Source: a virus
Lineage: Duplodnaviria > Heunggongvirae > Uroviricota > Caudoviricetes
Length of the DNA: 46,627 nucleotides
Direction: 5' to 3' (one strand)
IMG/VR virus record: IMGVR_UViG_2541047706_000005
Coordinates: 1-46,627 of that record
The notes beneath the pieces were generated by a model, which was given only the letters and a program-made list of their open reading frames with translations, was not told where the DNA came from and did not search any database. The position numbers were made by a program, and so were the translations under genes. Numbering within the stretch: position 1 is the stretch's first letter; each line of letters starts with the position of its first letter. Positions 1-46,627 of the stretch are shown here, one piece after another.

Positions 1-1284
1 TTACTTCTTCGCCTCTGCAACCACTTTACTACCCACGCCGCGGTTATTGTATTCCCACATGCGGTTGTAGTTAGTGTCATTCAGATTGCGCTGTATTTCG
101 TCGTTATCATCTACGCTGCCGGTATTACCCGCAAACGGACGATTAGAGATCACCGCATCGGCCCACGGTTTAGCCGTGTTAAAACCTTCGTTGATGGCGC
201 TATCACGGATCACCACCTGACCGTTGGTATTGGCATCAACATCCAGCGAGCGGCCCAGTTGCGCCACACCATCACCGAAAGCATTGAAACGGCTGTTTAC
301 GGCGAGGAAACCGTAGTAAATGTTGGACAGCGTAGCCGGTGCAAACACATACGCTTCTTGCTGAGTACGTGAGTTCACCACGCGGAATTCGGTGTTATCG
401 AACACCACTGCGCCGCGACCAGAAACGATATCCACATCCCCTTCAATGTAGCTGTTGGTCACCAGCGTACGCGGCTGACGATTCGTTTCCAGACGGTTCT
501 GCACACCGCTGTTGGTGACAAAGAAGGTGTTCTGACGACCGAGAATGTTAACGTTGTTAATCTGTACCTGGTCACCATCAGTACGCAGTGCCACCGCCGG
601 ATGGTTACCTGCATCTACGCTATCGCCCAGCGTGTTTTCGATGGTCAGATTTTGCAGTTGCAGGCCATTGTTTTGTGACCAGAAGACCGCAGAGCAGAGA
701 ACACCGATACTGTCGCTGCGTTTGCTCTGGCAGCTATCGTACATATACCACGCTGGTTTACCTGGCATATATTTGCCGCGCGGGTTGACGTCGTGACGCC
801 AGTCGGCAGGGCTCATGCCACCATCAAGGGAAAGCCCAATCTTCACATCAATCGGTTTTTCACCTGTACCGTACAGAGTAATTCCACCCGGAGCGGCAGG
901 GACATATACCGTTCCCTGATACTCACCAGGCATCACGGCAATATACTGGCGCTTGTTGGTACGCTTGATAATTGCCGCATCTACCGCCGCCTGAATCGTG
1001 GTATGCGTTACACCTTGAGTGCCCGCCGGGCCGACAACAAAGTCAGGTTGCGCAGGCAGGGTAATCGGGGAAGGATTCCACGCTGCTGCACCTGGTGTCA
1101 GGGATGCAAAATAGTGTTGAGCATCGAAATTCTGCGCTTCTTTTGCCGACAGAATCGGGCGAGAAGAGGTACCAGGCGCGGTTTGATCAGAAGGACGTTG
1201 ATCGGGCGGGGTTGAGCTACAGGCGGTCAGCGTCACGCCAAAAGCCAATGCCAGCGCCAGACGGGAAACTGAAAATGTGTTCAC
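1..1284 (-). CDS. ybhC: Host pectinesterase-family outer-membrane lipoprotein (YbhC-like), flanking the prophage
   Basis: 427-aa ORF with signal peptide and lipobox (LTAC); recognised as YbhC-like from memory; sits immediately outside the att core. Confidence 0.75.
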   Translation of the reverse strand: MNTFSVSRLALALAFGVTLTACSSTPPDQRPSDQTAPGTSSRPILSAKEAQNFDAQHYFASLTPGAAAWNPSPITLPAQPDFVVGPAGTQGVTHTTIQAAVDAAIIKRTNKRQYIAVMPGEYQGTVYVPAAPGGITLYGTGEKPIDVKIGLSLDGGMSPADWRHDVNPRGKYMPGKPAWYMYDSCQSKRSDSIGVLCSAVFWSQNNGLQLQNLTIENTLGDSVDAGNHPAVALRTDGDQVQINNVNILGRQNTFFVTNSGVQNRLETNRQPRTLVTNSYIEGDVDIVSGRGAVVFDNTEFRVVNSRTQQEAYVFAPATLSNIYYGFLAVNSRFNAFGDGVAQLGRSLDVDANTNGQVVIRDSAINEGFNTAKPWADAVISNRPFAGNTGSVDDNDEIQRNLNDTNYNRMWEYNNRGVGSKVVAEAKK

Positions 1285-1330
1285 AGGTTGCTCCGGGCTA
1301 TGAAATAGAAAAATGAATCCGTTGAAGCCT

Positions 1331-1345
1331 GCTTTTTTATACTAA
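1331..1345. other. Lambda-type attachment-site core (prophage-host junction)
   Basis: Exact 15-bp GCTTTTTTATACTAA core read directly, between ybhC and int. Confidence 0.8.
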
Positions 1346-1418
1346 GTTGGCATTATAAAAAAGCATTGCTTATCAATTTGTTGCAACTAACAGGTCACTA
1401 TCAGTCAAAATAAAATCA

Positions 1419-2489
1419 TTATTTGATTTCAATTTTGTCCCACTCCCTGCCTCTGTCATCACGATACTGTGATGCCATGGTGTCCGACTTATGCCCGAGA
1501 AGATGTTGAGCAAACTTATCGCTTATCTGCTTCTCATAGAGTCTTGCAGACAAACTGCGCAACTCGTGAAAGGTAGGCGGATCCCCTTCGAAGGAAAGAC
1601 CTGATGCTTTTCGTGCGCGCATAAAATACCTTGATACTGTGCCGGATGAAAGCGGTTCACGACGAGTAGATGCAATTATGGTTTCTCCGCCAAGAATCTT
1701 TTTGCATTTATCAAGTGTTTCCTTCATTGATATCCCGAGAGCATCAACATGCAATGCTGTTGGGATGGCAATTTTTACGCCTGTTTTGCTTTGCTCGACA
1801 TAAAGATATCCATCTACGATATCAGACCACTTCATTTCGCATAAATCACCAACTCGCTGCCCGGTAACAACAGCCAGTTCCATTGCAAGTCTTAGCCAAC
1901 ATGGTGATGATTCTGCTGCTTGATAAATTTTTAGGTATTCGTCAGCTGTAAGTCTTGATCTCCTTACCTCTGATTTTGCTGCGCGAGTGGCAGCGACCGG
2001 GTTTGTTGTTATATGGCCTTCAGCTATTGCCTCTCGGAATGCATCGCTCAGTGTTGATCTGATTAACTTGGCTGACGCCGCCTTGCCCTCGTCTATGTAT
2101 CCATTGAGCATTGCCGCAATTTCTTTTGTGGTGATGTCTTCAAGTGGAGCATCAGGCAGACCCCTCCTTATTGCTTTAATTTTGCTCATGTAATTTATGA
2201 GTGTCTTCTGCTTGATTCCTCTGCTGGCGAGGATTTTTTCGTAGCGATCAAGCCATGAATGTAACGTAACAGAATTATCACTGTTGATTCTCGCTGTCAG
2301 AGGCTTGTGTTTGTGTCCTGAAAATAACTCAATGTTGGCCTGTATAGCTTCAGTGATTGCGATTCGCCTGTCTCGGCCTAATCCGAACTCTTTACCCGTC
2401 CTTGGGTCCCTGTAGCAGTAATATCCATTGTTTCTTATATAAAGGTTAGGGGGTAAATCCCGGCGCTCATGACTTCGCCTTCTTCCCAT
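1419..2489 (-). CDS. int: Lambda integrase (tyrosine recombinase)
   Basis: 356-aa translation recognised as lambda Int (MGRRRSHERRDLPPNLYIRNNGYY...); overlaps xis as in lambda. Confidence 0.97.
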   Translation of the reverse strand: MGRRRSHERRDLPPNLYIRNNGYYCYRDPRTGKEFGLGRDRRIAITEAIQANIELFSGHKHKPLTARINSDNSVTLHSWLDRYEKILASRGIKQKTLINYMSKIKAIRRGLPDAPLEDITTKEIAAMLNGYIDEGKAASAKLIRSTLSDAFREAIAEGHITTNPVAATRAAKSEVRRSRLTADEYLKIYQAAESSPCWLRLAMELAVVTGQRVGDLCEMKWSDIVDGYLYVEQSKTGVKIAIPTALHVDALGISMKETLDKCKKILGGETIIASTRREPLSSGTVSRYFMRARKASGLSFEGDPPTFHELRSLSARLYEKQISDKFAQHLLGHKSDTMASQYRDDRGREWDKIEIK

Positions 2490-2685
2490 TTCTGATCCTC
2501 TTCAAAAGGCTACCTGTTACTGGTCGATTTAAGTCAACCTTTACCGCTGATTCGTGGAACAGATACTCTCTTCCATCCTTAACCGGAGGAGGGAATATCC
2601 TGCATTCGCGCACCCATCGACGAACTGTTTCAAGGCTTCTTGGGCGCCGCTGGCGTGCGTTCCACTCCTGAAGTGTTAAGTACAT
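2467..2685 (-). CDS. xis: Lambda excisionase
   Basis: 72-aa translation MYLTLQEWNARQRRPRSLETVRRW... recognised as lambda Xis. Confidence 0.95.
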   Translation of the reverse strand: MYLTLQEWNARQRRPRSLETVRRWVRECRIFPPPVKDGREYLFHESAVKVDLNRPVTGSLLKRIRNGKKAKS

Positions 2686-2714
2686 CGCAAAGTCTCCGCA
2701 ATTACACGCAAGAA

Positions 2715-2737
2715 AAAACCGCCATCAGGCGGTTTGG
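2715..2737. terminator. Hairpin plus T/A tracts (possible bidirectional terminator) downstream of a small leftward ORF
   Basis: aaaaaaccgccatcaggcggttt: GC stem ccgcc/ggcgg flanked by A-run and T-run. Confidence 0.45.
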
Positions 2738-2892
2738 TGTTCTTTCAGTTCTTCAATTCGAAGATTTGTTACGCCTGCATGCGCTATCTGCGCCCATATC
2801 ATCCAGTGGTTATAGCAGTCGTTGATGTCCTCTGCTTCGATAACCCTGTTGAATGGTTCTCCATTCCATTCACCTGTGACTCGGAAGTACAT
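2725..2892 (-). CDS. Small hypothetical protein (about 55 aa), below the ORF-track length cut-off
   Basis: Hand-translated minus-strand ORF MYFRVTGEWNGEPFNRV... ending just before the hairpin; coordinates approximate. Confidence 0.3.
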   Translation of the reverse strand: MYFRVTGEWNGEPFNRVIEAEDINDCYNHWMIWAQIAHAGVTNLRIEELKEHQTA

Positions 2893-3050
2893 TTATCATC
2901 TCCATAAAACAAAACCCGCCGTAGCGAGTTCAGATAAAAGAAATCCCCGCGAGTGCGAGGATTGTTATTGTCTTTTCTTCGTGCATTTGTCGCACTTTCG
3001 GCACCATCCAGATAGGCACATCCGTCCGCAATTAACACATATAGGCCACA

Positions 3051-3329
3051 TCATTTTTCCTCTTTTGGTTTATGAATCTGAATGGTCATGCCGCTTTGAG
3101 TGGTGACTACAATGACAGAACCAGGCTGAAGGCTGTTAAGATTGAATGCTTCGTAAAACGAATCCAATGCCAGTGCTTTTTTATTCTTTCTGTTCCACCA
3201 ACGCCATCCCTTGCTACAGGCTACACTGACAATCCACTGTCCACTCCTGTAAGCCATATAAAACCAGATGAGCAAAACCTGAAGGAAGGCTATCCAGTCA
3301 ATAATTGTATATTTCGCGAAGGAGTCCAT
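3051..3329 (-). CDS. Small hypothetical protein with a hydrophobic segment
   Basis: Internal start MDSFAKYTIIDWIAFLQVLLIWFYMAY... overlapping the upstream stop (TAATG); RBS-like ggagg upstream. Confidence 0.45.
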   Translation of the reverse strand: MDSFAKYTIIDWIAFLQVLLIWFYMAYRSGQWIVSVACSKGWRWWNRKNKKALALDSFYEAFNLNSLQPGSVIVVTTQSGMTIQIHKPKEEK

Positions 3330-3976
3330 TACTTCACCTCCTGCGGCGGTTCTGGTAGCGGCATCCAGAACAAGGCGTTCCCTAACCACGATAAAGTGCC
3401 GTCGCTCAACTCCACGTATTCCCCTTGTACCTGTCCTGCCATATACTCGCCGTGCTTTGAATAAATTAAAATCCAATCATCTTGAGGGGGCATTCGCTCA
3501 CTACAGCTTATCCAACCATCCGGAGTTACCGGATAGTTGCCAGCGGCCTCGGGCATATCCGGACCTTTGCGAATAGCCTTTGCAAGCTCAACAGGGTCAT
3601 CGTAAAGCCAGTCGCCAGTTTGTGGGTGATTTGCTTCTGCAAGCTGCGCAGCCCATTCAAGACCATCTTTTTGACCTTGGAGATAATCAAGCGGCAACTC
3701 TTCATGATTACTTGCAGGTTCGGCACACTGAAGCATGGCGGCGCAGCAGGCGTTCCAGCCTTGAACCTTAGCTATTGCCACAACTGCATCGGTAAAGAAC
3801 ATTCTCGCGGTATCTGGCTCCGGAATTTCATCCGGCACATATGCAGGAGATGGCTTGTCAGCGAGCATTGACATCAACGCGCAGATGGTGTCCTCGCTGA
3901 TTTCAAACATACCACTGGCGTTCTGCGTCGAGGATTTAAGCTCTTCGATAATGCGCTCTTTCGTAAACTCAGCCAT
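3329..3976 (-). CDS. DUF551-like lambdoid accessory protein
   Basis: C-terminal segment (...DDWILIYSKHGEYMAGQV...WMPLPEPP) resembles the DUF551 family common in lambdoid early-left regions; start taken at internal MAEFTKER. Confidence 0.5.
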   Translation of the reverse strand: MAEFTKERIIEELKSSTQNASGMFEISEDTICALMSMLADKPSPAYVPDEIPEPDTARMFFTDAVVAIAKVQGWNACCAAMLQCAEPASNHEELPLDYLQGQKDGLEWAAQLAEANHPQTGDWLYDDPVELAKAIRKGPDMPEAAGNYPVTPDGWISCSERMPPQDDWILIYSKHGEYMAGQVQGEYVELSDGTLSWLGNALFWMPLPEPPQEVK

Positions 3977-3980
3977 ATCC

Positions 3981-4517
3981 CTACTTCCCCTTGATGCTGA
4001 CATTAACGCCAGCTTTGCGAATCTCATCGGCGCATCTGTTGATAATATTTCTGTGAAACTCACAAAAAATTTTCGCCGACTGCGGCCCTAATGGGTGAAC
4101 ATCTTGCGTACTCGGCAGCACAACCTCCCGCGCCTCCAGCTCAGAAATCCGCTTCTCTGCTGCTTCCAGCTCAACACGCAGCTTCCCTACCGTTAGCGCA
4201 ATATCCTCGTTCTCCTGGTCGCGGCGTTTGATGTATTGCTGGTTTCTTTCCCGTTCATCCAGCAGCGCCAGCACGGTAGCTGGATTGGCTGCGGCGATGA
4301 ATTCAGCATTGGCCTGCTGTTCTATTTGGAAATCTTCATCGAAACCGCTTTCAGGATGCGCTCCTTCAATTCTGCAAATGGGAATATATCCAGCAGCCTC
4401 GCGATGAATTAGTGCATCATCACCATCAAATCGGCCATCTCCATATTCGAGCGACCACTCGCCACACGTTGCTTTTTCTGCCTTAGCACGTAGTGCCTGA
4501 TAGTCAATCTTGCTCAC
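3981..4517 (-). CDS. Ead/Ea22-like protein
   Basis: 178-aa acidic coiled-coil-rich product in the position of lambda ea22; family assignment from memory. Confidence 0.5.
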   Translation of the reverse strand: MSKIDYQALRAKAEKATCGEWSLEYGDGRFDGDDALIHREAAGYIPICRIEGAHPESGFDEDFQIEQQANAEFIAAANPATVLALLDERERNQQYIKRRDQENEDIALTVGKLRVELEAAEKRISELEAREVVLPSTQDVHPLGPQSAKIFCEFHRNIINRCADEIRKAGVNVSIKGK

Positions 4518-4758
4518 TGGTTGCCTCCTGCTTCTCTGCCTTCAACACCATGCGAGAACCATCATCAAGTTCCCACGCGATCTCACCACCTTCAGCCATG
4601 ACCAGTCGCCACACCAATTGAGCAGCCTCATTGGTAACATCACGACCTGGATCATTGCCAACGCGCATACGTCCACCTTCAACATCGCGCATTTTTGCCA
4701 GCATGATAGTTTTTGATAGCGGTGAAAAACCAAGCTGTAGTCGTGCTGAATTACTCAC
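4504..4758 (-). CDS. Hypothetical protein (GTG start overlapping the upstream stop)
   Basis: aaggagg RBS then GTG overlapping the TGA of the upstream gene; ORF-track frame 4504..4833. Confidence 0.4.
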   Translation of the reverse strand: MSNSARLQLGFSPLSKTIMLAKMRDVEGGRMRVGNDPGRDVTNEAAQLVWRLVMAEGGEIAWELDDGSRMVLKAEKQEATSEQD

Positions 4759-4988
4759 TGGTTGCCTCCTTTGCGTAACTGGGCGGCGCTTCTGATCTTT
4801 CCACTCTTGACCCCAGCGAAAGCCTTTAGCCAAAGCTTACGGTTGAGTGGATCATCTGTTGAATACGGATTGTCAGTTACCTCGAGGCCTATTACGGCGG
4901 CGTAGATTCCCTCCTCGTAAGCGTTGTCGACGTCTCTGGCATTACCATCTGCATCAATTCTTCTGGCAGGCTTAATCTGATTGCTCAT
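4755..4988 (-). CDS. Hypothetical protein (77 aa)
   Basis: ORF track; tightly packed in the leftward operon. Confidence 0.45.
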   Translation of the reverse strand: MSNQIKPARRIDADGNARDVDNAYEEGIYAAVIGLEVTDNPYSTDDPLNRKLWLKAFAGVKSGKIRSAAQLRKGGNQ

Positions 4989-5443
4989 GCTGCACCTCCT
5001 TCGCGAAGCTGAGTGGCGAATTCATTAAGCTCAGCTAACAATTCATCAGCCCACTGAGCCGCTCTGCTTGCGTAGAGCATCTCCACACCCTGCGCCCGGA
5101 CTTCAGCCAGGAAAGCATCGGTGGCTGGGGTGTCTGATTGCAGAGACTTTGCGCGATAGTCATTCCACCCTCTTGCATACATGGGATTAACTTGCACTCC
5201 ATCTTTTACGCAATATGCCTGACCTCCACGGTTGATAACCTTGATTTCGTCCATAGCGCCAGACTTCAGCCCCGCATTCTCCGCCGCCAGCGCCGCGCAC
5301 TTGGCCTCCGCTTCAGCAAATTTACGCACCAGATATTCAGCGTTTGTTTCGTTAACCTTTAAATCACTTGGAATGCATTTACCTTTCAGAAATCCATCCA
5401 TCTCAATTAGTGACATTTGTTTCATTTTTTCCCACTCCGCCAC
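4985..5443 (-). CDS. Hypothetical protein (152 aa)
   Basis: ORF track; stop/start coupled with neighbours. Confidence 0.5.
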
Positions 5444-5596
5444 ATCGCATTCAGATATTTGTTTTGATTTACTGACGGAAAAGAATTTCTCTTAAGCAAT
5501 TCCTCTCTCGATGGCATTGGCTTTACGCGTTGGCGAATAATCATTTCTGCCGGAAGAATGCCGGGATTGTATGCAAGTCCTCTCATGGTAAATTCC

Positions 5597-5893
5597 TCAG
5601 TCATTACTGATAGCGCCATAGCGTGAGCGGTAATTACGCAGGCGCGGGTCGATATATTCAGGGAAGTGGGTATATGTGGCTTTGCGGAATGGTCGGATTG
5701 ATGTCTGGTAAATTCGCTCGCGTTCTTCTTTCTCTGCAAGCCATATACAGTGGCGAAATTCCTTTTCCTCTTTCGTTTCCTGCGGTAGAGACATTATCCG
5801 GTTGTAGTTTTTCCTGAATTTATCCAGCACCTCCGATACGGAATTGCCGGAACAGCGGCGCGGGTCATCCGCACCATACAGAGGCGCTGGCAT
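5597..5893 (-). CDS. Hypothetical protein (98 aa)
   Basis: ORF track. Confidence 0.45.
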
Positions 5894-5916
5894 AATGGAA
5901 TCCTTATGTTGCTAAT

Positions 5917-6300
5917 TTAGAAGGGAATTGAATCGTCGTATTCAGGATGATTTTGATGATTGCTACTTTGTTGCTGTTGGTTGTTTCCTGAAGTTGCAAA
6001 TCCAATCTTTGCATTCAGTAATTCAAGAGTGATTGATTGACCATTTTGCCCCTGATAAACATCAACCCTGATGTTTTCTCCGGTAATTTCTACAATGCCA
6101 CCTTCAACCAGAACGCTACGGTAGTAATCCGCTTGCGCTCCCGGCTTGGCAAATACAACGGCGCTGTAGTTTGTCCATTCTTTCTTTTTTGTCTGGCGAT
6201 CGTAATACTGAACGCCAGCACGGATGTTGAATCCGATATTTTCCCCGGCCTGAAACTCTCTTGCGGGCTTGTTTAGTCTTACAGTAATCGAATGTGCCAT
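5917..6300 (-). CDS. Phage single-stranded-DNA-binding (SSB-like) protein
   Basis: 127-aa product ending in an acidic tail ...EYDDSIPF, resembling the SSB C-terminal DDDIPF motif; adjacent to the recombinase. Confidence 0.65.
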   Translation of the reverse strand: MAHSITVRLNKPAREFQAGENIGFNIRAGVQYYDRQTKKKEWTNYSAVVFAKPGAQADYYRSVLVEGGIVEITGENIRVDVYQGQNGQSITLELLNAKIGFATSGNNQQQQSSNHQNHPEYDDSIPF

Positions 6301-6905
6301 TAAGCAGCAGCTCCTTCTAATTCGTCTCGTCTGATGTTGTAAACGTCCTGCGCTTTTTGCTGCTCAGGTGTGCCTTCGAGCATCTTCCACGCTTTGGCGA
6401 ACGCCTGTTTAAGCTCTTCTACGGTGTTTTTCTGCATTGCTGCGTCAGTGAATGCTTTTAGAACCTGTTCAGGTGTAGGTGATGGTTTTGATTGCTTTGC
6501 TGCTGCGTTCTGCTGATGTTTATGCTCGTCTGTATCTGCATCTTTCGCATCATCAATGCCGAACAAACCATTGAGGCAATACTTGCGTGCATAAGAGCTT
6601 GTAGCTCCAGTAACTTGTGCAGAATCCATTCCTTTCTTGCTTTCTTCCTCTCGTGCAAGAGCGGTTGCCGTATGGCTGTTTTCGCCATCGGTAATAGTTG
6701 CCGTGGCTTTCACGTAATACCGATCACCAATCAACACAACTTCATCGCTGATTGATAAAAACAGACCATTCAGTAACGGCTTAACGCCTTCAAGAATATC
6801 TTCGCAGCTTCTGTATTTATATTTACCGAATGAGTTGTACTGATTCTTTGGCGCGTTCAGATTCTCCTGAATAGCTGCCAGTCTTGCGTAAAATTCTTTG
6901 CTCAT
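6300..6905 (-). CDS. erf: Erf-family single-strand annealing recombinase
   Basis: N-terminus MSKEFYARLAAIQENLNAPKNQYNSFGKYKYRSCEDILEGVKP resembles P22 Erf as remembered; start taken at internal Met. Confidence 0.6.
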   Translation of the reverse strand: MSKEFYARLAAIQENLNAPKNQYNSFGKYKYRSCEDILEGVKPLLNGLFLSISDEVVLIGDRYYVKATATITDGENSHTATALAREEESKKGMDSAQVTGATSSYARKYCLNGLFGIDDAKDADTDEHKHQQNAAAKQSKPSPTPEQVLKAFTDAAMQKNTVEELKQAFAKAWKMLEGTPEQQKAQDVYNIRRDELEGAAA

Positions 6906-7006
6906 ATGATTGTTCTCAGAATGGACACGGCCCAAGGAAATAACGCTGATTTAATACTTCGACTCGGGACAAGTTAAGGCATACCCGCATTCCTTCGCGG
7001 TCGCCA

Positions 7007-7195
7007 TTATGTCGATACCAGAGAGCTTTCTGCGTGTACATGCGCCTCTGTAACTTGCTCTCCTTCACTGTGGTTGCAAGTGACATGAATATCTCCTTCG
7101 TTACCGATTAATTCTTTCATCTGACGAATGAATTCTTCGTCTGACCAGTTATCTGTAAAACTCATGGACGGCCTTGTTGTTTCAAAATATCCCAA
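7007..7195 (-). CDS. Small hypothetical protein (kil/gam position)
   Basis: ORF track; start uncertain. Confidence 0.35.
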   Translation of the reverse strand: MGYFETTRPSMSFTDNWSDEEFIRQMKELIGNEGDIHVTCNHSEGEQVTEAHVHAESSLVST

Positions 7196-7332
7196 AGCTT
7201 TTCGAGCAAACTTTTCATTCTTGGTTGTTTAAAGTCTGCTCCGGTTAAAATATTTTTTCGTGAATGCTGCACCGATAAAATCGGGTTGAAAGGGCGAACC
7301 GATGCCGCCCCTGCAATAGCGAACTGTTGCAT
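7162..7332 (-). CDS. cIII: CIII-like regulator (FtsH inhibitor family)
   Basis: Internal start MQQFAIAGAASV...LLEKLWDILKQQGRP resembles lambda CIII (MQYAIAG...). Confidence 0.55.
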   Translation of the reverse strand: MQQFAIAGAASVRPFNPILSVQHSRKNILTGADFKQPRMKSLLEKLWDILKQQGRP

Positions 7333-7395
7333 AGGATGCTCCTTCTGTTTGATTGCATAACGAAAACGCCTCAAGTGAAGCGTTATTGGTATGCA

Positions 7396-7423
7396 TATAA
7401 AAAGGCCCTCACACTGGAGGGCA
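7396..7423 (-). terminator. Leftward rho-independent terminator upstream of cIII (tL-like)
   Basis: Minus-strand hairpin gccctc/gagggc followed by U-tract; coordinates approximate. Confidence 0.5.
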
Positions 7424-7512
7424 AAGAAGATTTCCAATAATCAGAACAAGTCGGCTCCTGTTTAGTTACGAGCGACATTGCTCACATAGCAGACTCGTAA
7501 ATCTGCTATAGG

Positions 7513-7674
7513 TGCTTATTCGCATCGCATGACAACATCAAATTTTTCGAGATTACTTTGTCGCAACAATCCTTCTTCTACGCGATCAGCTTTTCTATAA
7601 TTATCAAATTCGAAATGTTTAATTACTTCTTTCGTTTCTCGCTCTATAACTTCAACGATGTATTTCTTATTCAT
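7513..7674 (-). CDS. Small hypothetical protein (about 53 aa)
   Basis: Hand-translated; ATG overlaps stop of the upstream 98-aa gene (TAATG). Confidence 0.3.
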
Positions 7675-7970
7675 TACTCATCACCTATGGCTTTTCTGAT
7701 TGCTGCTAGACCTTTATTAACAGCTCCATACCATTCTGGATATGTTGTCGTTGTTCTATTTTTGGATTGCTTAAGTAATAACTGAAGTGCTTCGAGAAGG
7801 TCAGGCGCTGCCGCTATTAGATTGGCATCTTCAATACATTGAACTTCCTCACAGATTGCAACATACGAACGCCAGCCAGCGCCATTTTTAAGTGAGCATG
7901 CCTGGATGATTTTAATCTCATCGCCATCCATCATTATTTCCCACTTACCTTCAGTACCTTTAAATTCCAT
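7674..7970 (-). CDS. Hypothetical protein (98 aa)
   Basis: ORF track; AT-rich. Confidence 0.45.
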   Translation of the reverse strand: MEFKGTEGKWEIMMDGDEIKIIQACSLKNGAGWRSYVAICEEVQCIEDANLIAAAPDLLEALQLLLKQSKNRTTTTYPEWYGAVNKGLAAIRKAIGDE

Positions 7971-8007
7971 GTTAGCCTCTGTTGTTTATACCAAAAATAA
8001 AGGCCGA

Positions 8008-8631
8008 CTATGCGGACTCGGAAGGAAGTCCAATCATCTTATTCAAATCTTCTACCCGTAAAGCAGGAAGTGCTGTACTTGCTTTGTCTGCTTCTTTTGG
8101 TAGCAATTCTTTGCTTTCAGGCCAAACTTCAATAAGTCGCTTAACTGTTGTGACTGAGTTCAAAGCAGCCCATACATTTGATTCGATATCCTTTTTCTTG
8201 GCTTCAAGTTTTTGTTGCAATGCGCAGATTTCATCAAACCTTTTTGTTATTTCGTGTTCTGCATCAAACATGCATTTATCTTTGGTTGGAGTAGGGAGCA
8301 ATATATCTTCGCCGTTGCCGTCTTTCCCATATGAATGCCATCCAACCCTTCTGCCAGATACAGTCAGATAAATTGAAGTAGAACGAACATCGTATGAGTA
8401 AAATGAACATCCCATCTTTTCAAGTTCTTCACTTATAGCTACTAACCTGGATGATAACTGATCCACTTCCTCAGTTTTCTTTTTACCGCCAAACGCAATA
8501 ACTCTGGCGTCAAGTGCAAGCTGGTTCTTTAACTTTGTTACTTCTTCAAGTTCAGTGAAAACCCCAGACTTAATTAAAGCGTTACGAGCGATTTTCTCTT
8601 TCATTCTCGTAGTTAAGCGGATTGATGACAT
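8008..8631 (-). CDS. Hypothetical accessory protein (about 207 aa) immediately downstream of N
   Basis: ORF-track frame 8008..8691, start taken at internal MSSIRLTT; no recognisable family. Confidence 0.5.
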   Translation of the reverse strand: MSSIRLTTRMKEKIARNALIKSGVFTELEEVTKLKNQLALDARVIAFGGKKKTEEVDQLSSRLVAISEELEKMGCSFYSYDVRSTSIYLTVSGRRVGWHSYGKDGNGEDILLPTPTKDKCMFDAEHEITKRFDEICALQQKLEAKKKDIESNVWAALNSVTTVKRLIEVWPESKELLPKEADKASTALPALRVEDLNKMIGLPSESA

Positions 8632-8692
8632 ATTAATTCCTCTCAAATAAGTGGTTTGCTGCCTAATTTTATTTTCTGGCGACCAACACAAG

Positions 8693-9076
8693 TCATCTTG
8701 CTGTCAGTTGTTTGGATTTCCGGTATCCTGCCGCGTAAAGAGCTACGTTCGGAAGACATACACCAGTTTCTGGTTGCTTATGTCCAAACTCATTCGCGTA
8801 CACAATGGCCGCTCGCTCCAGATTGCGTCTGTATTCTTTCTGTTGCCAGATCACGTCCTGTGCCATGAACTTAATTGGCTTAGCGTCTTCTATGCGCTCA
8901 GGCGTTTCGTGAGTACCTTTAGCCTGAATCTGCGCTCTGCTTAGAGTAGGGCGTTGTAATACTTCTGAACTTATTGCTTCTTCGCGGGCCAGTACGCCGT
9001 TAGCTAATGCCTTTGCCTTTAAACGCTCACGACGACGAGAACGTGAATTGCCTTTGAACTGAGTTCTGCGTGTCAT
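8693..9076 (-). CDS. N-type transcription antiterminator, P22 gene-24-like
   Basis: Arg-rich N-terminal motif (RRTQFKGNSRSRRRERLKAKA) and C-terminus LPNVALYAAGYRKSKQLTAR resembling P22 gp24; first gene after pL. Confidence 0.8.
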   Translation of the reverse strand: MTRRTQFKGNSRSRRRERLKAKALANGVLAREEAISSEVLQRPTLSRAQIQAKGTHETPERIEDAKPIKFMAQDVIWQQKEYRRNLERAAIVYANEFGHKQPETGVCLPNVALYAAGYRKSKQLTAR

Positions 9077-9241
9077 ATAGACCTCCTGATGAACTTTGGT
9101 GGTGTGGTAGGTGGGAGACCCATTTCGACCTGTTTCGGCCTACTTCAATTCGGCAATAGTCCCGCAGGCCTCGCCGCTTTACGTGCGACATATTCCCGTC
9201 CATGAACCCTTCACCACACCCCAAAGTTCACTTTGGTTATT

Positions 9242-9256
9242 GCGCTTTGTCAGCGC
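9242..9256 (-). promoter_or_regulatory. nutL boxB-like hairpin (P22 type)
   Basis: Minus-strand GCGCTGACAAAGCGC between pL and N; approximate coordinates. Confidence 0.55.
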
Positions 9257-9324
9257 CGTAGATTCATATTCGAATCGTTGTATATTCACCGCCCTGGTGA
9301 GTAGTGCGTCCTGCTGATGTGTTT

Positions 9325-9387
9325 AGTATCACCGCCAGTGGTATTTATGTCAACACCGCCAGAGATAATTTATCACCGCAGATGGTT
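9325..9387 (-). promoter_or_regulatory. Lambda oL1-oL2-oL3 operators with pL
   Basis: Three 17-bp operators matching lambda OL (tatcaccgccagtggta, caacaccgccagagata, tatcaccgcagatggtt); TTGACA/GATACT on minus strand. Confidence 0.9.
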
Positions 9388-9540
9388 ATCTGTATGTTTT
9401 TTATATAGATTTATTTTTTTGCAGGGGTGTGTGGCTTGGGAGGTGATCGAGAGATCTGAATTGCGATGTTTAGTGAGTTGTATCTATTAATTTTCAAATA
9501 AATACAATTGGTTATGTGTTTTGGGGCGAACGTGAGGCAA

Positions 9541-9565
9541 AGAAAACCCGGCACTGAGGCCGGGT
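9541..9565 (-). terminator. Rho-independent terminator ending the cI operon (tImm-like)
   Basis: Minus-strand stem cccggc/gccggg plus U-tract just after the small ORF stop; approximate coordinates. Confidence 0.6.
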
Positions 9566-9574
9566 GGGGTTTTG

Positions 9575-9745
9575 TTATTGGTGCATTTGGCAGACTGTAG
9601 TATCAGGTCCATAAGCCAAAGTAAAAACAGGCTTGTTGATCAATCCTTTGTTCTTTAATGATTGAATCATTTTACCTTGCTCGCTAACTTTTTGCTTGCT
9701 AAGTATTTCTGCCACTTGCTGTGTCAGTGATTTGTCTTTGCTCAT
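9575..9745 (-). CDS. Small ORF (about 56 aa) coupled to the upstream peptidase-like gene
   Basis: Hand-translated MSKDKSLTQQVAEILSKQK...; its ATG directly abuts the TAA of the 300-aa gene; below track cut-off. Confidence 0.4.
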   Translation of the reverse strand: MSKDKSLTQQVAEILSKQKVSEQGKMIQSLKNKGLINKPVFTLAYGPDTTVCQMHQ

Positions 9746-10648
9746 TTATGACTCACTTTGTTCTGAGAAGGGGAATGAAGACAGAACAAGAACCTGTCGA
9801 TTTGTCTTATACATGTATTCATTAATGACGTTGTGCAGATTTTTTAACGCCATGCTAAAATCTTTGTCGTATGTAAAGTCTTCTACTTTAATTCTTAAGT
9901 CATTGATAAGAGTATTTATTCCTATCGTTCTTCCGTGAGAATGCCACTTTCCGTTGTCACTAAGAGCGGTAGCGATCATTTTAGCTCTTGCTTCTTTTTC
10001 CCTCTTGGAAACTAGCTTTCCTCGTTTTGTGTTACCTTGATGAACCGTCCACTCTCTGAATTTATACTCTACAAGCCACTTCTTAAGCAAGTCTATTGAT
10101 AGCTCTCTGGCTTGCTCGTATCTCCTTAAGTGCGCAAGATCTAACTGACTAAGCATCATTAGTTCAGCTTGGGTAATGGTTCCTTCTCTGGATTTAGTAA
10201 TCATTTCTTCAACTTTATCAAGGTATCCCAAAGCAGGAACCCATTTACCGTCAGAGGATTGCACTTGAGGGTCAATGGGGCCTAATGAAGAAGCATAGTT
10301 CATGTAAATTTTATCTCCAGACATACACCATATTGTGCCTGCCGACATGGCCATATCTGGAATGATAAAATATACCTCTTGATAGAAATGCCTTGTAATT
10401 TCTACCATTTTTTCCACAGACTCAACAGAGCCACCATTTGTATTGAGTATAATAACTAGAAATCTATTGGTACGACTGTTAGCCATCTCCCCAATAGCCT
10501 CAAGTTTTGGTTGGTAAACTTCTTTTGACCATGGAAAGATACCACCGTAGTACGCTATGACGTCGCAGCTTGGGAAAAAGTTATTTTTAAATTGCTCTAA
10601 CTGCCAAGAAATGTATGTTTCTAGTGTTGAATCAAGATTTTGGCTCAT
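9746..10648 (-). CDS. ClpP-fold serine-peptidase-like protein (S49/SDH-type) in the rexAB position
   Basis: ILNTNGGSVES and PDMAMSAGTIWCMSGDKIYMNYASSLGPIDPQ align by eye with ClpP INSPGG and QAASMGA...PNSRVMIHQP blocks; directly downstream of cI on the same strand. Confidence 0.7.
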   Translation of the reverse strand: MSQNLDSTLETYISWQLEQFKNNFFPSCDVIAYYGGIFPWSKEVYQPKLEAIGEMANSRTNRFLVIILNTNGGSVESVEKMVEITRHFYQEVYFIIPDMAMSAGTIWCMSGDKIYMNYASSLGPIDPQVQSSDGKWVPALGYLDKVEEMITKSREGTITQAELMMLSQLDLAHLRRYEQARELSIDLLKKWLVEYKFREWTVHQGNTKRGKLVSKREKEARAKMIATALSDNGKWHSHGRTIGINTLINDLRIKVEDFTYDKDFSMALKNLHNVINEYMYKTNRQVLVLSSFPFSEQSES

Positions 10649-10720
10649 GTGATACCTTGCTATATCAACAATTTACAATAACATGTTGCACTATCGGTTT
10701 TTTATTAATCACAATTGGAA

Positions 10721-11437
<717 letters not shown>

Positions 11438-11444
11438 TTAAATC

Positions 11445-11509
11445 TATCACCGCAAGGGATAAATATCTAACACCGTGCGTGTTGACTATTTTACCTCTAG
11501 CGGTGATAA
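11445..11509. promoter_or_regulatory. Lambda oR3-oR2-oR1 operators with divergent pRM and pR
   Basis: tatcaccgcaagggata, taacaccgtgcgtgttg and tacctctagcggtgata between cI and cro; TTGACT...GATAAT pR. Confidence 0.9.
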
Positions 11510-11525
11510 TGGTTGCATGTACTAA

Positions 11526-11735
<210 letters not shown>

Positions 11736-11773
11736 GTAACACCGCTATTTTCACAATGGACATTCGTCCTACG

Positions 11774-11788
11774 TCGCTGACAAAGCGA
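11774..11788 (+). promoter_or_regulatory. nutR boxB-like hairpin (P22 type)
   Basis: tcgctgacaaagcga between cro and cII; same loop as the nutL candidate. Confidence 0.5.
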
Positions 11789-11873
11789 GTCCCAATATAT
11801 CTGACCAACTAAGGCCATATGCGTTTCCACGCATACCTTTCAACTAACTATTCACTATTGGAAATATTAAGAA

Positions 11874-12170
11874 ATGACACAAGCAAGTTACAGCAAGCCA
11901 ACACAGCGCGACGTTGATCGCGCAGAAACAGATTTACTCATCAACCTGTCAACGCTTACACAGCGCGGTCTGGCAAAGATGATTGGCTGTCATGAATCGA
12001 AGATAAGCAGAACGGACTGGAGATTTATTGCTTCGGTCTTGTGTGCTTTCGGAATGGCATCAGACATCAGTCCGATTAGCAGGGCTTTTAAGTATGCGCT
12101 TGATGGACTCACCAATAAAAAACGCCCGGCGGCAACCGAGCGTTCTGAACAAATCCAGATGGAATTCTGA
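11874..12170 (+). CDS. cII: CII-like transcriptional activator (chimeric: non-lambda N-terminus, lambda C-terminus)
   Basis: C-terminal ...LTNKKRPAATERSEQIQMEF matches lambda CII as remembered; N-terminal two thirds differ. Confidence 0.8.
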   Translation: MTQASYSKPTQRDVDRAETDLLINLSTLTQRGLAKMIGCHESKISRTDWRFIASVLCAFGMASDISPISRAFKYALDGLTNKKRPAATERSEQIQMEF

Positions 12171-12202
12171 GGTCATTACTGGATCAATCCACAGGAGTCA
12201 TT

Positions 12203-13048
12203 ATGACAAATACAGCAAAAATACTCAACTTCGGCAGAGGTAACTTTGCCGAACAGGAGCTAAGAGTGGCTGATATCGATGATGGTTACACCAGATTCGC
12301 TAACGAGCTGCTGGAAGCTATCGCAAGTGCCGATTTAACCGCTCGCCAGTTGAAAGTTATGCTGGCCTACGTCCGGAAAACATATGGCTTCAATAAGAAA
12401 ACAGATCGAATAGCCGATGAGCAAATTGCTCAGTTAACAGGACTGTCAAGACAGAATGTTAACAAGGCTAAAAAAGAACTGATTTCAATGAATTGCCTGT
12501 TTATGGATGGAAATAAAATCGGTGTAAACAGGGAGGTATCTGCGTGGCAATTCAGCAAGTGTCTCCAAGTTAGCAACTTTGTCTCGAAGTTAGAGACAAA
12601 AAATGTCTCCAAATTAGAGACACTCAATGTCTCGAAGTTAGAGACACACAAAAGACATTCTTTAAAGACAAAAGAAAATATTAATAAACCCCCTATATCC
12701 CCCAAAAAAGTTTCTCAGAAGTTCGACCCGCTAGAAACAGAGTTGCCTGATTGGTTATCAGCAGAAACATGGTTGTCGTGGGTTACCTATCGCAAGGAGA
12801 TAGGTAAGTCGATCAAGTCTAAGCAAAGTGTCACTCAGGCTATCAACGTTCTAAGCAGAAGTCTGGAGAAGGGATATACACCTGAAGAAATTATAAACCA
12901 GAGCATCGCCAGTGGTTGGCAGGGGATTTTTGAACCCAAGACTCCAAAGGGGAAATCTCAACCGAGGCCGCAGCAGCGAGCTATGCAGGAAAACTTTGCC
13001 GCCAAAGATTACGGGCAAACTGAAATGCCTTCATGGGCGCAGGAGTGA
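12203..13048 (+). CDS. O: Replication initiator, lambda O-like
   Basis: N-terminus MTNTAKILNFGRGNFAEQE... like lambda O; iterons embedded mid-gene. Confidence 0.85.
   Translation: MTNTAKILNFGRGNFAEQELRVADIDDGYTRFANELLEAIASADLTARQLKVMLAYVRKTYGFNKKTDRIADEQIAQLTGLSRQNVNKAKKELISMNCLFMDGNKIGVNREVSAWQFSKCLQVSNFVSKLETKNVSKLETLNVSKLETHKRHSLKTKENINKPPISPKKVSQKFDPLETELPDWLSAETWLSWVTYRKEIGKSIKSKQSVTQAINVLSRSLEKGYTPEEIINQSIASGWQGIFEPKTPKGKSQPRPQQRAMQENFAAKDYGQTEMPSWAQE
12560..12650 (+). repeat. Origin iterons (four approximately 19-bp palindromic repeats) with adjacent A/T-rich tract
   Basis: Repeated tgtctc-N7-gagaca units inside the O gene followed by an AT-rich stretch. Confidence 0.8.
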
Positions 13049-13050
13049 AT

Positions 13051-13944
13051 ATGAATACGACAAATGGTTACAATCTGGCACTGCAAAGGCAACTTGTAGA
13101 CTCAAAAATCAATGACATTTCTGATCTGAAACAGAAACTTGAGTTTAGCAAAATTGGATCAGCATCAGATGGAATGTCAGTTACCAGCACAGTGGAAGAG
13201 TGCGAGAAACACGGTAAATATACTTCCTATGAGAAATATCTGACCATCTCAGGAAAAAGAATTACTTCAAGTAAATCTGAGTGCCCACAGTGCCTTGAGG
13301 AGAAAATTCGTAAGAAAGAGATTGAACGTGAGCAGGCAGAACAAAGAGCAAGACAATCAAAAATTGAATATTTGTTGAATTCTCTCAATATTCCAGAGAG
13401 GTTCAAAAATTGCACTCTTCAGAATTATGAGCCTGTTAACGATGATGCAAAGCGAGTTCTTAAGGTTTGCCAGGCATATGCCAGTAAGTGGCCTGAACGC
13501 CTTCAAAAAGGTGGCGGACTGGTCATGTGTGGTAAGCCTGGAACTGGAAAGAACCACCTTGCACTGGCTATCGCTAGGCACGCCATTATCGAGCATCAAA
13601 GCTCTGTGATATTTACCACTGCGTTGAAAATTGCCAGAGAGTACAAATCAACATGGTCTAAGGCCGCAACCAGAACTGAAGAAGAAGTCATTAGGCAATT
13701 TACGCATCCTGACTTGTTAATAATCGATGAGGTTGGCGTGCAGTTCGGCAGTGATGCTGAAAAGCTAATCATGTTCGAAATTATCAACACCAGATATGAA
13801 TACATGAAGCCAACAATCCTGATTAGTAATCAGAGCAAAGATGAACTTTCGGCATTCATTGGTGAGCGTGTTATTGACAGGATGAATGATGGCGGCGGGT
13901 GCACTCTTGCGTTTACATGGGATAGTTACAGGAGCAGATCGTGA
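13051..13944 (+). CDS. DnaC-like helicase loader (AAA+ ATPase)
   Basis: Walker A GKPGTGKNHLA and Walker B LLIIDEVG; Cys-rich N-terminal region; occupies the lambda P position. Confidence 0.8.
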   Translation: MNTTNGYNLALQRQLVDSKINDISDLKQKLEFSKIGSASDGMSVTSTVEECEKHGKYTSYEKYLTISGKRITSSKSECPQCLEEKIRKKEIEREQAEQRARQSKIEYLLNSLNIPERFKNCTLQNYEPVNDDAKRVLKVCQAYASKWPERLQKGGGLVMCGKPGTGKNHLALAIARHAIIEHQSSVIFTTALKIAREYKSTWSKAATRTEEEVIRQFTHPDLLIIDEVGVQFGSDAEKLIMFEIINTRYEYMKPTILISNQSKDELSAFIGERVIDRMNDGGGCTLAFTWDSYRSRS

Positions 13945-14231
13945 CTGGAAAAGAAATCATCCTGGAATATCTGAAAACTCATGAACAATTCTCCCCACAT
14001 GAATTAGCTCTGATCACCGGAATACCAAATAACAGAATCGCTCAAGCAGCAAGGCATATGGTGAAACAAGGGCATTTGAGTGTTGTTGAGCGTAAGTGGA
14101 AGACGGTTATTTATGCAAAGCGCAAAGTGAAGAAGGAGCCAATTAAAAGAAATCCAGATGGTACGGGGTGGGGATGTGCAAATCCAATGACGGCGTTTAT
14201 TAATAGGGCGCTTATGGAGGTAAGGCAATGA
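13941..14231 (+). CDS. Ren-like protein
   Basis: 96 aa, N-terminus MTGKEIILEYLKTHEQF resembles lambda Ren as remembered. Confidence 0.5.
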   Translation: MTGKEIILEYLKTHEQFSPHELALITGIPNNRIAQAARHMVKQGHLSVVERKWKTVIYAKRKVKKEPIKRNPDGTGWGCANPMTAFINRALMEVRQ

Positions 14232-14312
14232 CCATCTACATCACTGAGCTAATAACAGGGGCTATTTACACAGTAGCCCTTTTTTATTGGATTAAGAACG
14301 AGGGGGATCCTG

Positions 14313-14525
14313 ATGGACACCGTTAACGGAATGTGTTCAGACGCACCGCGTGCCAAAAAATGTAAGTGCGGAAAATCACCGACAATATTCGACATGGAGA
14401 ACGGGTGCCAAATCTACTGCGCTAACCACGCTGTTGTGGCGGCCGCGAATTATCGCAGTGCGGTAACGGAGTGGAATAACCTGAAATCTGTTAGAGAGGG
14501 AAGTCATGAAAAAACTAACCTTTGA
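14313..14525 (+). CDS. Small Cys-rich hypothetical protein
   Basis: ORF track; several Cys pairs. Confidence 0.4.
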   Translation: MDTVNGMCSDAPRAKKCKCGKSPTIFDMENGCQIYCANHAVVAAANYRSAVTEWNNLKSVREGSHEKTNL

Positions 14526-14946
14526 AATTCGATCTCCAGCACATCAGCAAAACGCTATTCACGCGGTACAGCAAATTCTTCCAGACCCAACCAAACCAAT
14601 CGTAGTAACCATTCAGGAACGCAACCGCAGCTTAGACCAAAACCGAAAGCTTTGGGCTTGCCTTGGTGACGTCTCTCGTCAGGTTGAATGGCATGGTCGC
14701 TGGCTGGATGCAGAAAGCTGGAAGTGTGTGTTTACCGCAGCATTAAAGCAGCAGGACGTTGTTCCTAACCTTGCCGGGAATGGCTTTGTGGTAATAGGCC
14801 AGTCAACCAGCAGGATGCGTGTAGGCGAATTTGCGGAGCTATTAGAGCTTATACAGGCATTCGGTACAGAGCGTGGCGTTAAGTGGTCAGACGAAGCGAG
14901 ACTGGCTCTGGAGTGGAAAGCGAGATGGGGAGATCGGGCTGCATGA
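14506..14946 (+). CDS. ninB: NinB recombination protein
   Basis: 146-aa translation recognised as lambda NinB (MKKLTFEIRSPAHQQNAIHAVQQILPDPTKP...). Confidence 0.95.
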   Translation: MKKLTFEIRSPAHQQNAIHAVQQILPDPTKPIVVTIQERNRSLDQNRKLWACLGDVSRQVEWHGRWLDAESWKCVFTAALKQQDVVPNLAGNGFVVIGQSTSRMRVGEFAELLELIQAFGTERGVKWSDEARLALEWKARWGDRAA

Positions 14947-15470
14947 CTATCAAATCAAATACGCCAGCACACGACAAGGACTGCTGGCAAACGCCGCTTT
15001 GGCTTTTTGATGCACTGGATATTGAGTTTGGATTCTGGCTGGATTCGGCAGCGAGCGACAAAAATGCTCTGTGTGCTCACTGGCTAACTGAGGCCGACGA
15101 CGCGCTCAATTCTGAGTGGGTAAGCCACGGTGCAATCTGGAATAACCCACCGTACAGCAATATCAGGCCGTGGGTGGAAAAAGCCGCTGAGCAGTGCATA
15201 CAACAGCGACAGACGGTAGTGATGCTTGTGCCAGAGGATATGTCAGTCGGATGGTTCAGCAAGGCTCTGGAGAGTGTCGACGAAGTTCGCATTATCACTG
15301 ATGGACGGATTAATTTTATCGAACCATCGACAGGGCTGGAGAAGAAGGGAAACAGCAAAGGCTCCATGCTGCTGATTTGGCGACCGTTCATCAGTCCTCG
15401 ACGGATGTTTACTACCGTATCCAAAGCGGCATTGATGGCGATCGGGCAGAGCGTCAGGAGGGCGGCATGA
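14943..15470 (+). CDS. Phage DNA N6-adenine methyltransferase (Dam-like)
   Basis: NPPY motif (IWNNPPYS); start taken at ATG overlapping ninB stop; occupies the ninC position. Confidence 0.8.
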
Positions 15471-15643
15471 GACGACAGCGACGAAGTATCACCGACATCA
15501 TCTGCGAAAACTGCAAATACCTTCCAACGAAACGCTCCAGAAATAAACGCAAGCCAATCCCAAAAGAATCTGACGTAAAAACCTTCAACTACACGGCTCA
15601 CCTGTGGGATATCCGGTGGCTAAGACATCGTGCGAGGAAATAA
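15467..15643 (+). CDS. ninE: NinE
   Basis: [47 protein letters not shown]... recognised as lambda NinE-like. Confidence 0.8.
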
Positions 15644-15649
15644 GGGGAT

Positions 15650-15768
15650 TGACGCGATGATTTATCCGGGGCTATATTCCCAGCACGCCAGCAAAATCTG
15701 GCGTCGGGATTGGCGTCCCGGATAGAGACCGCGACAGACACACGCCGCGAGCGTGTTTTTTTATTGTC
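15650..15768 (+). ncRNA. Candidate small structured RNA (promoter-like element, three hairpins, terminator)
   Basis: TTGACG-17-CTATAT, then stems acgccag/ctggcgt and cggga/tcccg, ending in acacgc-cgcga-gcgtgt plus T7; no ORF. Confidence 0.3.
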
Positions 15769-15923
15769 GAATGCACGCGCACATCTGAATTATGGTGGGC
15801 TGTGTGGGGGCGGAGAGATCCGCGCCGGTCGGTTTCCCGGTTACGCCAACCCTGCACAGTTCACCACCAGACGATTGGCGTCGTCGGTGGTGAGTTATTT
15901 AGAAACCACTCGAGGGCGTCATT

Positions 15924-16604
15924 ATGACAACTCAAATCTCTGTTGAAACTCTCTCCCCGATCACCCATAACCAGATTCCTGTTATCACCACCGAACTTTT
16001 GGCGCAGCTTTATGACACAGAAATTCTGAATATCCAGGTTAACTTCACCAGAAATAAAGAGCGTTTTGTCGAAGGAAAGCACTTTTTTAAAGCAGTGGGT
16101 GAAGAATTAAAAAATTTGCGACTTACTTTAAGTAAGTCACAAAATCCCATCTCTCCCAAAACCCGCTCCCTCATCCTCTGGACAGAACGCGGCGCAGCCC
16201 GTCACGCCAAAATGCTCGAAACCGATCAGGCGTGGGATGTGTTCGAAAAACTGGAAGACTGCTATTTCAGCCAGTGCGAGAAAAATACTGGCAAACAAGA
16301 GAAGAAGCTCAACGGGCTTTCCGCAAAAGAAACAGACAGCCTTGTATGGCTATGGGATTATGCCAACCGCTCACAGGCATTATTCCGCGAACTGTATCCG
16401 GCGCTAAAACAAATTCAATCGAACTATTCCGGCAGATGCTACGACTACGGTCATGAGTTCTCGTATGTTATTGGAATGGCGAGAGACGTTTTAATCAATC
16501 ACACACGAGATGTTGATATTAATGAGCCAGACGGACCAACGAATCTTTCCGCATGGGTAAGGCTTAAGAACAAAGAATTACCTCCTTCACTGCATCGCTA
16601 CTGA
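15924..16604 (+). CDS. ORF6N-domain protein (antirepressor/Roi-like)
   Basis: N-terminal [38 protein letters not shown] resembles the ORF6N domain as remembered. Confidence 0.6.
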
Positions 16605-16631
16605 CAATTGACAACTTAACAAACCCAGCTT

Positions 16632-16652
16632 CGGCTGGGTTTTTTATTGGTG
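16632..16652 (+). terminator. Rho-independent terminator
   Basis: cccagc-ttcg-gctggg followed by T-run. Confidence 0.6.
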
Positions 16653-16672
16653 AATTTTCAATATGAGAGGAC

Positions 16673-17401
16673 ATGACAATGAACGAGCTGATAAATAGCA
16701 ACGTCATCAAAATGACTAGCATTGAAATCGCTGAGCTTACAGGTAAGCGTCATGACAATGTGAAACGAACCATCGAAACGCTGGCTAAAAATGGTGTTAT
16801 CCGGCTTCCTCAAATTGAGGATTGTGGAAGAATCAATGGGTTAGGATTAAATCAAAGTTTTTGTGTGTATGTATTCGAAGGCGAACAAGGAAAGCGAGAC
16901 AGTATTGTCGTTGTAGCCCAGTTGTCGCCAGAGTTCACCGCTCGCCTTGTTGACCGCTGGCGAGAGCTTGAAGAAGCTGCGGTTAATATCCCCAAAACGC
17001 TACCGGAAGCGTTGCGCCTTGCTGCTGATCTTGCTGAGCAGAAAATGCAGCTGGAAAACCAGCTCGCAATTGCCGCACCTAAAGTTGAGTTTGCCGATCG
17101 CGTTGGCGAGGCCAGCGGAATTTTGATTGGAAACTTTGCAAAGGTTGTCGGTATTGGCCAAAACAAACTGTTTGCATGGATGCGCGATCACAAAATCCTT
17201 ATTGCTTCAGGTTCCCGGCGCAATGTGCCAATGCAGGAATATATGGATCGCGGCTATTTCACAGTGAAAGAAACAGCGGTCAACACAAATCACGGAATAC
17301 AGATATCGTTCACCACAAAAATCACCGGGCGTGGTCAACAGTGGCTGACCAGAAAGCTGCTCGATAACGGAATGCTGAAAGTAACAGGGGAGGCTGCTTA
17401 A
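16673..17401 (+). CDS. Rha-family regulatory protein with KilA-C-type antirepressor domain
   Basis: N-terminal SIEIAELTGKRHDNVKRTIETL (Rha-like) plus C-terminal domain typical of phage antirepressors. Confidence 0.6.
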   Translation: MTMNELINSNVIKMTSIEIAELTGKRHDNVKRTIETLAKNGVIRLPQIEDCGRINGLGLNQSFCVYVFEGEQGKRDSIVVVAQLSPEFTARLVDRWRELEEAAVNIPKTLPEALRLAADLAEQKMQLENQLAIAAPKVEFADRVGEASGILIGNFAKVVGIGQNKLFAWMRDHKILIASGSRRNVPMQEYMDRGYFTVKETAVNTNHGIQISFTTKITGRGQQWLTRKLLDNGMLKVTGEAA

Positions 17402-17691
17402 TGGCTAACCTACGCAAAGAAGCGCGCGGCAGAGAATGCCAGGTACGTATTTACGGCATATGCAATGACAATCCTGAAACTACAGTTCTGGCACATTACC
17501 GGATGGCTGGAATTTGCGGAACTGGAATGAAGCCTGACGACCTGATCGGCGCATGGGCTTGTAGCGCGTGTCACGATGAAATCGACCGGCGTACAATGAT
17601 TCTCGACAACAAAGACGCCAGACTTTACCACCTCGAAGGCGTGATCAGGACGCAGGCGATACTGCTGAAGGAGGGGAAGATTAAGTCATGA
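17401..17691 (+). CDS. DUF1364/YbcO-like Cys-rich protein
   Basis: 96 aa with conserved Cys/His pattern; immediately upstream of rusA as in other lambdoid prophages. Confidence 0.55.
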   Translation: MANLRKEARGRECQVRIYGICNDNPETTVLAHYRMAGICGTGMKPDDLIGAWACSACHDEIDRRTMILDNKDARLYHLEGVIRTQAILLKEGKIKS

Positions 17692-18083
17692 AAACCTACC
17701 GAATAAAATTGCCGTGGCCTCCTTCAAACAACCGATATTGGCGACACTCAAGAGGGACCCACTACATCAGCGACTGGGGGAAGAGATACCGAAAAGAAGT
17801 AATCGAATTAATTCAGCAACAACAGCTAGACATCAAAATCACACCTCGCATCAGAATAACCATCCACGCAGCACCTCCCGATAACCGCAAACGAGATTTG
17901 GACAATCTGCCCAAAGCCGTTTTTGACGCACTCACCAGTGCGGGCTTCTGGCTGGATGACGGTCAGATAGACGATATGCGCGTCAAGCGCTATCAGGCGA
18001 TTAAAGGTGGAATGCTTGTGTTGGTTGTGACTGAAACATGCGGGAGTTTGCCAATGATTACAGAGCTACTGGAGGCCGCATGA
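17688..18083 (+). CDS. rusA: RusA Holliday-junction resolvase
   Basis: 131-aa product with the RusA acidic catalytic region (DxDN). Confidence 0.85.
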   Translation: MKTYRIKLPWPPSNNRYWRHSRGTHYISDWGKRYRKEVIELIQQQQLDIKITPRIRITIHAAPPDNRKRDLDNLPKAVFDALTSAGFWLDDGQIDDMRVKRYQAIKGGMLVLVVTETCGSLPMITELLEAA

Positions 18084-18286
18084 CGTTCTCAGTAAAAACC
18101 ATTCCAGACATGCTCGTTGAAGCATACGGAAACCAGACAGAAGTAGCACGCAGACTGAAATGTAGTCGCGGCACGGTAAGAAAATACGTTGATGATAAAG
18201 ACGGGAAAAAGCACGCCATCGTCAACGACGTTCTCATGGTTCATCGCGGATGGAGTGAAAGAGATGCGCTATTACGAAAAAATTGA
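18080..18286 (+). CDS. ninH: NinH
   Basis: [37 protein letters not shown]... HTH-like; start overlaps rusA stop. Confidence 0.75.
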
Positions 18287-18935
18287 TGGCAGCAAATACC
18301 GAAATATTTGGGTAGTTGGCGATCTGCACGGATGCTACACGAACCTGATGAACAAACTGGATACGATTGGATTCGACAACAAAAAAGACCTGCTTATCTC
18401 GGTGGGCGATTTGGTCGATCGCGGTACAGAGAACGTCGAATGCCTGGAATTAATCACATTCCCCTGGTTCAGAGCTGTACGTGGAAACCATGAACACATG
18501 ATGATTGATGGCTTATCAGAGCGTGGAAACGTCAATCACTGGCTGCTTAATGGCGGTGGCTGGTTCTTTAATCTCGATTACGACAAAGAAATTCTGGCTA
18601 AAGCTCTTGCCCATAAAGCAGAAGAACTTCCGTTAATCATCGAACTGGTGAGCAAAGGTAAAAAATATGTCATTTGCCACGCCGATTATCCTTGTGATGA
18701 ATACGAGTTTGGAAAGCCAGTTGATCATCAGCAGGTAATCTGGAACCGCGAACGAATCGGCAACTCACAAAACGGGATCGTGAAAGAAATTAAAGGCGCG
18801 GACACGTTCATCTTTGGTCATACGCCAGCAGTGAAACCACTCAAATTTGCCAACCAGATGTATATCGATACCGGCGCAGTGTTCTGCGGAAACCTCACAT
18901 TGATTCAGGTACAGGGAGAAGGCGCGTGGGCATAA
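18264..18935 (+). CDS. ninI: Lambda-type Ser/Thr protein phosphatase (NinI)
   Basis: GDLHG, GDLVDRG and GNHE metallophosphatase motifs; matches lambda phosphatase as remembered. Confidence 0.9.
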
Positions 18936-19444
18936 GAGAACTAAACCTCACCAAAGAACAGCATGAGTGGCTGAATGGCTGGCTTGAACTGTGGGGCGCA
19001 TGGGTTTATTCAGGTCGTCTGGAAAAGCGCATGAGCAGCGTAATAGCGAAGTTCATGGAGAGCGTAGAGCCGGGAAGAGTTATGACAAGGCCAATGTGTA
19101 ATGATGATGATGGAATGTTGATTTCTCAGGTCGTCGATTCCGTCATGTATATTGACAAGAAAGCCTTTGGCATCCTCCTAAGCTACTACGCTCATGGTTC
19201 ATCTAAGCGAGCAATTGCATCCTACTATCACGCGACTGCAAAGCCACGCAAGATGTGTGGACGTGGTGGCGAGGGATGGAGAAAACCTTCACTGGCAACC
19301 TGTAGAAACGAAATTGACGACATCCTGAAAGCGTCATTATTTGTTTTATACCAGCCAATGCAAAATGCTTTTAAAATGCGTAAACGTGTTGAGAAAGTTA
19401 AGCATGTTGCTGTTAAAAGCCTTGACATGCAATTATCCATTTAG
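18926..19444 (+). CDS. Late-gene antiterminator Q (Q82/Q21 type, not lambda Q)
   Basis: WLELWGAW N-terminal motif typical of the Q82/Q21 family; position just before pR'. Confidence 0.65.
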
Positions 19445-19451
19445 CCATAAT
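19422..19451 (+). promoter_or_regulatory. Candidate late promoter pR'
   Basis: TTGACA then 18 bp then CATAAT at the 3' end of the Q gene. Confidence 0.4.
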
Positions 19452-19507
19452 TAGAAGGTAAGCTGCCGTTAGTGACTCTTAAGTTGCAACGGTGGCTTTT
19501 TTTATTT

Positions 19508-19582
19508 GGGTCAGTCGTATAAAGGTCATTACGGAAGGCTGTTAACCTTCTTATCGTGGTTCGAGTCCACGCTGTCCCGCCA
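19508..19582 (+). tRNA. tRNA-like gene, anticodon GTT (Asn) by hand folding; non-canonical acceptor/D-arm
   Basis: T-arm cgtgg-ttcgagt-ccacg, anticodon stem gaagg/ccttc with loop ctGTTaa, 3' gcca; one acceptor mismatch. Confidence 0.5.
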
Positions 19583-19587
19583 AACAT

Positions 19588-19663
19588 GCTGTTTTAGCTC
19601 CAATGGTAGAGCGGTCGCCTTGTAAGCGAATGGGTAGCGGTTCAAGTCCGTTAAACAGCACCA
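19588..19663 (+). tRNA. tRNA-like gene, anticodon TGT (Thr) by hand folding
   Basis: Acceptor gctgttt/aaacagc, D-arm gctc-caatggta-gagc, loop ctTGTaa, T-arm agcgg-ttcaagt-ccgtt, 3' ACCA. Confidence 0.6.
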
Positions 19664-19750
19664 TAACTGAGCCGTAGCCACTGGCTATCCTGAATTCATC
19701 AGTGATAGTTACGCTGCGGCCTTCTACACATGACCTTCGTGAAAGCGGGT

Positions 19751-19786
19751 GGCAAGAGGTTGCGCTAACAACCTCCTGCCGTTTTG
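19751..19786 (+). terminator. Strong rho-independent terminator (tR'-like) before the lysis genes
   Basis: 12-bp stem ggcaagaggttg/caacctcctgcc with 5-nt loop followed by gtttt. Confidence 0.6.
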
Positions 19787-19834
19787 CCCTTATTCCTAAT
19801 TAAATAGAGCAAATCCCCTTATTGGGGCTAAGAC

Positions 19835-20158
19835 ATGAAGATGCCAGAAAAACATGACCTGTTAGCCGCCATTCTCGCGGCAAAGGAACAAGGCATCGGG
19901 GCAATCCTTGCGTTTGCAATGGCGTACCTTCGCGGCAGATATAATGGCGGTGCGTTTACAAAAACAGTAATCGACGCAACGATGTGCGCCATTATCGCCT
20001 GGTTCATTCGTGACCTTCTCGACTTCGCCGGACTAAGTAGCAACCTCGCTTATATAACGAGCGTGTTCATCGGCTACATCGGTACTGACTCGATTGGTTC
20101 GCTTATCAAACGCTTCGCTGCTAAAAAAGCCGGAATAGAAGATGGTGGAAATCAATAA
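19835..20158 (+). CDS. S: Lambda S holin
   Basis: 107-aa [39 protein letters not shown]... recognised as lambda S (dual-start MKM). Confidence 0.97.
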
Positions 20159-20618
20159 TCAACGTAAGGCGTTCCTCGATATGCTGGCGTGGTCAGAGGG
20201 AACTGATAACGGACGTCAGAAAACCAGAAATCATGGTTATGACGTCATTGTTGGCGGAGAGCTATTCACTGATTACTCCGATCACCCTCGCAAACTTGTC
20301 ACGCTAAACCCCAAACTCAAATCAACAGCCGCCGGACGCTACCAGCTTCTTTCCCGTTGGTGGGATGCATACCGCAAGCAGCTTGGCCTGAAAGACTTCT
20401 CTCCGAAAAGCCAGGACGCAGTGGCACTGCAACAGATTAAAGAGCGTGGCGCTTTACCGATGATTGACCGCGGTGATATTCGTCAGGCAATCGACCGTTG
20501 CAGCAATATCTGGGCTTCACTGCCGGGCGCTGGTTATGGCCAGTTCGAGCATAAGGCTGACAACCTGATTGCAAAATTCAAAGAGGCTGGCGGAACGGTC
20601 AGAGAGATTGAGGTATGA
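20142..20618 (+). CDS. R: Lambda R endolysin (lytic transglycosylase)
   Basis: 158-aa [39 protein letters not shown]... recognised as lambda R. Confidence 0.97.
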
Positions 20619-21082
20619 GCAGAGTAACCGCGATTATCTCAGCTCTGGTTATCTGCATCATCGTTTGCCTGTCATGGGCTGTTAATCATTACCGTGATAA
20701 CGCCATCGCCTACAAAGAGCAGCGCGATAACAAGGCCAGTGAACTGGAGAAGGTGAACGCCACCATTACTGACATGCAGCAGCGCCAGCGTGATGCTGAT
20801 GCACTCGATGCTAAATACACGAAGGAGTTAGCCGATGCAAAAGCTGAAAATGATGCTCTGCAGCGCAAGCTTGATAATGGTGGTCGGGTGCTCGTCAAAG
20901 GCAAGTGTCCAGTGTCAGCCGCAACCCAAACCACCGGCGCCGCCAGCATGGGCGATGATGCCACCGTCGAACTCTCTGCAGTTGCTGGACGAAACGTTCT
21001 TGGTATCCGATCCGGAATCGTCAGCGACCAAACAGCCCTGAGAGCGCTGCAGGAATACATCACCACGCAGTGCCTGAAGTAA
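20615..21082 (+). CDS. Rz: Rz i-spanin (lambda-like N-terminus, diverged C-terminus)
   Basis: [31 protein letters not shown]... as lambda Rz; coiled-coil C-terminus. Confidence 0.85.
20835..21041 (+). CDS. Rz1: Rz1 o-spanin lipoprotein embedded in Rz (+1 frame)
   Basis: [19 protein letters not shown] lipobox followed by Pro-rich segment, as lambda Rz1. Confidence 0.7.
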
Positions 21083-21139
21083 GGCATTACAGAGCCACTT
21101 CCAGAGGTGGCTCGATAATGTCACAACGAGGTAAGGACT

Positions 21140-21880
21140 ATGGCAAAACCGGACTGGGGAGCACTGCAACACCAGTTCCTCGCCGAGCATGCCAAAACAG
21201 GAATATCCCCGAAAGACTGGTGCGCAGCGCAGGGACTGAATTATTCATCTGCGAAACGCTATATCAAAGTAACGACTTACGGTGCGAATTCGCAAAAAAA
21301 AAGTGCGAACAAATCTGCGAATTCGCAGAAGGAGAAAGGCGGGGTCAGTAAAAACGGGGAGGTGAAAAAAAACCAGCCCGACACAGGCGCCCACTCAAAA
21401 TCTCCAGAAACGAAACCGATACGCGGATCGCGCACCGCACCGCCGACGAACGCTTTCCAGCCTGGCAACCAGAATGCATTAAAGCACGGTGGCTACGGCC
21501 GCCGGATGCTGCTCTCTGACGCCATCACCGAAGATGCCCAGATGCTCACGCTCGACGATGAGCTTTTCTGGCTGCGAGCGGCGAGCCTGACAGCGGCAGA
21601 GAATATCGGGCGCTGGCAGACAGAGCTGGAGACAGCCGCCAGCGAGCAGGCCAAAGATCTGCACGACCTCATCTCTCAGGCGCAGAAAGCCATGCATCGC
21701 AACACTGCGCGCATTGAGTCGCTGGAGTACACCAAGGCGGCGATTATCAAGCAGCGCGTTGATGCCGCTTACCGCGAAGCCGCGACCGAAAAGGTTGAGC
21801 TCGAAATTGATGTACTGAAAGACGGCGACAAGGATAACGCGATCGTCGTGCATAACTCGCTGCCAATACCGGGAAGATAA
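21140..21880 (+). CDS. Terminase small subunit (putative)
   Basis: HTH-like N-terminus, basic low-complexity linker, position immediately upstream of large terminase. Confidence 0.55.
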   Translation: MAKPDWGALQHQFLAEHAKTGISPKDWCAAQGLNYSSAKRYIKVTTYGANSQKKSANKSANSQKEKGGVSKNGEVKKNQPDTGAHSKSPETKPIRGSRTAPPTNAFQPGNQNALKHGGYGRRMLLSDAITEDAQMLTLDDELFWLRAASLTAAENIGRWQTELETAASEQAKDLHDLISQAQKAMHRNTARIESLEYTKAAIIKQRVDAAYREAATEKVELEIDVLKDGDKDNAIVVHNSLPIPGR

Positions 21881-21883
21881 ATC

Positions 21884-23215
21884 ATGGCCGACATTTACCT
21901 ACCCACGCTACACAACGGGCAGTTAACGGTCTGGTCTGATTCCTGGGATCACCAGTTGAATGCGGTTCGCTGTGGTCGACGCTGGGGGAAAACCTTCATG
22001 CTGTCGAGCGCCGCGGTGACCTACGCAACGTCGCAGTTTCGGCGCCCGGGCATGGACATCGAGCTAGGCGGCCGGGTCGGTATCTTCACTGCCGAGTATC
22101 GCCAGTACCAGGAGATCTACGACAAGCTGGAAGAAATCCTGTTGCCGCTGAAAAAGAGTTTCAGCCGGCAGGAAAAGCGCCTGCTGCTGAAGAACGGCGG
22201 GAAGATTGACTTCTGGGTCACCAACGACAACAAACTGGCCGGTCGTGGTCGTGAGTACGAAATTATCCTGATCGATGAGGCGGCTTTTACCAAGTCGCCT
22301 GAAATGCTGAAGGAAATCTGGCCGAAGTCGATTAAGCCTACGCTACTGACGACAAAAGGCCGGGCTTACGTATTCTCAACGCCTGACGGTGTGGACGAAG
22401 AAAACTTCTTCTATGCCATCTGCCATAACAAAGACCTCGGCTTCCATGAGCATCACGCGCCGACGTCATCAAACCCCTTCGTTCCTCCCGAGGAGCTGGA
22501 GAAAGAGCGACAGAACAACGATCCTCGCGTTTTCCGGCAGGAGTTCCTGGCCGAGTTCGTCGACTGGTCCGCTGCGTCGCTGTTCGACGTCCGCAAATGG
22601 TTCGAGGGTGAAAACCAGGATCAGCCTGTCGATTACCCTGAGATGTGCCAGGCCGTTTTCGCTGTCATGGATACCGCCGTTAAGGGCGGTACTGATCACG
22701 ACGGCACGGCGGTGGTTTACTACGCCGTAGACACCCGGCCCGGAATTCAGCGCCTGACCATTCTTGACTGGGATGTGGTGCAGATCGACGGCGCGCTGCT
22801 GGAAGAGTGGATTCCGTCCGTTTTCACCCGGCTGAATGAGCTATCCGGCCAGTGCGTCGCTGTAAATGGCAGCCTCGGCGTTTTCATTGAAGACGCCAGT
22901 ATGGGCAGCATCCTTCTGCAGAAAGGCGAGAGCCTGGGATGGCCGGTCAACAAAATTGAATCCGCCCTGACCAGCAAAGGGAAGGACGAGCGCGCCATTA
23001 TGGCCTCTGGGTATCACTACCGCGGGCTGGCGAAAATATCCCGATACGCCTACGAGAAGACGGCAGTCTTCAAGGGCGAAACAGCAAACCATCTGCATAA
23101 GCAGGTATCACGATTCCACCTTGCCGATAAGAACGCGCACAAGCGCGCCGACGATTTGCTGGATGATTACACCTACGGGCTGATCATCGCGTTCGGTAGC
23201 GGCGACGCACTCTAG
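21884..23215 (+). CDS. Terminase large subunit
   Basis: Walker A-like CGRRWGKT, Walker B ILIDEAA, C-terminal nuclease-like acidic residues. Confidence 0.8.
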   Translation: MADIYLPTLHNGQLTVWSDSWDHQLNAVRCGRRWGKTFMLSSAAVTYATSQFRRPGMDIELGGRVGIFTAEYRQYQEIYDKLEEILLPLKKSFSRQEKRLLLKNGGKIDFWVTNDNKLAGRGREYEIILIDEAAFTKSPEMLKEIWPKSIKPTLLTTKGRAYVFSTPDGVDEENFFYAICHNKDLGFHEHHAPTSSNPFVPPEELEKERQNNDPRVFRQEFLAEFVDWSAASLFDVRKWFEGENQDQPVDYPEMCQAVFAVMDTAVKGGTDHDGTAVVYYAVDTRPGIQRLTILDWDVVQIDGALLEEWIPSVFTRLNELSGQCVAVNGSLGVFIEDASMGSILLQKGESLGWPVNKIESALTSKGKDERAIMASGYHYRGLAKISRYAYEKTAVFKGETANHLHKQVSRFHLADKNAHKRADDLLDDYTYGLIIAFGSGDAL

Positions 23216-23226
23216 CGAGAAAACCA

Positions 23227-24642
23227 ATGAACGAAGATGATATCGCAATCGGCAGTTGCTCGCCGGAGCTGATCACGCTCCTGGACAGCGATGACATTCA
23301 GCCGGGTATGTCGGCTGGCTATCAGACCTGCAAAACGATTTACCTCTTCCACCCGTTGGGCGGGAAAATGGTAGATCGCCCGATCAAGATGGCGATGAAC
23401 GAGTCGCGCACGGTTCACATTTCGCAGGCGTATGGCATTGAGCAGCGTCTCCGCGATGCATTTGAGCGGGAGTGGAAAGCACTGGGCGCCGATAAGCACA
23501 TCGCTAATGCGGCGCGCATCTCTCGCATTTACGGTGTTTCGGCGATCGCAATGCTGGTTGATAACCAGGAACCGTCCTCTGCGGTGGACTACCGCACGCT
23601 GTATAAGCATAACGTGACATTCAACATTCTCGACCCGCTGAACACTGCCGGAAGCATCGTCCTGAACCAGGATCCGAACGCGCAGGACTTCCAGAAGGTC
23701 GACGGGATCAGAGTGGCGGGCAAGCCGTATCACAAATCCCGCTGCGTCGTGCAACAGAACGAGGACCCGATTTATCTGGCCTATAACTCTGCGGCCTTTG
23801 GCTTTACCGGACGCAGCGTTTACCAGCGCGCTCTGTTCCCGCTGAAATCCTTCATCCAGACCATGCGCACCGATGACATGGTTTCCGTGAAGGGTGGCTT
23901 GCTGGTAACGAAGATTCAGGGACCGAGCTCAGTCGTCAACAACATGATGCAAAAGCTCAGCGGCATCAAACGAATGATGCTGAAGCGAGGGAAGACAGGC
24001 GAAGTCCTGCAGATCGGCGCAAATGACAGCATCGAATCCATCGACCTGAGCAACCTGGAAAAGCCGCTCGACTCCTCCCGGAATCACATTCTGGAGAATA
24101 TCGCTGCGGCAGCTGACATGCCGGCTATCATTCTGAACTCGGAAACATTCGCCCAGGGCTTCGGCGAGGGGACGGAAGACGCTCGATCTGTTGCAGTCTA
24201 CATCGACAACATCCGCGAGTGGCTTGAGCCGCTGTATGACTATTTCATCCGTATTTGCCAGTATCGCGCCTGGAGCATTGAGTTTTTCAATTCTCTGCGT
24301 GCTGACTTCCCGGAGCTTAAAAACACGTACAGCCTGTATTTCTCCTCATGGATTAACAACTTCGAATATCGCTGGCCGTCATCCCTGAAAGAGCCGGAAA
24401 GCGAAAAAGTGAAGGTCGACGAAATCCGCTTTAAGGCCATCGTCAGCATGCTGGAAGTCCTTCTCCCGCAGGTCAACACGGATGATGAGAACCGCGCGCT
24501 TCTTATCGAGTGGGCGCAGACCAACGCGAACGCTAACGAAAGCCTGTTCCCGCAGCGACTTGATCTCGATATCGACTCGTTAAAGGCTAACCGGCCTGAA
24601 CAGCCACGGGATGAAGAGCCCGGCGGCGGGATGATGCTATGA
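23227..24642 (+). CDS. Portal protein (putative)
   Basis: 471 aa, gene order after terminase; no motif-level confirmation. Confidence 0.6.
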   Translation: MNEDDIAIGSCSPELITLLDSDDIQPGMSAGYQTCKTIYLFHPLGGKMVDRPIKMAMNESRTVHISQAYGIEQRLRDAFEREWKALGADKHIANAARISRIYGVSAIAMLVDNQEPSSAVDYRTLYKHNVTFNILDPLNTAGSIVLNQDPNAQDFQKVDGIRVAGKPYHKSRCVVQQNEDPIYLAYNSAAFGFTGRSVYQRALFPLKSFIQTMRTDDMVSVKGGLLVTKIQGPSSVVNNMMQKLSGIKRMMLKRGKTGEVLQIGANDSIESIDLSNLEKPLDSSRNHILENIAAAADMPAIILNSETFAQGFGEGTEDARSVAVYIDNIREWLEPLYDYFIRICQYRAWSIEFFNSLRADFPELKNTYSLYFSSWINNFEYRWPSSLKEPESEKVKVDEIRFKAIVSMLEVLLPQVNTDDENRALLIEWAQTNANANESLFPQRLDLDIDSLKANRPEQPRDEEPGGGMML

Positions 24643-25460
24643 AGACTTTCACGCGCACCGTACGCGAGGCGGTGAAGTTCTTTCTGCGCAATGGCTACAC
24701 CTCGAGGCAGGAGCTGGAGCAATGGCAGGCCATTATCCGGCAGGCGGCCGAAAGCGAAACCGATGACGACTACATGAGCATGGTGTCGGATCGGTTGCGT
24801 AAGACCTATGACCTGCAGGTGAGCAAGGCTGGAGCGCTGGAGCGCCACAAGGGGCTTTCACGCTTCACGCTGAACTACATGGAGCCGAAGTTACGCAGCG
24901 AGCTGGATCGCCGCATCCTGGCCAGCGCTGACCTGATAAAGCTGAATCGCAAGAAAGCCATCGACACTACTCTGTCGCGGTTTAGCGGATGGGCCAGCAG
25001 CATTCCCTCAGCAGACAGCATTGCGCTGACCGGCATTCAGGGAACGATGCGGGAGACGGCGGCGCACATTCAGAAGGCCGCCGAGAAGGTGGACTATGAA
25101 GCGCGCCGCGTGATGATTGACCAGAGCCATAAGCTGATCGCCAATATCGACAACATCATCGCGACGGGCAACAACGCGATTGCTGCCGAGTGGCATAGCC
25201 ACTGGCGCCAGCCAGGGTACGACTACCGGGAAGATCACAAGGAGAGGGACAAGCTGATCTATCTCATCCGCGGGAACTGGGCGCAGAAAAATGGCTATGT
25301 CAAAGCTGGCCATGCCGGCTATCTCGACGAAATTACGCAGCCTGGCGAAGAGGTTTTCTGTCGGTGCTACGTCACCTATCTGTACAACCTCCGCAGCATT
25401 CCCGAGGACATGCTGACCCAGAAGGGCCGCAAGTTCCTGGAGTCCATGAAAGCAGCATAG
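24639..25460 (+). CDS. Head morphogenesis protein (Mu F-like, putative)
   Basis: 273 aa following portal; assignment by position and general resemblance. Confidence 0.5.
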   Translation: MKTFTRTVREAVKFFLRNGYTSRQELEQWQAIIRQAAESETDDDYMSMVSDRLRKTYDLQVSKAGALERHKGLSRFTLNYMEPKLRSELDRRILASADLIKLNRKKAIDTTLSRFSGWASSIPSADSIALTGIQGTMRETAAHIQKAAEKVDYEARRVMIDQSHKLIANIDNIIATGNNAIAAEWHSHWRQPGYDYREDHKERDKLIYLIRGNWAQKNGYVKAGHAGYLDEITQPGEEVFCRCYVTYLYNLRSIPEDMLTQKGRKFLESMKAA

Positions 25461-25469
25461 GAGCATTAA

Positions 25470-27086
<1,617 letters not shown>

Positions 27087-27101
27087 CGGGAGCTCTGAAG
27101 C

Positions 27102-27962
27102 ATGGCTAATTTATCTCTTAACCCGATGGCGACCACGAATGCCGCTGGTTCCTTCGGTGTGCAGTCTGATGGCTTCATTCAGGGCGTTGCTCTGGATGAT
27201 CCGGCAAATCGCTTTAACCTGGCGTCCGGCACTGTCGCCGCCACCGAAACCAAACCGCTGTGGGGTGGCCTGCCGGTTGCCGAGTTGCTTCCCGGCGTTA
27301 ACTCCAGTCCTCGCGGGTCGACTATTCGTCGCGCTGCGTCACTGGCTGAGCTCGAAGGCTTCACCGTCTTCAACCAGGCTCACAACGGGCTTACTACTCC
27401 GCAATCACCGGTTCCGCTGTATGCGTCCGGCATGAGCGTTTCATTCTATCGCCTTGGCTCCAACATGCGCGTGCCGCTGAAAGCGTCAGCGCAGGTGGTC
27501 GCGCTGGGAACCGCTGGCGCATCGGTGAAAACGCCGCTGGCGTGGGACTTCGTCAATAACCAGGTGACCACCGCAGCGGCGGCGGCTTTTGCCGGTGCTA
27601 ACATTGCCACCACTGCCGTGACTTACTCGAACGGCGTGGCTACCGCCACCACCGCATCCGCACATGGGCTGACTGCTGGCCAGTACGTGAAGATCAGCGG
27701 CGTAGATCCGGCTGCCTATAACGGCACCGTCGTTGTGCTGAGCGTACCGAGTACGACAACCTTCACCTATGCGCCTGCCAGCGCGCCGGGCGGCTCCGCG
27801 ACCACGCAGGGCACTATCGGCGCTGTGGCTCAGGCAGACATCACCCTGCCGGTGAAAGTCATCTCCATCGAGAGTGGGAACTCTAAAACTGTCAGCTATG
27901 ACAGCGCTACGGGCTTCCTTACCTGGAACAACACCGACAGCTGCGCGCTGGTCTTACTTTAA
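27102..27962 (+). CDS. Head structural protein with Ig-like module (decoration or capsid-associated)
   Basis: Between scaffold and capsid genes; contains AHGLTAGQYVKISGVDPAAYNG...FTY module. Confidence 0.5.
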   Translation: MANLSLNPMATTNAAGSFGVQSDGFIQGVALDDPANRFNLASGTVAATETKPLWGGLPVAELLPGVNSSPRGSTIRRAASLAELEGFTVFNQAHNGLTTPQSPVPLYASGMSVSFYRLGSNMRVPLKASAQVVALGTAGASVKTPLAWDFVNNQVTTAAAAAFAGANIATTAVTYSNGVATATTASAHGLTAGQYVKISGVDPAAYNGTVVVLSVPSTTTFTYAPASAPGGSATTQGTIGAVAQADITLPVKVISIESGNSKTVSYDSATGFLTWNNTDSCALVLL

Positions 27963-27975
27963 TCGGGAGCTTTAA

Positions 27976-29007
27976 ATGGCTGCAATTACCCCCAGCTACA
28001 CCATCGTCAACCCGTCGTATATTGCGCCGGAGTTGATCATTGGTTACCAGCAGGCGTCCGGTGCGTTCGAAACCATCGCCAGCGGTAACCCGCAGGTCCG
28101 CCTTGGCGTAGGCGACCAGTACGTTTATATGCGCCGCCTGGATATTCGTACCCAGGTAACCTCCAGCCAGTCCGGCAACGCCAACCAGCTGCCGAGCGTG
28201 GCGCTCGAGGCGCGCATGATCTCCACTCCAACCTACCTGTTCCGCTGCCGTGGTATCTACGATCACCACGACACCGCGGCGGCCGGTAACTGGAACGTGG
28301 CACTGCCAGAAGCTCAGCGTCTCGGCATGCGTCAGGGCATCTTCCAGCAGTTGCGTTCTGCGCTGCTGTACGGCATGAACCCGGCAGGCGGCGAAGGTCT
28401 GCTGAACACCGCAGGCGCGACCACCGAAACCCTGCCGCCGGACAGCAACAGCAACACCACTGTGCTGACCTACGACCATGGACAGATGGCTGTCTATCTG
28501 CTGGGCCATGTACAGGCCGCGCTGACCCGCACCATGCAACTGGGTCGCCAGCAGCGTGTTGTTATCCTCGGGCCGCAGCGAGTGCTGGGCGCGATGGAGA
28601 TTCAGCAGATCGTTCAGCTGACATCTTATCAGCGTCCTGGCGGCGGTACTGATACCGTCGGCGGCACCGTGAAAGAGGTTCTCCGTGGCGCGAATGTTCA
28701 GGTTGACTGGGTGTACGACGACACGCTGATCGGCGCCGGTGCCGGCGGTACTGACGCGGTAGTTATCACCATCCCGGAAGTGGAAGTGCCGATGGTTAAC
28801 TCCACCGTGAACACCAACGAATTCGCCAAACTGAGCCCGTCTCTGGCGGCTAATGCCCTGATGTTCACCGACATGGCGGCACCGATGGAAATCCCGACGC
28901 CAATCCCCGGGGGCGCTATCGACGTGCTGTCAGAAATGCGCTCTACGGCTGGCTGGGCAGTCCGTCCGGAAGCTATCACCATCCTGTCGATGGCATACAG
29001 CTCCTAA
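27976..29007 (+). CDS. Major capsid protein (putative)
   Basis: 343 aa, followed by a strong terminator, position after scaffold. Confidence 0.6.
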   Translation: MAAITPSYTIVNPSYIAPELIIGYQQASGAFETIASGNPQVRLGVGDQYVYMRRLDIRTQVTSSQSGNANQLPSVALEARMISTPTYLFRCRGIYDHHDTAAAGNWNVALPEAQRLGMRQGIFQQLRSALLYGMNPAGGEGLLNTAGATTETLPPDSNSNTTVLTYDHGQMAVYLLGHVQAALTRTMQLGRQQRVVILGPQRVLGAMEIQQIVQLTSYQRPGGGTDTVGGTVKEVLRGANVQVDWVYDDTLIGAGAGGTDAVVITIPEVEVPMVNSTVNTNEFAKLSPSLAANALMFTDMAAPMEIPTPIPGGAIDVLSEMRSTAGWAVRPEAITILSMAYSS

Positions 29008-29030
29008 AACGCGAAATTGAGAAGTGCTTG

Positions 29031-29064
29031 AGCCTCTGCATGGTTCGCTGTGCAGGGGCTTTTT
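29031..29064 (+). terminator. Rho-independent terminator after the capsid gene
   Basis: gcctctgca...tgcaggggc followed by T6. Confidence 0.6.
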
Positions 29065-29079
29065 TACGAAGGGTAAACA

Positions 29080-29562
29080 ATGAAACTGTACATCGCCAAC
29101 ACTACCAAGCAGCGCCACATCTTCACTTTCCGCCAGCTGGAAACCGGGCGCCTTCGCCAGATCCCCATTGAGCACGGCTCACAGATGCAGGTTCTGGATG
29201 GCTCGACCGAAGAAGTCGAAGCGGTTATTCAGCATCATCAGGTTTACGGTCTGGTTGACTCAACCAAAATCGACCAGAGCCAGGCATTTGTCGGCCTGTG
29301 CTACAGCATCAACAAACCCGTTTCCGCCAGCGTTATTGAGAAAACCATTCGCGATAACGATGGTCATCTGACCCGCGGGGCTCATAACCGCCGGCAGGCA
29401 TCCGTCGCCGCGCTGGATAACACACTGCGCGAAAGCGGTATCGGCTACGAAGGTGACATGGAATTCAGCGCAGAGCAGGCCAAGGGGCGCGATGACCATT
29501 CAGACGACCCGACCATCAACGAAAAAATTGTCACGCCGAAAGCCGGGAGCAAGAAGAAATGA
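29080..29562 (+). CDS. Hypothetical head/neck protein
   Basis: ORF track; position. Confidence 0.45.
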   Translation: MKLYIANTTKQRHIFTFRQLETGRLRQIPIEHGSQMQVLDGSTEEVEAVIQHHQVYGLVDSTKIDQSQAFVGLCYSINKPVSASVIEKTIRDNDGHLTRGAHNRRQASVAALDNTLRESGIGYEGDMEFSAEQAKGRDDHSDDPTINEKIVTPKAGSKKK

Positions 29563-29987
29563 CCACCAGTCTGTCGGGATTCATCGAATTCGTTCGATCT
29601 GATATGGGCATCACCCCCGACCAGGTTCCCGACGACTCGCCGTCTTTTTCTCTCGCCTATGGCGGCGCCATTGAATGGGTTAACCCGGACATCGCGTGCG
29701 TTATGCCTAACATGTACAGCATCGCGGTTTATAACCTTGGGGCATCGTTTCTCATCAATTACGGGACAGAGGCTGTGTTTGCTGAGTTCCGTAAACAATA
29801 TGGGCTGAATGACTTCAAGGCCGGGGTTATCACGGGAGCCGGGGATAACTCTACCAGCGCACAGCGCCTGGTCCCTGATTTCTTCAAAGACCTGTCGCTG
29901 GCAGATCTGCAGATGCTCCAGGACCCGTGGGGCCGTCGCTACCTGATGTTCGCTCAGCAGTTCGGGAGCCTGTGGGGTCTGACATGA
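29559..29987 (+). CDS. Hypothetical head-tail joining protein
   Basis: ORF track; stop/start coupling. Confidence 0.45.
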   Translation: MTTSLSGFIEFVRSDMGITPDQVPDDSPSFSLAYGGAIEWVNPDIACVMPNMYSIAVYNLGASFLINYGTEAVFAEFRKQYGLNDFKAGVITGAGDNSTSAQRLVPDFFKDLSLADLQMLQDPWGRRYLMFAQQFGSLWGLT

Positions 29988-30418
29988 TCACCTTTCATCT
30001 GGGCGTTATCGATATCCCCTACGAGGACGAGGACACCACGACGGGGAGCGTAGCGGAAGAGCTGGAAGCGAGGTATCAGATTATGCAGACGTTCTTTGAC
30101 CGCTACGGGAACGACATCGCTGAGCTGATGAGCAAATACCTGGCCGCAGCGCTTGAAAACATGTTCGCCGGCGCGACGCCGGCAAAAGACCCGCTCGCTG
30201 AGTCAATGTCCAAAGTTCACGATCTCTTTGTCGGCTTCCTCGATAACACCGAGATGAACGGCCTCCCTGGCGTACCAACGCGCCGCGCGCTTGAGGGAAT
30301 ATCGAAGCGCTTTAAAGGCAAAAAGGGGCCGCCACGCCCTTCGTTCATTGACACAGGAACCTATCAGGCAGCTATGCGAGCCTGGGTAAGCGGGGTGCTG
30401 AATGCCTTCCCTGAGTGA
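29984..30418 (+). CDS. Hypothetical head-tail joining protein
   Basis: Start taken at ATGA overlap with upstream stop. Confidence 0.45.
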   Translation: MITFHLGVIDIPYEDEDTTTGSVAEELEARYQIMQTFFDRYGNDIAELMSKYLAAALENMFAGATPAKDPLAESMSKVHDLFVGFLDNTEMNGLPGVPTRRALEGISKRFKGKKGPPRPSFIDTGTYQAAMRAWVSGVLNAFPE

Positions 30419-31340
30419 GTTACAGAACGCCAAAACCGAGCTTAACGCTACCCTGACACAGGGGCTGGATGATCTGAGCCGGTTCCAGGTGGTGACGTTC
30501 ACGAAGTACATCAGAAAGGTACTTCCGCTCGATGGATTCGTGTTCTGGGTGAAAGCCTCGGTCCTGTCTGACGATCCGAACAATGAGCCGGATACGGTGG
30601 ATGTGAAGGGCTATCTGCACCTGACGACAGAAACCATTCAGGACGACGAGCAGCTGTACGATCGCAACGTGGTGACGTTCACCGCGCAGGCGGACATCGA
30701 CCCGTTTAACGACATCGGGTCAGAGGTGCTGTACATCGGCGAGTTTTTTGGCGTGCAGTTCTCGTTCTCCCGGCGTACCGGGCTGAATGAGCCGGCGAAC
30801 CTGTACCACTACACCGGAGAGGCTATTTTCCCGCACATGCGGTCGCAGATCATCAACTCTGCGGATGACATAGACCTCTCCGACGTGGTGGTGTCGAGTT
30901 CTTTGCCGATCTGGCTGGCCCTGAATCAGTACATGCCGATGTTCCCGGCGATGCTCTCAACGCAGAACCTTTCGCCGCCTTATGCAACTGTGAAATGCAG
31001 TAATACGTCACCGATCGCCGGCGCTTTCTATCTGGACGAGAAGCAAAACCAGTATCAGCTGGTATCGGAAGATGTGACGCTTTCGGTCACCGGCCTGCGT
31101 AACGCCAGCATTGAAGACTTTGTGCGGTATGTGCAGGACTACACGACCGGAGATGCCCCGGAGATGGGGATCATGAATATTCCCGTCGTGCAGGATGAGC
31201 GAGTCACTCAGAACGAGCTCAACATCATCGCCATGCGTAAGACCATCAAATTCAAAATCAATTATTACCAGCAACGGATGCGTAACTTAGCGCGCCAGCT
31301 GATCACGTCTGCAATTCCGTCCATTGACCCGGAGAAATAA
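30402..31340 (+). CDS. Hypothetical structural protein
   Basis: ORF track. Confidence 0.45.
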   Translation: MPSLSELQNAKTELNATLTQGLDDLSRFQVVTFTKYIRKVLPLDGFVFWVKASVLSDDPNNEPDTVDVKGYLHLTTETIQDDEQLYDRNVVTFTAQADIDPFNDIGSEVLYIGEFFGVQFSFSRRTGLNEPANLYHYTGEAIFPHMRSQIINSADDIDLSDVVVSSSLPIWLALNQYMPMFPAMLSTQNLSPPYATVKCSNTSPIAGAFYLDEKQNQYQLVSEDVTLSVTGLRNASIEDFVRYVQDYTTGDAPEMGIMNIPVVQDERVTQNELNIIAMRKTIKFKINYYQQRMRNLARQLITSAIPSIDPEK

Positions 31341-31344
31341 GTAA

Positions 31345-32739
31345 ATGGCAATTGTTAATATTAACGTGTCGGTGACGAATCCGCCGAAGCCCTCGCAGTT
31401 GTTAAAGTCCGGGGCGATGATTTCTATGGGCGGCACGACGCTGAATGCCGGTGAATATCAGCTGCTGACCAGTGAAACCGACCTGGCCGACATTCTCGCA
31501 CCGGCGAAAACCATCTCGACGCTCGCCTGGGCTACTGGCGTGGTAACGGTCACGCTGGCTGCCGCTCACGGATGGACTAACGGTTCACAGGTCCCGGTGA
31601 TCATCTCCGGCGCGACTCCGGCGGGGTACAATGGCGCCTATACCGCTACGGTGACAGGTACCAACACCTTCACCTATCCGCTGACGGCCAACCCCGGCAG
31701 CGCAACGGCAATGGGTACGGTAAAAACGGTAGTACAGACCGAAATTTCCCAGATGAATACCTCGTTCTGGGCCCAGGGGAAAACGCGGGCAGTTTATGTG
31801 CTGGAACTGGGCGATGTGTCCATGGAGGCAGCTGTCGCAGCGCTGACAACCTTCATTGCTGAAGACGTCTCCCTGGGTAACACCTACCAGAAGTTTTTCT
31901 CCTATCTGGTGCCGCGCGAATGGGATTCGGTCGATGAATTTAAAACCCTGACTAGCCTCTATACTTCGCCGGGAAGTCTGGTTTACTTCTTTGTCACCAC
32001 AACGATCGCGACCTATGAAGCGTGGACAGCGACGAAAAACAAAACTGTCTTTGCTGGCGTCGAGGCTCCGGATATTCCGGCTAGCGAGTTTTCCATGGCC
32101 GGCCCGTTCCAGTCATCCCTGGCAAACGACCCGGGGTCGAGCAACATGGTGCCGCCGATGTCGTACCGCTTTATGTACGGCCTGACTGAGTATCCGCTGG
32201 AAGGCAACAGCGCACTGCTGAAATCGCTTCAGGACAGCAACATCAACTACATCGGTACCGGCGCCGAAGGTGGTCTCAGTAACAAAGTGCTGTTCACCGG
32301 CCGCATGCTCGACGGTAACCCGTTCAACTACTGGTATTCGGTGGCGTGGACGGCGATCAACCTTGAGCTCGACCTGGCGAATGAAATCATCAACGGCTCC
32401 AACACGACCGTTAACCCGCTGTACTACGAGCAGAAGGGCATTGACCGCCTACAGCGTCGCGCTCTGAAAACCTTGCGTAATGGCATCAGCTACGGGCTGA
32501 TCCTCGGTCGCGTCATTGACACGCAACTGACGCAGGAAGATTTCAACACCGAGTATGACAAAGGCACTTACGCCGGCAACGCCGTGATCAACGCCGTTCC
32601 GTTCAGTAACTACAACAGCCTGAACCCCTCCGATTATCAGGAAGGAAAATACAACGGGCTGAGCGCAGTCATGACGCCGCGCCGCGGCTTCGAATCCATC
32701 ACGTTTAACGTGAACGTAACGAACTTTGTAGGGGCGTAA
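31345..32739 (+). CDS. Tail sheath protein (putative) with Ig-like module
   Basis: 464 aa immediately upstream of a 145-aa tube-sized gene; contains AHGWTNGSQVPVIISGATPAGYNG...FTY module. Confidence 0.6.
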   Translation: MAIVNINVSVTNPPKPSQLLKSGAMISMGGTTLNAGEYQLLTSETDLADILAPAKTISTLAWATGVVTVTLAAAHGWTNGSQVPVIISGATPAGYNGAYTATVTGTNTFTYPLTANPGSATAMGTVKTVVQTEISQMNTSFWAQGKTRAVYVLELGDVSMEAAVAALTTFIAEDVSLGNTYQKFFSYLVPREWDSVDEFKTLTSLYTSPGSLVYFFVTTTIATYEAWTATKNKTVFAGVEAPDIPASEFSMAGPFQSSLANDPGSSNMVPPMSYRFMYGLTEYPLEGNSALLKSLQDSNINYIGTGAEGGLSNKVLFTGRMLDGNPFNYWYSVAWTAINLELDLANEIINGSNTTVNPLYYEQKGIDRLQRRALKTLRNGISYGLILGRVIDTQLTQEDFNTEYDKGTYAGNAVINAVPFSNYNSLNPSDYQEGKYNGLSAVMTPRRGFESITFNVNVTNFVGA

Positions 32740-32742
32740 AAA

Positions 32743-33180
32743 ATGGCGAACCCATTAGTACCGCAGGGCTTTCTTAACCGCGTACGCGGGGCTCTTTCCG
32801 TCACGGATACACCGGCGCTGAACGTTTCGGCGTCGTACCTGGCAAAGGACGGCATTAGCCTGCGTCCTGACGGCCCGGCAACCGACATCATCCCTACGAT
32901 GACCGGCACCGTCGGCAGCCAGGCACCGTATCAGCAGGTAACGCTGACCGTGCATCTTCTGAAAACTCAGGGGCTGGGCGAAAGCTACCGGCAGCGCTTT
33001 TTAACCGACACGTCGCTGGGTGAAATCGTGGTGACGCCGGATGCAACGACGTTCGGCAATATCACGCTGCTCAACTGCTACCTGGTCAACTTCAACGAGC
33101 TGGCTTTTAGCGGGATGGACCCGGCTTTTGTGGTAACCATCAGCGGCTACATGGTCACTAACGACAACATGTGGGTGTAA
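32743..33180 (+). CDS. Tail tube protein (putative)
   Basis: 145 aa following the sheath gene. Confidence 0.55.
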   Translation: MANPLVPQGFLNRVRGALSVTDTPALNVSASYLAKDGISLRPDGPATDIIPTMTGTVGSQAPYQQVTLTVHLLKTQGLGESYRQRFLTDTSLGEIVVTPDATTFGNITLLNCYLVNFNELAFSGMDPAFVVTISGYMVTNDNMWV

Positions 33181-33183
33181 TGC

Positions 33184-33756
33184 ATGAAAATCGACAAGAA
33201 ACTGAATCTGGTCACCAGCGTTACCCGCGATGACGGCTCGATCGTTTACCTGCATGTGACGCCATTCCCCTATGAGGTGGTGGAAGAACACTGCATCCTG
33301 CTGGGGAACCTGTTCACAAAATTCATCTCGCAGGTGGGTGGTCTTGGCGCCGCCAGAATCGCCGCGATGATGCTGAGGCAGAGCCTGAAAGCGGAAATCG
33401 ATAACGGTCGGGCAGGCCCGAACATCGTAGATGAAATTCAGCGACTGACGGTCGTTATCCATAACGTCGGCGGCCAGTGGAAAACCACACCCCTTGAGGT
33501 GGCATTTAATCAGGGGATTATCGACCCTGATGAGTATCGTGAGATCGAAGGCGAAGTGGTTTTTTTTATGGTTTCCTCTGCTATTCAGAAGGCAAACCTG
33601 ATCGCACCGACCGTGGGAACGGTGATCAAAATGTACGATGGGCAACTAACCTCATCGAGCGTTACGGCGTTCCGCGATTCGTTGCAGACGTCGAAGCCGG
33701 TTACCGATACCCAGACCCAGAATGCCCAGCCGGAAACATCATTTATACCCTCTTAG
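33184..33756 (+). CDS. Tail assembly chaperone (putative)
   Basis: Position between tube and tape measure. Confidence 0.45.
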   Translation: MKIDKKLNLVTSVTRDDGSIVYLHVTPFPYEVVEEHCILLGNLFTKFISQVGGLGAARIAAMMLRQSLKAEIDNGRAGPNIVDEIQRLTVVIHNVGGQWKTTPLEVAFNQGIIDPDEYREIEGEVVFFMVSSAIQKANLIAPTVGTVIKMYDGQLTSSSVTAFRDSLQTSKPVTDTQTQNAQPETSFIPS

Positions 33757-33879
33757 ACTGGGCGTCTAATGAGGGCTTCTGGCAGGTGATAAGGGAGATC
33801 ACCGGCGAGGAGTATGCCAGCCCGGCGCAGTACCGGCAGCGCTACCTTCTCGCCGCGCTCAAAGAAAGAGGTTTCTTCA

Positions 33880-35697
33880 ATGGTAGCTAAGTCGATCGTC
33901 GACATTGACGTAAATGACGACAAGTTTGTCGCGTTTATGGAAAGGTTTCGCGAGTACCAGAGCGCGCTGGATGATTTACCGGAAGCCTGGCGGGTAGCTG
34001 CCGTTGGTATTGGCGAAAGCAGCAAGCAGACCGAAAAGGCCAAAGGTGAGACGAAGGAGTTAGGCGCGGAGTTTAATGCCGTGGCCGAGGCCATTCTGAC
34101 TATCAACAGTGGTATCGATCGGCTCAATACCAACCTGGAAGACTCGAAGAAAAAGCAGGACGAATTCAACAAAAGTACTCGCTCTGCGAAGGGCTTCCTC
34201 AGCGATGCGACGAAAGACGCTAAATCGCTGGCAGGGCATATCAAGGAAGCGACGGCCAGCCTTCTGTCATGGGGTGGCATTGTCGGGATATTTACCGGCG
34301 TCCTTGGCGTTGGCGGCCTGTTCGGCATCAACCGGCTGGCTGCCACCACCGGTGCCCAGCGGTTTACTTCTCTCGGGCTTGGGACGAGTATCGGCGCACT
34401 TGATTCCACCGCCATAAACTACCAGAAAGCACTCGGTAATCCGGCGGGTACGCTGGGCGCTATCCGCGATTCGCAAATGGACCTGTCGAAGCGCTGGACG
34501 TTTCAGGCGATGGGGATTAACAACCCCGACCAGGACCCGGCCAAACTGCTCCCGCAGATGATCCGTAATGCGCGCGATATCTTCGTGCAGAACGGCAGCA
34601 CGCTGCAGGGCGCACAGGCGCACGGCCTGACAAACTTCTTTACACTGGACGACCTGAACCGCTTCAAAAACATGAGCGATGAAGAGATCACCGCCATGGA
34701 GAAGCGCGCGCAGCAGGATGCGCGTATGTTGCAAATTACCGACCAGCAGGCGCGCCAGTGGCAGGATTTTAACGTCCAGCTCGACTACAGCAGCCAGAGC
34801 ATCAGGAACACGTTTGTGCGCGGCCTGGGGCCACTCACGCCGCAACTGAGCAAGCTGTCTGATGCGCTGTCAGGCGCGATCGATACCGTTCTGAAATCAC
34901 CCGAACTCGGCAAGTGGATTGATGCGCTGGCCGGCGGCATTGAGCGATTCGGTAATTACCTCGCTTCTCCTGAATTTTCCACAGATGTAAGCAACTTTAT
35001 GGACAAAGTAGAGAAAATGGGAAATCTAATTGGCAAGGTTATTGATTGGGTAACAGGGAAAGCGAGTATCTCTACTGCGGATATATCATCCGGGGCAACG
35101 ATGTTGAGCCCAAGCACCATCATCGATCCGAAAACGGGAAAATCCTATACTCCTGGAAGCAATGATGACCCGCATGTATGGGGCTGGCTCAAGGGTGTTA
35201 GGCGCTTCTTTGAAGATGGAACCGTTAAAGCTGTTGATCCCACACCTGCAAATACTTCCGACAGAAACAGGACTATTGCAGATCGATTTAATAATCCGGG
35301 AAATCTGCGGTGGGCTGAAGGATATAGCAGCGAGAATACGAGAAGCGGTAAATTTGCCGTCTTCCCAACGCTGGATGAAGGCGTACTGGCGGCGACAAAG
35401 CAACTTCAAATGTATGGCGCTAAAGGAATAAATACGGTAGGAGATATTGCAAGAAAATGGGCTCCTCCTAAGGAAAATAATACCGCTGAGTATATTCGGC
35501 ATGTGGTTAAAACTACTGGATTTAATGAGAATCAGAAACTGAATCTCAATGATCCTCAGGTTATCGCGAAACTCATTTCTGCTATATCTCAAAAAGAAGG
35601 GGCTGGTAGCAGAGTTTCTGAGAGCACAGTCATTCAGATCTATAACAATACCGGTGGGAATGCAGTGGTAACTTCAGCGCAATTGGGGGCGAGGTAA
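33880..35697 (+). CDS. Tail tape measure protein (putative)
   Basis: About 605 aa, coiled-coil-rich N-half; start taken at internal MVAKSIV. Confidence 0.55.
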   Translation: MVAKSIVDIDVNDDKFVAFMERFREYQSALDDLPEAWRVAAVGIGESSKQTEKAKGETKELGAEFNAVAEAILTINSGIDRLNTNLEDSKKKQDEFNKSTRSAKGFLSDATKDAKSLAGHIKEATASLLSWGGIVGIFTGVLGVGGLFGINRLAATTGAQRFTSLGLGTSIGALDSTAINYQKALGNPAGTLGAIRDSQMDLSKRWTFQAMGINNPDQDPAKLLPQMIRNARDIFVQNGSTLQGAQAHGLTNFFTLDDLNRFKNMSDEEITAMEKRAQQDARMLQITDQQARQWQDFNVQLDYSSQSIRNTFVRGLGPLTPQLSKLSDALSGAIDTVLKSPELGKWIDALAGGIERFGNYLASPEFSTDVSNFMDKVEKMGNLIGKVIDWVTGKASISTADISSGATMLSPSTIIDPKTGKSYTPGSNDDPHVWGWLKGVRRFFEDGTVKAVDPTPANTSDRNRTIADRFNNPGNLRWAEGYSSENTRSGKFAVFPTLDEGVLAATKQLQMYGAKGINTVGDIARKWAPPKENNTAEYIRHVVKTTGFNENQKLNLNDPQVIAKLISAISQKEGAGSRVSESTVIQIYNNTGGNAVVTSAQLGAR

Positions 35698-36407
35698 TGG
35701 GATTCACACGTGAAATGTATAAGCTGGGTTTTGAAATATCCCCAGTAATACTTTGCGGAGGGATAGCGCAGGCCATTCCTGGAGGAATGCTCCCGATCGT
35801 CGCTTTGACGCAGAGCGCGAGCTTTGTTACGGGACTGCTTGGAGGAGCCATAAACCTAACAGATCTGGATAAATATTTCTGCCACTGGCGCCCGGTTCAG
35901 GGCGCCACAATGGTTGATTATGAAATTGCCAGATACCCTTTTGCCAACCAGGTAGTAGCTGCGAACGCCTTGCTTGCTCAGCCTTTGCGCGTTTCGTTGG
36001 TAATGGAGGCTCCGGTCAATGAAAACACCGGGGCGATGACAAAGCTCGTCACTATGAGTGCTTTGCAGTCTGTCCTTCAGGCGCATTCTAACTTAGGCGG
36101 CACGTTTATCGTCGCCACCCCATCCGTTATCTATAGCAACTGCATTTTGCGTGTAGTGAGGGACATTACCTCTGGTAACGATCCATTACCACAGCGTTCA
36201 TGGATATGGGATTTCGAGCAGCCACTGATAACCGATAATGGCGCAGAGCAGGCCGTGAACAATTTTTTAAACAAGATTGGCGCCGGGGATATGGTAACAG
36301 ACCCATCCTGGACCAATACAGCCAATGCTCTTGGCAACACGCCACTCGGGAGCTCTGTTTCGGAAGCAATCACCGGGCTGTTGGGTAAGTTGGGGGTAGG
36401 GCCATGA
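35697..36407 (+). CDS. Tail/baseplate assembly protein
   Basis: ORF track; coupled to tape measure. Confidence 0.45.
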   Translation: MGFTREMYKLGFEISPVILCGGIAQAIPGGMLPIVALTQSASFVTGLLGGAINLTDLDKYFCHWRPVQGATMVDYEIARYPFANQVVAANALLAQPLRVSLVMEAPVNENTGAMTKLVTMSALQSVLQAHSNLGGTFIVATPSVIYSNCILRVVRDITSGNDPLPQRSWIWDFEQPLITDNGAEQAVNNFLNKIGAGDMVTDPSWTNTANALGNTPLGSSVSEAITGLLGKLGVGP

Positions 36408-36682
36408 CAACCCAGAATTATCCGTTTACCGGCAATGATCGTCAAAGTATGACATTTACACCGATCCTTGATGGCACCGTCTATAACTGCCAGGTTAAAT
36501 GGAACATTGCCGGGATGAGGTGGTATGTCCTCATTACAGATGGCTCTGGGAATACCATTCTTAATACCCCGCTCGTTGGCTCCGTGCTTAACGGTGGAAT
36601 AAATATTATCTCCGGAGTGTTTAATTCGTCCTCCATGTACTGGCGAGAGCAGAATGGACAGATTGAGGTAAACAACTCATGA
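36404..36682 (+). CDS. Small tail protein
   Basis: ORF track. Confidence 0.4.
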   Translation: MTTQNYPFTGNDRQSMTFTPILDGTVYNCQVKWNIAGMRWYVLITDGSGNTILNTPLVGSVLNGGINIISGVFNSSSMYWREQNGQIEVNNS

Positions 36683-37716
36683 GATATTATGATATTGAGA
36701 TAACCATTCCTGCTGAAGGCGCCTCTCCGGAAAGAACGATAAAATACAGTAGCCATAAGAACGGAGTTTACAACCCAGGCGCCCTGATGATTGAGTTTGA
36801 TATCCTCAGGTACGGTGAATCGACTCCCCAGGGCGAGACTCACCTGACCATCTGGGGTATTGGCCCAAAAGAAATGCAGCAGGCTCGCCAGAATTTCTTT
36901 GGCAAAAAAATTAAAATATTCCTTGGGATGAAAGACGGGCTGCCATTGGCTGGAAAGGTTACCGCGCCAAAACTGGTATTGGATGGCGTGATAAATCAGG
37001 TCTTTGGTAACTGGCAGGGTATTGAGTTACGACTCGACTTCATAATCGTGGTTGGTCCTGTCCAGAACGTGCCAAATAACAAACCCGTACCCCTTCCTTT
37101 AACCTTTGACTGGAAGGAGGGGCAGAAGCTTTCTGTAGCCCTCACGCAGTGTTTTATGAACATCAGAGGGTATACGTTCAATATCAACATAAGCGACCGG
37201 CTAATCCTTAATCATTACCGGGGGCTGTTTTGTGATGACATTGTCACCCTGGCCAAGGACCTTAATGCTTTTTCACGTTCCAGAATTCGCGATAGCGGGT
37301 ACTCTGGTGTAGAGATCGCAATAGTGAATGGTAATGAGATCCGGGTATGGGATAACGATTATGATAACCACCCGGATAAGACTTCTGTTTCCAGCGCCGT
37401 AGCCAGAAGTAACAGCCCAACCCAAATAGGTTTCAAGGATTTAATAGGTCAGCCAACATGGGTGGCATTTAACACAATCAGCATGGCGTGCGTAATGCGC
37501 GGTGATATTCAGGTTGGCGATCACATCCTGATGCCTAAAAAAAGCACTCCTTTGATACAGGCCTCTTCGTACTCCCAATATCGAGAAGACTCTGCCTTTA
37601 CTGGCGACTTTATTGTGAACTCCGTTCGCCTGTTAGGAAATAGCAGGCAACCAACGGCAGAAGCATGGGTAACAATTATTGAGGCTTCACCTTTCATTAA
37701 GGCAGGTAATGCATGA
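36679..37716 (+). CDS. Baseplate hub-like protein
   Basis: ORF track; position. Confidence 0.45.
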   Translation: MRYYDIEITIPAEGASPERTIKYSSHKNGVYNPGALMIEFDILRYGESTPQGETHLTIWGIGPKEMQQARQNFFGKKIKIFLGMKDGLPLAGKVTAPKLVLDGVINQVFGNWQGIELRLDFIIVVGPVQNVPNNKPVPLPLTFDWKEGQKLSVALTQCFMNIRGYTFNINISDRLILNHYRGLFCDDIVTLAKDLNAFSRSRIRDSGYSGVEIAIVNGNEIRVWDNDYDNHPDKTSVSSAVARSNSPTQIGFKDLIGQPTWVAFNTISMACVMRGDIQVGDHILMPKKSTPLIQASSYSQYREDSAFTGDFIVNSVRLLGNSRQPTAEAWVTIIEASPFIKAGNA

Positions 37717-38429
37717 GCATCGACAACAAGCTTAATTTTGCCTCAAGCATGAACAGGTTTACTGAAAGAAAGATTGAAAATGCGCTTCAAAAATCAGGGA
37801 AAGTTCTTCCGGCGAGCGTGGTTAAGCAAACAGGGAATATGATCACCGTCTCCTTTGAGCTAAGGGATATCCCATATGTTTTGCCGCAAGTGACTATCCC
37901 CTTATTCGGCCCTCAATATATTCGTTACCCTATGCAGCCGGGAGACAAGGGGATCGTTATCCCTGCAGATACTTACATTGGCGGGGTTAGCGGTCAGGGA
38001 GGCGGCATTGCGGATATGACTCCGCCAGCAAACTTAAGCGCTCTTGTTTTCTTGCCGATCAGTAATACCGAGTGGCAGGGTGTCGACGGGCAGGTGGTGA
38101 CGGTATACGGCCCGGAGGGTGTAACGCTGCGCGACAGCGGCAGCAACACGACGTTTCTCCTGAAGCCTGACAGCATCGCCATTTCCACACCTGACAGCTT
38201 CACCGTAACCGTTGGCGGGACAGTTTTTTCACTGACCGGTAGCAAATGGAGCCTTTCAGGACAGGCTGGTCACCTGCAGGATTCAGTGGCCAGTACCAGC
38301 CCGGCAATCATGCACGCTGGATGGCAGTCGCTTCTGGCCTGGCTTAACAGCCATGAACATTCAAACGGCAACGATGGAAATGATACCGGGGGGCCGACTT
38401 CAACGTTTAACGGGAGTATCACCGAGTGA
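37713..38429 (+). CDS. Baseplate protein
   Basis: ORF track. Confidence 0.45.
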   Translation: MSIDNKLNFASSMNRFTERKIENALQKSGKVLPASVVKQTGNMITVSFELRDIPYVLPQVTIPLFGPQYIRYPMQPGDKGIVIPADTYIGGVSGQGGGIADMTPPANLSALVFLPISNTEWQGVDGQVVTVYGPEGVTLRDSGSNTTFLLKPDSIAISTPDSFTVTVGGTVFSLTGSKWSLSGQAGHLQDSVASTSPAIMHAGWQSLLAWLNSHEHSNGNDGNDTGGPTSTFNGSITE

Positions 38430-38758
38430 GAACCTATGGCCGAAACTCTGAGGGGAAGTGGGTCCTGGTGGAAACCGACGAATATGGGTTTAATGACTCG
38501 GTGTATTTAACCACCCTGATCCAGAATCTGAAACTGGCGCCGCAGGAGTCGCCCTTTTACGCAAATAACGGAATCCCGGCCGCCGGGTCGGTGATCCAGC
38601 AAATCCTGCCGACGTATTACGTAAACCGTATTCAAAAACAGTTCAGCCAGTATTTTTCCTCGCTACAGATTGCGCTGATCAGCGACGACCCGCCTGTTTA
38701 TAACATCTCGGCAATCACAAACGCAGGTTCAAAAATAATTACACAGGTGGCCGTATGA
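38426..38758 (+). CDS. Small baseplate protein (GpW-like position)
   Basis: 110 aa preceding the J-like gene. Confidence 0.4.
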   Translation: MRTYGRNSEGKWVLVETDEYGFNDSVYLTTLIQNLKLAPQESPFYANNGIPAAGSVIQQILPTYYVNRIQKQFSQYFSSLQIALISDDPPVYNISAITNAGSKIITQVAV

Positions 38759-40173
38759 GCGATTTACCAGTCAGCTATACGTCAGCAGGCCCGGTTCCTC
38801 TGACGCCGGAAGAGCTAAGAGCACAGCTCGTTTCTCAGGCAATTGCGCTATCTCCGGGACTCACAACTGATTTGCCTGGATCTCTGATTGAGGACGTGGC
38901 CAGTACCGATGTCGGCGCGCTCATCGTTTGTGATCAAGCAAGGGTTGACCTGATTAACTCGGTGGGGCCACTAAAGGCTAACCTGGCCATGCTGGAGCTT
39001 CTCGCACAGCAGGCTGGTATCCCTGGGCAGAAAACGGCTGGCACAACAACAGTCCCGGTTCAGTTTTCCGGCCCCGCGGGATTTGTTATCCCACAGGGGT
39101 TTATTGTTTCTGATGGGACCTATACCTATTCAGTCAGTGATGCGACGATTATCTCGTCGTCTGGAGTATCTGCCAGCGTATCATGCGAGGGAACGGAGAC
39201 CGGGACCTGGGCGGTGCCGGTAAATACGGTTAACCAGATCATATCCAGTCTACCGTCTGACGTCACCATCACCTGCACCAACCCGATCGCCGGCACTCCG
39301 GGTGCTGACCCGGAAACGAACTATCAGTTTCGTGATCGCGTATGGCAGGCGCAGATGGCCACCGTTCAGGGATATCCTGGATTTATCCGGCAATATCTCA
39401 CCAGCCTTGATAACGTGCAGGCGCGCCTGGTTTCTGTCATTCAGGACGGGGATAAATGGATAGTCATGTGTGCCGGCGGTGATATTTACGATATTGCTGG
39501 CGCGCTCTATAAGTCTGCGGGGGATATCAGCCGGCTGAAAGGGTGTTCACTGAACGTAACGGGGATCACGAATGCAAATCCTGGTGTCGTCAGCACAGAC
39601 CTGACTCATGGTTACACTGACGGCCAGGTTATCCGGATCACTGGCGTTACCGGGATGACGGGTATTAATGACGTCCCTCTGACCGTGACGGTACTGTCTC
39701 CTCACACGTTTTCCATCGGGATTGACACCACGTCATCCGGGACCTGGGGAGGCGGCGGCGAGGTGACACCGAACGTCAGAAACAATACCGTGACGGTGAA
39801 TGACTGGCCTGATAACTACGTGATCCCGTTCGTGACGCCATTGCTGCAGCGGGTCACTGTGACGTATCAGTGGGGGACAGAAAGTGTTAACTACCTGACA
39901 GATGCCACGGTCGCCTCTCTGGTCTCGGCGCCTACGATTCAGTATGTGAACGGCATATTCGCCGGGAAACCGCTGAACGTTAACAACCTGAAAGACGCAT
40001 TTTTGCAGGCGATTAACTCGACAATCGACATGGGGCTGATCAGCACTCTAAACGTCGTGGTCACCATCAATGGTGTGATAACGCCACCGGATGCCGGGAC
40101 GAATATCATCAGCGGCGATAAGTTCAGTTATTTTTATATCGCGTCGGATGGCGTGATCGTAACAGGGGCGTAG
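38755..40173 (+). CDS. Baseplate J-like protein with Ig-like module
   Basis: 472 aa; contains THGYTDGQVIRITGVTGMTGINDVPLTVTVLSPHTFSI module. Confidence 0.5.
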   Translation: MSDLPVSYTSAGPVPLTPEELRAQLVSQAIALSPGLTTDLPGSLIEDVASTDVGALIVCDQARVDLINSVGPLKANLAMLELLAQQAGIPGQKTAGTTTVPVQFSGPAGFVIPQGFIVSDGTYTYSVSDATIISSSGVSASVSCEGTETGTWAVPVNTVNQIISSLPSDVTITCTNPIAGTPGADPETNYQFRDRVWQAQMATVQGYPGFIRQYLTSLDNVQARLVSVIQDGDKWIVMCAGGDIYDIAGALYKSAGDISRLKGCSLNVTGITNANPGVVSTDLTHGYTDGQVIRITGVTGMTGINDVPLTVTVLSPHTFSIGIDTTSSGTWGGGGEVTPNVRNNTVTVNDWPDNYVIPFVTPLLQRVTVTYQWGTESVNYLTDATVASLVSAPTIQYVNGIFAGKPLNVNNLKDAFLQAINSTIDMGLISTLNVVVTINGVITPPDAGTNIISGDKFSYFYIASDGVIVTGA

Positions 40174-40174
40174 C

Positions 40175-40879
40175 ATGCTGGACGATATCATCCGGTCGTA
40201 TATGTATACGCAATACAACGACGATGACAATCTGCGGGCGTTTTTTACTGCGTATAACTCGATGGCGCAGGGCATTTATGACTGGATGGTTAATGCCAAC
40301 CTGCCGATTTTCATCGGTGACTACAACACCGGAGACCAGCTCAGATGGATTGCCCATGGCATCTATGGCGTGTTGCCGCCGGTGATTTCCAGCAGCGATC
40401 AGCAGGAGATAGGCCCATATAACACCTTCGAATTTAACCAGTTGGCATTCAATGAATACCGGGTGATTGACCAGTCGAACCAGGTTGTTGTCTCCGATGA
40501 CATTTTTAAGCGGATCATGACCTGGAATTTTTATAAAGGTGACGGCTTCTATTTCTCTATCCCATGGATAAAACGGCGTATTCTGCGGTTCCTGTTGGGA
40601 GTGAATGGCACCGATATCCTCAATGACCAGCGGTGGAGTATATCGATCCAGTTTGTGGATGGCGGGATCGTGATATCCATCTATAAGGGGCGCCGCAGGT
40701 TCACGCGGAGCGCTATCTACAACGCATCGGCCTATAACTCCAGGAAGTACAACCAGAAGGACACGGCCTTTGTGATCACCGAGGATTTCGAGTTCGCTAT
40801 TTTCTTCAAGCAGGCCATGGATAGCGGCCTGCTGCACATGCCGTTCTATCAGTCAATTTCGGTGGAAATTATTGATTGA
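40175..40879 (+). CDS. Baseplate/tail protein
   Basis: ORF track. Confidence 0.45.
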   Translation: MLDDIIRSYMYTQYNDDDNLRAFFTAYNSMAQGIYDWMVNANLPIFIGDYNTGDQLRWIAHGIYGVLPPVISSSDQQEIGPYNTFEFNQLAFNEYRVIDQSNQVVVSDDIFKRIMTWNFYKGDGFYFSIPWIKRRILRFLLGVNGTDILNDQRWSISIQFVDGGIVISIYKGRRRFTRSAIYNASAYNSRKYNQKDTAFVITEDFEFAIFFKQAMDSGLLHMPFYQSISVEIID

Positions 40880-40937
40880 AGCACAGTTCCTGTGGTGTAG
40901 AATTTATCGCATCCACCACAGCATGGTTATCATTAAA

Positions 40938-41639
40938 ATGAAAAAATTGGTCCTTCTCGGATTATTGTCAGTTTCACTATGCACGGGTACTTCCCTTGCA
41001 GCTTCATTTGATTGCTCTAAAGCAAAAAGCTTTGCTGAGAAAACAATATGTGAGAACCCTAAGCTTTCAAAGGATGATGATGACTTAAAATATTTATATG
41101 CAAACGCTAAGGCATACACCAAAGACCGGAAGGCGTTTTCTGAGATAACTAAAGCTCTTTTGGATTCAAGAGAACGTTGCAGTGATCTCAAATGTGTTGA
41201 TGAATGGTATGATACTGCGTTTGCAATTTACGGCGCCATAAAGGAAACTGGCATACCAGAAACCAATGGCGTAAATGATATATTAAAGAATGAAGGTGTA
41301 ACAAAACCTTCAGAAATTAATGAAAAACCTACTGAGATTACAACGCCGTCAGCCAAGAAGACAAAGGAAAACAAAAAAGATTTTAGTTTGTACGACTCAA
41401 AGGATAGAGCCGCGCCAGTTGAACATAACGCAATATTATATAAAGACACTCCAGAGGCATTCGAATTTATAGATACACTTGTTGGGTTTGTCAGACAAAG
41501 CTCTTACAAATGTGACTCTGTTAGCTCTTTCATACCCTTGGTTTCATCGAATGGCTTTACGCTCGCATGTAATAAATTCAGCTACAAATATGAAATTAAA
41601 AATAACGGCGGAAATGTCTCTGTTTCTGTAGATAATTAG
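40938..41639 (+). CDS. Secreted DUF1311/LprI-like protein (moron)
   Basis: Signal peptide MKKLVLLGLLSVSLCTGTSLAAS; Cys motif C..A..FAEKTIC..P.L...D..L..LY; AT-rich, own promoter-like element and terminator. Confidence 0.6.
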   Translation: MKKLVLLGLLSVSLCTGTSLAASFDCSKAKSFAEKTICENPKLSKDDDDLKYLYANAKAYTKDRKAFSEITKALLDSRERCSDLKCVDEWYDTAFAIYGAIKETGIPETNGVNDILKNEGVTKPSEINEKPTEITTPSAKKTKENKKDFSLYDSKDRAAPVEHNAILYKDTPEAFEFIDTLVGFVRQSSYKCDSVSSFIPLVSSNGFTLACNKFSYKYEIKNNGGNVSVSVDN

Positions 41640-41687
41640 CTCAAAGCCCACGCCAGTGGGATTTCATAAATAACACATTGATAACAT

Positions 41688-41712
41688 CAAACCCGCTTCG
41701 GCGGGTTTTTTT
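41688..41712 (+). terminator. Rho-independent terminator after the moron
   Basis: aacccgc-ttcg-gcgggtt followed by T-run. Confidence 0.65.
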
Positions 41713-41733
41713 ATGCCTAAATCCGGAGGAGAC

Positions 41734-44640
41734 ATGGCACTAACCCTTTTGGCTACAAACAACGCAGAAAGCACGCTGGCTTCTGCTATCAGCGCAACCG
41801 ACACGTCGCTGATCGTTAGCGCTGGAACTGGTGCCGAGTTCCCTGATGCTGTGGCAGGCGAGAGCTACTTTAAACTCACTCTCACCGATGCCGCCACCGG
41901 CTCACAGGTTGAGATCGTGAACGTGACAGCCAAGGCTGGGGACATCTTCACGATTGAACGCGCACAGGAAGGAACGATGGCGCGTGCATGGGCGGCCAAC
42001 GATATGGTTGCCAATATGATGACCGCTGACACGCTGAATGTGATCGCACAATACACGCAGCAGGCCGGGGAATCAGCAGCACAGTCAATTGAGGCGGCTA
42101 ATAACGCCTCTGAATATGCAAAGAACAAATATACATTCTACAAAACCGCCGGCGATCCTGATGGCACCATTGCGGGCCTGGCGGCGACAACTGACGGACA
42201 GTCGTTCTGGGTAGCTCAGGGGCCAGATGCGCTTTCTGCTGCATGGCAGTATCAAAACAATGCTGGCGTGGCCGTATTGCAGGCAAAGCAGCCAGGCACG
42301 GCAGCCATAACCGGGACAATCCGCGAATTCCCCACGCTGGAGGCGGCACAGGATGATGCCGATGCCGGCAATATTCCTACAGGTTCAACTGCGTATTATC
42401 GAAGCGCTGACGACGAAACTCTTGCGATTGAGGTCATTAACACTTCAGGAACGCTGCAGCCTACTGGACGAAAAATGCCATCCGCAATGCCAATGGGTTA
42501 CCAGTCTGCTACAGCTGTGAGTAGCGGTGCGGCTAATACCATTGCTATCACTATCCCCGGATTATTAGTGGACGGAAGCTTAATTTATTTTCTGTCCCCT
42601 ATATTGAACACCTCATCAGTCAATGTGACTGTAACTGATGCTAAGGGTAATTCTGTAATAAGAGCTGTACAGAAACAAAATAACGCGCCATTAGTCGGAA
42701 GTGAATTGCTGCTAAACCAGCCAGTATTAATGGAATTCCGCACTGGGACTGCTAACAATTTTGTCCTTGTGGCATCCGGCCCAGTAGCTGCTGAACTTGC
42801 GTCAAGAATTTCCACGCTTGAATTAAATAGCGTAGCGTTATTGTCTGGCGTTGCTAATACTGCGGACGCCTACACCGCGTCAGCGTCAGCGATACCAGGC
42901 CTGGTTGCCTCTGACCGCGTTTTCCTTTTCACTCCGAGTGCGACGAACACGACACGGACGCCGACCTTATCCGTGAATGGCGGCACTGCGCGCCAGATCA
43001 AACAGGCGAATGGTACCAACGTCGCAGCGGGAGACCTGGTCTCTGGCTACCCTTATTTATTAAAATTCAATTTTGCATCGGCTGACTTTCGTATGCTCAC
43101 ATACCCAGCGGACCGGACGCGTCTGCTCAGCGGCCAGCAGAAGGCCACCGTAACCAGTGACGCAACAAGCCCGAACGCTATATCTTTAACAATCCCGGGC
43201 CTTATCGCGGACGGCACACAAATCACATTCGAGCCAGCTGTCACCAATACCGGGGCGGTGACGCTGCTAATCACCAACATGTATGGCGACACCGTGACTC
43301 GCACCCTGATGAAAGGGGCTAACACTCCTCTCGTCGGTGGTGAACTGAAGTACGCCATGCCGGTTTCTATCATGTTCAGGGGGGCTCCACAGAACAACTT
43401 TAAGCTCCTATATGCTGGCGACCCTACCACGGATATACAGACCCTATCGAACGACGTTACGACGCTCAAGGGGTCGCTGACAGACCCTTATGCTGCTCTG
43501 GCGGATAAACTCGTGGGCACCGGGGTATCATCAGACCAGTCACCATTCGGTACTATAACTTGGTCCGCGGGGGTTAAGAGCGTCACTAAGCGGCAGATCA
43601 TTTGTACGTCTGTCGGGTCTTCTGTTGGCGTTGGGGCCGGCTCTACTGGCGGTGGTGCGGCAGGTGCCGCTTATGCACCGAACACACTGTTCGTCAACGC
43701 CTTGAAGGAAGAGCTTAAACAGTACGGCGAGTTTGACGTCATCGATGACAACCAGTGCATACCAACTCAGGCGATTCAGCAGTTCGCTGCCCAGCTAGCG
43801 AATTCGCCTTATTCAACCTCCGACTTTGTTTTGATTGTAGGGGGGATGAATGATGCGCCAGTTGGTAACTTCAACATGGGGCGCACATTCCCCGGTCAAC
43901 AAACGTCTCTCGAGTCGCTGGTAGACTTGTGTCTGGCACGAGGAGCGATTCCAATCATTTGCACTACTCCACATCATAATGTGGAAATGTCTCAGACGTA
44001 CCCCACAATCCCCGGTGGTAACCCGCTGTTCTGGCCGTTCAGGACATATAATGTCACAAGTACATATGTCTTCGACGCCGTTGCAAATACCATCACGCAG
44101 AGTAACTTTGCTAACCCGAATTATGGCGGCAATATTCTGAAGCCGGGGCATACTCTGCGCGTAGAAAGTGGAGACAATATCGGCAACTATACTATCACGG
44201 CCATTTCCTCTGACCGGAATACCATAACCGTCCAAGAGACAATCCCGGTAAGTGGAAGCTACTCGACAACGGTCAGACACTTTAACCTGCAGTCCATCGC
44301 TGAGGATATTCTTTACCCTGCACCGTCGGTTTCCTTTGTAACAAAAGACTGGTCCGGTAGCGGCGTTAAGGTACAGGGAGATGTGCGGTTCGAAATGGTG
44401 AATAATATGCAAAGGGTCGTCGCACGCAAAAAAGGCGCGTTCCTCGCAGACTGTGAAAAGTCGTTCTTTAAGTATGGTGTAGAGGTTGGTGGTTACTCGT
44501 CGGTATATAACGTCCCAGCTGGAAACTACAATCACATGAACGATAACGGGTACACAGTAACTTTCGACTACACGCTGAAAGTCGCAGCAAGGAAGATTGC
44601 CAATCTCATATTCGGAGATAAATATTACTCTGCAGCATAA
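41734..44640 (+). CDS. Tail fibre protein with three internal repeats and C-terminal SGNH/GDSL-hydrolase-like domain
   Basis: N-terminal domain shared with second fibre; three approximately 90-aa repeats (IPGL..DG...PLVGGEL...NF.L); C-terminal blocks GSSVG and GGMNDAP. Confidence 0.65.
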   Translation: MALTLLATNNAESTLASAISATDTSLIVSAGTGAEFPDAVAGESYFKLTLTDAATGSQVEIVNVTAKAGDIFTIERAQEGTMARAWAANDMVANMMTADTLNVIAQYTQQAGESAAQSIEAANNASEYAKNKYTFYKTAGDPDGTIAGLAATTDGQSFWVAQGPDALSAAWQYQNNAGVAVLQAKQPGTAAITGTIREFPTLEAAQDDADAGNIPTGSTAYYRSADDETLAIEVINTSGTLQPTGRKMPSAMPMGYQSATAVSSGAANTIAITIPGLLVDGSLIYFLSPILNTSSVNVTVTDAKGNSVIRAVQKQNNAPLVGSELLLNQPVLMEFRTGTANNFVLVASGPVAAELASRISTLELNSVALLSGVANTADAYTASASAIPGLVASDRVFLFTPSATNTTRTPTLSVNGGTARQIKQANGTNVAAGDLVSGYPYLLKFNFASADFRMLTYPADRTRLLSGQQKATVTSDATSPNAISLTIPGLIADGTQITFEPAVTNTGAVTLLITNMYGDTVTRTLMKGANTPLVGGELKYAMPVSIMFRGAPQNNFKLLYAGDPTTDIQTLSNDVTTLKGSLTDPYAALADKLVGTGVSSDQSPFGTITWSAGVKSVTKRQIICTSVGSSVGVGAGSTGGGAAGAAYAPNTLFVNALKEELKQYGEFDVIDDNQCIPTQAIQQFAAQLANSPYSTSDFVLIVGGMNDAPVGNFNMGRTFPGQQTSLESLVDLCLARGAIPIICTTPHHNVEMSQTYPTIPGGNPLFWPFRTYNVTSTYVFDAVANTITQSNFANPNYGGNILKPGHTLRVESGDNIGNYTITAISSDRNTITVQETIPVSGSYSTTVRHFNLQSIAEDILYPAPSVSFVTKDWSGSGVKVQGDVRFEMVNNMQRVVARKKGAFLADCEKSFFKYGVEVGGYSSVYNVPAGNYNHMNDNGYTVTFDYTLKVAARKIANLIFGDKYYSAA

Positions 44641-44974
44641 GGAATTATCATGGCTTTTAAAATTTCAGCAGTAAAACTGTCCAGATTTATTATCTCGGAG
44701 GATTTCTGTGTGAAAAGGATATCGGTATTGACCTCATTTACTCAGTAGAAAGCGTCAGGCAGGGTGATGCAGGTCAAGTTAAAGCCTCAGTATCTGTTCG
44801 ATATAATGATGCGTCCAGAGTTAACGCTGGAGAGTATGCGGTAACTCTGGACACTTCGTCATCAAAACCGTGGACAGAACAGGCTGAGCAGCAACTTATG
44901 CAAGCTGAAGAGTTTGCTGGGGCAGTTGTCCTGTAACCACAAAAAAAACCTACGCAGACTGAACGGGGTTGACT

Positions 44975-45022
44975 GCCCTCCGATAAAACTACTGTATATA
45001 ACAACAGTGTTTATCGGAGGGC
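44975..45022 (+). promoter_or_regulatory. LexA (SOS) box CTGTATATAACAACAG nested in a 13-15-bp perfect inverted repeat, overlapping a promoter
   Basis: CTGT-N8-ACAG at about 44992..45007; flanking arms gccctccgataaa / tttatcggagggc; TTGACT upstream; ggaggg RBS and ATG downstream. Confidence 0.6.
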
Positions 45023-45027
45023 AGATC

Positions 45028-45267
45028 ATGCTTCGACAGTCAGACATCGCCGCGGCTTTCCGCGAGTCCATTTTGCGCAGTTCCAAGGGGTTCCAGTACC
45101 TCCACACCCGCGACTTCGTTACCGCGCTTCGCCGGCGTGGCATCCATTTTTCCGAGGTGGAGGCGAACTCCTGGATCGCACGCGAGCAGACGTATTTCGT
45201 CGATAAGACGCCGGACCATAGCGAAAACAGGCTGTGGATGATGGCCAACATGGGGAGGGTGATCTAA
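45028..45267 (+). CDS. Small protein (79 aa) of unknown function, putatively SOS-regulated
   Basis: Start MLRQSDIAAAF with RBS; within ORF-track frame 44914..45267. Confidence 0.5.
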   Translation: MLRQSDIAAAFRESILRSSKGFQYLHTRDFVTALRRRGIHFSEVEANSWIAREQTYFVDKTPDHSENRLWMMANMGRVI

Positions 45268-45584
45268 TGGGATTCCCTTCACCAGCGACGGACTACGTTG
45301 AGCAAAGGTTGTCTGTTAACTCGATCTGCAATGTCGGCCCAAACACGCTAGTTTTCGAGCGATCTGGCGGTTACGTTGTGCTGGATATCTCCCTGAAGCC
45401 AAAGCAGGGTAGTCAGGTTCTTATCCAGCACGGCGGCGGGACGGAGCTTGCCACGCTGAGAGGAAAGTCACTGATTACTGAAGATGGTGAAGCGATCGAG
45501 GGCGAAGCCCTGGACGATGTTACTGTCATCGGCGTCGTGACGTTTACTATCTGCGATGTTCGTTCCGATAATTCTATTATTTAA
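45267..45584 (+). CDS. UmuD'-like protein lacking the N-terminal arm and apparently lacking the catalytic Ser
   Basis: Begins MGFPSPATDYVEQRLSVN, aligning with UmuD from its Cys24-Gly25 cleavage site (CGFPSPAADYVEQR); SGDSM region reads RSGGYV. Confidence 0.55.
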   Translation: MGFPSPATDYVEQRLSVNSICNVGPNTLVFERSGGYVVLDISLKPKQGSQVLIQHGGGTELATLRGKSLITEDGEAIEGEALDDVTVIGVVTFTICDVRSDNSII

Positions 45585-45595
45585 CTGGGGTATAT

Positions 45596-46627
45596 ATGGC
45601 GATGAAGCTATTAGCCAATAATAACGCAAAGAGTGTTCTCGCTGCGGGTATTAGCGCGTCCGCTACCGTTATTACCGTGGGTACTGGAGCGGGGTCTTTA
45701 TTCCCGTCCCCTGTATCTGGGCAGAGTTATTTCAAATTAACGATAACCGACGCGGCCACGAAAACAATTTCTGAAATTATGCACGTCACGTCTGTATCCG
45801 GTGACGTGATGACAGTAATTCGTGGTCAGGAAGGAACTACGGCACGCGTATGGTCAACGAATGACATTGTCGCGAATTTAATGACCGCCGGATCATTGTT
45901 GTCGTTCCTGCAGATCAGCAATAACCTGTCAGAAATTAAAGATGCCGGTGAGGATGCGATAAATGAAGCCCGTTATAACCTCGGAATATCTGATTCCTCT
46001 GGTTTTGTCGGGCGTTCACTTGGCGCTCCAAAAGCTTTCTATGCAAACGGAACCTATACGCGATCTCCTCTGGCCCGTTATGCAAAAGTAACGTTGACCG
46101 GTGCCGGTGGCGGCGGTGGCGGCTGCCAGGCCTCCAACAATACAGAAACCTTCTCCGGTGCTGGCGGCGGCGCGGGCGCGACCATTATCGTATGGGTTGA
46201 CCTGTCTGCTGCCAGTTCTTATGCGATTACTGTCGGCAAGGGTGGTAAGGGCGGAGTTGGCGCAGTAAGTGGTGCGGATGGTGGGGCCACCTCGTTTGCC
46301 AGCCTGTTCTCAGCTCCTGGCGGGAAAGGAGGAGTGAAGTCAGGCGTGTCCAATACCGCCGGCGGCGCCGGAGGTACGGCGGCGACCGGAGATATCAGGA
46401 TCAACGGTGGTACCGGCTCAGATGGACAGACAGGCTCAAGCCTTCTGACGGGCAACGGCGGGGCGTCGTATTTTGGCGGCGGTGGCCGGGCGGGTTCTCA
46501 GGCCGGTATTGCTGGCGCAGCTCCCGGATCCGGTGGTGGTGGCGCGTATGACCTTGGGTTTACCGGTACGGCATTTACCGGTGGTGATGGTGCTACTGGC
46601 ATGGCGATCGTGGAAGAATTCGCGTAA
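45596..46627 (+). CDS. Second tail-fibre protein (paralogous N-terminus, Gly-rich C-terminal domain)
   Basis: N-terminal about 100 aa alignable with the first fibre; C-terminus rich in GGxGG repeats. Confidence 0.65.
   Translation: MAMKLLANNNAKSVLAAGISASATVITVGTGAGSLFPSPVSGQSYFKLTITDAATKTISEIMHVTSVSGDVMTVIRGQEGTTARVWSTNDIVANLMTAGSLLSFLQISNNLSEIKDAGEDAINEARYNLGISDSSGFVGRSLGAPKAFYANGTYTRSPLARYAKVTLTGAGGGGGGCQASNNTETFSGAGGGAGATIIVWVDLSAASSYAITVGKGGKGGVGAVSGADGGATSFASLFSAPGGKGGVKSGVSNTAGGAGGTAATGDIRINGGTGSDGQTGSSLLTGNGGASYFGGGGRAGSQAGIAGAAPGSGGGGAYDLGFTGTAFTGGDGATGMAIVEEFA

Follow-up and report, generated by a model that had tools for sequence, protein, structure and literature searches.

The window, by which we mean the whole 46,627-nt stretch of DNA analysed, opens with two genes read from the minus strand, ybhC and a lambda-type int, and the 134-nt spacer that separates them, which is exactly the ybhC-int intergenic region, holds the 15-bp common core of the lambda attachment site (Table 1). 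The first open reading frame had been named ybhC in an earlier note made from the letters alone, and the name proved right: its product is identical to that of K-12 b0772 at 427/427 residues, matches Pfam Pectinesterase, and is called ybhC in all of the E. coli matches listed.

Int is identical to lambda Int at 353/356 residues, the differences being H164P, I248V and E264K, while Xis is identical to lambda Xis at 71/72 residues (G59S); at the DNA level the identities are 1057/1071 for int and 212/219 for xis. The proteins are of the lambda type, but the term "lambda-identical" in the earlier note slightly overstates an identity of 99%. Int comprises the Pfam domains Arm-DNA-bind_1 (the lambda arm-binding domain) and Phage_integrase, and Xis matches Pfam Exc (E = 3.9e-41). 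Residues R212, K235, H308, R311, H333 and Y342, the catalytic residues of lambda Int, are all present. This exact Int protein is listed in 702 blocks of a public collection, and it adjoins ybhC in all 10 of the loci that were read.

Table 1. Features of the window and of the adjoining attR core. Sites labelled predicted are those that we take to be present from consensus matches; positions beyond 46,627 continue the numbering of the window into the matching scaffold.
Feature	Position	Strand	Remarks
ybhC	1-1284	-	host gene; outer-membrane lipoprotein, pectinesterase-like domain; gal-side flank of attB
B arm, host half of attL	1285-1330	+	same sequence as K-12 attB on this side of the core
B core-type Int site CTGCTTTTT	1329-1337		predicted; begins in the B arm
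Common core O GCTTTTTTATACTAA	1331-1345	+	exact; unique in the window; holds the 7-bp overlap TTTATAC
C' core-type Int site ACTAAGTTG	1341-1349		predicted
P' arm, phage half of attL	1346-1422	+	lambda-type
IHF site H' TATCAATTTGTTG	1371-1383		predicted
Int arm-type site P'1 AGGTCACTAT	1392-1401		predicted
Int arm-type site P'2 CAGTCAAAAT	1402-1411		predicted
Int arm-type site P'3 AAATCATTAT	1413-1422		predicted; overlaps the int stop codon
int	1419-2489	-	lambda-type tyrosine integrase
xis	2467-2685	-	excisionase; overlaps the int start
Nmad5 gene	8008-8691	-	nucleotide-modification-associated protein (Pfam)
ClpP-like gene	9746-10648	-	SDH-type serine protease (Pfam)
isrK, C4 antisense RNA and a1/b1 target element	15672-15871	+	Rfam: isrK 77 bits, C4 antisense RNA 67 bits
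Ant-type anti-repressor ORF	15924-16604
Ant-type anti-repressor ORF	16673-17401
tRNA-Asn(GTT)	19508-19582	+
tRNA-Thr(TGT)	19588-19663	+
Chronis-like virion module	21140-44640	+
Portal gene	23227-24642	+	PHROG phrog_146, Pfam Phage_portal_3
NUDIX-protease fusion gene	25473-27086	+	537 aa
Baseplate J gene	38755-40173	+
Last prophage gene	45596-46627	+	glycine-rich tail-fibre-like protein; PHROG tail fibre families, Pfam Gly_rich_2
Second core, in attR	46928-46942		exact; retrieved locus 5333-5347

The attL junction

We read the junction from a three-way alignment of the window with K-12 attB and lambda attP. The core corresponds base for base to the misc_recomb feature at lambda 27724-27738 and to the K-12 core at NC_000913.3 807328-807342, so the exact copy that had been placed between ybhC and int is indeed there. 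In megablast searches, similarity to phage genomes begins exactly at base 1331, which is lambda 27724 and the first base of the annotated recombination core. No further copy was found within the 46,627-nt window when up to 2 mismatches were allowed, and the expectation for an exact match is ~8e-5 given the base composition, 46.6 kb and both strands. Because the core is accompanied by flanks that match attB on one side and attP on the other, its occurrence here is not a matter of chance.

Strand exchange takes place in the 7-bp overlap within the core. The Int and IHF sites around it were predicted from published consensus sequences (core-type CAACTTNNT, arm-type C/AAGTCACTAT and IHF WATCAANNNNTTR; Table 1).

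To the right of the core, positions 1346-1418 are identical to the lambda P' arm (27739-27811) at 72/73 positions. The sole change is a G to T substitution at window position 1388 (lambda 27781), which lies between H' and P'1 and outside the consensus site motifs. The lambda att core had been called intact, and this holds; the P' arm carries the one substitution. The same G to T change was seen in 10/10 retrieved loci that encode the same exact Int allele, one of which is the scaffold of this prophage itself (KE699144.1), and we therefore regard it as a natural and common allele.

The attR end and the attachment site of the phage

The stop codon of the last prophage gene closes the window, which leaves no room in it for attR. 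We therefore turned to KE699144.1 (GCA_000456525.1), a 2.3-Mb scaffold within which the junction lies and of which the window represents positions 246762-293388; the match rests on both ends, which were placed by exact-protein look-ups and agree at every base compared (5,489 nt on the left, 5,032 nt on the right), and on an interval length of 46,627 nt. A second exact core, which the earlier note had expected at the far end, was found on this scaffold 301 nt past the end of the window. It is part of an attR of the composition P-O-B', in which a lambda-like P arm, the core and the K-12 B' arm are followed by ybhB and bioA, and the core-to-core distance is 45,597 bp.

When the prophage was removed in silico, a single one of the 1,945 nt of the product differed from the K-12 empty site, and the 151-nt intergenic region showed no difference. 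Since the empty site is restored, the insertion was precise and only the 15-bp core was duplicated. Both junctions have the composition expected of conservative Int-mediated recombination between a lambda-type attP and attB, in agreement with the earlier proposal of integration at the classical lambda attB. From these comparisons of sequence, positions 1285-1422 almost certainly represent the attL (B-O-P') of a complete 45.6-kb mosaic lambdoid prophage inserted at the classical attB(lambda), between ybhC and ybhB. For annotation, the left edge of the prophage can be set at base 1331, and its right edge is predicted to lie 301 nt past the end of the window.

A side observation concerns sequencing run SRR785022, whose Logan contig 122 (26 kb) stops exactly at the last base of the attR core (locus position 5347). 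One candidate reading is that the sample held both P-O-B' and P-O-P', the latter from excised or tandem phage DNA, in which case a de Bruijn graph would branch at this point. A DUF551 protein used to seek the attL-side contig of SRR785022 was present in the GCA_000456525.1 assembly only.

On the attR side, homology to lambda begins ~190 nt before the core, with the sib/tI hairpin as its left limit. This hairpin starts 110 nt past the window end (virtual window position 46737; retrieved locus 5142-5190) and is conserved apart from one extra A in the loop. Its stability by direct folding is -25.0 kcal/mol, compared with -24.3 kcal/mol in lambda, although a consensus terminator scan of the attR side did not report it. 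Further along the P arm, P1, H1, P2 and X1 are conserved, while the stretch from X1 to the core, including the X2/Fis region, differs from lambda at ~25 positions.

Joining the P arm, the core and the P' arm yields a 310-nt attP that occurs as one contiguous sequence in phages OZ035745 and OZ035751 (99.4% identity) and is 90-93% identical to the attP of 434, HK106, ev099, Huey and others. An eight-way alignment of attP sequences showed no variation in the sib hairpin, in the motifs P1, H1, P2 and X1, in the TTGATA core of H2, in the 15-bp core or in C', H', P'1 and P'2, and P'3 varies only by one T to C change in PDP110P2. Variation is concentrated between X1 and the core, where laboratory lambda is often the outlier, and the reconstituted attP of the KE699144.1 prophage has a single substitution in the degenerate X2/Fis stretch. 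The lambda-type attP of this prophage is thus one of the ordinary alleles that occur in nature. Given the P-arm differences, the cooperativity of Xis and Fis could differ from that in lambda, and the X2/Fis segment could confer a different dependence of excision on Xis and Fis; however, the P-arm variant is shared by other isolated phages.

By analogy with lambda, integration would have involved Int bound to P'1-P'3 and to the core sites, IHF bound at H', and crossover within TTTATAC. Upon induction, Int, Xis, IHF and Fis would be expected to recombine attL with attR and so release a circular genome with a reconstituted attP. In the integrated state, int is parted from the sib/tI hairpin, which now lies at the attR end; if lambda is a guide, this relocation of sib should disable retroregulation, and the int-xis mRNA derived from pL should be stabilised during induction.

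Gene content of the prophage

PHROG and Pfam scans, together with Rfam and tRNA searches, revealed a gene set that looks like that of a complete lambdoid phage. The early genes run in the order Erf-type recombinase, N-like antiterminator, CI-type repressor, Cro and CII, followed by an O-like initiator, a DnaC-like loader, NinB, the c4/isrK antisense RNA and two Ant anti-repressors, and then by RusA, a NinI-like phosphatase, a Q-like antiterminator, two tRNAs, a holin and an endolysin. Downstream of the endolysin gene, at the position of a spanin, lies an ORF of 155 aa that is annotated as "lysis protein" in a relative from E. coli ST540. The virion genes follow in the order small and large terminase, portal, NUDIX-protease fusion, capsid, tail sheath, tube, tape measure with a transglycosylase domain, Baseplate J, SGNH-type tail spike and glycine-rich fibre.

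Several individual genes merit description. Among the leftward early genes, the interval from CI to the recombination genes contains two that may be moron or defence-related cargo: a ClpP-like gene between the CI and N-like genes, and an Nmad5 gene immediately downstream of the N-like gene. The isrK/C4 element lies directly upstream of the two Ant-type ORFs, an array that looks like a P1/P7-style c4-ant switch within the nin region of a lambdoid prophage. The two tRNA genes lie between the Q-like and holin genes, and the Klebsiella phage vB_Kpn_Chronis has a tRNA-Asn gene at the equivalent place. The portal gene, assigned by both PHROG and Pfam, goes by the name "anti-CBASS protein Acb1 family" in RefSeq relatives, a name that is probably misleading. 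Between the portal and capsid genes, the fusion protein has a NUDIX domain at its N terminus and also a region that matches the head-maturation protease and DUF2213 families, and the Baseplate J protein contains an inserted domain that matches ubiquitin-activating enzyme E1 FCCH (Pfam E = 4e-14).

The gene content bears on whether the junction might be an orphan attL, left behind by a decayed cryptic prophage that can no longer excise. Such a remnant would be in keeping with the one core copy in the window, and the N gene of the related ST540 prophage is annotated as a partial pseudogene. However, the N-like ORF here is full length (127 aa), the regulatory, replication, lysis and virion genes are all open frames, the catalytic residues of Int are intact, and the matching scaffold has an intact attR complete with exact core, P arm and sib hairpin. 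We consider a remnant of this kind very unlikely.

It could also be argued that a different recombinase or a secondary site was used and that the lambda-like int and att are a passenger fragment gained by recombination, since the prophage is highly mosaic and Chronis, the type member of the family to which its virion module belongs, uses a DUF4102-domain integrase. Yet PHROG scans of ~30 of the larger ORFs revealed no second integrase, the prophage begins and ends exactly at the lambda core, the host arms are those of K-12 attB, and there is no other duplication, so that we attach next to no weight to this explanation. A prophage integrated by lambda-type Int at attB(lambda) remains our reading of the locus.

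Frequency of the junction and relation to known phages

Counting genomes with at least 80% coverage of window positions 1-3000, we found ybhC, int and xis contiguous in 1,824 of 5,426 complete E. coli genomes, or about a third. A chance AT-rich 15-mer or an artefact, whether contamination by the attL of a Gateway vector or an assembly chimera, was considered because the core is AT-rich and laboratory vectors carry lambda attL, but this reading is effectively refuted by the minute expected number of matches, by flanks that match attB over 46 nt and attP over 73 nt, by the position of the junction inside a scaffold of megabase length, and by the recurrence of the same arrangement in those complete genomes.

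The Chronis-like virion module is rarer than the junction, being present in 37 genomes at a coverage of at least 80%, mostly in prophages elsewhere on the chromosome. NZ_LT838200.1 is a case in point, with the module at 1.43 Mb but the ybhC junction at 3.23 Mb. At the ybhC site itself the module was seen only in ST540 and KE699144.1.

The attL described here is an ordinary, textbook junction at a textbook site and was already known. The lambda site beside ybhC is in the literature (PMC11893012), a P22-like phage has been described that integrates upstream of ybhC (bioRxiv 10.64898/2026.05.19.726188), and our literature search gave no sign of an unusual feature at the junction. All that is mildly new is that, in E. 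coli, a virion module of the Felixviridae type goes together with the lambda integration cassette. The locus shows that this cassette travels with unrelated virion modules, in this case a Felixviridae-type myovirus module for which descriptions otherwise come mainly from Klebsiella.

In K-12 lysogens, lambda attL (BOP') has the same core and B arm as the prophage, occupies the same site (ybhC / ybhB) and has the same orientation, with int beside ybhC. Compared with the lambda reference for attP, Int, Xis and sib (J02459 27534-29078), the sib/tI hairpin is on the P-arm side in both. The two differ in that the prophage has an Erf-type recombinase, a DnaC-like loader, a different Q and a contractile-tail virion module. 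Lambda structural genes gave no megablast match in the late region, and in place of the A-J genes and non-contractile tail that characterise a Lambdavirus virion there are a tail sheath and baseplate, within a module ~95% identical to that of Chronis, in line with the earlier statement that the morphogenesis genes are non-lambda.

The only Lambdavirus record matched by the late region is PDP110P1, and this match is confined to the last ~4.5 kb, which contains the tail-fibre genes. These ~4.5 kb are common to the prophage and to both PDP110P1 (OZ035751) and PDP110P2 (OZ035745), with 98% identity. The PDP110 phages, like 434, HK106, ev099 and Huey, otherwise have lambda- or HK97-like siphovirus virion modules (Lambdavirus, Wanchaivirus, Radostvirus).

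A close relative is the prophage of E. coli ST540 (NZ_CP007391.1 3144.1-3189.6 kb), which has the same ybhC-ybhB site, orientation and arrangement of attL and attR, and whose virion module is likewise of the Felixviridae type (98.4% identity over 85% of the late half). It differs in its early-region cassettes, which include a Rad52-type recombinase and a DnaB-like helicase, and in having another tail spike and a slightly different P-arm spacer.

The family Felixviridae dates from 2025, and Chronis (Chronisvirus chronis; MN013086) is the type species of its genus Chronisvirus (PMC12451628). From terminase to baseplate, the virion module of Chronis is ~95% identical in nucleotide sequence over 81% of window positions 21700-46627 and has the same gene order; the late region also matches RothC and RothD. 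The prophage thus has the virion module shared within Felixviridae (Maevirinae), whereas its early half is a patchwork of HK97/HK106-type segments and matches phages of that type instead. Chronis itself has a DUF4102-domain integrase with its own excisionase, is without lambda int, xis and attP, and also differs in its early region and tail spike. The integration cassette sib-attP-int-xis is a lambda-type module and is combined here with early genes like those of HK97/HK106 and with contractile-tail virion genes of the Felixviridae type, which is ordinary modular mosaicism. We lean towards the view that the prophage is an E. coli representative of Felixviridae whose DUF4102-domain integrase was replaced by the complete lambda sib-attP-int-xis cassette together with a lambdoid early region. 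If this is true, the locus documents that whole integration cassettes are exchanged across phage families as well as between the lineages of Klebsiella and E. coli.

Follow-up and report, generated by a model that had tools for sequence, protein, structure and literature searches.

An accessory gene cassette with a full-length Nmad5 gene downstream of N in a lambda-like prophage

Organization of the locus

The window, meaning the whole 46,627-nt stretch of viral DNA that was analyzed, is a lambda-like prophage carrying lambda-type cI, N and cIII and a P22-type Erf, and, in other parts, genes for integrase, O, NinB, Q, holin and portal. Its leftward early region lies on the minus strand, with the lambda-type cI (10721-11434, from family matches), a pL-like promoter (TTGACA-17-GATACT, 9325-9353) recognized only by its match to the consensus, and the antiterminator N, of 127 aa (8693-9076; PF25694, E 2e-15; phrog_271, 6e-38). 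On the same strand, N is followed by three genes: a stand-alone, full-length Nmad5 gene of 207 aa (8008-8631; PF18757, phrog_1965), a gene of 98 aa (7674-7970; phrog_1273, with homologues carrying PF27050) and a gene of 52 aa (7516-7674; phrog_6949), the last before a terminator. The first gene past this terminator is cIII (7162-7332, minus strand; phrog_550, E 1e-22), with the P22-type Erf further on (6300-6935, minus strand). An earlier note, made from the sequence alone, had described three leftward genes between N and a tL-like terminator ahead of cIII, and all were found as described; its sizes of 207 and 98 aa held, while the third protein, given as about 53 aa, has 52.

The stretch from 7513 to 8631 is AT-rich, as had been claimed, with a G+C content of 0.390 (39.0%) compared to 0.484 in N and 0.502 (50.2%) in the whole window. 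The stop codon of N and the ATG of the 207-aa gene are 61 nt apart, and this ATG has GAGGAATTAAT ahead of it, containing a GAGGA ribosome-binding site; the longest form of the ORF begins at a TTG at 8691. Ahead of the 98-aa start lies AGAGGCTAAC, and the stop codon of this gene overlaps with the ATG of the 52-aa gene as TAATG. An antisense ORF of 129 aa (7982-8371, plus strand), wholly contained within the Nmad5 gene, was taken as its by-product.

Termination and timing of expression

The N-proximal transcription unit is closed by tandem intrinsic-terminator-like hairpins (7365-7422, minus strand), the analogue of tL, where a GCCCTC-N6-GAGGGC hairpin at 7422-7405 is followed by CTTTTTAT and a second hairpin lies at 7384-7365. 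Between the stop of the 52-aa gene and the terminator, folding gives a structured 3' untranslated stretch with two further hairpins (7423-7515, minus strand), and the non-coding region 7340-7520 (181 nt) has a minimum free energy of -58.1 kcal/mol, with z = -4.9 relative to shuffled sequences. A search of 6800-9800 against Rfam returned only a chance-level match (E 0.28, 26 bits against a gathering score of 81).

Neither the spacer from N to the 207-aa gene nor that from the 207-aa to the 98-aa gene contains a terminator-like hairpin, both folding no better than shuffled sequences, and no sigma-70-like promoter precedes any gene of the cassette on the minus strand from pL to 7159. The canonical boxA, CGCTCTTW, does not occur between pL and N. 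In lambda, the first terminator, tL1, lies directly after N; here, the first intrinsic terminator after pL is the hairpin at 7422-7405, on the 3' side of the 52-aa gene. As no intrinsic terminator separates pL and N from the cassette, the three genes probably belong to the immediate-early transcript together with N, being reached before antitermination is needed. They would then be produced together with N at infection or induction and probably be silent in the lysogen. Rho-dependent termination may occur between N and the cassette, as this result covers intrinsic terminators.

The Nmad5 protein

Regarding the families of the three proteins, the earlier note had recognized none, which did not hold, as each belongs to a catalogued one (PF18757 for the 207-aa protein, phrog_1273 for the 98-aa protein, whose homologues carry PF27050, and phrog_6949 for the 52-aa protein). 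The 207-aa protein matches PF18757 with an E of 3.7e-72 (243.2 bits, cut-off 27), residues 4-203 covering profile positions 1-206 of 206, and phrog_1965 with an E of 1e-83, and PF18757 is carried by all of its 71 homologues. Alleles from E. coli with 100% DNA identity are named in RefSeq as 'Nmad5 family putative nucleotide modification protein', and alleles with at least 90% DNA identity occur in 211 of 5426 complete E. coli genomes. A phage relative, gp037 of mEp235, shows 99.5% identity and is likewise encoded right after N, as are the Nmad5 proteins of HK542, HK244, the PhiR12 phages and Stx1a phages. The early position extends beyond E. coli, since an S24 repressor gene is directly followed by Nmad5 in prophages of Providencia and Serratia. 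The family as a whole comprises 2294 clusters (about 2300 at 50% identity, from a profile search of 1.84 billion representatives), and fusions to enzyme domains were absent among its best 150 representatives, all of which are stand-alone proteins of about 200 aa. Weak Pfam matches to YfjL_C, P4Ha_N and FlaG among the cassette proteins fell below the cut-offs and were disregarded, and no NCBIfam model matched any of these proteins in a meaningful way.

The AF2 model of Nmad5 (pLDDT 85.8) comprises three long N-terminal helices, a small β-sheet at residues 86-120, a long helix at 127-158, short helices and a low-confidence tail. Compared with the PDB, this structure returned only helical-bundle noise and no known fold, and sequence and profile searches of PDB chains reached a best E of 0.19. 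Foldseek against BFVD found only Nmad5-annotated or Nmad5-like phage proteins, with E-values down to 9.5e-13 and TM-scores up to 0.76. The remote-homology and structure searches that the earlier note had proposed were run and led to catalogued families, with no known fold for Nmad5. Homology to known housekeeping phage proteins, which it had said would count against its proposal, was not found; the families that matched are catalogued ones.

The most conserved part of the protein is C-terminal, where the motif S-V-T-T-x-K-x-L-x-x-W-P-E ... L-P-A-x-x-V-x-x-L-N-x-x-I-G-L-P is present at residues 159-203; the same motif and predicted fold are shared with gp15 of the Pseudomonas phage YuA and with the Dhillonvirus, HK542 and HK244 members. 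In an alignment of 58 members (23-57% identity), only E172 and N197 are invariant, with T162, L166, W170, P171, L176, P178, L196 and G201 conserved in at least 90% and I14, A18, G48 and G93 as further conserved positions. No catalytic-type residue cluster appears in this alignment, and the pattern is typical, though no proof, of a fold with an interaction motif rather than of an active site. The family may still be compatible with a new enzyme despite the lack of an obvious catalytic constellation, with E172 and N197 invariant. With a pI of 7.65, Nmad5 is neutral and soluble, and is thus no DNA mimic and no exclusion protein of the membrane type.

The gene is not always intact. In about 48 records of Stx2a-converting phages, it appears split into parts corresponding to residues 1-37 and 34-207, and in the one record that was inspected it is interrupted by an IS3-family element with transposase ORFs of 108 and 296 aa, which we take to be IS629-like. 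This interruption indicates that Nmad5 is non-essential for those Stx2a phages. The size also varies, as the 207-aa stand-alone protein of the window differs from the Dhillonvirus proteins of SM_A8 and SMS22, which have at least 254 aa with extra inserts.

The 98-aa and 52-aa proteins

The 98-aa protein (pI 4.85) matches phrog_1273 with an E of 3e-30, while PF27050 is carried, in precomputed tables, by homologues of similar length that are 86-94% identical to it. The RefSeq name 'XkdD/Y8K6 family phage-associated protein' is given to an allele 98% identical in DNA and to a 100-aa variant; in the local NCBIfam, no model matched the protein. An N-terminal β domain that varies is followed by a helix with the conserved sequence AAAPDLLEAL, a loop that is hypervariable and a tail, again conserved, of the form ...AI(S/R)KA(L/I)G(E/D)E. 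The helix (D/E)-D-A-x-L-I-A-A-A-P-D-L-L-E-A-L and the ...A-I-x-K-A-L-G-E-E end are present at residues 47-63 and 89-98, and among 33 sequences of the family E47, D48, L51, I52, A54, A55, L58, L59, L62, I91 and K93 are invariant.

In a small database, blastp aligned the protein with BTP1_034 (43% identity over 96 residues, E 2e-20) and with P22 orf78 (37.5% over the C-terminal 48 residues, E 5e-5). It shares the AAAP(D/E)LLEAL helix, the ...AI(S/G)KALG(E/K)E tail and the genomic slot with BTP1_034 (ST104 ORF18) and P22 orf78, but differs from them in the N-terminal β domain and in the loop between the helices. On these alignments, the 98-aa gene belongs to the P22 orf78/BTP1_034 family, its product combining a conserved scaffold of two helices with an N-domain and a loop that vary. 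The N-domain of the 98-aa protein also occurs alone, as 85-aa proteins of lytic Klebsiella myophages. P22 orf78 and BTP1_034 are themselves uncharacterised early-left genes, located after ral and ahead of gene 17 or cIII.

The 52-aa protein (pI 5.83) matches phrog_6949 with an E of 3e-40 and no Pfam family. Homologues 80-100% identical occupy the same position in prophages of E. coli, Atlantibacter and Cronobacter, with 80-88% identity in the latter two. Compared with the Atlantibacter homologue, pN is 0.067 and pS is 0.74, where the synonymous sites are saturated, giving a dN/dS of about 0.02. The protein is thus strongly constrained, and its gene always closes the slot. This ratio and the strong matches to Pfam and PHROGs profiles indicate that all three ORFs are genuine genes and not chance ORFs.

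The start of the 52-aa gene always overlaps with the stop codon of the gene before it, whose product ends in ...A(L/I)GE(E/A); this preceding gene is the 98-aa gene in some cases and, in others, an unrelated one of 78 aa or a cysteine-rich one of 53 aa. In the window, the TAATG overlap couples the 98-aa and 52-aa genes, and mEp043, APC_JM3.2 and 64 E. coli genomes all carry both, which could suggest a self-contained two-component module, for instance toxin-antitoxin-like or formed by an inhibitor and its partner. However, the 52-aa gene is coupled likewise to the 78-aa and 53-aa genes, which share only the ...ALGEE tail, and the 98-aa family occurs without it in 8 of 10 Nmad5-linked cases and in BTP1; moreover, no toxin, antitoxin or defence profile in Pfam, NCBIfam or PADLOC matched. 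As the 52-aa gene swaps partners and the 98-aa gene is mostly found without it, their linkage looks like recombination at a conserved junction and not like functional pairing, so that a two-component module is very unlikely.

A variable slot between N and the terminator

The surroundings of Nmad5 were surveyed in 80 IMG/VR loci with 95-100% identical Nmad5. The terminator hairpin lies 137 nt past the Nmad5 stop in 56 of them, and about 16 have instead an insert of 0.46-0.64 kb between Nmad5 and the terminator. In 10 loci the insert holds a member of the 98-aa family, whose N-domain differs among loci and which is accompanied by the 52-aa gene only twice; 7 loci have a 156-aa gene, and others have further small genes. 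The type of N varies among the loci as well, and between N and Nmad5 some carry Ral (3 of the 80), a 75-aa gene, a 120-aa gene or a zinc-ribbon-like gene of 88-92 aa. The full order of the window, where Nmad5 is followed by two extra genes, is rare: besides phage APC_JM3.2, complete E. coli genomes have it in only about 6 cases.

Other arrangements connect the same slot with ral, as the order is N-type gene, ral, Nmad5, 98-aa gene and cIII in the E. coli FREC5 prophage, and N, ral and a 98-aa homologue in BTP1. The view of the earlier note that this slot corresponds to the accessory segment holding ral and sieB therefore finds support, as ral adjoins in FREC5 and BTP1, occurs in the surveyed loci, and the cargo varies. 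The cassette lies in the part of the operon that Ral and SieB occupy in lambda and P22, past N and before cIII, but it shows no sequence similarity to Ral, has no ral gene between N and the terminator of the window and encodes no membrane-bound protein such as SieB. The three ORFs are conserved accessory genes and form exchangeable cargo of a prophage with lambda immunity, set between N and the first terminator on the leftward side; their identity and anatomy are near certain, while the mechanism proposed below is a best guess.

Modification, replication or defence

The family is said to have been named Nmad5 by Iyer et al. in 2013, from its association with modification genes. In YuA/M6-like phages, Nmad5 lies within a thymidine-hypermodification cassette, beside a hydroxymethylase, an aGPT-Pplase and a kinase (PMC9476957). 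The window operon differs from that cassette, as no modification gene was found in the pL operon of the window or of the related lambdoid loci that were inspected, and the literature searched contained no experiment on a nucleotide-modification activity of Nmad5. For a broader view, 25 non-redundant Nmad5 loci (at most 60% identity) were surveyed with three neighbours on each side, giving 146 proteins. The recurrent neighbours are DUF2800 (a PD-(D/E)XK nuclease), the Enc34 ssDNA-binding protein, DNA polymerase A, helicase, AAA_24/DUF669 and VapE, as well as the DnaG zinc ribbon, YqaJ, RusA and HTH/S24 repressors. Neighbours of the modification type, MT-A70, DUF4406 and DUF4326, appeared once each among the 146 proteins, and only 1-3 of the 25 loci have any such neighbour.

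Both the name and the YuA/M6 location favour a part for Nmad5 in nucleotide or DNA-base modification, possibly together with a phage Dam-type methyltransferase or a host enzyme, as do the single MT-A70 and DUF4406 neighbours and the Dam-family methyltransferase encoded in the window (14883-15470). The latter, however, stands beside ninB in the rightward nin-region operon, 6 kb from Nmad5, and although the two may be linked, their position does not suggest it. Considering also that so few diverse loci have a modification-type neighbour, that the lambdoid operons lack such genes, and that no catalytic-type residue cluster, enzyme fold or enzyme fusion was found, this role appears quite unlikely. 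More is in favour of an accessory factor for phage DNA replication, recombination or end protection, since the neighbours at the 25 loci are mostly replication and recombination genes and repressors: a Providencia prophage has the order Nmad5 ... DUF2800, Enc34 ssDNA-binding protein, PolA, the Vibrio phage Athena1 carries Nmad5 just before the replication protein O, and in the window Nmad5 shares its operon with erf and an SSB-like gene. Nevertheless, the replication or recombination genes next to it change between phages (Erf, RecT, PolA or O/P), so Nmad5 has no constant partner; the gene is disrupted by an insertion sequence in the Stx2a phage records; and in Dhillonviruses it is divergently oriented among head genes. 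Since early regions also house counter-defence genes, the neighbourhood alone cannot discriminate, and we consider such an accessory factor rather unlikely.

A third reading, that the genes act like SieB or Rex and protect the lysogen by superinfection exclusion or another anti-phage defence, draws support from the presence of sieB in the same region of lambda and P22, from the low, moron-like G+C content and from cargo that differs between near-identical phages. SieB is a membrane protein, whereas the three proteins are soluble, their maximum 19-residue Kyte-Doolittle means (0.61, 1.11 and -0.17 for the 207-, 98- and 52-aa proteins) indicating no membrane segments. PADLOC-DB 2.0 had no matches for the 207-aa and 52-aa proteins (E limit 0.1) and, for the 98-aa protein, nothing better than a chance-level match to PDC-M33B (E 0.053). 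Known proteins of the slot were also compared: blastp aligned none of the three with P22 Ral (E up to 10), and no Ral family was among the Pfam matches, while P22 gp17 gave a single alignment, to the 52-aa protein, which at 22% identity and an E of 0.07 in an eleven-sequence database is not significant. The lack of membrane segments and of a promoter of their own, together with their location downstream of the cI-repressed pL, disfavours SieB-like exclusion, for which the earlier note had put the genes forward as candidates, and it is the least likely of the explanations considered here.

An anti-restriction or anti-defence role of the cassette is possible. T7 Ocr (gene 0.3) may serve as a functional analogy only, as it shares the predicted timing, being made from the first transcript after infection. 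Ocr is a strongly acidic DNA mimic, and the three proteins differ from it in having no homology and no mimic-like charge or acidity (pI 7.65 for Nmad5 and the values given above for the others). A functional lead comes from Yamashita et al. 2025 (PMC11846954), where Dhillonviruses escaped the defence system Tmn through a single K-to-E change in Nmad5 (K216E in SM_A8). In the same study, deletion of nmad5 conferred no escape, cloning of the gene failed, seemingly owing to its toxicity, and Nmad5 was termed a DNA-modification enzyme by annotation only. Aligned with the window protein, K216 corresponds to R165, which lies within T-V-K-R-L-I-E-V-W-P-E, in a column where 43 of 58 members have K or R. 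As this residue falls in the top-conserved motif, the most conserved surface of the family would be the one that matters for Tmn. According to a 2026 preprint, Tmn recognizes T2 RIIB, another early protein, and the DefensePredictor paper names an 'NMAD' domain with its number unspecified. The literature searched on XkdD, P22 orf78, mEp235, HK542 and PhiR12 offered nothing on function.

Proposed role of the cassette

The best reading of the cassette, which is tentative and which we hold somewhat short of an even chance, is that it encodes early, non-enzymatic proteins that bind host or defence components, for counter-defence or take-over. The cassette would be made together with N in the immediate-early transcript at infection or induction and be silent in the lysogen. 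Nmad5 would most likely be a putative non-enzymatic binding protein, whose C-terminal module T-x-K-[K/R]-L-[L/I]-E-x-W-P-E ... L-P-A-x-x-V-x-x-L-N-x-x-I-G-L-P may bind a partner from the host or the phage at an early stage of lytic growth, the contact serving host take-over or counter-defence. Tmn would be sensitive to this same C-terminal surface, and the 98-aa and 52-aa proteins would likely be additional modulators of this type, also acting early.

A bolder and rather doubtful form of this proposal takes the name Nmad5 as a misnomer. Its members would then be early proteins without enzymatic activity, widespread among phages and specific to them, with a conserved C-terminal surface (T-x-K-[K/R]-L...W-P-E) that binds a membrane or defence hub of the host, such as the Tmn/KAP NTPase, acting as a counter-defence or take-over factor in the first transcript of temperate enterobacterial phages. 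The P22-orf78-like family would represent, for similar ends, a modular scaffold presenting variable domains.

Significance

The cassette was correctly spotted as accessory cargo and is ordinary cargo of that sort, not a new kind of element; its novelty is low because identical sequences are already public under family names. Cargo between N and the terminator has historically proved to have anti-restriction or exclusion functions, as for ral, sieB and gene 17, and most early-left genes of P22-like phages are still without known function (PMC8022706). The locus is of interest mainly because its family name is open to doubt and because a link of R165 to Tmn can be tested. If Nmad5 is an early binder of host or defence components and not a modification enzyme, its name misleads annotators, and the lambda-type system would offer an easy genetic handle on the sensing of phages by Tmn.

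Probable exchange of genes within the slot

The junction upstream of the 52-aa gene has the appearance of a conserved joint at which modules are exchanged by recombination. The start of this gene always coincides with the stop of a preceding gene ending in ...A(L/I)GE(E/A)*, as can be seen at 7674 in the window and at position 5001 in both comparison loci L013 and L015. These preceding genes encode 98, 78 and 53 aa and are unrelated apart from this tail, in which P22 orf78 and BTP1_034 also terminate.

Regarding the rest of the slot, phages with a near-identical Nmad5 gene fill it with other cargo among the IMG/VR loci. A 156-aa gene (beginning MTKSWSVPFPESETEH...) lies 67 nt past the Nmad5 stop in L040, L041, L052, L053, L078, L082 and L089, while other loci carry a 75-aa gene (beginning MMNQTYIPSCLRNLPKQK...), a 120-aa gene, an 88-92-aa CxxC...H protein or Ral. 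Upstream of Nmad5, alternative cargo is found in L025, L042, L096 and others.

Residues 4-52 of the 98-aa protein (7674-7970) form an N-terminal beta domain that is also encountered by itself: lytic myophages of Klebsiella, Cronobacter and Proteus (Vequintavirinae) have it, at ~50% identity, as 85-aa proteins, such as the one encoded at 1504-1761 of the comparison record L181. It is therefore a mobile domain common to temperate and virulent phages.

In the Stx2a-converting phage LC616058 (L100), the one record examined, an IS3-family element (1104-2317; transposase ORFs of 108 and 296 aa), which we take to be IS629-like, splits the Nmad5 gene near codon 35, and what is left of the gene lies at 530-988 and about 2230-2340. 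The gene is matched by 48 Stx2a records, and the same split is present in those among the matches listed; thus, Nmad5 is dispensable in those phages.

Structured RNA before the terminator

Between the stop of the 52-aa gene and the terminator, two stable hairpins are located at 7423-7515 (minus strand), one of them being, for example, AUAGCAGA-N8-UCUGCUAU. The 181-nt non-coding stretch containing them has a folding z of -4.9 and matched no Rfam family; the hairpins may act as a processing site or RNA-stability element.

Other genes of the window

At the left end, a minus-strand ORF with a pectinesterase-family domain (1-1284; PF01095, 1e-13), presumably resembling ybhC, the neighbour of attB-lambda, is followed by an ORF (1419-2489, minus), probably the one encoding the lambda-type integrase found when the whole window was scanned. 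This arrangement probably marks the host-prophage junction. The sole DNA-modification gene seen in the window encodes a Dam-family DNA N6-adenine methyltransferase (14883-15470, plus; PF05869, 7e-65), which adjoins ninB in the rightward operon, 6 kb from Nmad5.

The interval between cI and pL, occupied by rexAB in lambda and by bstA (st313-td) in BTP1, holds in the window, on the minus strand, a 300-aa SDH-type serine protease homologue of ClpP fold (9746-10648; PF01972, 1.6e-10; phrog_11747, 2e-99), for which PADLOC gave no match, and a 56-aa ORF (9575-9745). Each is a candidate for expression in the lysogen as a defence gene or moron.

Follow-up and report, generated by a model that had tools for sequence, protein, structure and literature searches.

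A two-gene cassette in the place of lambda rexB-rexA

The window, meaning the whole 46,627-nt stretch of viral DNA that we analyzed (IMGVR_UViG_2541047706_000005), carries a lambda-type cI gene, and in the place that lambda gives to rexB-rexA it carries a gene for a serine protease followed by a gene for a small partner protein. The features of this locus are as follows.

10721..11434, minus strand: cI repressor gene, lambda type, first gene of the operon (HTH_3 and Peptidase_S24 in Pfam; 97% DNA identity to lambda 37231-38255)
10649..10720, minus strand: leader of 72 nt, from the cI stop to the protease start, which belongs to the mobile unit
9746..10648, minus strand: gene for a soluble, 300-aa ClpP-fold serine protease of the SDH type
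9575..9745, minus strand: gene for the 56-aa partner, whose start codon directly follows the stop codon of the protease gene (TAA ATG)
9566..10724, no strand assigned: segment substituting for lambda rexB-rexA (1,159 bp versus 1,405 bp; BLAST junctions against NC_001416)
9546..9565, minus strand: intrinsic terminator hairpin at the end of the cI operon (7-bp stem with 6 GC pairs, T-run)
9325..9353, minus strand: pL promoter, the slot boundary (TTGACA-17-GATACT; homologous to the lambda pL/oL region)

Compared with lambda by BLAST, positions 10725-11749 are 97% identical to the cI/oR/cro region and positions 9286-9565 are 90% identical to the pL/oL region, the latter match ending one base past the rexB stop. 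Because the lambda matches stop at both junctions, the segment 9566-10724 is a clean exchange for lambda 35826-37230 (rexB-rexA). A search for Rex family homology gave no matches, and the lambda rexB-rexA segment is without a counterpart in the window. Within the cassette, the TAA stop of the 300-aa open reading frame (ORF) is followed immediately, and in the same frame, by the ATG of the 56-aa ORF. The earlier note on this DNA, made from the sequence alone, had described lambda cI, cro, and operators flanking a 300-aa gene and a translationally coupled 56-aa ORF in the rexA-rexB position, and both the ORFs and the BLAST junctions bear this description out. Two of its remarks need adjustment. 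The terminator that it called tImm-like is real, but it belongs to the stretch that matches lambda 35550-35825 and is therefore lambda's own post-rexB terminator rather than merely something similar. The cassette is indeed richer in AT than cI, but "much more" overstates a gap that is only moderate (GC fraction of 0.36 to 0.42 versus 0.45 to 0.48).

A scan for consensus signals detected both pR and pL in the window, and on the minus strand between cI and the protease gene it found neither a sigma-70 consensus promoter nor a terminator. Since no such signal separates the two genes, co-transcription with cI is the simplest reading, and the layout fits the earlier proposal that the cassette would be expressed from the cI promoter pRM. 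A candidate internal promoter picked out by eye (TTGTAA-18-TATCAC), which abuts the ATG, was dismissed. The leader is shared, at 92% identity, with another copy of the cassette (L002; shared block 9522-10733), which lies behind a different repressor.

The interval between cI and N is a mosaic hotspot for accessory genes expressed in the lysogen, rexAB and bstA among them (PMC8585504 and PMC7067206, both citing Degnan et al. 2007), and the earlier description of this slot as an exclusion hotspot is well founded. Phages of lambda immunity carry rexAB, HicAB (mEp234 and HK106), gp48/49 (HK97), or an NYN-domain protein (ev099) as cargo in the slot. Because RexAB and BstA are found there, new cargo in the cI-N slot is a strong lead for prophage-encoded immunity.

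The protease is a divergent member of the SDH family

Fold and motifs place the 300-aa protein in the ClpP/S49 superfamily, and at the Pfam level it belongs to the SDH family. The match to SDH_protease (PF01972) scores 41.0 bits against a gathering threshold of 31.3 and covers the core only, residues 64 to 199 aligning with profile positions 94 to 216 of 286. The protein has the ClpP/crotonase fold, to which it adds a family-specific helical extension of ~120 residues. The motifs from which the earlier note had read a ClpP/S49-type peptidase are conserved, so that this assignment now stands on family, fold, and motifs together. In RefSeq/PGAP, the product is named "SDH family Clp fold serine proteinase," and among phage protein families it is phrog_11747 (E = 2e-99), annotated as "unknown function."

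Scores against neighboring families all fell below their cutoffs: 28.9 bits for NfeD1b_N (cutoff 40), 20.2 for SppA_dom (cutoff 155), 17.5 for CLP_protease (cutoff 20.2), and 54.5 for the NCBIfam equivalog NF047768 (Clp_like_SDH; cutoff 250). The protein also lacks the membrane character of SppA and NfeD, its maximum Kyte-Doolittle hydropathy over 19 residues being 1.17, which is below 1.6. Its best full-length viral structural matches are giant-virus proteins annotated as "serine dehydrogenase proteinases," and a profile search of PDB sequences found no solved structure for the family. As the equivalog cutoff is missed, and as ~50% identity across phyla together with the partner gene defines the group, we regard the protease as a distinct and divergent subfamily.

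The residues predicted to form its active site are encoded at the following positions.

10343..10345, minus strand: Ser102 codon (AMSAGT), predicted nucleophile, invariant in 31 and in 72 homologs
10271..10273, minus strand: Asp126 codon (GPIDPQ), predicted triad acid, at least 95% conserved across phyla
9935..9937, minus strand: His238 codon (WHSHGR), predicted triad base, invariant

In a profile alignment, AMS102AGT was aligned with the SAGT serine motif of the NfeD protease PH1510-N, and GG72-73, AMS102AGT, and GPID126PQ are invariant or almost so in homologs. Across 72 cross-phylum homologs, 68 positions are at least 95% conserved, including G72, G73, S102, D126, H238, K189, K196, and K218. 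The order of the predicted triad residues, Ser-Asp-His, would agree with the family name, and a Ser-Lys mechanism may be an alternative given the conserved lysines K189, K196, and K218. With ~50% identity between phyla and so many nearly fixed positions, the protease is unusually conserved for a gene engaged in an arms race.

The small ORF encodes an obligate, fast-evolving partner

The 56-aa product corresponds to phrog_28875 (E = 2.5e-29); it has no Pfam family, and its relatives are annotated as "hypothetical" throughout. A single-sequence search with the partner detected only 3 close relatives, and a profile search 47. All partners have a common architecture, with an extended motif after two predicted helices, and in the window this motif is located as follows.

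9605..9646, minus strand: conserved linear motif of the partner, GLINKPVFTLAYGP, residues 34 to 47

The family consensus of this motif is G-[LIV]-x-K-K-x-x-Y-x-L-P-x-x-D-T-I-G-[KR], with an enteric subtype GL[LI]..P.F.LAYGP. In the AF2 model of the window's partner, helices span residues 7 to 17 and 22 to 32, and the motif-bearing tail is extended and of low confidence (pLDDT 53 to 57), as might be expected for a segment that becomes ordered on binding. A similarity to the DNA-binding protein ArgR (E = 0.005) was rejected, since the signal appeared in just 1 of 63 family members.

Relatives of the protease are numerous: 4,334 database clusters match at E ≤ 0.001, and a scan of about 100,000 genomes, one per species, gave matches in 487. 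For cross-phylum comparison we took the best 80 loci from the matches in these 487 genomes, which show 45 to 66% identity and span Proteobacteria, Bacteroidota, Acidobacteria, Verrucomicrobia, Firmicutes, Spirochaetes, Campylobacterota, and others. The partner is present at 79 of the 79 loci in this best-80 set that have downstream sequence; the 80th has none and was left out of the count. At 72 of them a simple ORF call sufficed, returning an ORF of 55 to 91 aa that starts between -10 and +44 nt from the protease stop, and at the 7 loci missed by the ORF caller the partner was recovered by a hidden Markov model (HMM) built from the 72 ORFs. Exact protein matching gave the same picture, with the partner found in 10 of 10 lineages checked (among them Klebsiella, Shewanella, three metagenome or MAG lineages, Pectobacterium, Edwardsiella, Proteus, and Pasteurella). 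The small ORF is thus an obligate partner of the protease, and its conservation with the large gene, on which the earlier note had wanted a co-occurrence check, extends far beyond prophages with an adjacent cI.

The two proteins have diverged together but at very different rates. Mean pairwise identity is 20% for the partner versus 56% for the protease, and the divergences are correlated (r = 0.77), so the two genes are inherited together while the partner evolves much faster. Distant SDH homologs in Shewanella phage MuM16-1 and Gordonia phage BeeGee (26 to 29% identity) are without a partner, so the partner marks the boundary of the subfamily.

Loss of the cassette genes is asymmetric

The full cassette is present in 17 of 5,426 complete E. 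coli genomes, and 21 genomes gave a match. In three genomes the protease gene is deleted and an intact partner ORF lies directly behind the repressor; 13 nt of the protease 3' end are left in these three, which therefore derive by deletion from a full cassette. In E. coli CP52E, ISEc52 is inserted within the protease gene and the partner is intact. Across the loci and E. coli genomes examined, we never saw an intact protease that lacked its partner. A single event may underlie the three deletions, and the orphan-partner cases are few; with these small numbers in mind, the direction of loss is as would be expected if the protease were costly or toxic and the partner harmless or protective.

Together with the tight two-gene operon and the small, fast-evolving partner, which make up a type II-like toxin-antitoxin (TA) architecture, this asymmetry is also what a pure addiction module would show, one that stabilizes the prophage or islet by postsegregational killing and has no anti-phage role. 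One locus adjoins PIN/MazE and Fic genes, and HicAB pairs lie in or flank the same slot, both of which would suit such a module. Yet stand-alone chromosomal copies between core genes would gain little from addiction, and many TA systems of prophage slots also defend, so that this account does not compete exclusively with one in which the cassette protects the lysogen. As a sufficient explanation, we consider addiction distinctly unlikely.

The same 4 losses or interruptions among the 21 E. coli genomes with a match might instead be taken as signs of decaying or nonfunctional cargo. This we find scarcely credible: both ORFs of the window are intact, the catalytic residues are invariant with 68 positions conserved at 95% or above across phyla, and 11 full-length E. 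coli copies are 99.6 to 100% identical although they stand behind different repressors.

The pair is a mobile module captured by the repressor slot

At least 4 different repressors directly precede the cassette in E. coli: lambda cI; a LexA-family hybrid whose C-terminal half alone is shared with lambda cI; WP_171816575; and WP_001056249, where a small membrane protein lies in between. The combination with a lambda-type cI occurs in EC416 alone among the E. coli set. Beyond E. coli, the pair is found downstream of a CI-type repressor in a Rac-like prophage of Klebsiella aerogenes, behind a CI-type repressor with a divergent cro-like gene upstream in Edwardsiella tarda, Proteus mirabilis, and Pasteurella multocida, and behind a CI-type repressor in a further, enteric-like genome (L018). 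The N antiterminator is the first annotated gene after the pair in Edwardsiella and Proteus.

Other copies lie outside this slot. In Pectobacterium the pair is near an integrase and a Y1 transposase, and elsewhere it forms a stand-alone islet, mostly amid housekeeping genes: between purC (SAICAR synthase) and an ompA-like gene in Shewanella, between hflX and trpC at one locus, beside PIN/MazE and Fic genes at another, and beside IS1595 at yet another. Among 414 neighbor proteins (within 3 genes on either side), we found no recurrent third gene, the most frequent neighbor family reaching 3 of 80 loci; the module accordingly lacks a third component, and it is inserted at different sites. Flavobacteriaceae of different genera have near-identical partners at nonsyntenic sites, which points to recent transfer. 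On plasmids the cassette is rare, the single E. coli case being a lambdoid prophage region carried on a plasmid, and among 50,697 records of phage isolates we found neither the cassette nor an orphan partner of the kind that might serve antidefense. The pair is an autonomous, horizontally mobile module that has been captured repeatedly by the lambdoid repressor slot.

These sites bear on two further explanations. The first is that the pair regulates the phage life cycle, the protease degrading CII, CIII, N, or a host factor, or aiding induction, while the partner tunes it. The position next to cI and the probable co-transcription with it would be natural for such a regulator, as would the recurrence of the same position in lambdoid prophages of six genera. 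Against this, the intact pair occupies dozens of nonprophage chromosomal sites, in phyla without lambdoid phages, and the cargo of the slot is interchangeable (rexAB, HicAB, NYN) among phages of identical immunity, from which it follows that the cassette is dispensable for the lambda circuit. A regulatory role in the phage life cycle therefore seems to us very unlikely.

The second is a physiological role unrelated to conflict, with protease and partner as an enzyme-substrate or enzyme-adaptor pair that the prophage carries as a moron for host fitness. The partner might be cleaved at its motif to yield an intracellular regulatory peptide, or it might be an adaptor that delivers substrates. The conserved extended motif does look like a site for cleavage or docking, conservation of the protease across phyla is very strong, and most nonenteric copies sit amid housekeeping genes and outside defense islands. 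A physiological pathway would, however, be atypical in its patchy distribution suggestive of horizontal transfer, its variable insertion sites, and its very low prevalence in E. coli; no exporter, receptor, or regulator gene co-occurs; and the pair recurs in a lysogen-expressed repressor slot that is otherwise home to exclusion and TA systems. On balance we consider a purely physiological pair unlikely, if the least so of the alternatives that we weighed against a protective role.

Defense context

Neither protein matched any family of PADLOC-DB v2.0.0 at E ≤ 1, which places the cassette outside known systems and is not itself a sign of defense. The earlier note had not recognized the system as one already described, and this holds for the system but not for the protease family, which has been named (PF01972, phrog_11747). 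Family and name are already in the databases; the function, the obligate partner, and the role in the rexAB slot are the undescribed part. Our literature searches, whose coverage left most subscription journals outside, found no work on SDH/PF01972, ClpP-like, or S49 proteases in defense and none on new cargo of the repressor slot.

When the neighbors within two genes on either side were scanned with Pfam and PADLOC (148 proteins at 41 loci), most proved to be housekeeping genes; type I restriction-modification genes occurred at ~3 of the 41 loci, and up to 4 proteins had "mad" matches, all of these being raw counts. The classical defense island signal thus appears weak. As nonenteric neighbors are mostly housekeeping genes with only occasional restriction-modification, the case for defense rests on the prophage slot and on the TA-like genetics.

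A proposed mechanism and its significance

By analogy with TA-type abortive infection and with other cargo of the slot, the cassette may be a lysogen-expressed, TA-like protease system that acts in exclusion or abortive infection. We favor this reading and regard it as a serious possibility, although somewhat short of probable. In the lysogen, both cassette genes would be transcribed with cI from pRM (and pRE), the transcript ending at the lambda terminator, as the layout suggests. With its helical hairpin and extended tail, the partner would bind the protease through the conserved motif, as a pseudosubstrate or a labile inhibitor, and keep it inactive. A superinfecting phage that shuts off host expression, or that titrates or destroys the partner, could then release the protease, which would cleave a conserved cellular or phage target so that infection is aborted or excluded. 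This last sequence of release and cleavage is drawn from the precedents of TA-type abortive infection and of RexAB, BstA, and HicAB in the slot.

A more specific proposal is that the pair represents a new anti-phage or TA class, in which a soluble ClpP-fold Ser-Asp-His effector and a cognate inhibitor or sensor of ~60 aa, with a conserved motif resembling a pseudosubstrate, have been spread through most bacterial phyla by horizontal gene transfer and domesticated by lambdoid prophages as a functional replacement for RexAB; this we offer tentatively, as credible but less than probable.

The cargo found here is a compact, uncharacterized pair (300 and 56 aa), conserved at ~50% identity in Enterobacteria, Bacteroidota, Acidobacteria, and Firmicutes alike, the partner being present every time. 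If the pair is indeed a TA or abortive-infection system based on the protease, ClpP-fold SDH proteases would be a new class of effector in bacterial immunity, and PF01972, so far without a function, would gain one; giant viruses encode structurally related proteins with the same annotation. A target conserved across phyla would then call for explanation. The cassette is amenable to the lambda genetics of E. coli K-12.

Comparison with known systems

RexA-RexB is the system whose locus the cassette occupies, through a base-for-base exchange bounded by the cI stop and the lambda terminator, and like RexA-RexB it is a two-gene unit presumably transcribed in the lysogen from the cI promoters. The resemblance ends there, as the cassette has no relationship to RexA-RexB in sequence or fold: RexB sits in the membrane and RexA acts as a cytoplasmic sensor (PMC8585504), whereas the cassette encodes a soluble ClpP-fold protease and a soluble 56-aa partner. 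BstA of the Salmonella prophage BTP1, a proven abortive-infection protein (PMC8585504), likewise lies downstream of a prophage repressor, but it is unrelated and consists of one protein, accompanied by a DNA anti-BstA element. HicAB of mEp234 and HK106 occupies the same slot as a TA pair with the toxin gene first, like the arrangement proposed here; its proteins are unrelated, and HicA is an RNase toxin.

Among the related enzymes, SppA and NfeD are associated with the membrane and use a catalytic Ser-Lys pair, and ClpP forms the proteolytic part of an ATP-dependent protease. The cassette protease differs from all three in being soluble and in having the helical extension, the conserved Ser-Asp-His order, and a dedicated small partner. 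The related SppA has been seen with its C-terminal peptide in the active site (title of PDB entry 4kwb), which could serve as a precedent for occupancy of such a site by a peptide. With the PF01972/NF047768 SDH family, which has archaeal, bacterial, and giant-virus members, the protease shares a Pfam score above gathering and the RefSeq name; it differs in matching the core only, in falling far below the NF047768 cutoff, and in having a partner.

Proteases are known elsewhere as toxic effectors borne on prophages or plasmids. Lit is a protease of the e14 prophage and is a metalloprotease. IetAS consists of a serine-protease toxin and an ATPase antitoxin with TA and defense functions (PMC13069673). 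The likeness of the cassette to these is one of concept, a protease restrained until triggered, which for the cassette is a proposal; the folds and partners are unlike those of the cassette, and the PADLOC families gave no match to its protease. Taken together, these comparisons suggest that the cassette would most resemble a toxin-first type II TA or abortive-infection pair, with RexAB, BstA, and HicAB as its closest analogs in locus and expression.

Mobility of the protease-partner pair

Signs of recent movement come from the Flavobacteriaceae, where five loci from different genera (L042, L055, L066, L068 and L075) encode near-identical partner proteins in flanks that are not syntenic. This combination of near-identical partners with unrelated surroundings suggests, from sequence comparison, recent horizontal transfer of the protease-partner pair among these genera. 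The pair was also found, at 48% identity, on a 3.5-kb contig of an archaeal metagenome-assembled genome assigned to Candidatus Borrarchaeota (L046, 298-1383), where it would stem from transfer between domains or, alternatively, from a contaminant introduced in binning.

Several E. coli loci retain the partner where the protease gene is lost or broken. In strain FHI_NMBU_10, an intact 56-aa partner ORF lies alone immediately behind the prophage repressor (L100, 4028-4198), and the same arrangement is seen in strains 48 and JNEC-KY176; the protease gene has been deleted from these orphan-partner loci, leaving 13 nt of its 3' end. In E. coli CP52E (L102, 1006-2964), ISEc52, an element of the IS3 family, interrupts the protease gene in its 5' part, and the partner ORF is intact.

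Modules and recombination around the repressor

The slot behind the repressor can stack several small modules, given the neighbors of the cassette in E. coli 2015C-3121 (L002): a HicA/HicB pair directly adjoins it on the opposite strand (5322-5911), and the repressor is separated from the protease by a gene (7281-7442) whose 53-aa product is a "transmembrane anchored protein". In two further loci, L001 and L099, the repressor upstream of the cassette (7181-7876 and 6181-6876, respectively) has only its C-terminal half in common with lambda cI, and the block homologous to the window stops at 11131. The cassette behind this repressor is 100% identical in L001 and 99.7% identical in L099. Judged by these alignments, the repressor is a recombinant in which the N-terminal (operator-binding) domain differs, and this shows that recombination has occurred within cI, adjoining the cassette.

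Distant viral relatives of the protease

When the structure model of the 300-aa protease (m6fefbd6d6c27) was compared with the viral structure library BFVD, the best full-length matches were giant-virus "serine dehydrogenase proteinase" proteins, from Mimivirus LCMiAC01, Hyperionvirus (several distinct entries), Indivirus, and Klosneuvirus. Temperate phages of other phyla, Porphyromonas phages among them, also encode distant SDH-family homologues (26-30% identity). The two loci examined were as follows.

L003, 4932-5840: homologue in Shewanella phage MuM16-1
L004, 4809-5771: homologue in Gordonia phage BeeGee (gene 31)

Both homologues occupy accessory-looking positions, and the small partner gene is absent beside either (2/2).

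Other features of the window

Three features lie elsewhere in the window.

7674-7970, minus strand: pL-operon ORF of 98 aa, downstream of N
8008-8691, minus strand: pL-operon ORF of 227 aa, downstream of N
12580-12651: 24-nt unit repeated three times in tandem, within the O-like replication gene (12203-13048)

The two ORFs may represent additional accessory genes in the early-left region. The repeats encode a repeated peptide, VSKLET, and are probably origin iterons like those in lambdoid O genes.

Follow-up and report, generated by a model that had tools for sequence, protein, structure and literature searches.

An IsrK-type small RNA copy and an adjacent C4 antisense RNA upstream of an antirepressor-type gene in the nin region of a lambdoid prophage

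What is encoded in the 280-nt non-coding gap that separates ninE (15467–15643; assigned by Pfam NinE, 7e-44) from an ORF6N gene in the window, that is, in the whole 46,627-nt stretch of phage DNA analysed here? An earlier note on this DNA had proposed either a small structured RNA or an attenuator for the downstream gene, and had named a covariance-model search as a means of checking it. A scan of the whole window with the Rfam covariance models detected three adjacent matches on the plus strand of the gap, to isrK, c4-a1b1 and C4 antisense RNA, each scoring above the curated cut-off of its family (Table 1). By its sequence, the stretch flagged earlier is a copy of an IsrK-type RNA, a known family of prophage small RNAs, and both of the earlier proposals fit the biology of that family, as judged from the Rfam assignment and from the identity of 71 of 77 nt to IsrK of prophage Gifsy-1. 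The 5′ half of IsrK corresponds to sites a1 and b1 of the P1 literature, which are targets of the C4 antisense repressor. The c4-a1b1 and C4 elements of the P1/P7 immI region are those of Citron and Schuster (1990), as cited in PMC7313666; the two families, RF03163 and RF01695, belong to the same Rfam clan (CL00128). The IsrK/c4-a1b1 element of the window is likely, with a probability of about 0.8, to be part of a P1-immI-like RNA immunity module located in the nin region of a lambdoid prophage.

The element itself is already known, being covered by curated Rfam families and having a 92%-identical orthologue that has been dissected experimentally. IsrK is listed as a 77-nt RNA in a table of experimentally identified Salmonella small RNAs (Padalon-Brauch 2008, PMC2330248), and isrK appears twice, along with C4, among the Rfam annotations of E. 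coli O157:H7 EDL933 (PMC5331693). It has also been published that C4 and isrK occur together in phages and that they are related to P4 CI and seqA (PMC7313666; PMC10111431). The copy described here is therefore real but ordinary, and matters little as a discovery.

The signals expected for a discrete transcript were inspected one by one. The promoter described earlier (TTGACG-17-CTATAT) was right as to its −35 region, while its −10 region is shifted by one base, the better match being TATATT with an 18-nt spacer. The predicted start of IsrK is an A at about 15685; placing +1 at position 1 of the Rfam model fits the numbering used for Gifsy-1 (AUG107, AUG119). The two GC-rich hairpins and the terminator of the same description were found where they had been placed. 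The terminator has a 6-bp stem and a 5-nt loop (−7.7 kcal/mol), followed by six T, or seven in a row if the last base of the stem is counted; being short, it is probably leaky. As generic signals alone, the promoter, the hairpins and the terminator are not above chance. The promoter was the only promoter-like site detected within positions 14500–17500, one site in 3 kb as against 3.5 ± 1.7 in shuffled sequences; terminator-like sites numbered six in 3 kb as against 4.2 ± 2.4; and the fold of the 84-nt segment had a z-score of −1.89, with 11 of 200 shuffles being as stable. The element stands above chance because of the covariance-model matches, together with the conservation of the promoter, the covariation of the hairpins and the presence of terminators across loci.

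This conservation was assessed in a comparison set made up of Gifsy-1, P1 and 15 divergent phage or prophage loci. In all of them except P1, an isrK match was present, with a C4 match about 25 nt further downstream, an arrangement therefore found in 16 loci other than that of the window, Gifsy-1 included; P1 gave matches to c4-a1b1 and C4, and remained below the isrK cut-off. In an alignment of 16 divergent loci with a mean column identity of 64%, the TTxA columns of the −35 region and the AxAxT columns of the −10 region were invariant, and they aligned with promoter P1c4 (formerly P51b) annotated in the phage P1 record. Compensatory changes were present in five of the seven pairs of hairpin 1 (16 loci). 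The stem of hairpin 2 was nearly invariant, and its loop hypervariable between loci. Taken together, 93.7% of the cells of hairpins 1 and 2 were paired, as against only 29–47% in slid controls, and their covariation score was reached by none of 500 shuffles. A short hairpin followed by a T-run was present in 18 of 18 loci, with differing stem sequences.

Table 1. Positions of the features of the IsrK/C4 module and its surroundings in the window
Feature	Positions	Strand	Details
Promoter, sigma-70-type	15649–15678	+	−35 TTGACG 15649–15654; 18-nt spacer; −10 TATATT 15673–15678
c4-a1b1 (RF03163)	15672–15724	+	50.7 bits, cut-off 46.7; E = 5.3e-10 (whole window)
isrK (RF01394)	15685–15761	+	77.3 bits, cut-off 50; E = 5.9e-15; model positions 1–77 of 77
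IsrK-type small RNA (c4-a1b1 element plus terminator), predicted, ~77–78 nt	15685–15762	+	Rfam; identity to Gifsy-1
Hairpin 1	15685–15704	+	arms ACGCCAG (15685–15691)/CTGGCGT (15698–15704); conserved loop CAAAAT; covariation
Hairpin 2, presenting a1	15705–15720	+	arms CGGGA (15705–15709)/TCCCG (15716–15720)
a1	15710–15716	+	TTGGCGT; loop of IsrK hairpin 2
b1	15725–15731	+	GAGACCG; unpaired linker, 8 nt 5′ of terminator stem
Intrinsic terminator	15740–15762	+	ACACGC-CGCGA-GCGTGT plus T6; stem-loop 15740–15756, T 15757–15762
C4 antisense RNA (RF01695)	15788–15871	+	66.7 bits, cut-off 45
33-codon ORF (Gifsy-1 orf45 counterpart)	15792–15893	+	from conserved AUG in 5′ strand of C4 stem
b′	15830–15836	+	CGGTTTC; hairpin loop within C4
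a′	15843–15849	+	ACGCCAA; single-stranded within C4
a2	15875–15881	+	TTGGCGT, same as a1; hairpin loop, stem CACCACC (15862–15868)/GGTGGTG (15886–15892)
b2	15902–15907	+	GAAACC; ends 4 nt before ORF6N Shine-Dalgarno GAGGG (15912–15916)
ORF6N + P22_AR_C gene, AnrP-like, antirepressor-type	15924–16604	+	Pfam ORF6N 3.1e-20; P22_AR_C 2.3e-27
Strong terminator after ORF6N gene	16621–16642		
Second antirepressor-type gene	16673–17401		Rha N-terminal domain plus ANT/KilAC
Q-family gene	18926–19444		about 3 kb downstream of module

The C4 RNA starts 26 nt 3′ of the IsrK terminator. It is the partner that explains the element, and had been missed in the earlier note. It has a long closing stem and two inner hairpins, and is the counterpart of STnc1160/‘orf45’ of Gifsy-1 and of c4 of P1. 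In the consensus fold obtained from 16 loci, 14 of the 27 pairs showed compensatory changes and two hypervariable stretches were unpaired; in the fold predicted for the C4 of the window, a′ and b′ were both unpaired. The promoter scan detected no other promoter-like site between the IsrK terminator and C4, so that C4 and the ORF6N gene would rely on read-through or on transcription from further upstream. A long acceptor-like C4 stem followed by CACCACCA was conserved across loci, and the 5′-end of mature C4, as annotated in the P1 record, falls within the conserved AUG of this stem. The C4 RNA of P1/P7 has been reported to mature from a longer precursor transcript. In P1/P7, C4 is processed by RNase P.

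The ORF that opens at this AUG does not behave as a conserved coding sequence. In Gifsy-1, the stop codon of orf45 overlaps the anrP start codon (AUGA), an arrangement that couples the translation of the two, whereas the 33-codon counterpart in the window stops at 15893, 30 nt 5′ of the ORF6N ATG (15924), and lacks any overlap with the gene start. The frame that does end in an ATGA overlap opens only at a GTG (15802) in the window. Across loci, the ORF starting at the conserved AUG of C4 lay in various frames and had a length of 3 to over 58 codons. Its product is probably not a conserved protein, and this variation in length and frame makes translational coupling through an orf45-type ORF unlikely as a general mechanism.

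The sites through which IsrK, C4 and the leader of the ORF6N gene could pair (a1, b1, a′, b′, a2 and b2) were named after those annotated in P1. In the window, a1 and a2 are the same sequence and form seven Watson–Crick pairs with a′. Site b1, which in the window and in Gifsy-1 was assigned by position and by eye, forms six Watson–Crick pairs and one G–U pair with b′ (CGGUUUC), and b2, 6 nt long, is a perfect complement of b′ (six Watson–Crick pairs). An automatic choice of b1 in these two loci returned a spurious G–U-rich match and was discarded. Site b2 lies within a ribosome footprint at the ORF6N start, leaving the Shine-Dalgarno sequence itself uncovered; in the other loci, b2 mostly overlaps the Shine-Dalgarno, and in one of them the start codon. 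The 9-mer ATTGGCGTC was found at a1, at a2 and at one further place in the 46.6 kb, as against 0.49 occurrences expected; the third one (28896, minus strand), near which no b site was found, was treated as chance.

When IsrK was co-folded with C4, and C4 with the leader, RNAcofold predicted no pairing between the molecules (ddG 0.0, no better than shuffles). This result is uninformative rather than contrary, since loop–loop contacts are not representable in such a calculation and the intramolecular hairpins are kept. Duplex energies were therefore calculated at the level of the sites, with cross-locus controls. Nine types of a′ and 16 types of b′ were present among 16 non-redundant loci (Gifsy-1 and P1 included), and each of them complements the a1/a2 or b1/b2 of its own locus. 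The loop of hairpin 2 complements the a′ of the C4 of its own locus in every case despite its hypervariability. Self duplexes averaged −9.0 to −11.6 kcal/mol and non-self duplexes −5.7 to −6.5 kcal/mol (16 loci), few non-self targets pairing as strongly as the self ones. The relative strength of b1 and b2 showed no clear trend (b2 was the stronger in 9 of the 16 loci and b1 in 6, with one tie). Phage ArgO145 contains two modules, one preceding an ORF6N-type gene and the other a Rha-family gene. The a and b sites of one module are unrelated to those of the other, and match within each. Such covariation among three partners is, on comparative grounds, strong evidence for an interaction of IsrK, C4 and the leader via these sites.

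In its minimum-energy fold (−108.1 kcal/mol; z = −4.17; 0 of 200 shuffles as stable), the 262-nt read-through RNA pairs GGGAUUGGCGUCCCGG with CCGGUUACGCCAACCC, that is, it contains an a1:a′ helix. When the leader was folded in isolation, a2 paired with the Shine-Dalgarno region. This pairing was rejected as a conserved feature: a2 differs in ArgO145 and PhiR12_2*, and the surroundings of the Shine-Dalgarno are identical (ArgO145) or nearly so (PhiR12_2*).

Much of the biology of such a locus is known from Gifsy-1. Part of the transcription that starts at the isrK promoter of Gifsy-1 passes the terminator and enters orf45-anrP (Hershko-Shalev 2016, PMC4825925). The resulting long RNA is translationally silent, the middle hairpin of IsrK pairing with the 3′ part of ‘orf45’ in what was named structure A (PMC4825925). 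Short IsrK supplied in trans increased anrP translation 139-fold and transcription 8-fold, and single mutations in a1 abolished this activation (PMC4825925). The pairing was defined by changes G28A and G31A and the compensatory changes C162U and C159U (G28–C162, G31–C159; PMC4825925). When Gifsy-1 is numbered from position 1 of the Rfam model, G28 and G31 fall in a1, and C159 and C162 in a′, from which it follows that helix b-I of Gifsy-1 is the a1:a′ contact of the P1 type and that ‘orf45’/STnc1160 is a C4 RNA. The equivalents of all four residues are identical in the window, and its read-through RNA is predicted to form the equivalent of helix b-I. The comparison thus joins two literatures, the IsrK/orf45 helix of Gifsy-1 being the contact that a1 and a′ make in the C4 system of P1. 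The model of the Gifsy-1 authors was not framed around a processed C4 repressor.

Gifsy-1 IsrK scored 79.3 bits in the covariance-model test in which the copy of the window scored 77.3. The two loci share the promoter positions, the two 5′ hairpins, the terminator and identical a1 and a′ sites. Five of the six differences between the two RNAs lie at b1 or directly 5′ of it. Sites b1, b′ and b2 read GAGACCG, CGGUUUC and GAAACC in the window, as against UCACCG, CGGUGAU and AUCACCGG in Gifsy-1. The module of the window thus has the a specificity of Gifsy-1 with a different b specificity, whose core is common to module 1 of ArgO145. The position of the module differs as well: in Gifsy-1 it lies directly 3′ of antQ, whose Q-like antiterminator product is the end point of the Gifsy-1 cascade, while in the window it follows ninE and precedes further nin genes, Q lying downstream. 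The Rfam scan of the window detected no isrJ match downstream of the module.

The gene following C4 had been described earlier as a moron, a reading that did not hold. The protein is AnrP-like, with ORF6N and P22_AR_C domains, and the gene belongs to a phage-regulatory module rather than being a moron of benefit to the host. It shows 67% identity to Gifsy-1 AnrP over the N-terminal 125 residues, with the first 27 residues being identical, and has an extra P22_AR_C domain relative to AnrP. Beyond the second antirepressor-type gene, which ends at 17401, the gene order is YbcO, RusA, NinH, a gene annotated as a phosphatase and a Q-family antiterminator; the serine/threonine phosphatase label was taken from the best-matching E. 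coli record.

The arrangement in the window, namely promoter, a1, b1, C4 with a′ and b′, a2, b2 and then the regulated gene, is shared with immI of P1/P7. The annotation of the P1 record follows the order promoter P1c4 (P51b), a1, b1, c4, a2, b2, icd, ant. The logic of two-site complementarity is common to both systems, and P1 also has a hairpin followed by a T-run. The two systems differ in several respects. The sequences of the a and b sites are wholly different. Site b2 covers the Shine-Dalgarno in P1, and ends 4 nt upstream of it in the window. P1 regulates icd and, through icd, ant, whereas the window has no separate gene of the size of icd between C4 and the ORF6N gene, and the first gene is itself of the antirepressor type. 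The orf45 frame is not conserved and the structure of the C4 RNA is, which suggests a C4-type RNA immunity switch as the best reading of how antirepressors are controlled in Stx and other lambdoid prophages.

IsrK and C4 most likely control the translation of the adjacent antirepressor-type gene. Sequence comparison provides the anatomy of the module and the complementarity of its a and b sites; the regulatory steps are modelled on those of Gifsy-1 and P1. Most transcripts from the promoter would end at 15762, yielding the short IsrK of ~77 nt, and a fraction would read through, C4 and the ORF6N message then being contained in one long transcript. This transcript would be translationally silent, the a1 hairpin opening and pairing in cis with the a′ region as in structure A. 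Processed C4 may also bind a2 and b2, beside the ribosome-binding site, through a′ and b′, as in the P1 mechanism. Short IsrK, acting in trans as an anti-antisense RNA or decoy, would compete for a′ and b′ through a1 and b1. The leader would then be freed, the antirepressor-type protein would be made, and the prophage would be pushed towards induction. The ratio of the short RNA to the read-through/C4 RNA would thus set a threshold switch. In Gifsy-1, co-expression of STnc1160 did not relieve the toxicity of IsrK, and constitutive STnc1160 led to a stronger IsrK-dependent growth arrest (PMC4825925). That STnc1160 did not counter this toxicity is awkward for a simple decoy model. The absence of AUGA coupling in the window, and a b2 site of only 6 nt that abuts the Shine-Dalgarno, also speak against the mechanism proposed here.

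A control of the type described for phage P4 is a possible, if somewhat doubtful, alternative that may coexist with translational control. Sites a1 and b1 would serve mainly in cis, as a target of C4 derived from read-through RNA; C4 would pair with them on the nascent transcript and enforce termination at 15740–15762, leaving the gene untranscribed; read-through would be subject to negative autoregulation, and the short RNA may be chiefly a by-product of termination. P4 immunity (seqA, seqB, seqC), according to published descriptions, comprises a processed RNA with one target upstream and one downstream of it, as is the case here, although its outcome is the premature termination of transcription of replication genes, not translational control of an antirepressor. 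The P4 CI RNA and seqA are detected by C4 and IsrK, or are structural homologues of them (PMC10111431; PMC4825925): the C4 family detects the CI RNA, and isrK detects relatives of seqA (PMC10111431). Hershko-Shalev et al. raised the same possibility for STnc1160 (PMC4825925). It is also consistent with the closeness of b1 to the terminator stem (only 8 nt) and with the conserved complementarity of a1/b1 to a′/b′. However, constitutive STnc1160 strengthened rather than weakened the IsrK growth arrest in Gifsy-1, the effect of IsrK in trans was there mainly translational (139-fold) as compared with its transcriptional effect (8-fold), and a conserved antiterminator fold that could replace the terminator hairpin was not found.

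That the region works only in cis, as a leader that attenuates entry into the ORF6N gene or as a nin terminator that stops non-antiterminated pR transcripts, the short RNA having no function, is improbable. The terminator does lie within the nin region, between ninE and the downstream nin genes, with tR3 and tR4 of lambda as parallels, and read-through is a real requirement in Gifsy-1. Against this, a dedicated and conserved promoter is located directly upstream, and hairpins 1 and 2 as well as a1 and b1 are conserved, or covary with C4, although termination does not need them. The stimulation of anrP translation by IsrK in trans, and its loss upon single a1 mutations, are also at odds with a purely cis-acting element.

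Of the two kinds of target foreseen in the earlier note, host genes and phage genes, the adjacent RNA of the phage itself is the best supported. A trans action on mRNAs of the host or of other prophages, besides or instead of the own locus, is quite unlikely. Rfam labels IsrK as ‘Hfq binding’, and its 3′ end consists of a terminator hairpin and a U tail, features that would suit such a role; further, the a site TTGGCGT is common to 9 of the 16 sampled modules, making a partial cross-talk between prophages conceivable. However, IsrK has no known host target, and the hypervariable a and b sites follow the C4 of their own locus, not any conserved host sequence.

Relatives of the module are numerous. 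When the 264-nt RNA region was used alone as the query, matches were found in 287 phage records, mostly of Stx-converting phages. A 361-nt query, extended into the last part of ninE and the first part of the ORF6N gene, matched 1639 of 5426 complete E. coli genomes, at up to seven places per genome; 722 genomes covered at least 80% of this query, and 427 records showed at least 99% identity. None of the GenBank/RefSeq records inspected marks an RNA at the IsrK/C4 region, and in some phage records hypothetical proteins or an ‘immunity region’ CDS are laid over the module. The practical value of the IsrK/C4 assignment lies in the annotation of phage and prophage records. That the region encodes a small protein, as those records would have it, is extremely improbable: mechanical ORFs of 31–78 codons do overlap the IsrK region (the earlier statement that no ORF is present holds for conserved ORFs only), the P27 record lists ‘putative proteins’ and those of SfV and Ayreon an ‘immunity region’ CDS across the module, but the stop-free stretches vary in frame and extent among homologues, the substitutions are compensatory for RNA helices, and for one of the two putative proteins of P27 the record itself states ‘no RBS found’.

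In P22, a lambdoid-type phage, the small RNA sar limits synthesis of the ant antirepressor; it is a cis-antisense transcript produced from the strand opposite to the ant leader. It is not known to be related, in sequence or in structure, to either IsrK or C4.

The a and b sites could be regarded as a combinatorial address in two parts, and it is conceivable, although rather unlikely, that short IsrK may partly titrate the C4 RNA of a co-resident prophage sharing one of the two sites. If true, partly shared a and b sites would lead to cross-talk or cross-induction at the RNA level among the up to seven modules of an E. coli genome. The two modules of ArgO145 are fully orthogonal, and the window pairs the common a site of the Gifsy-1 type with a b core of the ArgO145 type.

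The C4 antisense RNA, 26 nt 3′ of the flagged IsrK element and beyond the coordinates of the earlier note, is the functional partner of that element. The Rfam families isrK and c4-a1b1 overlap on identical bases of the window (15685-15724; joint extent 15672-15761) and appear to describe one element. Rfam clan CL00128 holds c4-a1b1 and C4, without isrK.

The loop of IsrK hairpin 1 is distinct from the a/b pairing sites. In its alignment across 16 divergent IsrK-C4 loci, including those of Gifsy-1 and P1, two columns of A and the final one of C are invariant or nearly so; protein binding, a tertiary contact or a processing signal are candidate roles. The extended a-site 9-mer ATTGGCGTC was found three times in the window (0.49 expected), two of these being a1 and a2. 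The third exact copy, far from the module, is probably due to chance.

Features in the window and, in the last line, in another phage (local coordinates)
Feature	Position	Strand	Details
Hairpin 1 loop	15692-15697		CAAAAT; conserved in most of 16 loci
C4 antisense RNA	15788-15871	+	Rfam RF01695, 66.7 bits
ATG-initiated ORF	15792-15893	+	33 codons; stop 30 nt 5′ of ORF6N start
GTG-opened ORF	15802-15927	+	41 codons; ends in ATGA overlap with ORF6N start
Terminator closing ORF6N gene	16621-16642	+	Strong; 9-bp stem, T-run
Second antirepressor-type gene	16673-17401	+	Rha N-terminal domain and ANT/KilAC
tRNA-Asn (GTT)	19508-19582	+
tRNA-Thr (TGT)	19588-19663	+
Third exact a-site 9-mer	28896-28904	-	Far from module
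sRNA-Xcc1 match	L013 2243-2326	+	Shigella phage Ss-VASD; RF02221, 79.6 bits

In Gifsy-1, orf45 lies between IsrK and anrP, and its stop overlaps the anrP start. The window differs in that the orf45 counterpart is divided over two frames: the ATG-started one lacks the ATGA overlap, while the overlapping frame has GTG as its only opening codon.

The second antirepressor-type gene comes after the ORF6N terminator and is without an IsrK-C4 module of its own. The two tRNA genes follow a Q-family antiterminator gene (18926-19444) and precede the next three ORFs (19835-21082), a position at which Stx phages carry tRNAs together with toxin genes; unlike in those phages, no stx genes were found there in the window. 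The prophage is a mosaic (window 12000-36000): its early/nin part shows ∼98% identity to Escherichia coli lambdoid phages, and the region from ∼21 kb on, with the terminase and further late genes, ∼95% identity to the Klebsiella phages RothC, RothD and Chronis.

The Stx2 phage ArgO145 has two IsrK-C4 modules (L004 1187-1369; L018 10363-10550, minus strand) with mutually unrelated a/b sites, one 5′ of an ORF6N-type gene and the other 5′ of a Rha-family regulator. Shigella phage Ss-VASD has an IsrK-C4 module alongside an sRNA-Xcc1 match located directly 5′ of its antitermination gene.

Some annotated coding sequences coincide with these RNAs. A CDS labelled ‘immunity region’ covers the entire IsrK-C4 module in SfV (orf37; L012 832-1668) and in Ayreon (L009 832-1668). 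In both phages the conserved AUG of the C4 stem is in frame with the downstream gene; either the CDS has been annotated too long or it represents a genuine N-terminally extended product. In phage P27, two ‘putative proteins’ (L002 2005-2127 and 2198-2341), one of them with the remark ‘no RBS found’, are annotated on top of the IsrK and C4 RNAs, which looks like over-annotation.

Follow-up and report, generated by a model that had tools for sequence, protein, structure and literature searches.

Two genes related to antirepressors lie in the nin region of a phage with lambda immunity. What kind of locus do they form, and how is it controlled? We addressed this question in IMG/VR record IMGVR_UViG_2541047706_000005, of which the analyzed stretch (46,627 nucleotides) is referred to here as the window. 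An earlier note on this DNA had read the two genes as morons, each followed by its own terminator, that are not required for induction of their phage and may act on other resident prophages or on host regulators. We regard it as probable that window positions 15644-17400 are instead a mosaic, RNA-controlled antirepressor cassette of the P1 immI type, located between ninE and ybcO.

Genomic context of the two genes

The placement given in the earlier note was correct. Two plus-strand open reading frames (ORF1, 15924..16604, 226 aa; ORF2, 16673..17401, 242 aa) are flanked by ninE on the left (15467..15643, + strand; Pfam NinE, E = 7e-44) and by ybcO on the right (17401..17691, + strand; Pfam YbcO, E = 4e-44), with RusA (17688-18083; Pfam RusA) to the right of YbcO. 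ORF2 most likely starts at its second ATG (16679, giving 240 aa), because a Shine-Dalgarno (SD) sequence (GAGAGGA, 16664-16670) is well spaced from this codon and because almost all of its 120 closest homologues have this length. In the DLP12 genome, alignment showed that ninE overlaps ybcO directly, with nothing between them, and the two sequences become similar again at the ybcO ATG. Thus, the 1.76-kb block in the window is an insertion between genes that are adjacent in a related phage. Part or all of the 2.4-kb region was matched in 2,604 of 5,426 complete Escherichia coli genomes, of which 167 contained at least 80% of it. The window encodes a repressor of 237 aa and a Cro of 66 aa, which presumably differ from lambda CI and Cro by two and one residues, respectively, in line with the lambda immunity noted earlier.

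Only one of the two genes has a terminator of its own. ORF1 is followed by a strong intrinsic terminator (16621..16650, + strand; 9-bp stem at 16621-16642 plus T6; ΔG, -15.9 kcal/mol; z, -4.5) whose sequence is identical in six related loci. Its hairpin core (ACCCAGCTTCGGCTGGGT) and T6 are also identical to P22 t_ant, which is annotated after P22 ant. At the other junction, the ORF2 TAA overlaps the ybcO ATG (TAATG, 17399-17403); no terminator was found there (fold z, -0.3; no T-run), and no promoter specific to ORF2 was found. A weak hairpin inside ORF2 (17101-17117) was rejected as a second terminator.

These features bear on the view that the genes are two independent morons, i.e., unregulated antirepressor genes in their own transcription units whose targets are other prophages or host regulators, with no role in the cycle of their own phage. 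The insertion relative to DLP12 is compatible with this view, as are the promoter-like site upstream of ORF1 and the terminator downstream of it. Moreover, there are precedents for antirepressors that work in trans and that their own phage can do without: Fels-1 FsoA inactivates the Gifsy-2 repressor but is not needed by its own phage, which has a cleavable repressor (PMC3121763). However, ORF2 has neither signal and its stop codon overlaps the ybcO start, so that only the leader, ORF1, and its terminator, taken together, are built like a moron. The G+C content of the block is only slightly lower than that of its flanks, which also speaks against morons; it was not used as a sign of foreign origin, for which it is not diagnostic.

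Domains and relatives of the two proteins

Hidden Markov model searches confirmed the proposed domains. ORF1 consists of an AnrP-like ORF6N N-terminal domain (Pfam, E = 3e-20) fused to the C-terminal domain of P22 Ant (P22_AR_C, E = 2e-27), while ORF2 combines a Rha-type N-terminal domain (Phage_pRha, E = 4e-8) with a KilAC/ANT C-terminal domain (E = 3e-33). Both are assigned to anti-repressors in PHROGs. A protein of E. coli HVH 33 annotated as "antirepressor protein ant" has the same sequence as the ORF1 product (100% identity), and Ant of Stx phages is 76 to 85% identical to it. Residues 1-125 of the ORF1 product share 67% identity with Gifsy-1 AnrP (the first 27 residues being identical), which likewise matches Pfam ORF6N, and its C-terminal 104 residues share 89% identity with P22 Ant. 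The ORF2 product is 81 to 93% identical to Roi of Stx phages, and between residues 51 and 236 it shares 55% identity with P1 Ant1 (over 189 aa; E = 5e-68). The antirepressor kinship suggested earlier is therefore well founded, and we refer to ORF1 as ant and to ORF2 as roi. On the grounds of homology, both products are putative repressor-binding antirepressors.

AlphaFold2 models built from shallow alignments (homologues 85 to 97% identical) had mean pLDDT values of 45.6 (ORF1) and 43.1 (ORF2), too poor for use, and PDB sequence searches with ORF1, ORF2, and the phiV10 Bro-N cargo returned nothing meaningful.

Alternatively, the two proteins may bind DNA to regulate lytic development or host takeover, as members of the Roi/Rha type linked to IHF-dependent growth, and may share only their RNA leader with true antirepressor operons, without binding repressors. 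ORF6N, Bro-N, and KilA-N are classes of predicted DNA-binding modules, and the N terminus of ORF2 is of the Rha type. HK022 Roi, which has its N-terminal 125 aa in common with the Stx-phage Roi proteins to which ORF2 is closely related, has been characterized as binding DNA and affecting lytic growth, not as an antirepressor (PMC3430580). This alternative appears improbable to us because the ORF1 C-terminal domain is nearly that of P22 Ant, a proven antirepressor; because its N-terminal domain matches AnrP, which induces Gifsy-1 (PMC4825925); and because the C-terminal 186 aa of ORF2 resemble P1 Ant1.

Another proposal would be that the prophage expresses the cassette for defence against other phages or for superinfection exclusion. 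In PADLOC, the ORF6N domain of ORF1 weakly matched PDC-S05, a candidate defence family (E = 4e-7), and proteins of the KilAC and Bro types are found in defence contexts. That match, however, spans the shared ORF6N domain only, and ORF2 had no PADLOC match. Deletion of ant in Phi24B left superinfection unaffected (PMC3064807), and the RNA control predicted here would hold Ant off in the lysogen. We consider such a function very improbable.

RNA elements in the leader of ant

The 280-nt gap between ninE and ant contains a sigma-70-like promoter, an IsrK-like small RNA (sRNA) with its terminator, and a C4 antisense RNA. The earlier note had overlooked this leader as well as the P22_AR_C domain of ORF1. 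Over its whole length, the leader can be aligned with the Gifsy-1 isrK-anrP locus and with the P1 immI leader.

The promoter-like site (TTGACG-18 nt-TATATT, 15649..15678, + strand) has 10 of 12 consensus matches. The consensus scan was not significant by itself (2 sites versus 3.1 expected); the call is based on the conservation of the hexamers in related loci, where the spacer varies, and on homology to PisrK. The hexamers align with the Gifsy-1 and P1 leaders, and the site is the putative equivalent of Gifsy-1 PisrK and of the P1 immI leader promoter, with activity predicted from these homologues.

The IsrK-like sRNA (15685..15761, + strand; Rfam isrK, 77.3 bits; E = 3e-16) is accompanied by a match of the leader to the c4-a1b1 element (RF03163, 50.7 bits; E = 2.5e-11). 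Two decoy sites lie on the same strand within it: b1 (TTGGCG, 15710-15715), in the loop of IsrK hairpin 2 and complementary to C4, and a1 (GAGACCG, 15725-15731), complementary to the C4 loop. As in Gifsy-1, the sRNA has an intrinsic terminator of its own (stem at 15740-15756, then T7, + strand), through which some transcription would be expected to continue into the antirepressor mRNA. In Gifsy-1, PisrK drives transcription of anrP but not its translation; IsrK supplied in trans raises anrP translation 139-fold, and this activation is lost with short mutant IsrK RNAs (PMC4825925). Basal anrP translation is raised by each of the IsrK b1-loop mutations G28A and G31A and by each of the orf45 mutations C162U and C159U (PMC4825925). 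orf45 runs through C4, and our own numbering would place C162U and C159U in b'. Gifsy-1 lysogens transcribe the homologous sRNAs IsrK and STnc1160 at high levels (PMC7067206).

The C4-type RNA (15788..15871, + strand; Rfam RF01695, E = 3e-12) scored 66.7 bits against a gathering score of 45 bits. Its fold (minimum free energy, -44.5 kcal/mol; z, -4.2) reproduces the family structure, with loop a' (TCGGTTTC, 15829-15836), single strand b' (CGCCAA, 15844-15849), and a long tRNA-like closing stem that ends in CACCACCA. The target region on the ant leader (15875..15916, + strand) contains b2 (TTGGCGT, 15875-15881) and a2 (GAAACC, 15902-15907), which match their cognate partners b' and a' by perfect complementarity, followed by the SD sequence of ant (GAGGG, 15912-15916), 7 nt 5' of the ATG. 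The leader alone folds with this SD sequestered (-23 kcal/mol; z, -4.2). In P1, c4 pairs around the ribosome binding site and blocks ant expression (PMC12197685; PMC8201110). Whereas a2 overlaps the SD in most family members, it ends 4 nt short of it in the window, where the a'-a2 match of the specificity class is 6 nt; a block here may thus be indirect, e.g., by stabilizing the SD-sequestering fold. The only open reading frame in the leader (15792-15893, 33 aa) stops 30 nt before ant. Coupling of the kind seen with Gifsy-1 orf45 was rejected, given that this frame is uncoupled and that coupling occurred in only 1 of 93 loci. P1 icd and Gifsy-1 orf45 are coupling frames on which ant expression depends in their own systems, and details of the mechanism may therefore differ here from either of them.

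Co-variation of the a and b sites

An isrK and C4 pair precedes an antirepressor-like gene in all nine related loci that we fetched and in Gifsy-1; in P1, c4-a1b1 and C4 were matched, but isrK did not reach the gathering threshold. Across nine phage loci, the a and b sites change jointly in IsrK, in C4, and in the downstream leader. A C4 search with a fixed-spacing pattern in IMG/VR returned two loci only, and a variable-gap pattern was used on genome contigs instead. The co-variation sample comprised 100 C4 elements from the 185k-species genome representatives, with 77 distinct a'/b' combinations, and was scored by the longest perfect complement of cognate versus non-cognate loops. Downstream, the complement of a' was 7.98 nt for cognate and 4.48 nt for non-cognate loops, and that of b' was 7.06 versus 4.24 nt. 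Upstream, the values were 7.57 versus 4.55 nt for a1 and 6.89 versus 4.37 nt for b1.

The co-variation persisted when a 45-member cluster with cargos of about 150 aa was removed. About 45 of the 100 C4 loci carry such a cargo without a Pfam match, and these may be P4-like CI-RNA loci. Among the first open reading frames 3' of C4 (n = 64), Bro-N (9), ORF6N (8), P22_AR_C (6), Rha (3), and P22_AR_N (1) were represented. The geometry of the 100 loci was consistent: b2 lay about 30 nt 5' of a2, which abuts or overlaps the SD, and the start codon lay 7 to 16 nt past a2. In the matrix of cognate and non-cognate pairs, scores of at least 6 on both sites were confined to the diagonal and to PEC41, a member of the window's class, apart from exceptions that involved phiV10: its target also scored with C4 of the window, of PEC41, and of P27, and its C4 scored with the P27 target.

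Lying behind a conserved, co-varying IsrK/C4 region, ant is expected to be tightly regulated and not free-running. The leader marks the locus as a post-transcriptionally controlled antirepressor operon of the P1 immI type, not as unregulated cargo. The moron view also conflicts with results for the Phi24B homologue, whose knockout reduced pR' late expression after induction to 27 to 31% of the wild-type level (PMC3064807). Thus, the gene contributes to the induction of its own phage, a cleavable repressor notwithstanding. Because lambda CI is RecA-cleavable, induction does not depend on Ant. Expression in the lysogen for the benefit of the host would not agree with RNA control, which predicts the opposite for Ant. 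Overall, we judge two independent morons to be unlikely. The paper on EDTA induction mentions neither ant nor roi.

Comparison with known antirepressor loci

The two genes correspond to the well-known Ant-Roi pair of Stx phages (Phi24B, Min27, Stx2 II, vB_EcoS_P27, and 2851). The order ninE, leader, ant, terminator, roi, and nin gene is shared, and orthologues of Ant and Roi keep this order in the stretch from ninE to the following nin gene. The terminators have the same sequence, and isrK and C4 occur in both. The window differs in having ybcO/rusA downstream (ninG in the Stx-phage pair), lambda cI/cro immunity, and virion genes that resemble those of Klebsiella phage Chronis. Its a'/b' class is that of Stx2 II and PEC41 and differs from those of Min27, P27, and PhiR12_4.

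With the P1/P7 immI operon (a1b1-c4-a2b2-icd-ant1/ant2), the window shares an aligned promoter, a C4 gene, the order and spacing of a1/b1, C4, and a2/b2, the position of a2 at the ribosome binding site of the first open reading frame, and a homologue of P1 Ant. This homologue, however, is the second gene. The first one past a2 is the 226-aa ORF6N/P22_AR_C protein, unlike P1 Ant, and neither a short coupled icd-like frame nor a C1 operator was found in the window. Unlike P1 immI, the cassette lies in a lambdoid nin region and is also read from PR. Of the traits of P1 immI, i.e., RNase P-released C4, translational block, and Rho-dependent polarity, the window displays only the closing stem ending in CACCACCA. 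In P1, the C4 RNA is cut out of the transcript, and similar processing may be expected here.

The leader is nearly co-linear with Gifsy-1 isrK-orf45-anrP-isrJ, which has isrK, c4-a1b1, and C4 (STnc1160). In Gifsy-1, the orf45 stop overlaps the antirepressor start, whereas orf45 is neither conserved nor coupled in the window; isrJ (100 bits in Gifsy-1) had no match in the window at the gathering threshold. ORF1 has the additional P22_AR_C domain and is followed by a second gene, roi, and the cassette lies upstream of Q in the nin region, whereas the Gifsy-1 locus lies downstream of antQ. P22 immI (mnt-arc-sar-ant) shares the Ant C terminus and the terminator hairpin. It differs in the N-terminal domain of Ant (P22_AR_N versus ORF6N), in its genome position, and in control, by Arc, Mnt, and sar in P22 and by the predicted IsrK/C4 pair here. 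As a whole, the locus represents a known system, common in Stx and lambdoid prophages, of which it is a typical and previously annotated example.

Proposed regulation and function

By analogy with these loci, the IsrK/C4 switch probably keeps ant untranslated in the lysogen. The constitutive promoter at 15649-15678 would give a short IsrK-like RNA ending at its own terminator, and read-through transcripts would contain the C4 RNA and the ant message. Loop a' and strand b' of C4 would pair with a2 and b2, directly 5' of the ant SD, and block translation of Ant, as in the homologous operons, while the terminator past ant would limit transcription of roi. IsrK carries the same two sites (a1 and b1) and so should be able to pair with C4 and oppose the block. 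Upon induction, N-antiterminated transcription from PR would pass ninE and both terminators, target sites would flood the cell, and Ant and Roi would be made.

Ant would then bind repressor protein non-covalently, speeding derepression of its own phage, and may likewise derepress co-resident lambdoid prophages. Roi, a relative of P1 Ant, would act as a DNA-binding Rha/KilAC protein that regulates lytic growth. Action of Ant and Roi on the repressors of other prophages is plausible by precedent; lambda CI is cited as also being a target of P22 Ant (PMC3064807). Nearly identical Ant and Roi proteins occur with different repressors, including those of Stx phages, which implies that their specificity is broad or that their target is not CI.

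Implications for lambdoid prophages

The common Ant-Roi pair of the nin region carries a P1-type, two-site IsrK/C4 RNA switch whose sites form discrete specificity classes, and these classes yield a testable prediction of which co-resident prophages could cross-regulate. More tentatively, and with less than even confidence, we suggest that the leader constitutes a second, RNA-based immunity specificity in lambdoid prophages, including those of Stx phages, with a cross-talk network among them. If so, two short sites (a and b) varying combinatorially between phages would set this specificity, and a resident C4 RNA would silence Ant of any phage of its own a/b class, whether incoming or co-resident. 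The IsrK decoy, or the surge of target transcripts that accompanies induction, could free Ant in phages of that class; a broad-range Ant, once made, would derepress heteroimmune neighbors. The resulting network in a polylysogen would decide which Stx or lambdoid prophages fire together. Antirepressor cassettes of this kind influence how fast, and with which partners, a lambdoid prophage fires; in Stx phages, this bears on toxin output.

Two antirepressor-like genes in the nin region

ORF1 (Ant; 15924 to 16604; 226 amino acids [aa]) and ORF2 (Roi; 16673 to 17401; 242 aa) were both located, on the plus strand, at the coordinates given in an earlier note that described them as two antirepressor-type morons (15924 to 17401). 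Pfam profile matches confirmed the domains it had named (ORF1: ORF6N, E value of 3e-20; ORF2: Phage_pRha, 4e-8, and ANT/KilAC, 3e-33) and added P22_AR_C (2e-27) to ORF1, and PHROGs labels both proteins anti-repressor. ORF2 probably starts at 16679: the Shine-Dalgarno (SD) sequence is correctly placed for this ATG, and a length of 240 aa is shared by almost all of the 120 closest homologues. The flanking genes identified by Pfam were NinB, Dam, and NinE on the upstream side and YbcO and RusA on the downstream side. The immunity region is that of lambda, also as previously claimed; the 237-aa repressor and the 66-aa Cro differ by 2 residues and 1 residue, respectively, from what we take to be lambda CI and Cro.

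The assignment of an individual terminator to each gene was correct for ORF1, which has a GC-rich hairpin (9 bp) with a T-run behind it (16621 to 16642, plus strand; dG, -15.9 kcal/mol; z, -4.5), and wrong for ORF2. The TAA of ORF2 overlaps the ATG of ybcO, and no terminator was found at this junction (fold z, -0.3). The earlier description of two morons with individual terminators is incorrect in detail.

Leader RNAs upstream of ORF1

The 280 nt between ninE and ORF1, overlooked in the earlier note, are occupied by three Rfam elements, i.e., a c4-a1b1 motif (15672 to 15724), the small RNA IsrK (15685 to 15761; 77 bits), and the antisense RNA C4 (15788 to 15871; 67 bits). IsrK begins 7 nt downstream of a promoter (TTGACG-18-TATATT) predicted by a consensus scan and ends in a terminator of its own (stem, 15740 to 15756). 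C4 adopts the Rfam family structure (-44.5 kcal/mol), leaving exposed a loop, a' (TCGGTTTC), and a single strand, b' (CGCCAA). Their complements are present twice: within IsrK (b1, TTGGCG, 15710 to 15715; a1, GAGACCG, 15725 to 15731) and directly 5' of the ORF1 ribosome-binding site (b2, 15875 to 15881; a2, GAAACC, 15902 to 15907; SD, 15912 to 15916; ATG, 15924). In the specificity class of the window, a' and a2 match over only 6 nt, and 4 nt separate the end of a2 from the SD. Folded alone, the ORF1 leader sequesters the SD, so the translational block by C4 may act through this structure.

A 33-aa ORF (15792 to 15893, plus strand) begins at a conserved AUG at the C4 5' end and is the counterpart of Gifsy-1 orf45. 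Neither P1 icd nor a coupled orf45 of the Gifsy-1 type is present in the window; a 2-nt length difference from orf45 shifts the frame, so that the ORF stops 30 nt before ORF1 without overlapping its start. Counterparts across 93 loci ranged from 14 to 358 aa, and 92 of them, like that of the window, were uncoupled. These comparisons of length and coupling indicate that conservation of this region is at the RNA level rather than the protein level.

Covariation of the pairing sequences

An antirepressor-like gene was preceded by isrK and C4 in every related locus fetched (PEC41 prophage, Stx2 II, PhiR12_4, vB_EcoS_P27, Min27, PA2, phiV10, a Klebsiella phage, and phiP27). Gifsy-1 also has isrK and C4, and P1 has c4-a1b1 and C4 with no isrK match. 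In the related loci, a and b vary from phage to phage, yet they change together at all three places (e.g., b is TTGGCG/CGCCAA in the window, TTTGCA/TGCAAA in PhiR12_4, and TTAGCA/TGCTAA in Min27). A cross-matrix gave high scores on both sites for cognate pairs, with few off-diagonal exceptions, which involved phiV10 and P27. Some phages share a single site; the window's b is common to P27 and phiV10, and its a is common to PA2.

For a wider test, one genome per species was scanned with a sequence pattern; the 100 C4 elements that could be used, representing 77 different a'/b' combinations, were scored by the longest perfect complement. Cognate scores exceeded noncognate scores for the downstream leader (a' with a2, 7.98 versus 4.48 nt; b' with b2, 7.06 versus 4.24 nt) and for the upstream element (a' with a1, 7.57 versus 4.55 nt; b' with b1, 6.89 versus 4.37 nt). 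The excess persisted without the 45 members of a cluster whose ~150-aa cargo is unannotated. The geometry was constant: b2 precedes a2 by ~30 nt, a2 is adjacent to the SD or overlaps it, and the start codon comes 7 to 16 nt later. Pfam domains in the first ORFs downstream of C4 (n = 64) were Bro-N (9), ORF6N (8), P22_AR_C (6), Rha (3), and P22_AR_N (1).

The ~150-aa protein is conserved downstream of ~45 of the 100 C4-type elements across Enterobacterales (loci L013 to L131), where a and b also covary. It had no Pfam match (consensus, MAT..T..H.L...PF...TDFT.LA..CE), and such loci may be the CI-RNA loci of P4-like satellites.

Mosaic composition and distribution

The window leader can be aligned end to end, promoter included, with those of the Gifsy-1 isrK locus and P1 immI. 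Gifsy-1 AnrP is 67% identical to ORF1 residues 1 to 125, P22 Ant is 89% identical to its last 104 residues, and the hairpin annotated after P22 ant is that of the ORF1 terminator. P1 Ant1 is 55% identical to ORF2 residues 51 to 236. In Stx phages, the proteins named Roi are 81 to 93% identical to ORF2, and those named Ant are 76 to 85% identical to ORF1. A protein deposited for Escherichia coli HVH 33 under the name antirepressor Ant shows 100% identity to ORF1. Partial or complete matches to the 2.4-kb region were obtained in 520 phage records and in 2,604 of 5,426 complete E. coli genomes, with 167 complete E. coli genomes containing at least 80% of it. In DLP12, ninE and ybcO overlap directly, which identifies 15644 to 17400 as an inserted module with its right edge at the ybcO start codon. 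We conclude that the locus is a mosaic, widespread, and previously annotated Ant-Roi cassette of the P1 immI type, probably under IsrK/C4 control.

The isrK/C4 leader also occurs outside the nin region. In PA2 (locus positions 2987 to 3899), the leader and an antirepressor-like gene downstream of it are located in the early-left region, next to genes for HigA-like antitoxins; in the podovirus phiV10 (locus positions 2995 to 3812), it lies between tail genes, ahead of a Bro-N protein. These placements indicate that the leader moves as a portable control module. Certain Stx phages, vB_EcoS_P27 among them (locus positions 4023 to 4424), have an additional gene of 133 aa separating ant and roi; its position directly after the conserved terminator, on the SD used elsewhere by roi, marks the spot as a recombination junction.

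Other features of the genome

The genome is strongly mosaic. Its virion genes (21900 to 42500) are ~95% identical to those of Klebsiella phage vB_Kpn_Chronis, and lambda cI/cro occurs together with an initiator resembling O and, in place of lambda P, an ATPase of the IstB/DnaC type (12203 to 13944). Immediately downstream of cI, in the position of lambda rexA/rexB, a minus-strand gene (9746 to 10648) encodes a 299-aa ClpP-like SDH-type serine protease/NfeD-like protein (PF01972; E value, 1.5e-10). This protein had no PADLOC match, and its gene may be another exclusion or accessory gene that is expressed from the prophage. Next to the N antiterminator gene (8693 to 9076), the minus strand encodes a 226-aa protein with nucleotide-modification-associated domain 5 (Nmad5; 8008 to 8691; E value, 5e-72). 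Two tRNA genes (19508 to 19660, plus strand) lie just past the Q antiterminator gene (18926 to 19444); tRNA-Asn and tRNA-Thr occupy this place in the PEC41 prophage.

Proposed working and targets of the cassette

In Gifsy-1, PisrK transcription passes the IsrK terminator into anrP, giving an untranslated message, and IsrK supplied in trans increases anrP translation 139-fold (PMC4825925). IsrK G28A and G31A and orf45 C162U and C159U each increase basal anrP translation, and short mutant IsrK RNAs lose activation in trans (PMC4825925). Gifsy-1 orf45 extends through C4; by our own identification and numbering, the former two mutations lie in the IsrK b1 loop and the latter two in C4 b'. AnrP induces Gifsy-1 (PMC4825925), and Gifsy-1 lysogens contain abundant IsrK and STnc1160, the latter being the C4 region (PMC7067206). 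In P1, expression of ant is blocked by c4 RNA, which pairs with sequence around the ribosome-binding site (PMC12197685; PMC8201110). Deletion of the nin-region ant of Phi24B reduced late-promoter output to ~27 to 31% of the wild type after norfloxacin and left superinfection unaffected (PMC3064807).

From these experiments on homologues, we infer how the window cassette would work. In a lysogen, the leader RNAs would be made, C4 would hold Ant untranslated, and the terminator 3' of ORF1 would keep roi transcription low. After induction, N-antiterminated PR transcripts would read through and titrate C4; Ant and Roi would then be produced, and Ant would speed repressor inactivation.

Action on other prophages, as suggested in the earlier note, is plausible by analogy. 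According to work cited in PMC3064807, P22 Ant acts on lambda CI as well. Fels-1 FsoA is dispensable to its own phage, which has a cleavable repressor, but it inactivates the repressor of Gifsy-2 (PMC3121763). Near-identical copies of Ant and Roi are found alongside different repressors (that of PEC41 has a different N-terminal region and a ~90% identical C-terminal domain); their specificity could be broad, or the target could be something other than CI. An alternative role for Roi is regulation of lytic growth through DNA binding (PMC3430580). It is a tentative and rather doubtful reading that coresident lambdoid prophages are linked by a combinatorial RNA immunity code.

Follow-up and report, generated by a model that had tools for sequence, protein, structure and literature searches.

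The late leader and its two tRNA genes

The window analysed here is the whole 46,627-nt stretch of DNA, and its late leader runs from the gene of the antiterminator Q to the first lysis gene, with the following features:

18926–19444, plus strand: gene of the late antiterminator Q, of the phage 21/Sf6 type, 172 aa (PHROG 943 "anti-termination protein Q-like", E = 2.6e-93)
19422–19451, plus strand: late promoter pR', with -35 TTGACA at 19422–19427 and -10 CATAAT at 19446–19451 (promoter scan and Sf6 homology)
19460–19507, plus strand: tR', the intrinsic terminator of the late leader, a hairpin at 19460–19498 followed by U7-A-UUU (fold, and the Sf6 and phage 21 annotation)
19508–19582, plus strand: tRNA-Asn(GUU), 75 nt, encoded CCA, G73 discriminator (ARAGORN, Rfam and clade covariation)
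19583–19587, plus strand: 5-nt spacer AACAT between the tRNAs, read from the sequence and kept in the relatives
19588–19663, plus strand: tRNA-Thr(UGU), 76 nt, encoded CCA, G1-C72 and C2-G71 (ARAGORN and Rfam)
19671–19719, plus strand: conserved stem-loop shared with lambda (-27.7 kcal/mol, z = -4.1)
19751–19789, plus strand: lambda-type hairpin upstream of S with a GUUUUG tail, near-identical in lambda (-22.3 kcal/mol, z = -2.9)
19835–20158, plus strand: holin/antiholin gene S, of the lambda S107/S105 type, the first lysis gene (ORF list; a homologous gene is annotated in Sf6 and HK446)

Across the whole 46.6-kb window, ARAGORN recovers exactly two tRNAs, both on the plus strand, Asn(gtt) at 19508–19582 and Thr(tgt) at 19588–19663, in that order and each with an encoded CCA, and the Rfam tRNA model (RF00005, gathering score 29) scores them at 55.3 bits (E = 2.5e-9) and 61.2 bits (E = 6.1e-11), respectively. 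A permissive Rfam scan of positions 19380–19900 returned no RNA family beyond these two tRNAs. The first-pass annotation had read the UGU and GUU anticodons from a hand fold and had proposed ARAGORN as a check, and both tRNAs were found with the anticodons that it gave. It had placed the pair between Q/pR' and the lysis genes, within 19445–19830; this location holds, and the genes themselves occupy 19508–19663, with tRNA-Asn first.

Both tRNAs have the cloverleaf, the 7-bp acceptor stem and the score above the family threshold of a canonical elongator tRNA, and the Rfam alignments and the sequence show U8, A14, G18-G19, A21, U33, a purine at position 37 (A37 in tRNA-Asn) and the T-loop UUCRA (UUCGA in tRNA-Asn) in the two molecules. 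We take G34, U35, U36 and G73 to be the Asn identity elements, and G1-C72, C2-G71, G35 and U36 to be those of Thr, and each tRNA carries its own set. The anticodon arm of tRNA-Asn reads GAAGG-CUGUUAA-CCUUC and that of tRNA-Thr reads GUCGC-CUUGUAA-GCGAA. In the Rfam alignment, tRNA-Asn has two non-standard pairs, U4.U69 in the acceptor stem and U13.U22 in the D stem, together with a variable loop of 4 nt, which bears out the acceptor mismatch and atypical D-arm seen by hand; this D stem is A/U-rich, with a single G-C pair, and position 9 is C. The good cloverleaf attributed to tRNA-Thr is likewise borne out by its bit score, except that the hand fold had missed the G27.A43 mismatch at the base of the anticodon stem. 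Thermodynamic folding is uninformative for tRNAs (z = -1.7 for tRNA-Asn and -1.1 for tRNA-Thr, whose minimum free energy structure is not the cloverleaf), and was dropped as evidence in favor of covariation. On sequence grounds, both are real and probably functional tRNA genes of the late-leader cassette of the phage 21 type.

The pR' promoter matches the consensus at 11 of 12 positions in the promoter scan, and the homologous segment is the annotated late promoter in the Sf6 record. The Q protein is 99% identical to Sf6 gp59 and 86% identical to the Q of phage 21. By alignment to the phage 21 annotation, from which the positions were carried over, the equivalent of the Q-binding element would be 19431–19446, and transcription is predicted to start at about 19458. 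Given the pR'-type promoter upstream and a Q near-identical to Sf6 gp59, Q-dependent late expression is the expected mode for the tRNA pair, as the first-pass annotation had supposed. In RNA-seq of the BTP1 lysogen, both tRNA genes have been counted among the highly expressed features.

The terminator of this leader stands between pR' and the tRNAs, abutting the 5' end of tRNA-Asn. The tR' hairpin folds at -20.2 kcal/mol (z = -5.42; none of 200 shuffles as good), and is nearly identical in phage 21, Sf6, BTP1 and others, with one T of the U-tract varying. A strong terminator had previously been placed after the tRNAs, which does not agree with this arrangement; what was meant is probably the lambda-type hairpin at 19751–19789, which does follow the tRNAs, but is weaker than tR' and received no call in the terminator scan. 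Homology to lambda begins at about 19665, approximately 2 nt past the CCA of tRNA-Thr. A tRNA remnant in lambda itself was considered and set aside, the sole likeness to a tRNA 3' end being the offset 8-mer AACAGCAC, which is too weak to support the claim.

Relatives of the cassette

The gene pair is already known, being annotated in Sf6 (2003), in the phage 21 record and in RefSeq E. coli genomes, where it is present in 369 of 5,426 complete genomes. The Sf6 and phage 21 records annotate the same layout, that is, pR', the Q-binding site, tR', tRNA-Asn, tRNA-Thr and the lysis genes. The pair is 98.1% identical to that of phage 21 (OL657228) over 156 nt, and the phage 21 copy (39591–39746), like those of Sf6, BTP1, SPN9CC and HK446, occupies the same slot, directly behind tR' and ahead of the lysis genes, with the same 5-nt spacer and tR' hairpin in phage 21. 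The surroundings differ, in that the promoter and Q-binding region of the window is of the Sf6/BTP1 type rather than that of phage 21, and its lysis genes are lambda-type S/R/Rz, whereas phage 21 has a pinholin and a SAR endolysin. The cassette is found behind three different types of Q/pR' region (phage 21, Sf6 and lambda), with an identical junction.

The tRNA-Asn is 100% identical to its counterparts in phage 21, Sf6, BTP1 and HK446, is near-invariant across more than 100 contigs, and always takes the first place in the cassette. The tRNA-Thr, which has the same sequence in HK446 and phage 21, matches the latter at 73 of 76 positions, with an identical anticodon arm; the differences are a compensatory change of G5-C68 to U5-A68, and A26 to G26. 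This variant of the window is also present in six IMG/VR contigs, and no single-change intermediate between G5-C68 and U5-A68 was found among the 127 contigs. The same pair of anticodons occurs in P1, where Asn and Thr are adjacent, and in N4-like phages (Asn, Thr and Pro).

Other phages place different tRNAs in this interval, such as the Asn plus Leu-like tRNAs of phages L and ST64T and, as we understand it, the ileZ-argN-argO set between Q and the lysis genes of the Stx phage 933W. These are likewise late-leader cargo under Q antitermination, but with other anticodons, and they are usually discussed as suppliers of rare codons.

Selection on the tRNA-Asn

The unusual features of tRNA-Asn had raised the idea of a pseudo-tRNA or a decoy. 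Such a molecule would be either degenerate or a non-decoding element, acting as RNase P punctuation between the leader and the lysis mRNA, or as a competitor that binds nucleases, and the two U.U mismatches, the A/U-rich D stem with its one G-C pair and the unexceptional bare fold (z = -1.7) are what would be expected from it, as is the constant first place directly abutting tR'. The covariation of the phage clade of this tRNA points elsewhere. Here, 10 of 21 pairs have changed on both sides while 94.3% of the cells remain paired, which none of 500 shuffles equals, and the slid controls reach no more than 45%. The only unpaired cells are those of the U4.U69 and U13.U22 sites, so the mismatches are confined to these two sites of a strongly covarying cloverleaf, and U13.U22 is ancestral to one clade of phage tRNA-Asn genes, with C13-G22 in one member. 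The window copy and that of the Klebsiella phage Mulock are three compensatory pair swaps apart. Scored at 55.3 bits by the tRNA model, near-invariant across the contigs, and with its tertiary and identity positions, G73 and CCA all intact, the sequence is not that of a pseudogene. A decoy mode was also tested and rejected for the phage tRNA-Thr (PMC12445682; bioRxiv 10.64898/2026.07.10.737580), and we regard a degenerate or non-decoding tRNA-Asn as quite improbable.

Codon usage of the late genes

Codon compensation was the function first suggested for the pair, following the classical view in which such tRNAs top up the host pool, here for AAC/AAU and ACA in the late structural genes, irrespective of any defence. 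Asn is frequent in the late genes, at 53 per 1000 codons, and 64% of its codons there are AAC; AAC outnumbers AAU by 13 to 2 in the probable capsid gene and by 28 to 7 in the sheath gene, a loose and modest fit. With four tRNA-Asn genes in E. coli, the decoding of Asn codons is not likely to be a bottleneck. For Thr, the usage runs against supplementation, given that ACA accounts for 16% of the Thr codons in the late genes (12 per 1000), as against 33–35% in the early genes. It is scarce in the late genes with the highest expression, with a single ACA among the 30 Thr codons of the probable capsid gene and a single one among the 33 of the gene at 27102–27962. The early genes, which are richer in ACA, would be translated before a Q-dependent tRNA appears. 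A similar argument for supply has been made in the phage L paper, where AAC accounts for 24 of the 25 Asn codons of the capsid.

The same cassette is, however, carried by phages that differ in host and whose late genes are unrelated, namely Sf6, BTP1, 21, HK446 and the present prophage. Sf6 and BTP1 are annotated as Lederbergvirus; we take these two to be podoviruses, and 21 and HK446 to be siphoviruses. On balance, codon supply as the reason for the pair appears unlikely, although the Asn-rich late proteins leave it with some weight.

Predicted resistance of the tRNA-Thr to P2 Old

The host tRNA-ThrU is the main lethal target of the Toprim tRNase Old of P2, the classic lambda-excluding system. 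According to Govande et al. 2025 (PMC12445682), cells were protected from P2-OLD by the tRNA-Thr of phage 21, which the nuclease did not readily cleave in vitro, and the resistance of Thr6 maps to the anticodon arm, where an alteration of the CNG motif and a shortening of the stem were shown together to confer it (PMC12445682). The tRNA-Thr of HK446 strongly rescued OLD-sensitive phages (bioRxiv 10.64898/2026.07.10.737580). The tRNA-Thr of the window shares the UGU anticodon, which decodes ACA, with the rescuing tRNAs Thr6 and Thr21 (PMC12445682) and with the Thr tRNAs of HK446, T4 and Bas32 (bioRxiv 10.64898/2026.07.10.737580).

The anticodon arms bear out this likeness. The host thrU has C28-U-G30 paired with C40-A-G42, and U39, whereas the window tRNA-Thr has UCG and CGA at these positions, G39 and the G27.A43 mismatch, so that it combines the altered paired CNG (nt 28–30 and 40–42) with the lost 27:43 pair of OLD-resistant tRNA-Thr. 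The absence of CNG alone would be weak evidence, since most tRNAs lack this motif. The molecule is a sequence variant of the phage 21 and HK446 tRNAs that were tested, and is carried in a late leader with expected Q control rather than behind the plasmid promoters of those experiments, but by analogy with their identical anticodon arm, it is predicted to be OLD-resistant. Since a tRNA-Thr with this arm protects against P2 Old, the pair is open to a reading as counter-defence.

Any such protection is partial at best, given that a single phage tRNA-Thr neither rescued lambda itself from OLD nor relieved the toxicity in recB cells (bioRxiv 10.64898/2026.07.10.737580).

The tRNA-Asn as a possible second target

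The constant partner of this tRNA-Thr may be related to a second nuclease, AriB of the PARIS system, whose target list includes Lys-UUU, Thr-UGU and Asn-GUU, and thus both anticodons of the window. AriB cleaves the tRNA-Asn(GUU) of the host, in a manner biologically important for PARIS. P2-OLD cuts this host tRNA-Asn as well; it was among the tRNAs compared for cleavage kinetics, in which ThrU was cut fastest, and Asn is absent from the tRNA-seq list of OLD (bioRxiv 10.64898/2026.07.10.737580).

In the E. coli tRNA-Lys, the change U39A abolishes cleavage by AriB and one at position 41 lowers it, although recognition also depends on distal contacts. The host asnT has CGG and CCG in its anticodon stem, with U39-C40|C41 at the cut, as against AAG and CUU, with C39-C40-U41, in the window tRNA-Asn; the phage copy therefore lacks both the P2-OLD and the AriB motifs of the host copy. 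Over the AriB site, the window tRNAs read UAAGCG (Thr; G39 and G41) and UAACCU (Asn; C39 and U41), where the host tRNAs read UAAUCA and UAAUCC, respectively. The tRNA-Lys, tRNA-Thr and tRNA-Asn variants of T5, which neutralise PARIS AriB (PMC11464382, PMC12409363), are likewise copies of host tRNAs cut by AriB, changed at positions 39 and 41 near the 40|41 cut, but they are not close sequence relatives of the window tRNAs. In addition, no tRNA-Lys was found in the window by ARAGORN or in the 127 copies of the cassette. A tRNA-Lys(UUU), the main target of AriB, is indispensable against the B185 PARIS system, so that the cassette alone could not defeat the PARIS system that has been studied.

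The corresponding tRNAs of other phages do not all conform to simple motif loss. The tRNA-Thr of P1 keeps both CNG motifs and its tRNA-Asn keeps UAAUCA, and the P1 pair does not fit for this reason, while the tRNA-Asn of the Klebsiella phage Mulock also has both CNG motifs, which counts against this reading. A counter-defence role of the tRNA-Asn is suggested here by analogy.

Proposed mechanism and implications

Taken as a whole, the best explanation, which we consider probable, is that of a functional tRNA pair in which tRNA-Thr is a nuclease-resistant replacement against P2 Old and tRNA-Asn most likely has the same role. Transcription would begin at the constitutive late promoter pR', with most transcripts ending at tR', and Q-modified RNA polymerase, or occasional read-through, would proceed through tRNA-Asn and tRNA-Thr as far as the lysis genes. 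Both tRNAs, with the CCA already encoded, would be freed by RNase P and by trimming of the 3' ends; these processing steps and the Q-dependence are what is expected of this phage. The tRNA-Thr(UGU) may then stand in for the host tRNA-ThrU destroyed by the Old of a P2 prophage, its arm lacking the paired CNG cleavage motif and its stem being shortened by G27.A43, so that ACA would stay decodable under Old. The tRNA-Asn(GUU) would most likely do the same for a second host target common to the tRNases of the Old family, with an added supply for the Asn-rich late proteins as a possible secondary benefit.

A broader proposal is more speculative, and we would place it somewhat below an even chance. 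Here, the invariant tRNA-Asn would be no codon-usage accessory, but would complete, as its second member, a matched two-tRNA kit directed at the OLD-family Toprim tRNases (P2 Old and PARIS AriB) of P2-like prophages and P4-like satellites. The occurrence of the cassette behind Q/pR' regions of the phage 21, Sf6 and lambda types suggests a mobile module, which would recombine at any tR' U-tract. The pairing in P1 and the N4-like phages would have the same cause, and a low level of read-through at tR' in the lysogen would pre-load the resistant tRNAs.

The locus may serve as a worked example of a temperate-phage "codon-usage" tRNA that proves instead to serve counter-defence. Its always-present tRNA-Asn partner has been overlooked in both of the recent OLD papers (2025–26) and is unannotated in HK446, and may be a resistant replacement for a second target common to Old and PARIS. 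In that case, the cassette would be a compact, mobile anti-tRNase module, and small sets of phage tRNAs could indicate, like fingerprints, which tRNases their hosts carry.

A homolog of the OLD trigger and the prophage context

Old may be tripped by proteins of the phage's own recombination locus, and the window encodes a homolog of one of these, Gp33, which has been reported to be a P2-OLD trigger (bioRxiv 10.64898/2026.07.10.737580), a setting in which the tRNA-Thr would be of use to this phage:

7007–7195, minus strand: homolog of HK75/HK446 Gp33 (tblastn, 86% identity to HK446 gp33)

As the trigger is an early gene and the tRNAs lie behind tR', the timing would be awkward, unless read-through supplies the tRNA earlier.

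The authors of the OLD preprint suggested for HK446 that its tRNA compensates for integration (bioRxiv 10.64898/2026.07.10.737580), an explanation rooted in the temperate lifestyle, in which the phage tRNA makes up for a host tRNA gene that the integrating prophage has interrupted. HK446 integrates at a thrW-like attP, although this site lies approximately 14 kb from its late-leader tRNA cassette. In the present case, the idea was rejected, because this E. coli lambdoid prophage, with a left end of the lambda type, abuts ybhC rather than a tRNA gene. The tRNA pair is also some 17 kb from int, within the leader of the late operon, and its anticodons are UGU and GUU, while that of thrW is CGU. 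Replacement of a disrupted host gene is thus exceedingly improbable here.

The phage also encodes homologs of Erf, Gp31 and Abc2, together with an Oad2-like protein (41% identity), and the tail-sheath gene of the prophage indicates a contractile tail.

Gene Calls and Organization of the Late Leader

Exactly two tRNA genes were recovered by ARAGORN in the 46.6-kb window, both on the + strand and both scoring above the 29-bit threshold of the Rfam tRNA model, and a permissive Rfam scan of 19380-19900 returned no RNA family beyond these two tRNAs. The observation of two tRNA genes, one with non-canonical stems, made in the first-pass annotation, is confirmed by both programs, with the mismatches being flagged by Rfam. 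The region is organized as follows:

18926-19444, Q antiterminator (172 aa), 99% identical to Sf6 gp59 and 86% to phage 21 Q
19422-19451, pR' (-35 TTGACA, 18-nt spacer, -10 CATAAT; 11/12 matches)
19460-19507, tR' hairpin, then U7-A-UUU (-20.2 kcal/mol, z = -5.4)
19508-19582, +, tRNA-Asn(GUU) (ARAGORN; Rfam tRNA model, 55.3 bits)
19588-19663, +, tRNA-Thr(UGU) (ARAGORN; Rfam tRNA model, 61.2 bits)
19671-19719, +, conserved hairpin (-27.7 kcal/mol, z = -4.1)
19751-19789, lambda-type hairpin with a short GUUUUG tail (lambda comparison and folding)
from 19835, holin S (ORF list)

The end of tR' and the start of the tRNA-Asn are one base apart, and both tRNA genes encode their CCA ends, separated by a 5-nt spacer (AACAT). 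The identical order of pR', Q-binding/qut site, terminator, tRNA-Asn, tRNA-Thr, and lysis genes is annotated in the records of Sf6 and phage 21. The strong terminator (tR') is upstream of the tRNAs, which had been placed between pR' and such a terminator, and their expression would thus depend on Q or on terminator read-through. The initial interpretation holds in part, for gene identity and late control, is wrong in its terminator placement, and is weak in its ideas of codon compensation and of a pseudo-tRNA.

Homology with lambda starts approximately 2 nt past the CCA of the tRNA-Thr, and the stem-loop at 19671-19719, directly downstream of this gene, is conserved nearly base-for-base in the lambda late leader. 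At 19789-19791, past the lambda-type hairpin and ahead of the S ribosome-binding site, the window lacks a 71-bp segment that lambda has.

Structure and Evolution of the tRNA-Asn

In the Rfam alignment, the tRNA-Asn has two non-standard pairs, U4.U69 (acceptor stem) and U13.U22 (D stem), together with a 4-nt variable loop, and the universal tertiary nucleotides are all present. The anticodon stem of the tRNA-Thr has a basal G27.A43 mismatch, which was absent from the first-pass annotation. The identity elements of AsnRS (G34, U35, U36, G73) and ThrRS (G1-C72, C2-G71, G35, U36) are found in the respective tRNAs.

The tRNA-Asn belongs to a clade of phage-borne genes that share an A/U-rich D arm, and include those of the Klebsiella phage Mulock, a T4-like Morganella phage, an Erwinia jumbo phage, and a Klebsiella myophage. 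In the five members aligned, 94.3% of the cells of the standard cloverleaf are paired, and both sides have changed in 10 of the 21 pairs. None of 500 shuffles reached any of the five measures, and sliding the 3' partners reduced pairing to 34-45%. The only unpaired sites are U13.U22, which is ancestral to the clade (C13-G22 in one member), and U4.U69, which is derived in the lambdoid subclade (U.G or C-G in relatives). Between the window and Mulock, three pairs (6:67, 7:66, and 28:42) were swapped in a compensatory manner, with U4.U69 surviving throughout, and this mismatch is retained in approximately 95% of the cassette copies. The suggestion that the odd tRNA is a pseudo-tRNA or decoy is contradicted by this covariation, and the evidence is against either. 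For the Thr member, published tests of phage tRNAs found replacement, not competition (Govande et al. 2025, PMC12445682; bioRxiv 10.64898/2026.07.10.737580).

Distribution and Possible Mobility of the Cassette

A 441-bp region is matched at >80% identity by 175 phage records (173 of them at >90%) from Escherichia, Salmonella, Shigella, and Klebsiella phages, and 369 of 5,426 complete E. coli genomes carry the 156-nt pair, with annotation as tRNA-Asn and tRNA-Thr. An exact search with the tRNA-Asn anticodon arm yielded 127 cassette copies, including Asn-Thr (109/127), cassettes with an additional Gly(UCC) (9/127), and Asn alone (7/127), with no tRNA-Lys in any of the 127. The window, phage 21, Sf6, BTP1, ST64T, JLK-2012, and HK446 share a single tRNA-Asn sequence (100% identity). 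Three Q/pR' types (phage 21-type, Sf6/BTP1/window-type, and the lambda-type of HK446) precede the cassette, and the same junction, TTTTTTATTT followed directly by GGGTCAG, lies behind all three, which suggests a mobile module with its left boundary at the T-tract of the terminator.

An identical copy of the 156-nt pair is found at 1929-2084 of NZ_CP141750.1, a 47,948-bp record filed as a plasmid, which may be a circular phage form; the strain has a second copy on its chromosome.

Codon Usage and Host Gene Compensation

Codons were counted in 62 called ORFs, covering 91% of the window. ACA represents 16% of the Thr codons in the late genes (12.1 per 1000 codons), 33% in the early-left genes (18.5 per 1000), and 35% in the early-right genes (20.7 per 1000), and is avoided in the most expressed late genes, such as the probable capsid gene (1/30 Thr codons) and the sheath gene (4/52). 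Late-gene codon demand thus explains a late-expressed tRNA-Thr(UGU) poorly. The initial proposal of codon compensation fits Asn better, with 53 codons per 1000 in the late genes, 64% of them AAC, an argument also made by the authors of the phage L study. Codon supply therefore has some support for Asn and little for Thr, although the same cassette is found in phages whose late genes are unrelated and whose hosts differ, which argues against tuning to one gene set.

The idea that the cassette replaces a host tRNA gene broken by integration is contradicted by the integration site, which is not in a tRNA gene: the prophage adjoins ybhC, and int is 17 kb from the cassette. The window opens with this host gene (1-1284, -), followed by a tyrosine integrase (1419-2489, -); ybhC borders the attachment site used by lambda.

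The tRNA-Thr and Probable Resistance to P2 Old

The classic lambda-excluding protein P2 Old (OLD) kills through the destruction of host tRNA-Thr(UGU). Its cleavage sites follow the C in paired CNG motifs (nt 28-30 and 40-42), its substrates have A37 in common, and its toxicity is rescued by phage tRNA-Thr(UGU) genes (PMC12445682). The tRNA-Thr of phage 21 (Thr21) is protective and cleavage-resistant, and resistance arises only when the CNG motif is altered and the anticodon stem is also shortened (PMC12445682). Independently, the HK446 tRNA-Thr was found to rescue OLD-sensitive phages strongly, although lambda itself is not rescued by a single tRNA-Thr (10.64898/2026.07.10.737580).

Anticodon-arm nucleotides of host and window tRNAs
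Host thrU: nt 28-30 / 40-42, CUG / CAG; position 39, U; 27:43, A-U pair
Window tRNA-Thr: nt 28-30 / 40-42, UCG / CGA; position 39, G; 27:43, G.A mismatch
Host asnT: nt 28-30 / 40-42, CGG / CCG; nt 36-41, UAAUCC
Window tRNA-Asn: nt 28-30 / 40-42, AAG / CUU; nt 36-41, UAACCU

The HK446 tRNA-Thr has the phage 21 sequence, and the window anticodon arm is identical to both. The window gene differs from that of phage 21 by a double transversion (G5-C68 to U5-A68) and a change at nt 26, and no single-change intermediate at 5:68 was found among 127 contigs. Experiments have established what the Thr member does in phage sequences whose anticodon arm matches that of the window exactly.

In HK75/HK446, Gp33 is an OLD trigger and gp27 (Oad2) an OLD inhibitor (10.64898/2026.07.10.737580). 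Homologs of HK446 proteins in the window include Gp33 (86% identity), Erf (99.5%), Gp31 (98%), Abc2 (96%), and an Oad2-like protein (41%), with two of the ORFs as follows:

4985-5443, -, Oad2-like ORF (HK446 gp27, 41% identical)
7007-7195, -, Gp33 homolog ORF (HK446 gp33, 86% identical)

As the window encodes a homolog of the OLD trigger, the phage carries a liability that would make a resistant tRNA-Thr useful. The tRNAs are downstream of tR', however, whereas the OLD trigger is an early gene. Both tRNA genes are among the highly expressed features of the BTP1 lysogen transcriptome, which demonstrates their expression there and hints at accumulation via read-through, although spontaneous induction could also account for this. 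The Oad2-like and gp33-like ORFs flank the Erf/Gp31/Abc2 recombination locus, which is 96-99% identical to HK446.

Variant cassettes are found in phage JLK-2012 (segment 681-834) and nine IMG/VR contigs. Their tRNA-Thr is a chimera that joins the 5' half of a phage tRNA to a 3' half resembling thrU, and within its anticodon arm only nt 42-43 are changed, which leaves a shorter stem and a disrupted 3' CNG motif. Their Gly(UCC), which is on the OLD target list of the preprint (10.64898/2026.07.10.737580), is glyT-like with A37G and U8C, and all OLD substrates have A37 (PMC12445682). This suggests that host thrU-operon tRNAs were captured and then altered at OLD determinants, and the variants point the same way as an anti-tRNase role.

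The tRNA-Asn as a Putative Second Resistant tRNA

The tRNA pair has been described and annotated before. New here is solely the prediction that, in a mobile kit directed at Toprim tRNases, the tRNA-Asn may serve as the other resistant tRNA. The lambdoid tRNA-Asn is not discussed in PMC12445682 or 10.64898/2026.07.10.737580; according to the latter, HK446 "encodes a single" tRNA. ARAGORN found both Asn and Thr at 35097-35252 of HK446 (JQ086372), a GenBank record without tRNA annotation.

Host tRNA-Asn is one of the tRNAs in a comparison of P2-OLD cleavage kinetics against ThrU, the most rapidly cut of them (PMC12445682). AriB, the tRNase of the PARIS defence system, cuts between nt 40 and 41, adjoining U36-A-A-U39, and its cleavage of E. 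coli tRNA-Lys is abolished by U39A. The cassette anticodons are the three main AriB targets minus Lys, and the missing tRNA-Lys is a caveat to the anti-tRNase reading. The CNG motif is missing from most tRNAs, so its absence is weak evidence, and the Mulock tRNA-Asn carries both motifs.

Coliphages unrelated to the lambdoid ones, with very small tRNA sets, share the Asn-then-Thr pair: P1 has Asn(GUU) and Thr(UGU) adjacent, plus Ile (segment 2425-2578), and N4-like phages have Asn(GUU), Thr(UGU), and Pro(UGG) (VEc25 segment 2337-3012). The P1 and N4 tRNA-Asn are alike, and the lambdoid tRNA-Asn is unlike either. As a further caveat, P1 Thr retains both CNG motifs and P1 Asn retains UAAUCA.

Mosaic Structure of the Prophage

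The prophage combines HK446/Sf6-like early and regulatory genes with late structural genes (21000-42500, +) of the contractile-tail type, which are approximately 95% identical to those of the Klebsiella phage vB_Kpn_Chronis and include the following:

31345-32739, +, sheath gene

By these similarities, the prophage is a cross-genus mosaic. At 15672-16604 (+), an Ant-like antirepressor gene (15924-16604) is directly preceded by isrK (77 bits), C4 antisense RNA (67 bits), and c4-a1b1 target elements. This arrangement resembles an antirepressor module under antisense control, of the P1/P7 type, within the nin region of a lambdoid prophage.

Follow-up and report, generated by a model that had tools for sequence, protein, structure and literature searches.

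Phage Ig-like domains, such as T4 Hoc and the Big_2, FN3, and I-set domains of capsid, tube, and fibre proteins, are dispensable for assembly and are thought to be weak carbohydrate adhesins. FCCH, short for first catalytic cysteine half-domain, belongs to the eukaryotic E1 enzymes UBA1, UBA6, and UBA7, and it is known from Uba1 structures that this barrel touches protein, namely ubiquitin. In fold, FCCH is a closed antiparallel barrel of six strands (PMC13576161). A recent survey regards FCCH as eukaryote-specific (PMC11354881). Phage virion proteins with FCCH-type barrels have been described before (PMC13576161), and such barrels also appear in GenBank product names and in the baseplate J, wedge, and sheath proteins of BFVD. 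The earlier phage examples are gp13 and gp39, tail tube proteins of the siphophages NBD2 and MED16, in which the FCCH domains point outward as "petals" in cryo-EM (PMC13576161). The beta-barrel of the K1F endosialidase holds one of its three polysialic acid-binding sites and is a hotspot of host discrimination (PMC12632334).

Here, we describe three related modules in the structural proteins of one phage genome. The window, which is the whole stretch of viral DNA that we analysed (46,627 nt), is a Chronis-like temperate myophage or prophage genome. Klebsiella phage vB_Kpn_Chronis shares ~96% identity with it across the structural region, and many E. coli, Klebsiella, and Raoultella genomes encode near-identical proteins. 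The structural genes run in the order NUDIX-DUF2213 scaffold/protease-like protein, 286-aa protein, major capsid protein, head-tail genes, and sheath, and continue with the tube, chaperone, and tape measure, the baseplate genes, among them baseplate J, and then a gpI-like protein and fibres. The features that concern us are as follows, with module limits set by an HMM built from the three copies.

25473-27086: NUDIX-DUF2213 scaffold/protease-like protein
27102..27962, + strand: capsid-decoration-like protein gene, 286 aa, directly upstream of the major capsid protein gene; host of copy 1
27618..27830, + strand: module copy 1, head protein aa 173-243
27976..29007, + strand: major capsid protein gene; matches the major head protein families phrog_6671/phrog_264 and, weakly, PF09950; carries no module
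31345..32739, + strand: tail sheath gene, 464 aa (phrog_205, E=9.7e-52); host of copy 2
31519..31731, + strand: module copy 2, sheath aa 59-129
38755..40173, + strand: baseplate J (wedge) gene, 472 aa (PF04865 Baseplate_J); host of copy 3
39562..39774, + strand: module copy 3, baseplate J aa 270-340; E1_FCCH type

The sheath and baseplate J identifications are solid by protein-family profile. The 38755..40173 product scores 45.8 bits against PF04865 (cutoff 21.1) and matches the phrog_6 baseplate wedge subunit (E=1.3e-24). The sheath gene is followed by genes for a 145-aa tube, a chaperone, and the tape measure; Pfam and PDB sequence searches with the sheath gave no match. The preliminary description, made from the sequence alone, had named both of these genes correctly; the head protein that it placed at 27102..27962 is distinct from the major capsid protein (27976-29007). 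A sequence search with the latter against the PDB likewise gave no match; its counterpart in PdC23 is annotated as major capsid protein.

The 27102..27962 product belongs to phrog_6268 (E=3e-96), whose 211-position profile covers all 286 aa. AF2 predicts the part outside the module with pLDDT ~85-92, and its top Foldseek matches are capsid decoration/cement proteins from FCWL1, HFTV1, T1, E217, Pam3, and TW1 (probability 0.97-0.99, E 0.02-0.5); a sequence search against the PDB gave no match and no sequence-level link to decoration proteins. On these fold matches, all with E of at least 0.02, and because its gene sits just before the capsid gene, the 286-aa protein is a probable capsid decoration protein. 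Homologue searches with the full head protein returned sequences that were all at least 92% identical, and we then used the module-less Rac-SA53 orthologue as query; with that query, module-less homologues of 193-220 aa proved to be the commoner form in the database. Among 116 close relatives, the module varies about twice as much as the head-protein core, with the motif residues invariant. The orthologues in PdC23 and YenM_06.16-1 are labelled "endosialidase", a misleading label, as the window's proteins have no sialidase propeller.

The same module does recur in the head protein, the sheath, and baseplate J, as first proposed: BLASTP and hhalign identify three homologous segments of ~70 aa. 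The head and sheath copies share 47% identity over 76 aa (composition-adjusted BLASTP, E=1e-11). The head and baseplate J copies align at E=0.002 over the first half only, and the sheath and baseplate J copies give no significant BLASTP match (E=0.72). We therefore rely for the weaker pairs on hhalign comparisons of orthologue families, with profiles built from Yersinia, Pantoea, Rac-SA53, pPE4, and Shewanella phages; all three pairs align in register. The head-sheath pair scores 54.8 (E=9e-11) against column-shuffled controls of 10.4 ± 1.8 with a maximum of 14.7, the head-baseplate J pair 25.3 (E=1.8e-4; control maximum 19.9), and the sheath-baseplate J pair 28.6 (E=3.8e-5; control maximum 24.0), with controls overall at ~10.5 ± 3. 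The all-against-all alignment is thus strong for head and sheath, and places both baseplate J pairs above their shuffled controls. As far as sequence alignment goes, the baseplate copy is tied to the other two at the profile level only. A six-frame HMM scan of the window, including the 975-aa fibre, detected no fourth copy (next best E=0.53).

The translation of 27627-27850, the head protein segment that had been singled out, begins SNGVATATTASAHGLTAGQYVKISGVDPAAYNGTVVVLSVPSTTTFTYAPASAPGG. The host genes given for the three segments, all on the + strand, were right, and the positions approximately so, except that the third interval, 39520-39745, begins ~15 aa early. The pattern proposed for all three, AHG.T.G..V.I.G..PA.YNG...FTY, fits copies 1 and 2 throughout and copy 3 in its first half only. 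There, the first half reads THGYTDGQVIRITG, and GMTGIND and TFSIG replace PA.YNG and FTY.

That T/A/S/G-rich low-complexity segments merely align through chance or composition has next to no probability: the head and sheath segments are indeed compositionally biased, and tblastn with a low-complexity filter recovers the head-type module in orthologues only, but the head-sheath E value of 1e-11 is composition-adjusted, the hhalign scores far exceed column-shuffled controls, the motif (H-G, G, G, N-G, F) is kept across hundreds of instances, and the module fold is predicted confidently. The filter itself is the probable cause of the tblastn restriction to orthologues.

What family do the modules belong to? 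Copy 3 passes PF16190 E1_FCCH with 52.8 bits (gathering threshold 29.5), as do its Yersinia and Pantoea orthologues (48.6 and 56.1 bits). Against the PDB, phmmer matches it to E1 (9qgg, E=6.5e-7) and to UBA6 (5e-6). It is 41-47% identical to the FCCH domains of eukaryotic UBA1/UBA6, compared with only 26-31% to copies 1 and 2. Copy 1 scores below threshold in Pfam, at 13-15.9 bits for E1_FCCH (cutoff 29.5) and 13.3 bits for End_beta_barrel (cutoff 35). Copy 2 matches no Pfam family, and it matches the phrog_9998 repeat family (E=1e-6). These two copies represent a divergent AHG...YNGT...TFTY subtype. Among 75 isolated instances of this head/sheath subtype, 19 match End_beta_barrel and 18 match E1_FCCH; the best End_beta_barrel instances reach E ~1e-5, still below the 35-bit threshold. 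Searched as a profile, the same 75 sequences recover the phi92 endosialidase (4hiz; E=3.9e-5) and, less strongly, an E1 (E=0.011). From the profiles and the predicted fold, copies 1 and 2 are related to E1_FCCH at the superfamily level only.

When AF2 was given the whole head protein, the insert came out with pLDDT <45, where the alignment is shallow, so the module was re-predicted alone. Using an alignment of the 75 family instances, copy 1 folds into six strands, all beta, with a mean pLDDT of 84.4. Its best Foldseek matches are endosialidases (endoNF 1v0e/3gvk: TMq 0.71, rmsd 2.6 Å, 77 columns, probability 1.0), followed by the FCCH of Uba1/Uba6 (probability 0.93-1.0, TMq 0.5-0.6) and further small barrels, among them the I-domain of P22 coat protein (2m5s); Foldseek E values for the module are modest, ~0.02. 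Altogether, it is very probable that copies 1-3 are homologous, six-stranded closed beta-barrels of ~70 aa, in a superfamily that includes E1_FCCH (PF16190) and End_beta_barrel (PF12195).

The module had been called Ig-like, and we must abandon that description. A Big_2/FN3-type beta-sandwich decoration domain would suit a small, beta-rich, T/S/A/G-rich segment located in virion proteins, as phage Ig-like domains are. However, HMM searches with Ig-type families (Ig, Big_2, FN3) gave zero matches for the three proteins, for the isolated modules, and for the 75 family members. Structure prediction likewise returned a closed six-stranded barrel for the head copy, best matched by the endosialidase barrel and E1 FCCH and with no Ig-type protein among the top Foldseek PDB matches, and copy 3 lies above the E1_FCCH threshold. 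An Ig-like beta-sandwich is thus very improbable, and we refer to the modules as barrels from here on.

Alignment with orthologues shows that each module is a clean indel with collinear flanks. In the head protein, copy 1 lies in an insertion of ~83 aa (aa ~176-258) that is missing from the Rac-SA53, pPE4, and Shewanella QDWS orthologues and is confined to a Klebsiella/Yersinia/Pantoea clade. In the sheath, copy 2 is inserted following the N-terminal ~55 aa; Rac-SA53 and pPE4 have a degenerate version there, with HG lost, and Shewanella phage QDWS has none. The QDWS sheath has an unrelated insert of ~80 aa at another place. The baseplate J insertion, 68 aa long (aa 276-343), is missing from Rac-SA53 and pPE4 and present in QDWS. 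Three insertions with three differing phyletic patterns point to separate gain or loss events. Because orthologues with collinear sequence lack the module, its host proteins can apparently fold and assemble without it. Module and host protein have diverged to a similar extent, with identities of 36% vs 40% in the sheath and 39% vs 43% in the baseplate protein; as judged from these values, the similar divergence suggests that the sheath and baseplate insertions are old and vertically inherited.

The three copies belong to a large family. At E<=1e-3, a three-copy profile searched against 1.84 billion representative proteins hit 3,551 clusters, of which 476 remain at a cutoff of E<=1e-10. Many family members are giant fibre-like proteins with up to 19 tandem copies at a spacing of 60-80 aa. 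Ten of the tandem-array proteins match E1_FCCH, and some match End_beta_barrel too; their PHROG matches are virion structural, tail fibre, and major tail proteins. BFVD matches of the module include baseplate J, baseplate wedge, tail sheath, fibres, and tailspikes, and Vibrio phage genes in GenBank carry the name "FCCH domain ubiquitin-activating enzyme E1". A very large pool of such modules probably circulates among phage fibres, spikes, tubes, sheaths, and baseplates.

The preliminary description attributed the three copies to intragenomic shuffling, in which a single copy would have been duplicated within the lineage of this phage and then placed in the remaining two structural genes. Two observations lean that way. 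The head and sheath copies, at 47% identity, are more alike than the sheath copies of the window and Rac-SA53 (36%), and the head insertion occurs only in a clade that already bears the sheath copy. However, the copies lack DNA similarity: blastn gives just a weak 24-nt match, and identity at third codon positions is 33-44% (33% between head and sheath). Nor are the copies one another's closest relatives in phmmer searches of 523 family instances. With the head copy as query, the sheath copy ranks 144th, behind 143 other instances; reciprocally, the head copy ranks 88th, behind 87; some 90-140 instances in unrelated proteins thus outscore the partner copy. Querying with the baseplate copy puts the head copy in 125th place and the sheath copy in 337th, and the best non-orthologous matches are eukaryotic E1 FCCH domains, so that this copy is a different subtype, nearer to eukaryotic E1 than to either partner.

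In NJ trees of 51 instances, a clade of head and sheath copies appears in 0 of 100 bootstraps, and the baseplate copies group with E1 FCCH in 73 of 100. These ranks and trees concern a 70-aa domain and a pool picked by a profile from the same copies, in which consensus-like repeats may over-score. Because the sequences are short and the pool is biased, we keep a small probability for duplication of the head copy from the sheath copy. Overall, with no DNA similarity, partner copies at ranks 88th-337th, no bootstrap for a common clade, and three insertions with three phyletic patterns, shuffling within the genome is quite unlikely. Rather, since these lines of evidence are joined by the E1-like character of the baseplate copy, the three copies were probably acquired separately, long ago, from a large phage pool, the sheath and baseplate copies before the split from the Rac-SA53-like and Shewanella QDWS-like phages and the head copy more recently.

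As for function, the most plausible view is that the barrels decorate the virion surface and possibly bind carbohydrate, and that much of the original proposal may stand. The barrels would project from the outer surface of the head, tail, and baseplate, an orientation suggested by analogy. Each virion would carry, by rough estimate, a few hundred on its head, some 140 along its sheath, and 6-12 at its baseplate. By binding glycans weakly and multivalently, on capsule, LPS, or another polysaccharide, they could serve as adhesion sites, and such adhesion might keep the virion at the cell surface until the tail fibre engages. In this, they would parallel the polysialic acid site of the endosialidase barrel, which is non-catalytic, and the Ig-like decorations of other phages. 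The proposal draws on the outward FCCH domains of tail tubes, the binding site on the K1F barrel, the variability of the module, and its wide use across virions; even so, a glycan-adhesion coat on head, sheath, and baseplate is a tentative idea, to which we give somewhat less than even chances.

The main rival is a structural role: without any outside ligand, the barrels would add contacts between neighbouring subunits that make the lattices of capsid, sheath, and baseplate stiffer or more stable. In its favour, copy 1 sits in a protein that resembles the cement/decoration proteins that stabilise capsids, the P22 coat protein I-domain is among the fold matches, and the FCCH barrel of E1 contacts a protein. 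Given that contact with ubiquitin, the fold would suit protein-protein binding just as well. Against lattice contacts, natural orthologues assemble without each module, and the module's raised variability suits an exposed, interacting surface. Family members also form beads-on-a-string arrays in fibre-like giant proteins, which is typical of modules for reach and adhesion, and the solved siphophage tubes show FCCH as outward "petals" rather than lattice contacts (PMC13576161). We consider a structural role unlikely. Taken as a whole, homologous barrels, inserted separately and exposed for adhesion, are the explanation that we favour with moderate confidence.

The likeness of one subtype to E1 also bears on the origin of that part of the ubiquitin-activating enzyme. 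In eukaryotes, FCCH occurs as a single insert in one enzyme lineage, compared with 3,551 diverse clusters in phages and prokaryotes. This distribution would favour an origin in prokaryotes or a transfer from phage to eukaryote, and the FCCH insertion of UBA1/UBA6/UBA7 might descend from a phage or bacterial virion-surface barrel; we regard this descent as conceivable but doubtful. A second, local reading is that this phage lineage may clothe its whole virion in a lectin coat, with barrels on all three of head, sheath, and baseplate. Two aspects are mildly surprising, namely that the module is spread mosaically over three sites and that one subtype is 41-47% identical to the FCCH of eukaryotic E1.

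The documented hosts of FCCH barrels, earlier siphophage tail tubes, are now joined by a probable decoration protein, a sheath, and baseplate J. Annotations can be corrected as well, both for head-protein orthologues called "endosialidase" and for sheath and decoration proteins called "hypothetical". Related phages with or without each insertion provide a natural experiment on the role of accessory barrels. If capsule or LPS is what the barrels bind, temperate phages of Klebsiella and E. coli would be influenced in their adsorption, and the barrels could lend themselves to swapping or engineering; in practice, the effects are modest.

Compared with known systems, the barrels share with Ig-like decoration domains the logic of small, beta-rich accessories on several kinds of virion protein. 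They differ in fold: Ig-like decorations are beta-sandwiches, whereas the module is a predicted closed barrel with no match to Ig-type families. For the non-module part of the head protein, the best folds are lambda gpD-like trimeric decoration proteins (T1, FCWL1, HFTV1, TW1, Pam3; E of at least 0.02), although the matched chains are shorter, at 129-211 aa compared with 286 aa here. The gene order agrees too, as D precedes E in lambda just as the 27102-27962 gene precedes the major capsid protein gene.

The endosialidase barrel (PF12195; K1F endoNF 1V0E/3GVK, phi92 4HIZ) is the best structural match of the head copy and is likewise an inserted domain in a virion protein. It carries a polysialic acid site and offers a working model for function. 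Endosialidases have a sialidase propeller, whereas the window proteins have none, and the module scores below the PF12195 threshold. The siphophage FCCH domains sit on the tail tube; here, the hosts are a probable decoration protein, a sheath, and baseplate J. With E1_FCCH (PF16190) itself, the comparison divides by subtype: copies 1 and 2 fall under the threshold as a divergent subtype, and the enzyme context of E1 is absent here, whereas copy 3 lies above the threshold, is 41-47% identical to the FCCH of UBA1/UBA6, and is assigned the same six-stranded closed barrel. In both settings, in E1 and in the phage modules, the domain is an insertion within a larger protein.

The three copies of the beta-barrel module in the window differ in base composition from the genes that carry them, each having a higher GC content than the remainder of its host gene:

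27618-27830, head module, GC 64.8% vs 59.0% in the rest of the gene
31522-31734, sheath module, GC 62.0% vs 54.7%
39568-39777, baseplate-J module, GC 57.6% vs 53.8%

This elevation may reflect the Ala/Gly/Thr-rich composition of the modules and not a foreign origin.

The sheath of Shewanella phage vB_Sb_QDWS lacks the module in our alignment of sheath orthologues (A2). It instead carries another insertion of ~80 aa at a different site (A2 columns 212-297), made up of two repeats (…GSGYTSAPTVTFS… and …GSGYTAAPTVSFS…). Because this insertion is unlike the module and lies elsewhere in the protein, the sheath tolerates differing accessory modules in differing loops.

L004 (QDWS) 25238-26560, minus strand, sheath without the module

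Two orthologues of the decoration-like head protein (27102-27962) are labeled "endosialidase" in GenBank:

L005 (PdC23) 5303-6175, gp05
L006 (YenM_06.16-1) 6439-7299, gp053

For neither was there a match in Pfam, the sialidase propeller included, and a weak End_beta_barrel match (13.3 bits) was obtained only for the window's own head module, not for either orthologue. The label presumably stems from the module, whose beta-barrel remotely resembles that of endosialidases, and is likely a misannotation in both phages.

Three further genes of the window are of note, the first of them directly upstream of the decoration-like gene:

25473-27086, plus strand, NUDIX-DUF2213 fusion protein, 537 aa
40872-41639, plus strand, 255-aa ORF
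41713-44640, plus strand, tail fibre or spike, 975 aa

In the fusion protein, a NUDIX hydrolase domain at the N-terminus (aa 9-112, 60 bits) is joined with a DUF2213 part that is head protease/scaffold-like, and there is a long, charged K/E/A-rich stretch at aa ~295-410. Chronis, PdC23, and Rac-SA53 all keep the fusion, under the label "nudix" or "TolA protein"; a head-assembly protein with an attached NUDIX enzyme is an unusual arrangement. The 255-aa ORF, flanked by the gpI-like baseplate gene on one side and the fibre gene on the other, begins with a signal-peptide/lipobox-like N-terminus (MKKLVLLGLLSVSLCTG...), had no Pfam match, and sits in a sharp GC trough (38.7% vs ~49-54% in adjoining baseplate genes); it resembles a moron (cargo) gene. 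In the fibre or spike, aa 635-763 gave a GDSL/SGNH esterase match below the cutoff (27.3 vs 32.9 bits), and this segment may be a polysaccharide deacetylase-type receptor-destroying domain.

The baseplate-J module (39562-39774) shares 41-47% identity with the FCCH domain of animal E1 enzymes (UBA1/UBA6; PDB 9qgg, 7sol), which is more than it shares with either other copy in the same genome. In neighbor-joining analysis, this module and its orthologues cluster with the E1 domains in 73 of 100 bootstraps. Related E1-type modules are also carried by tail proteins of Xanthomonas, Pelagibacter, and Vibrio podophages.
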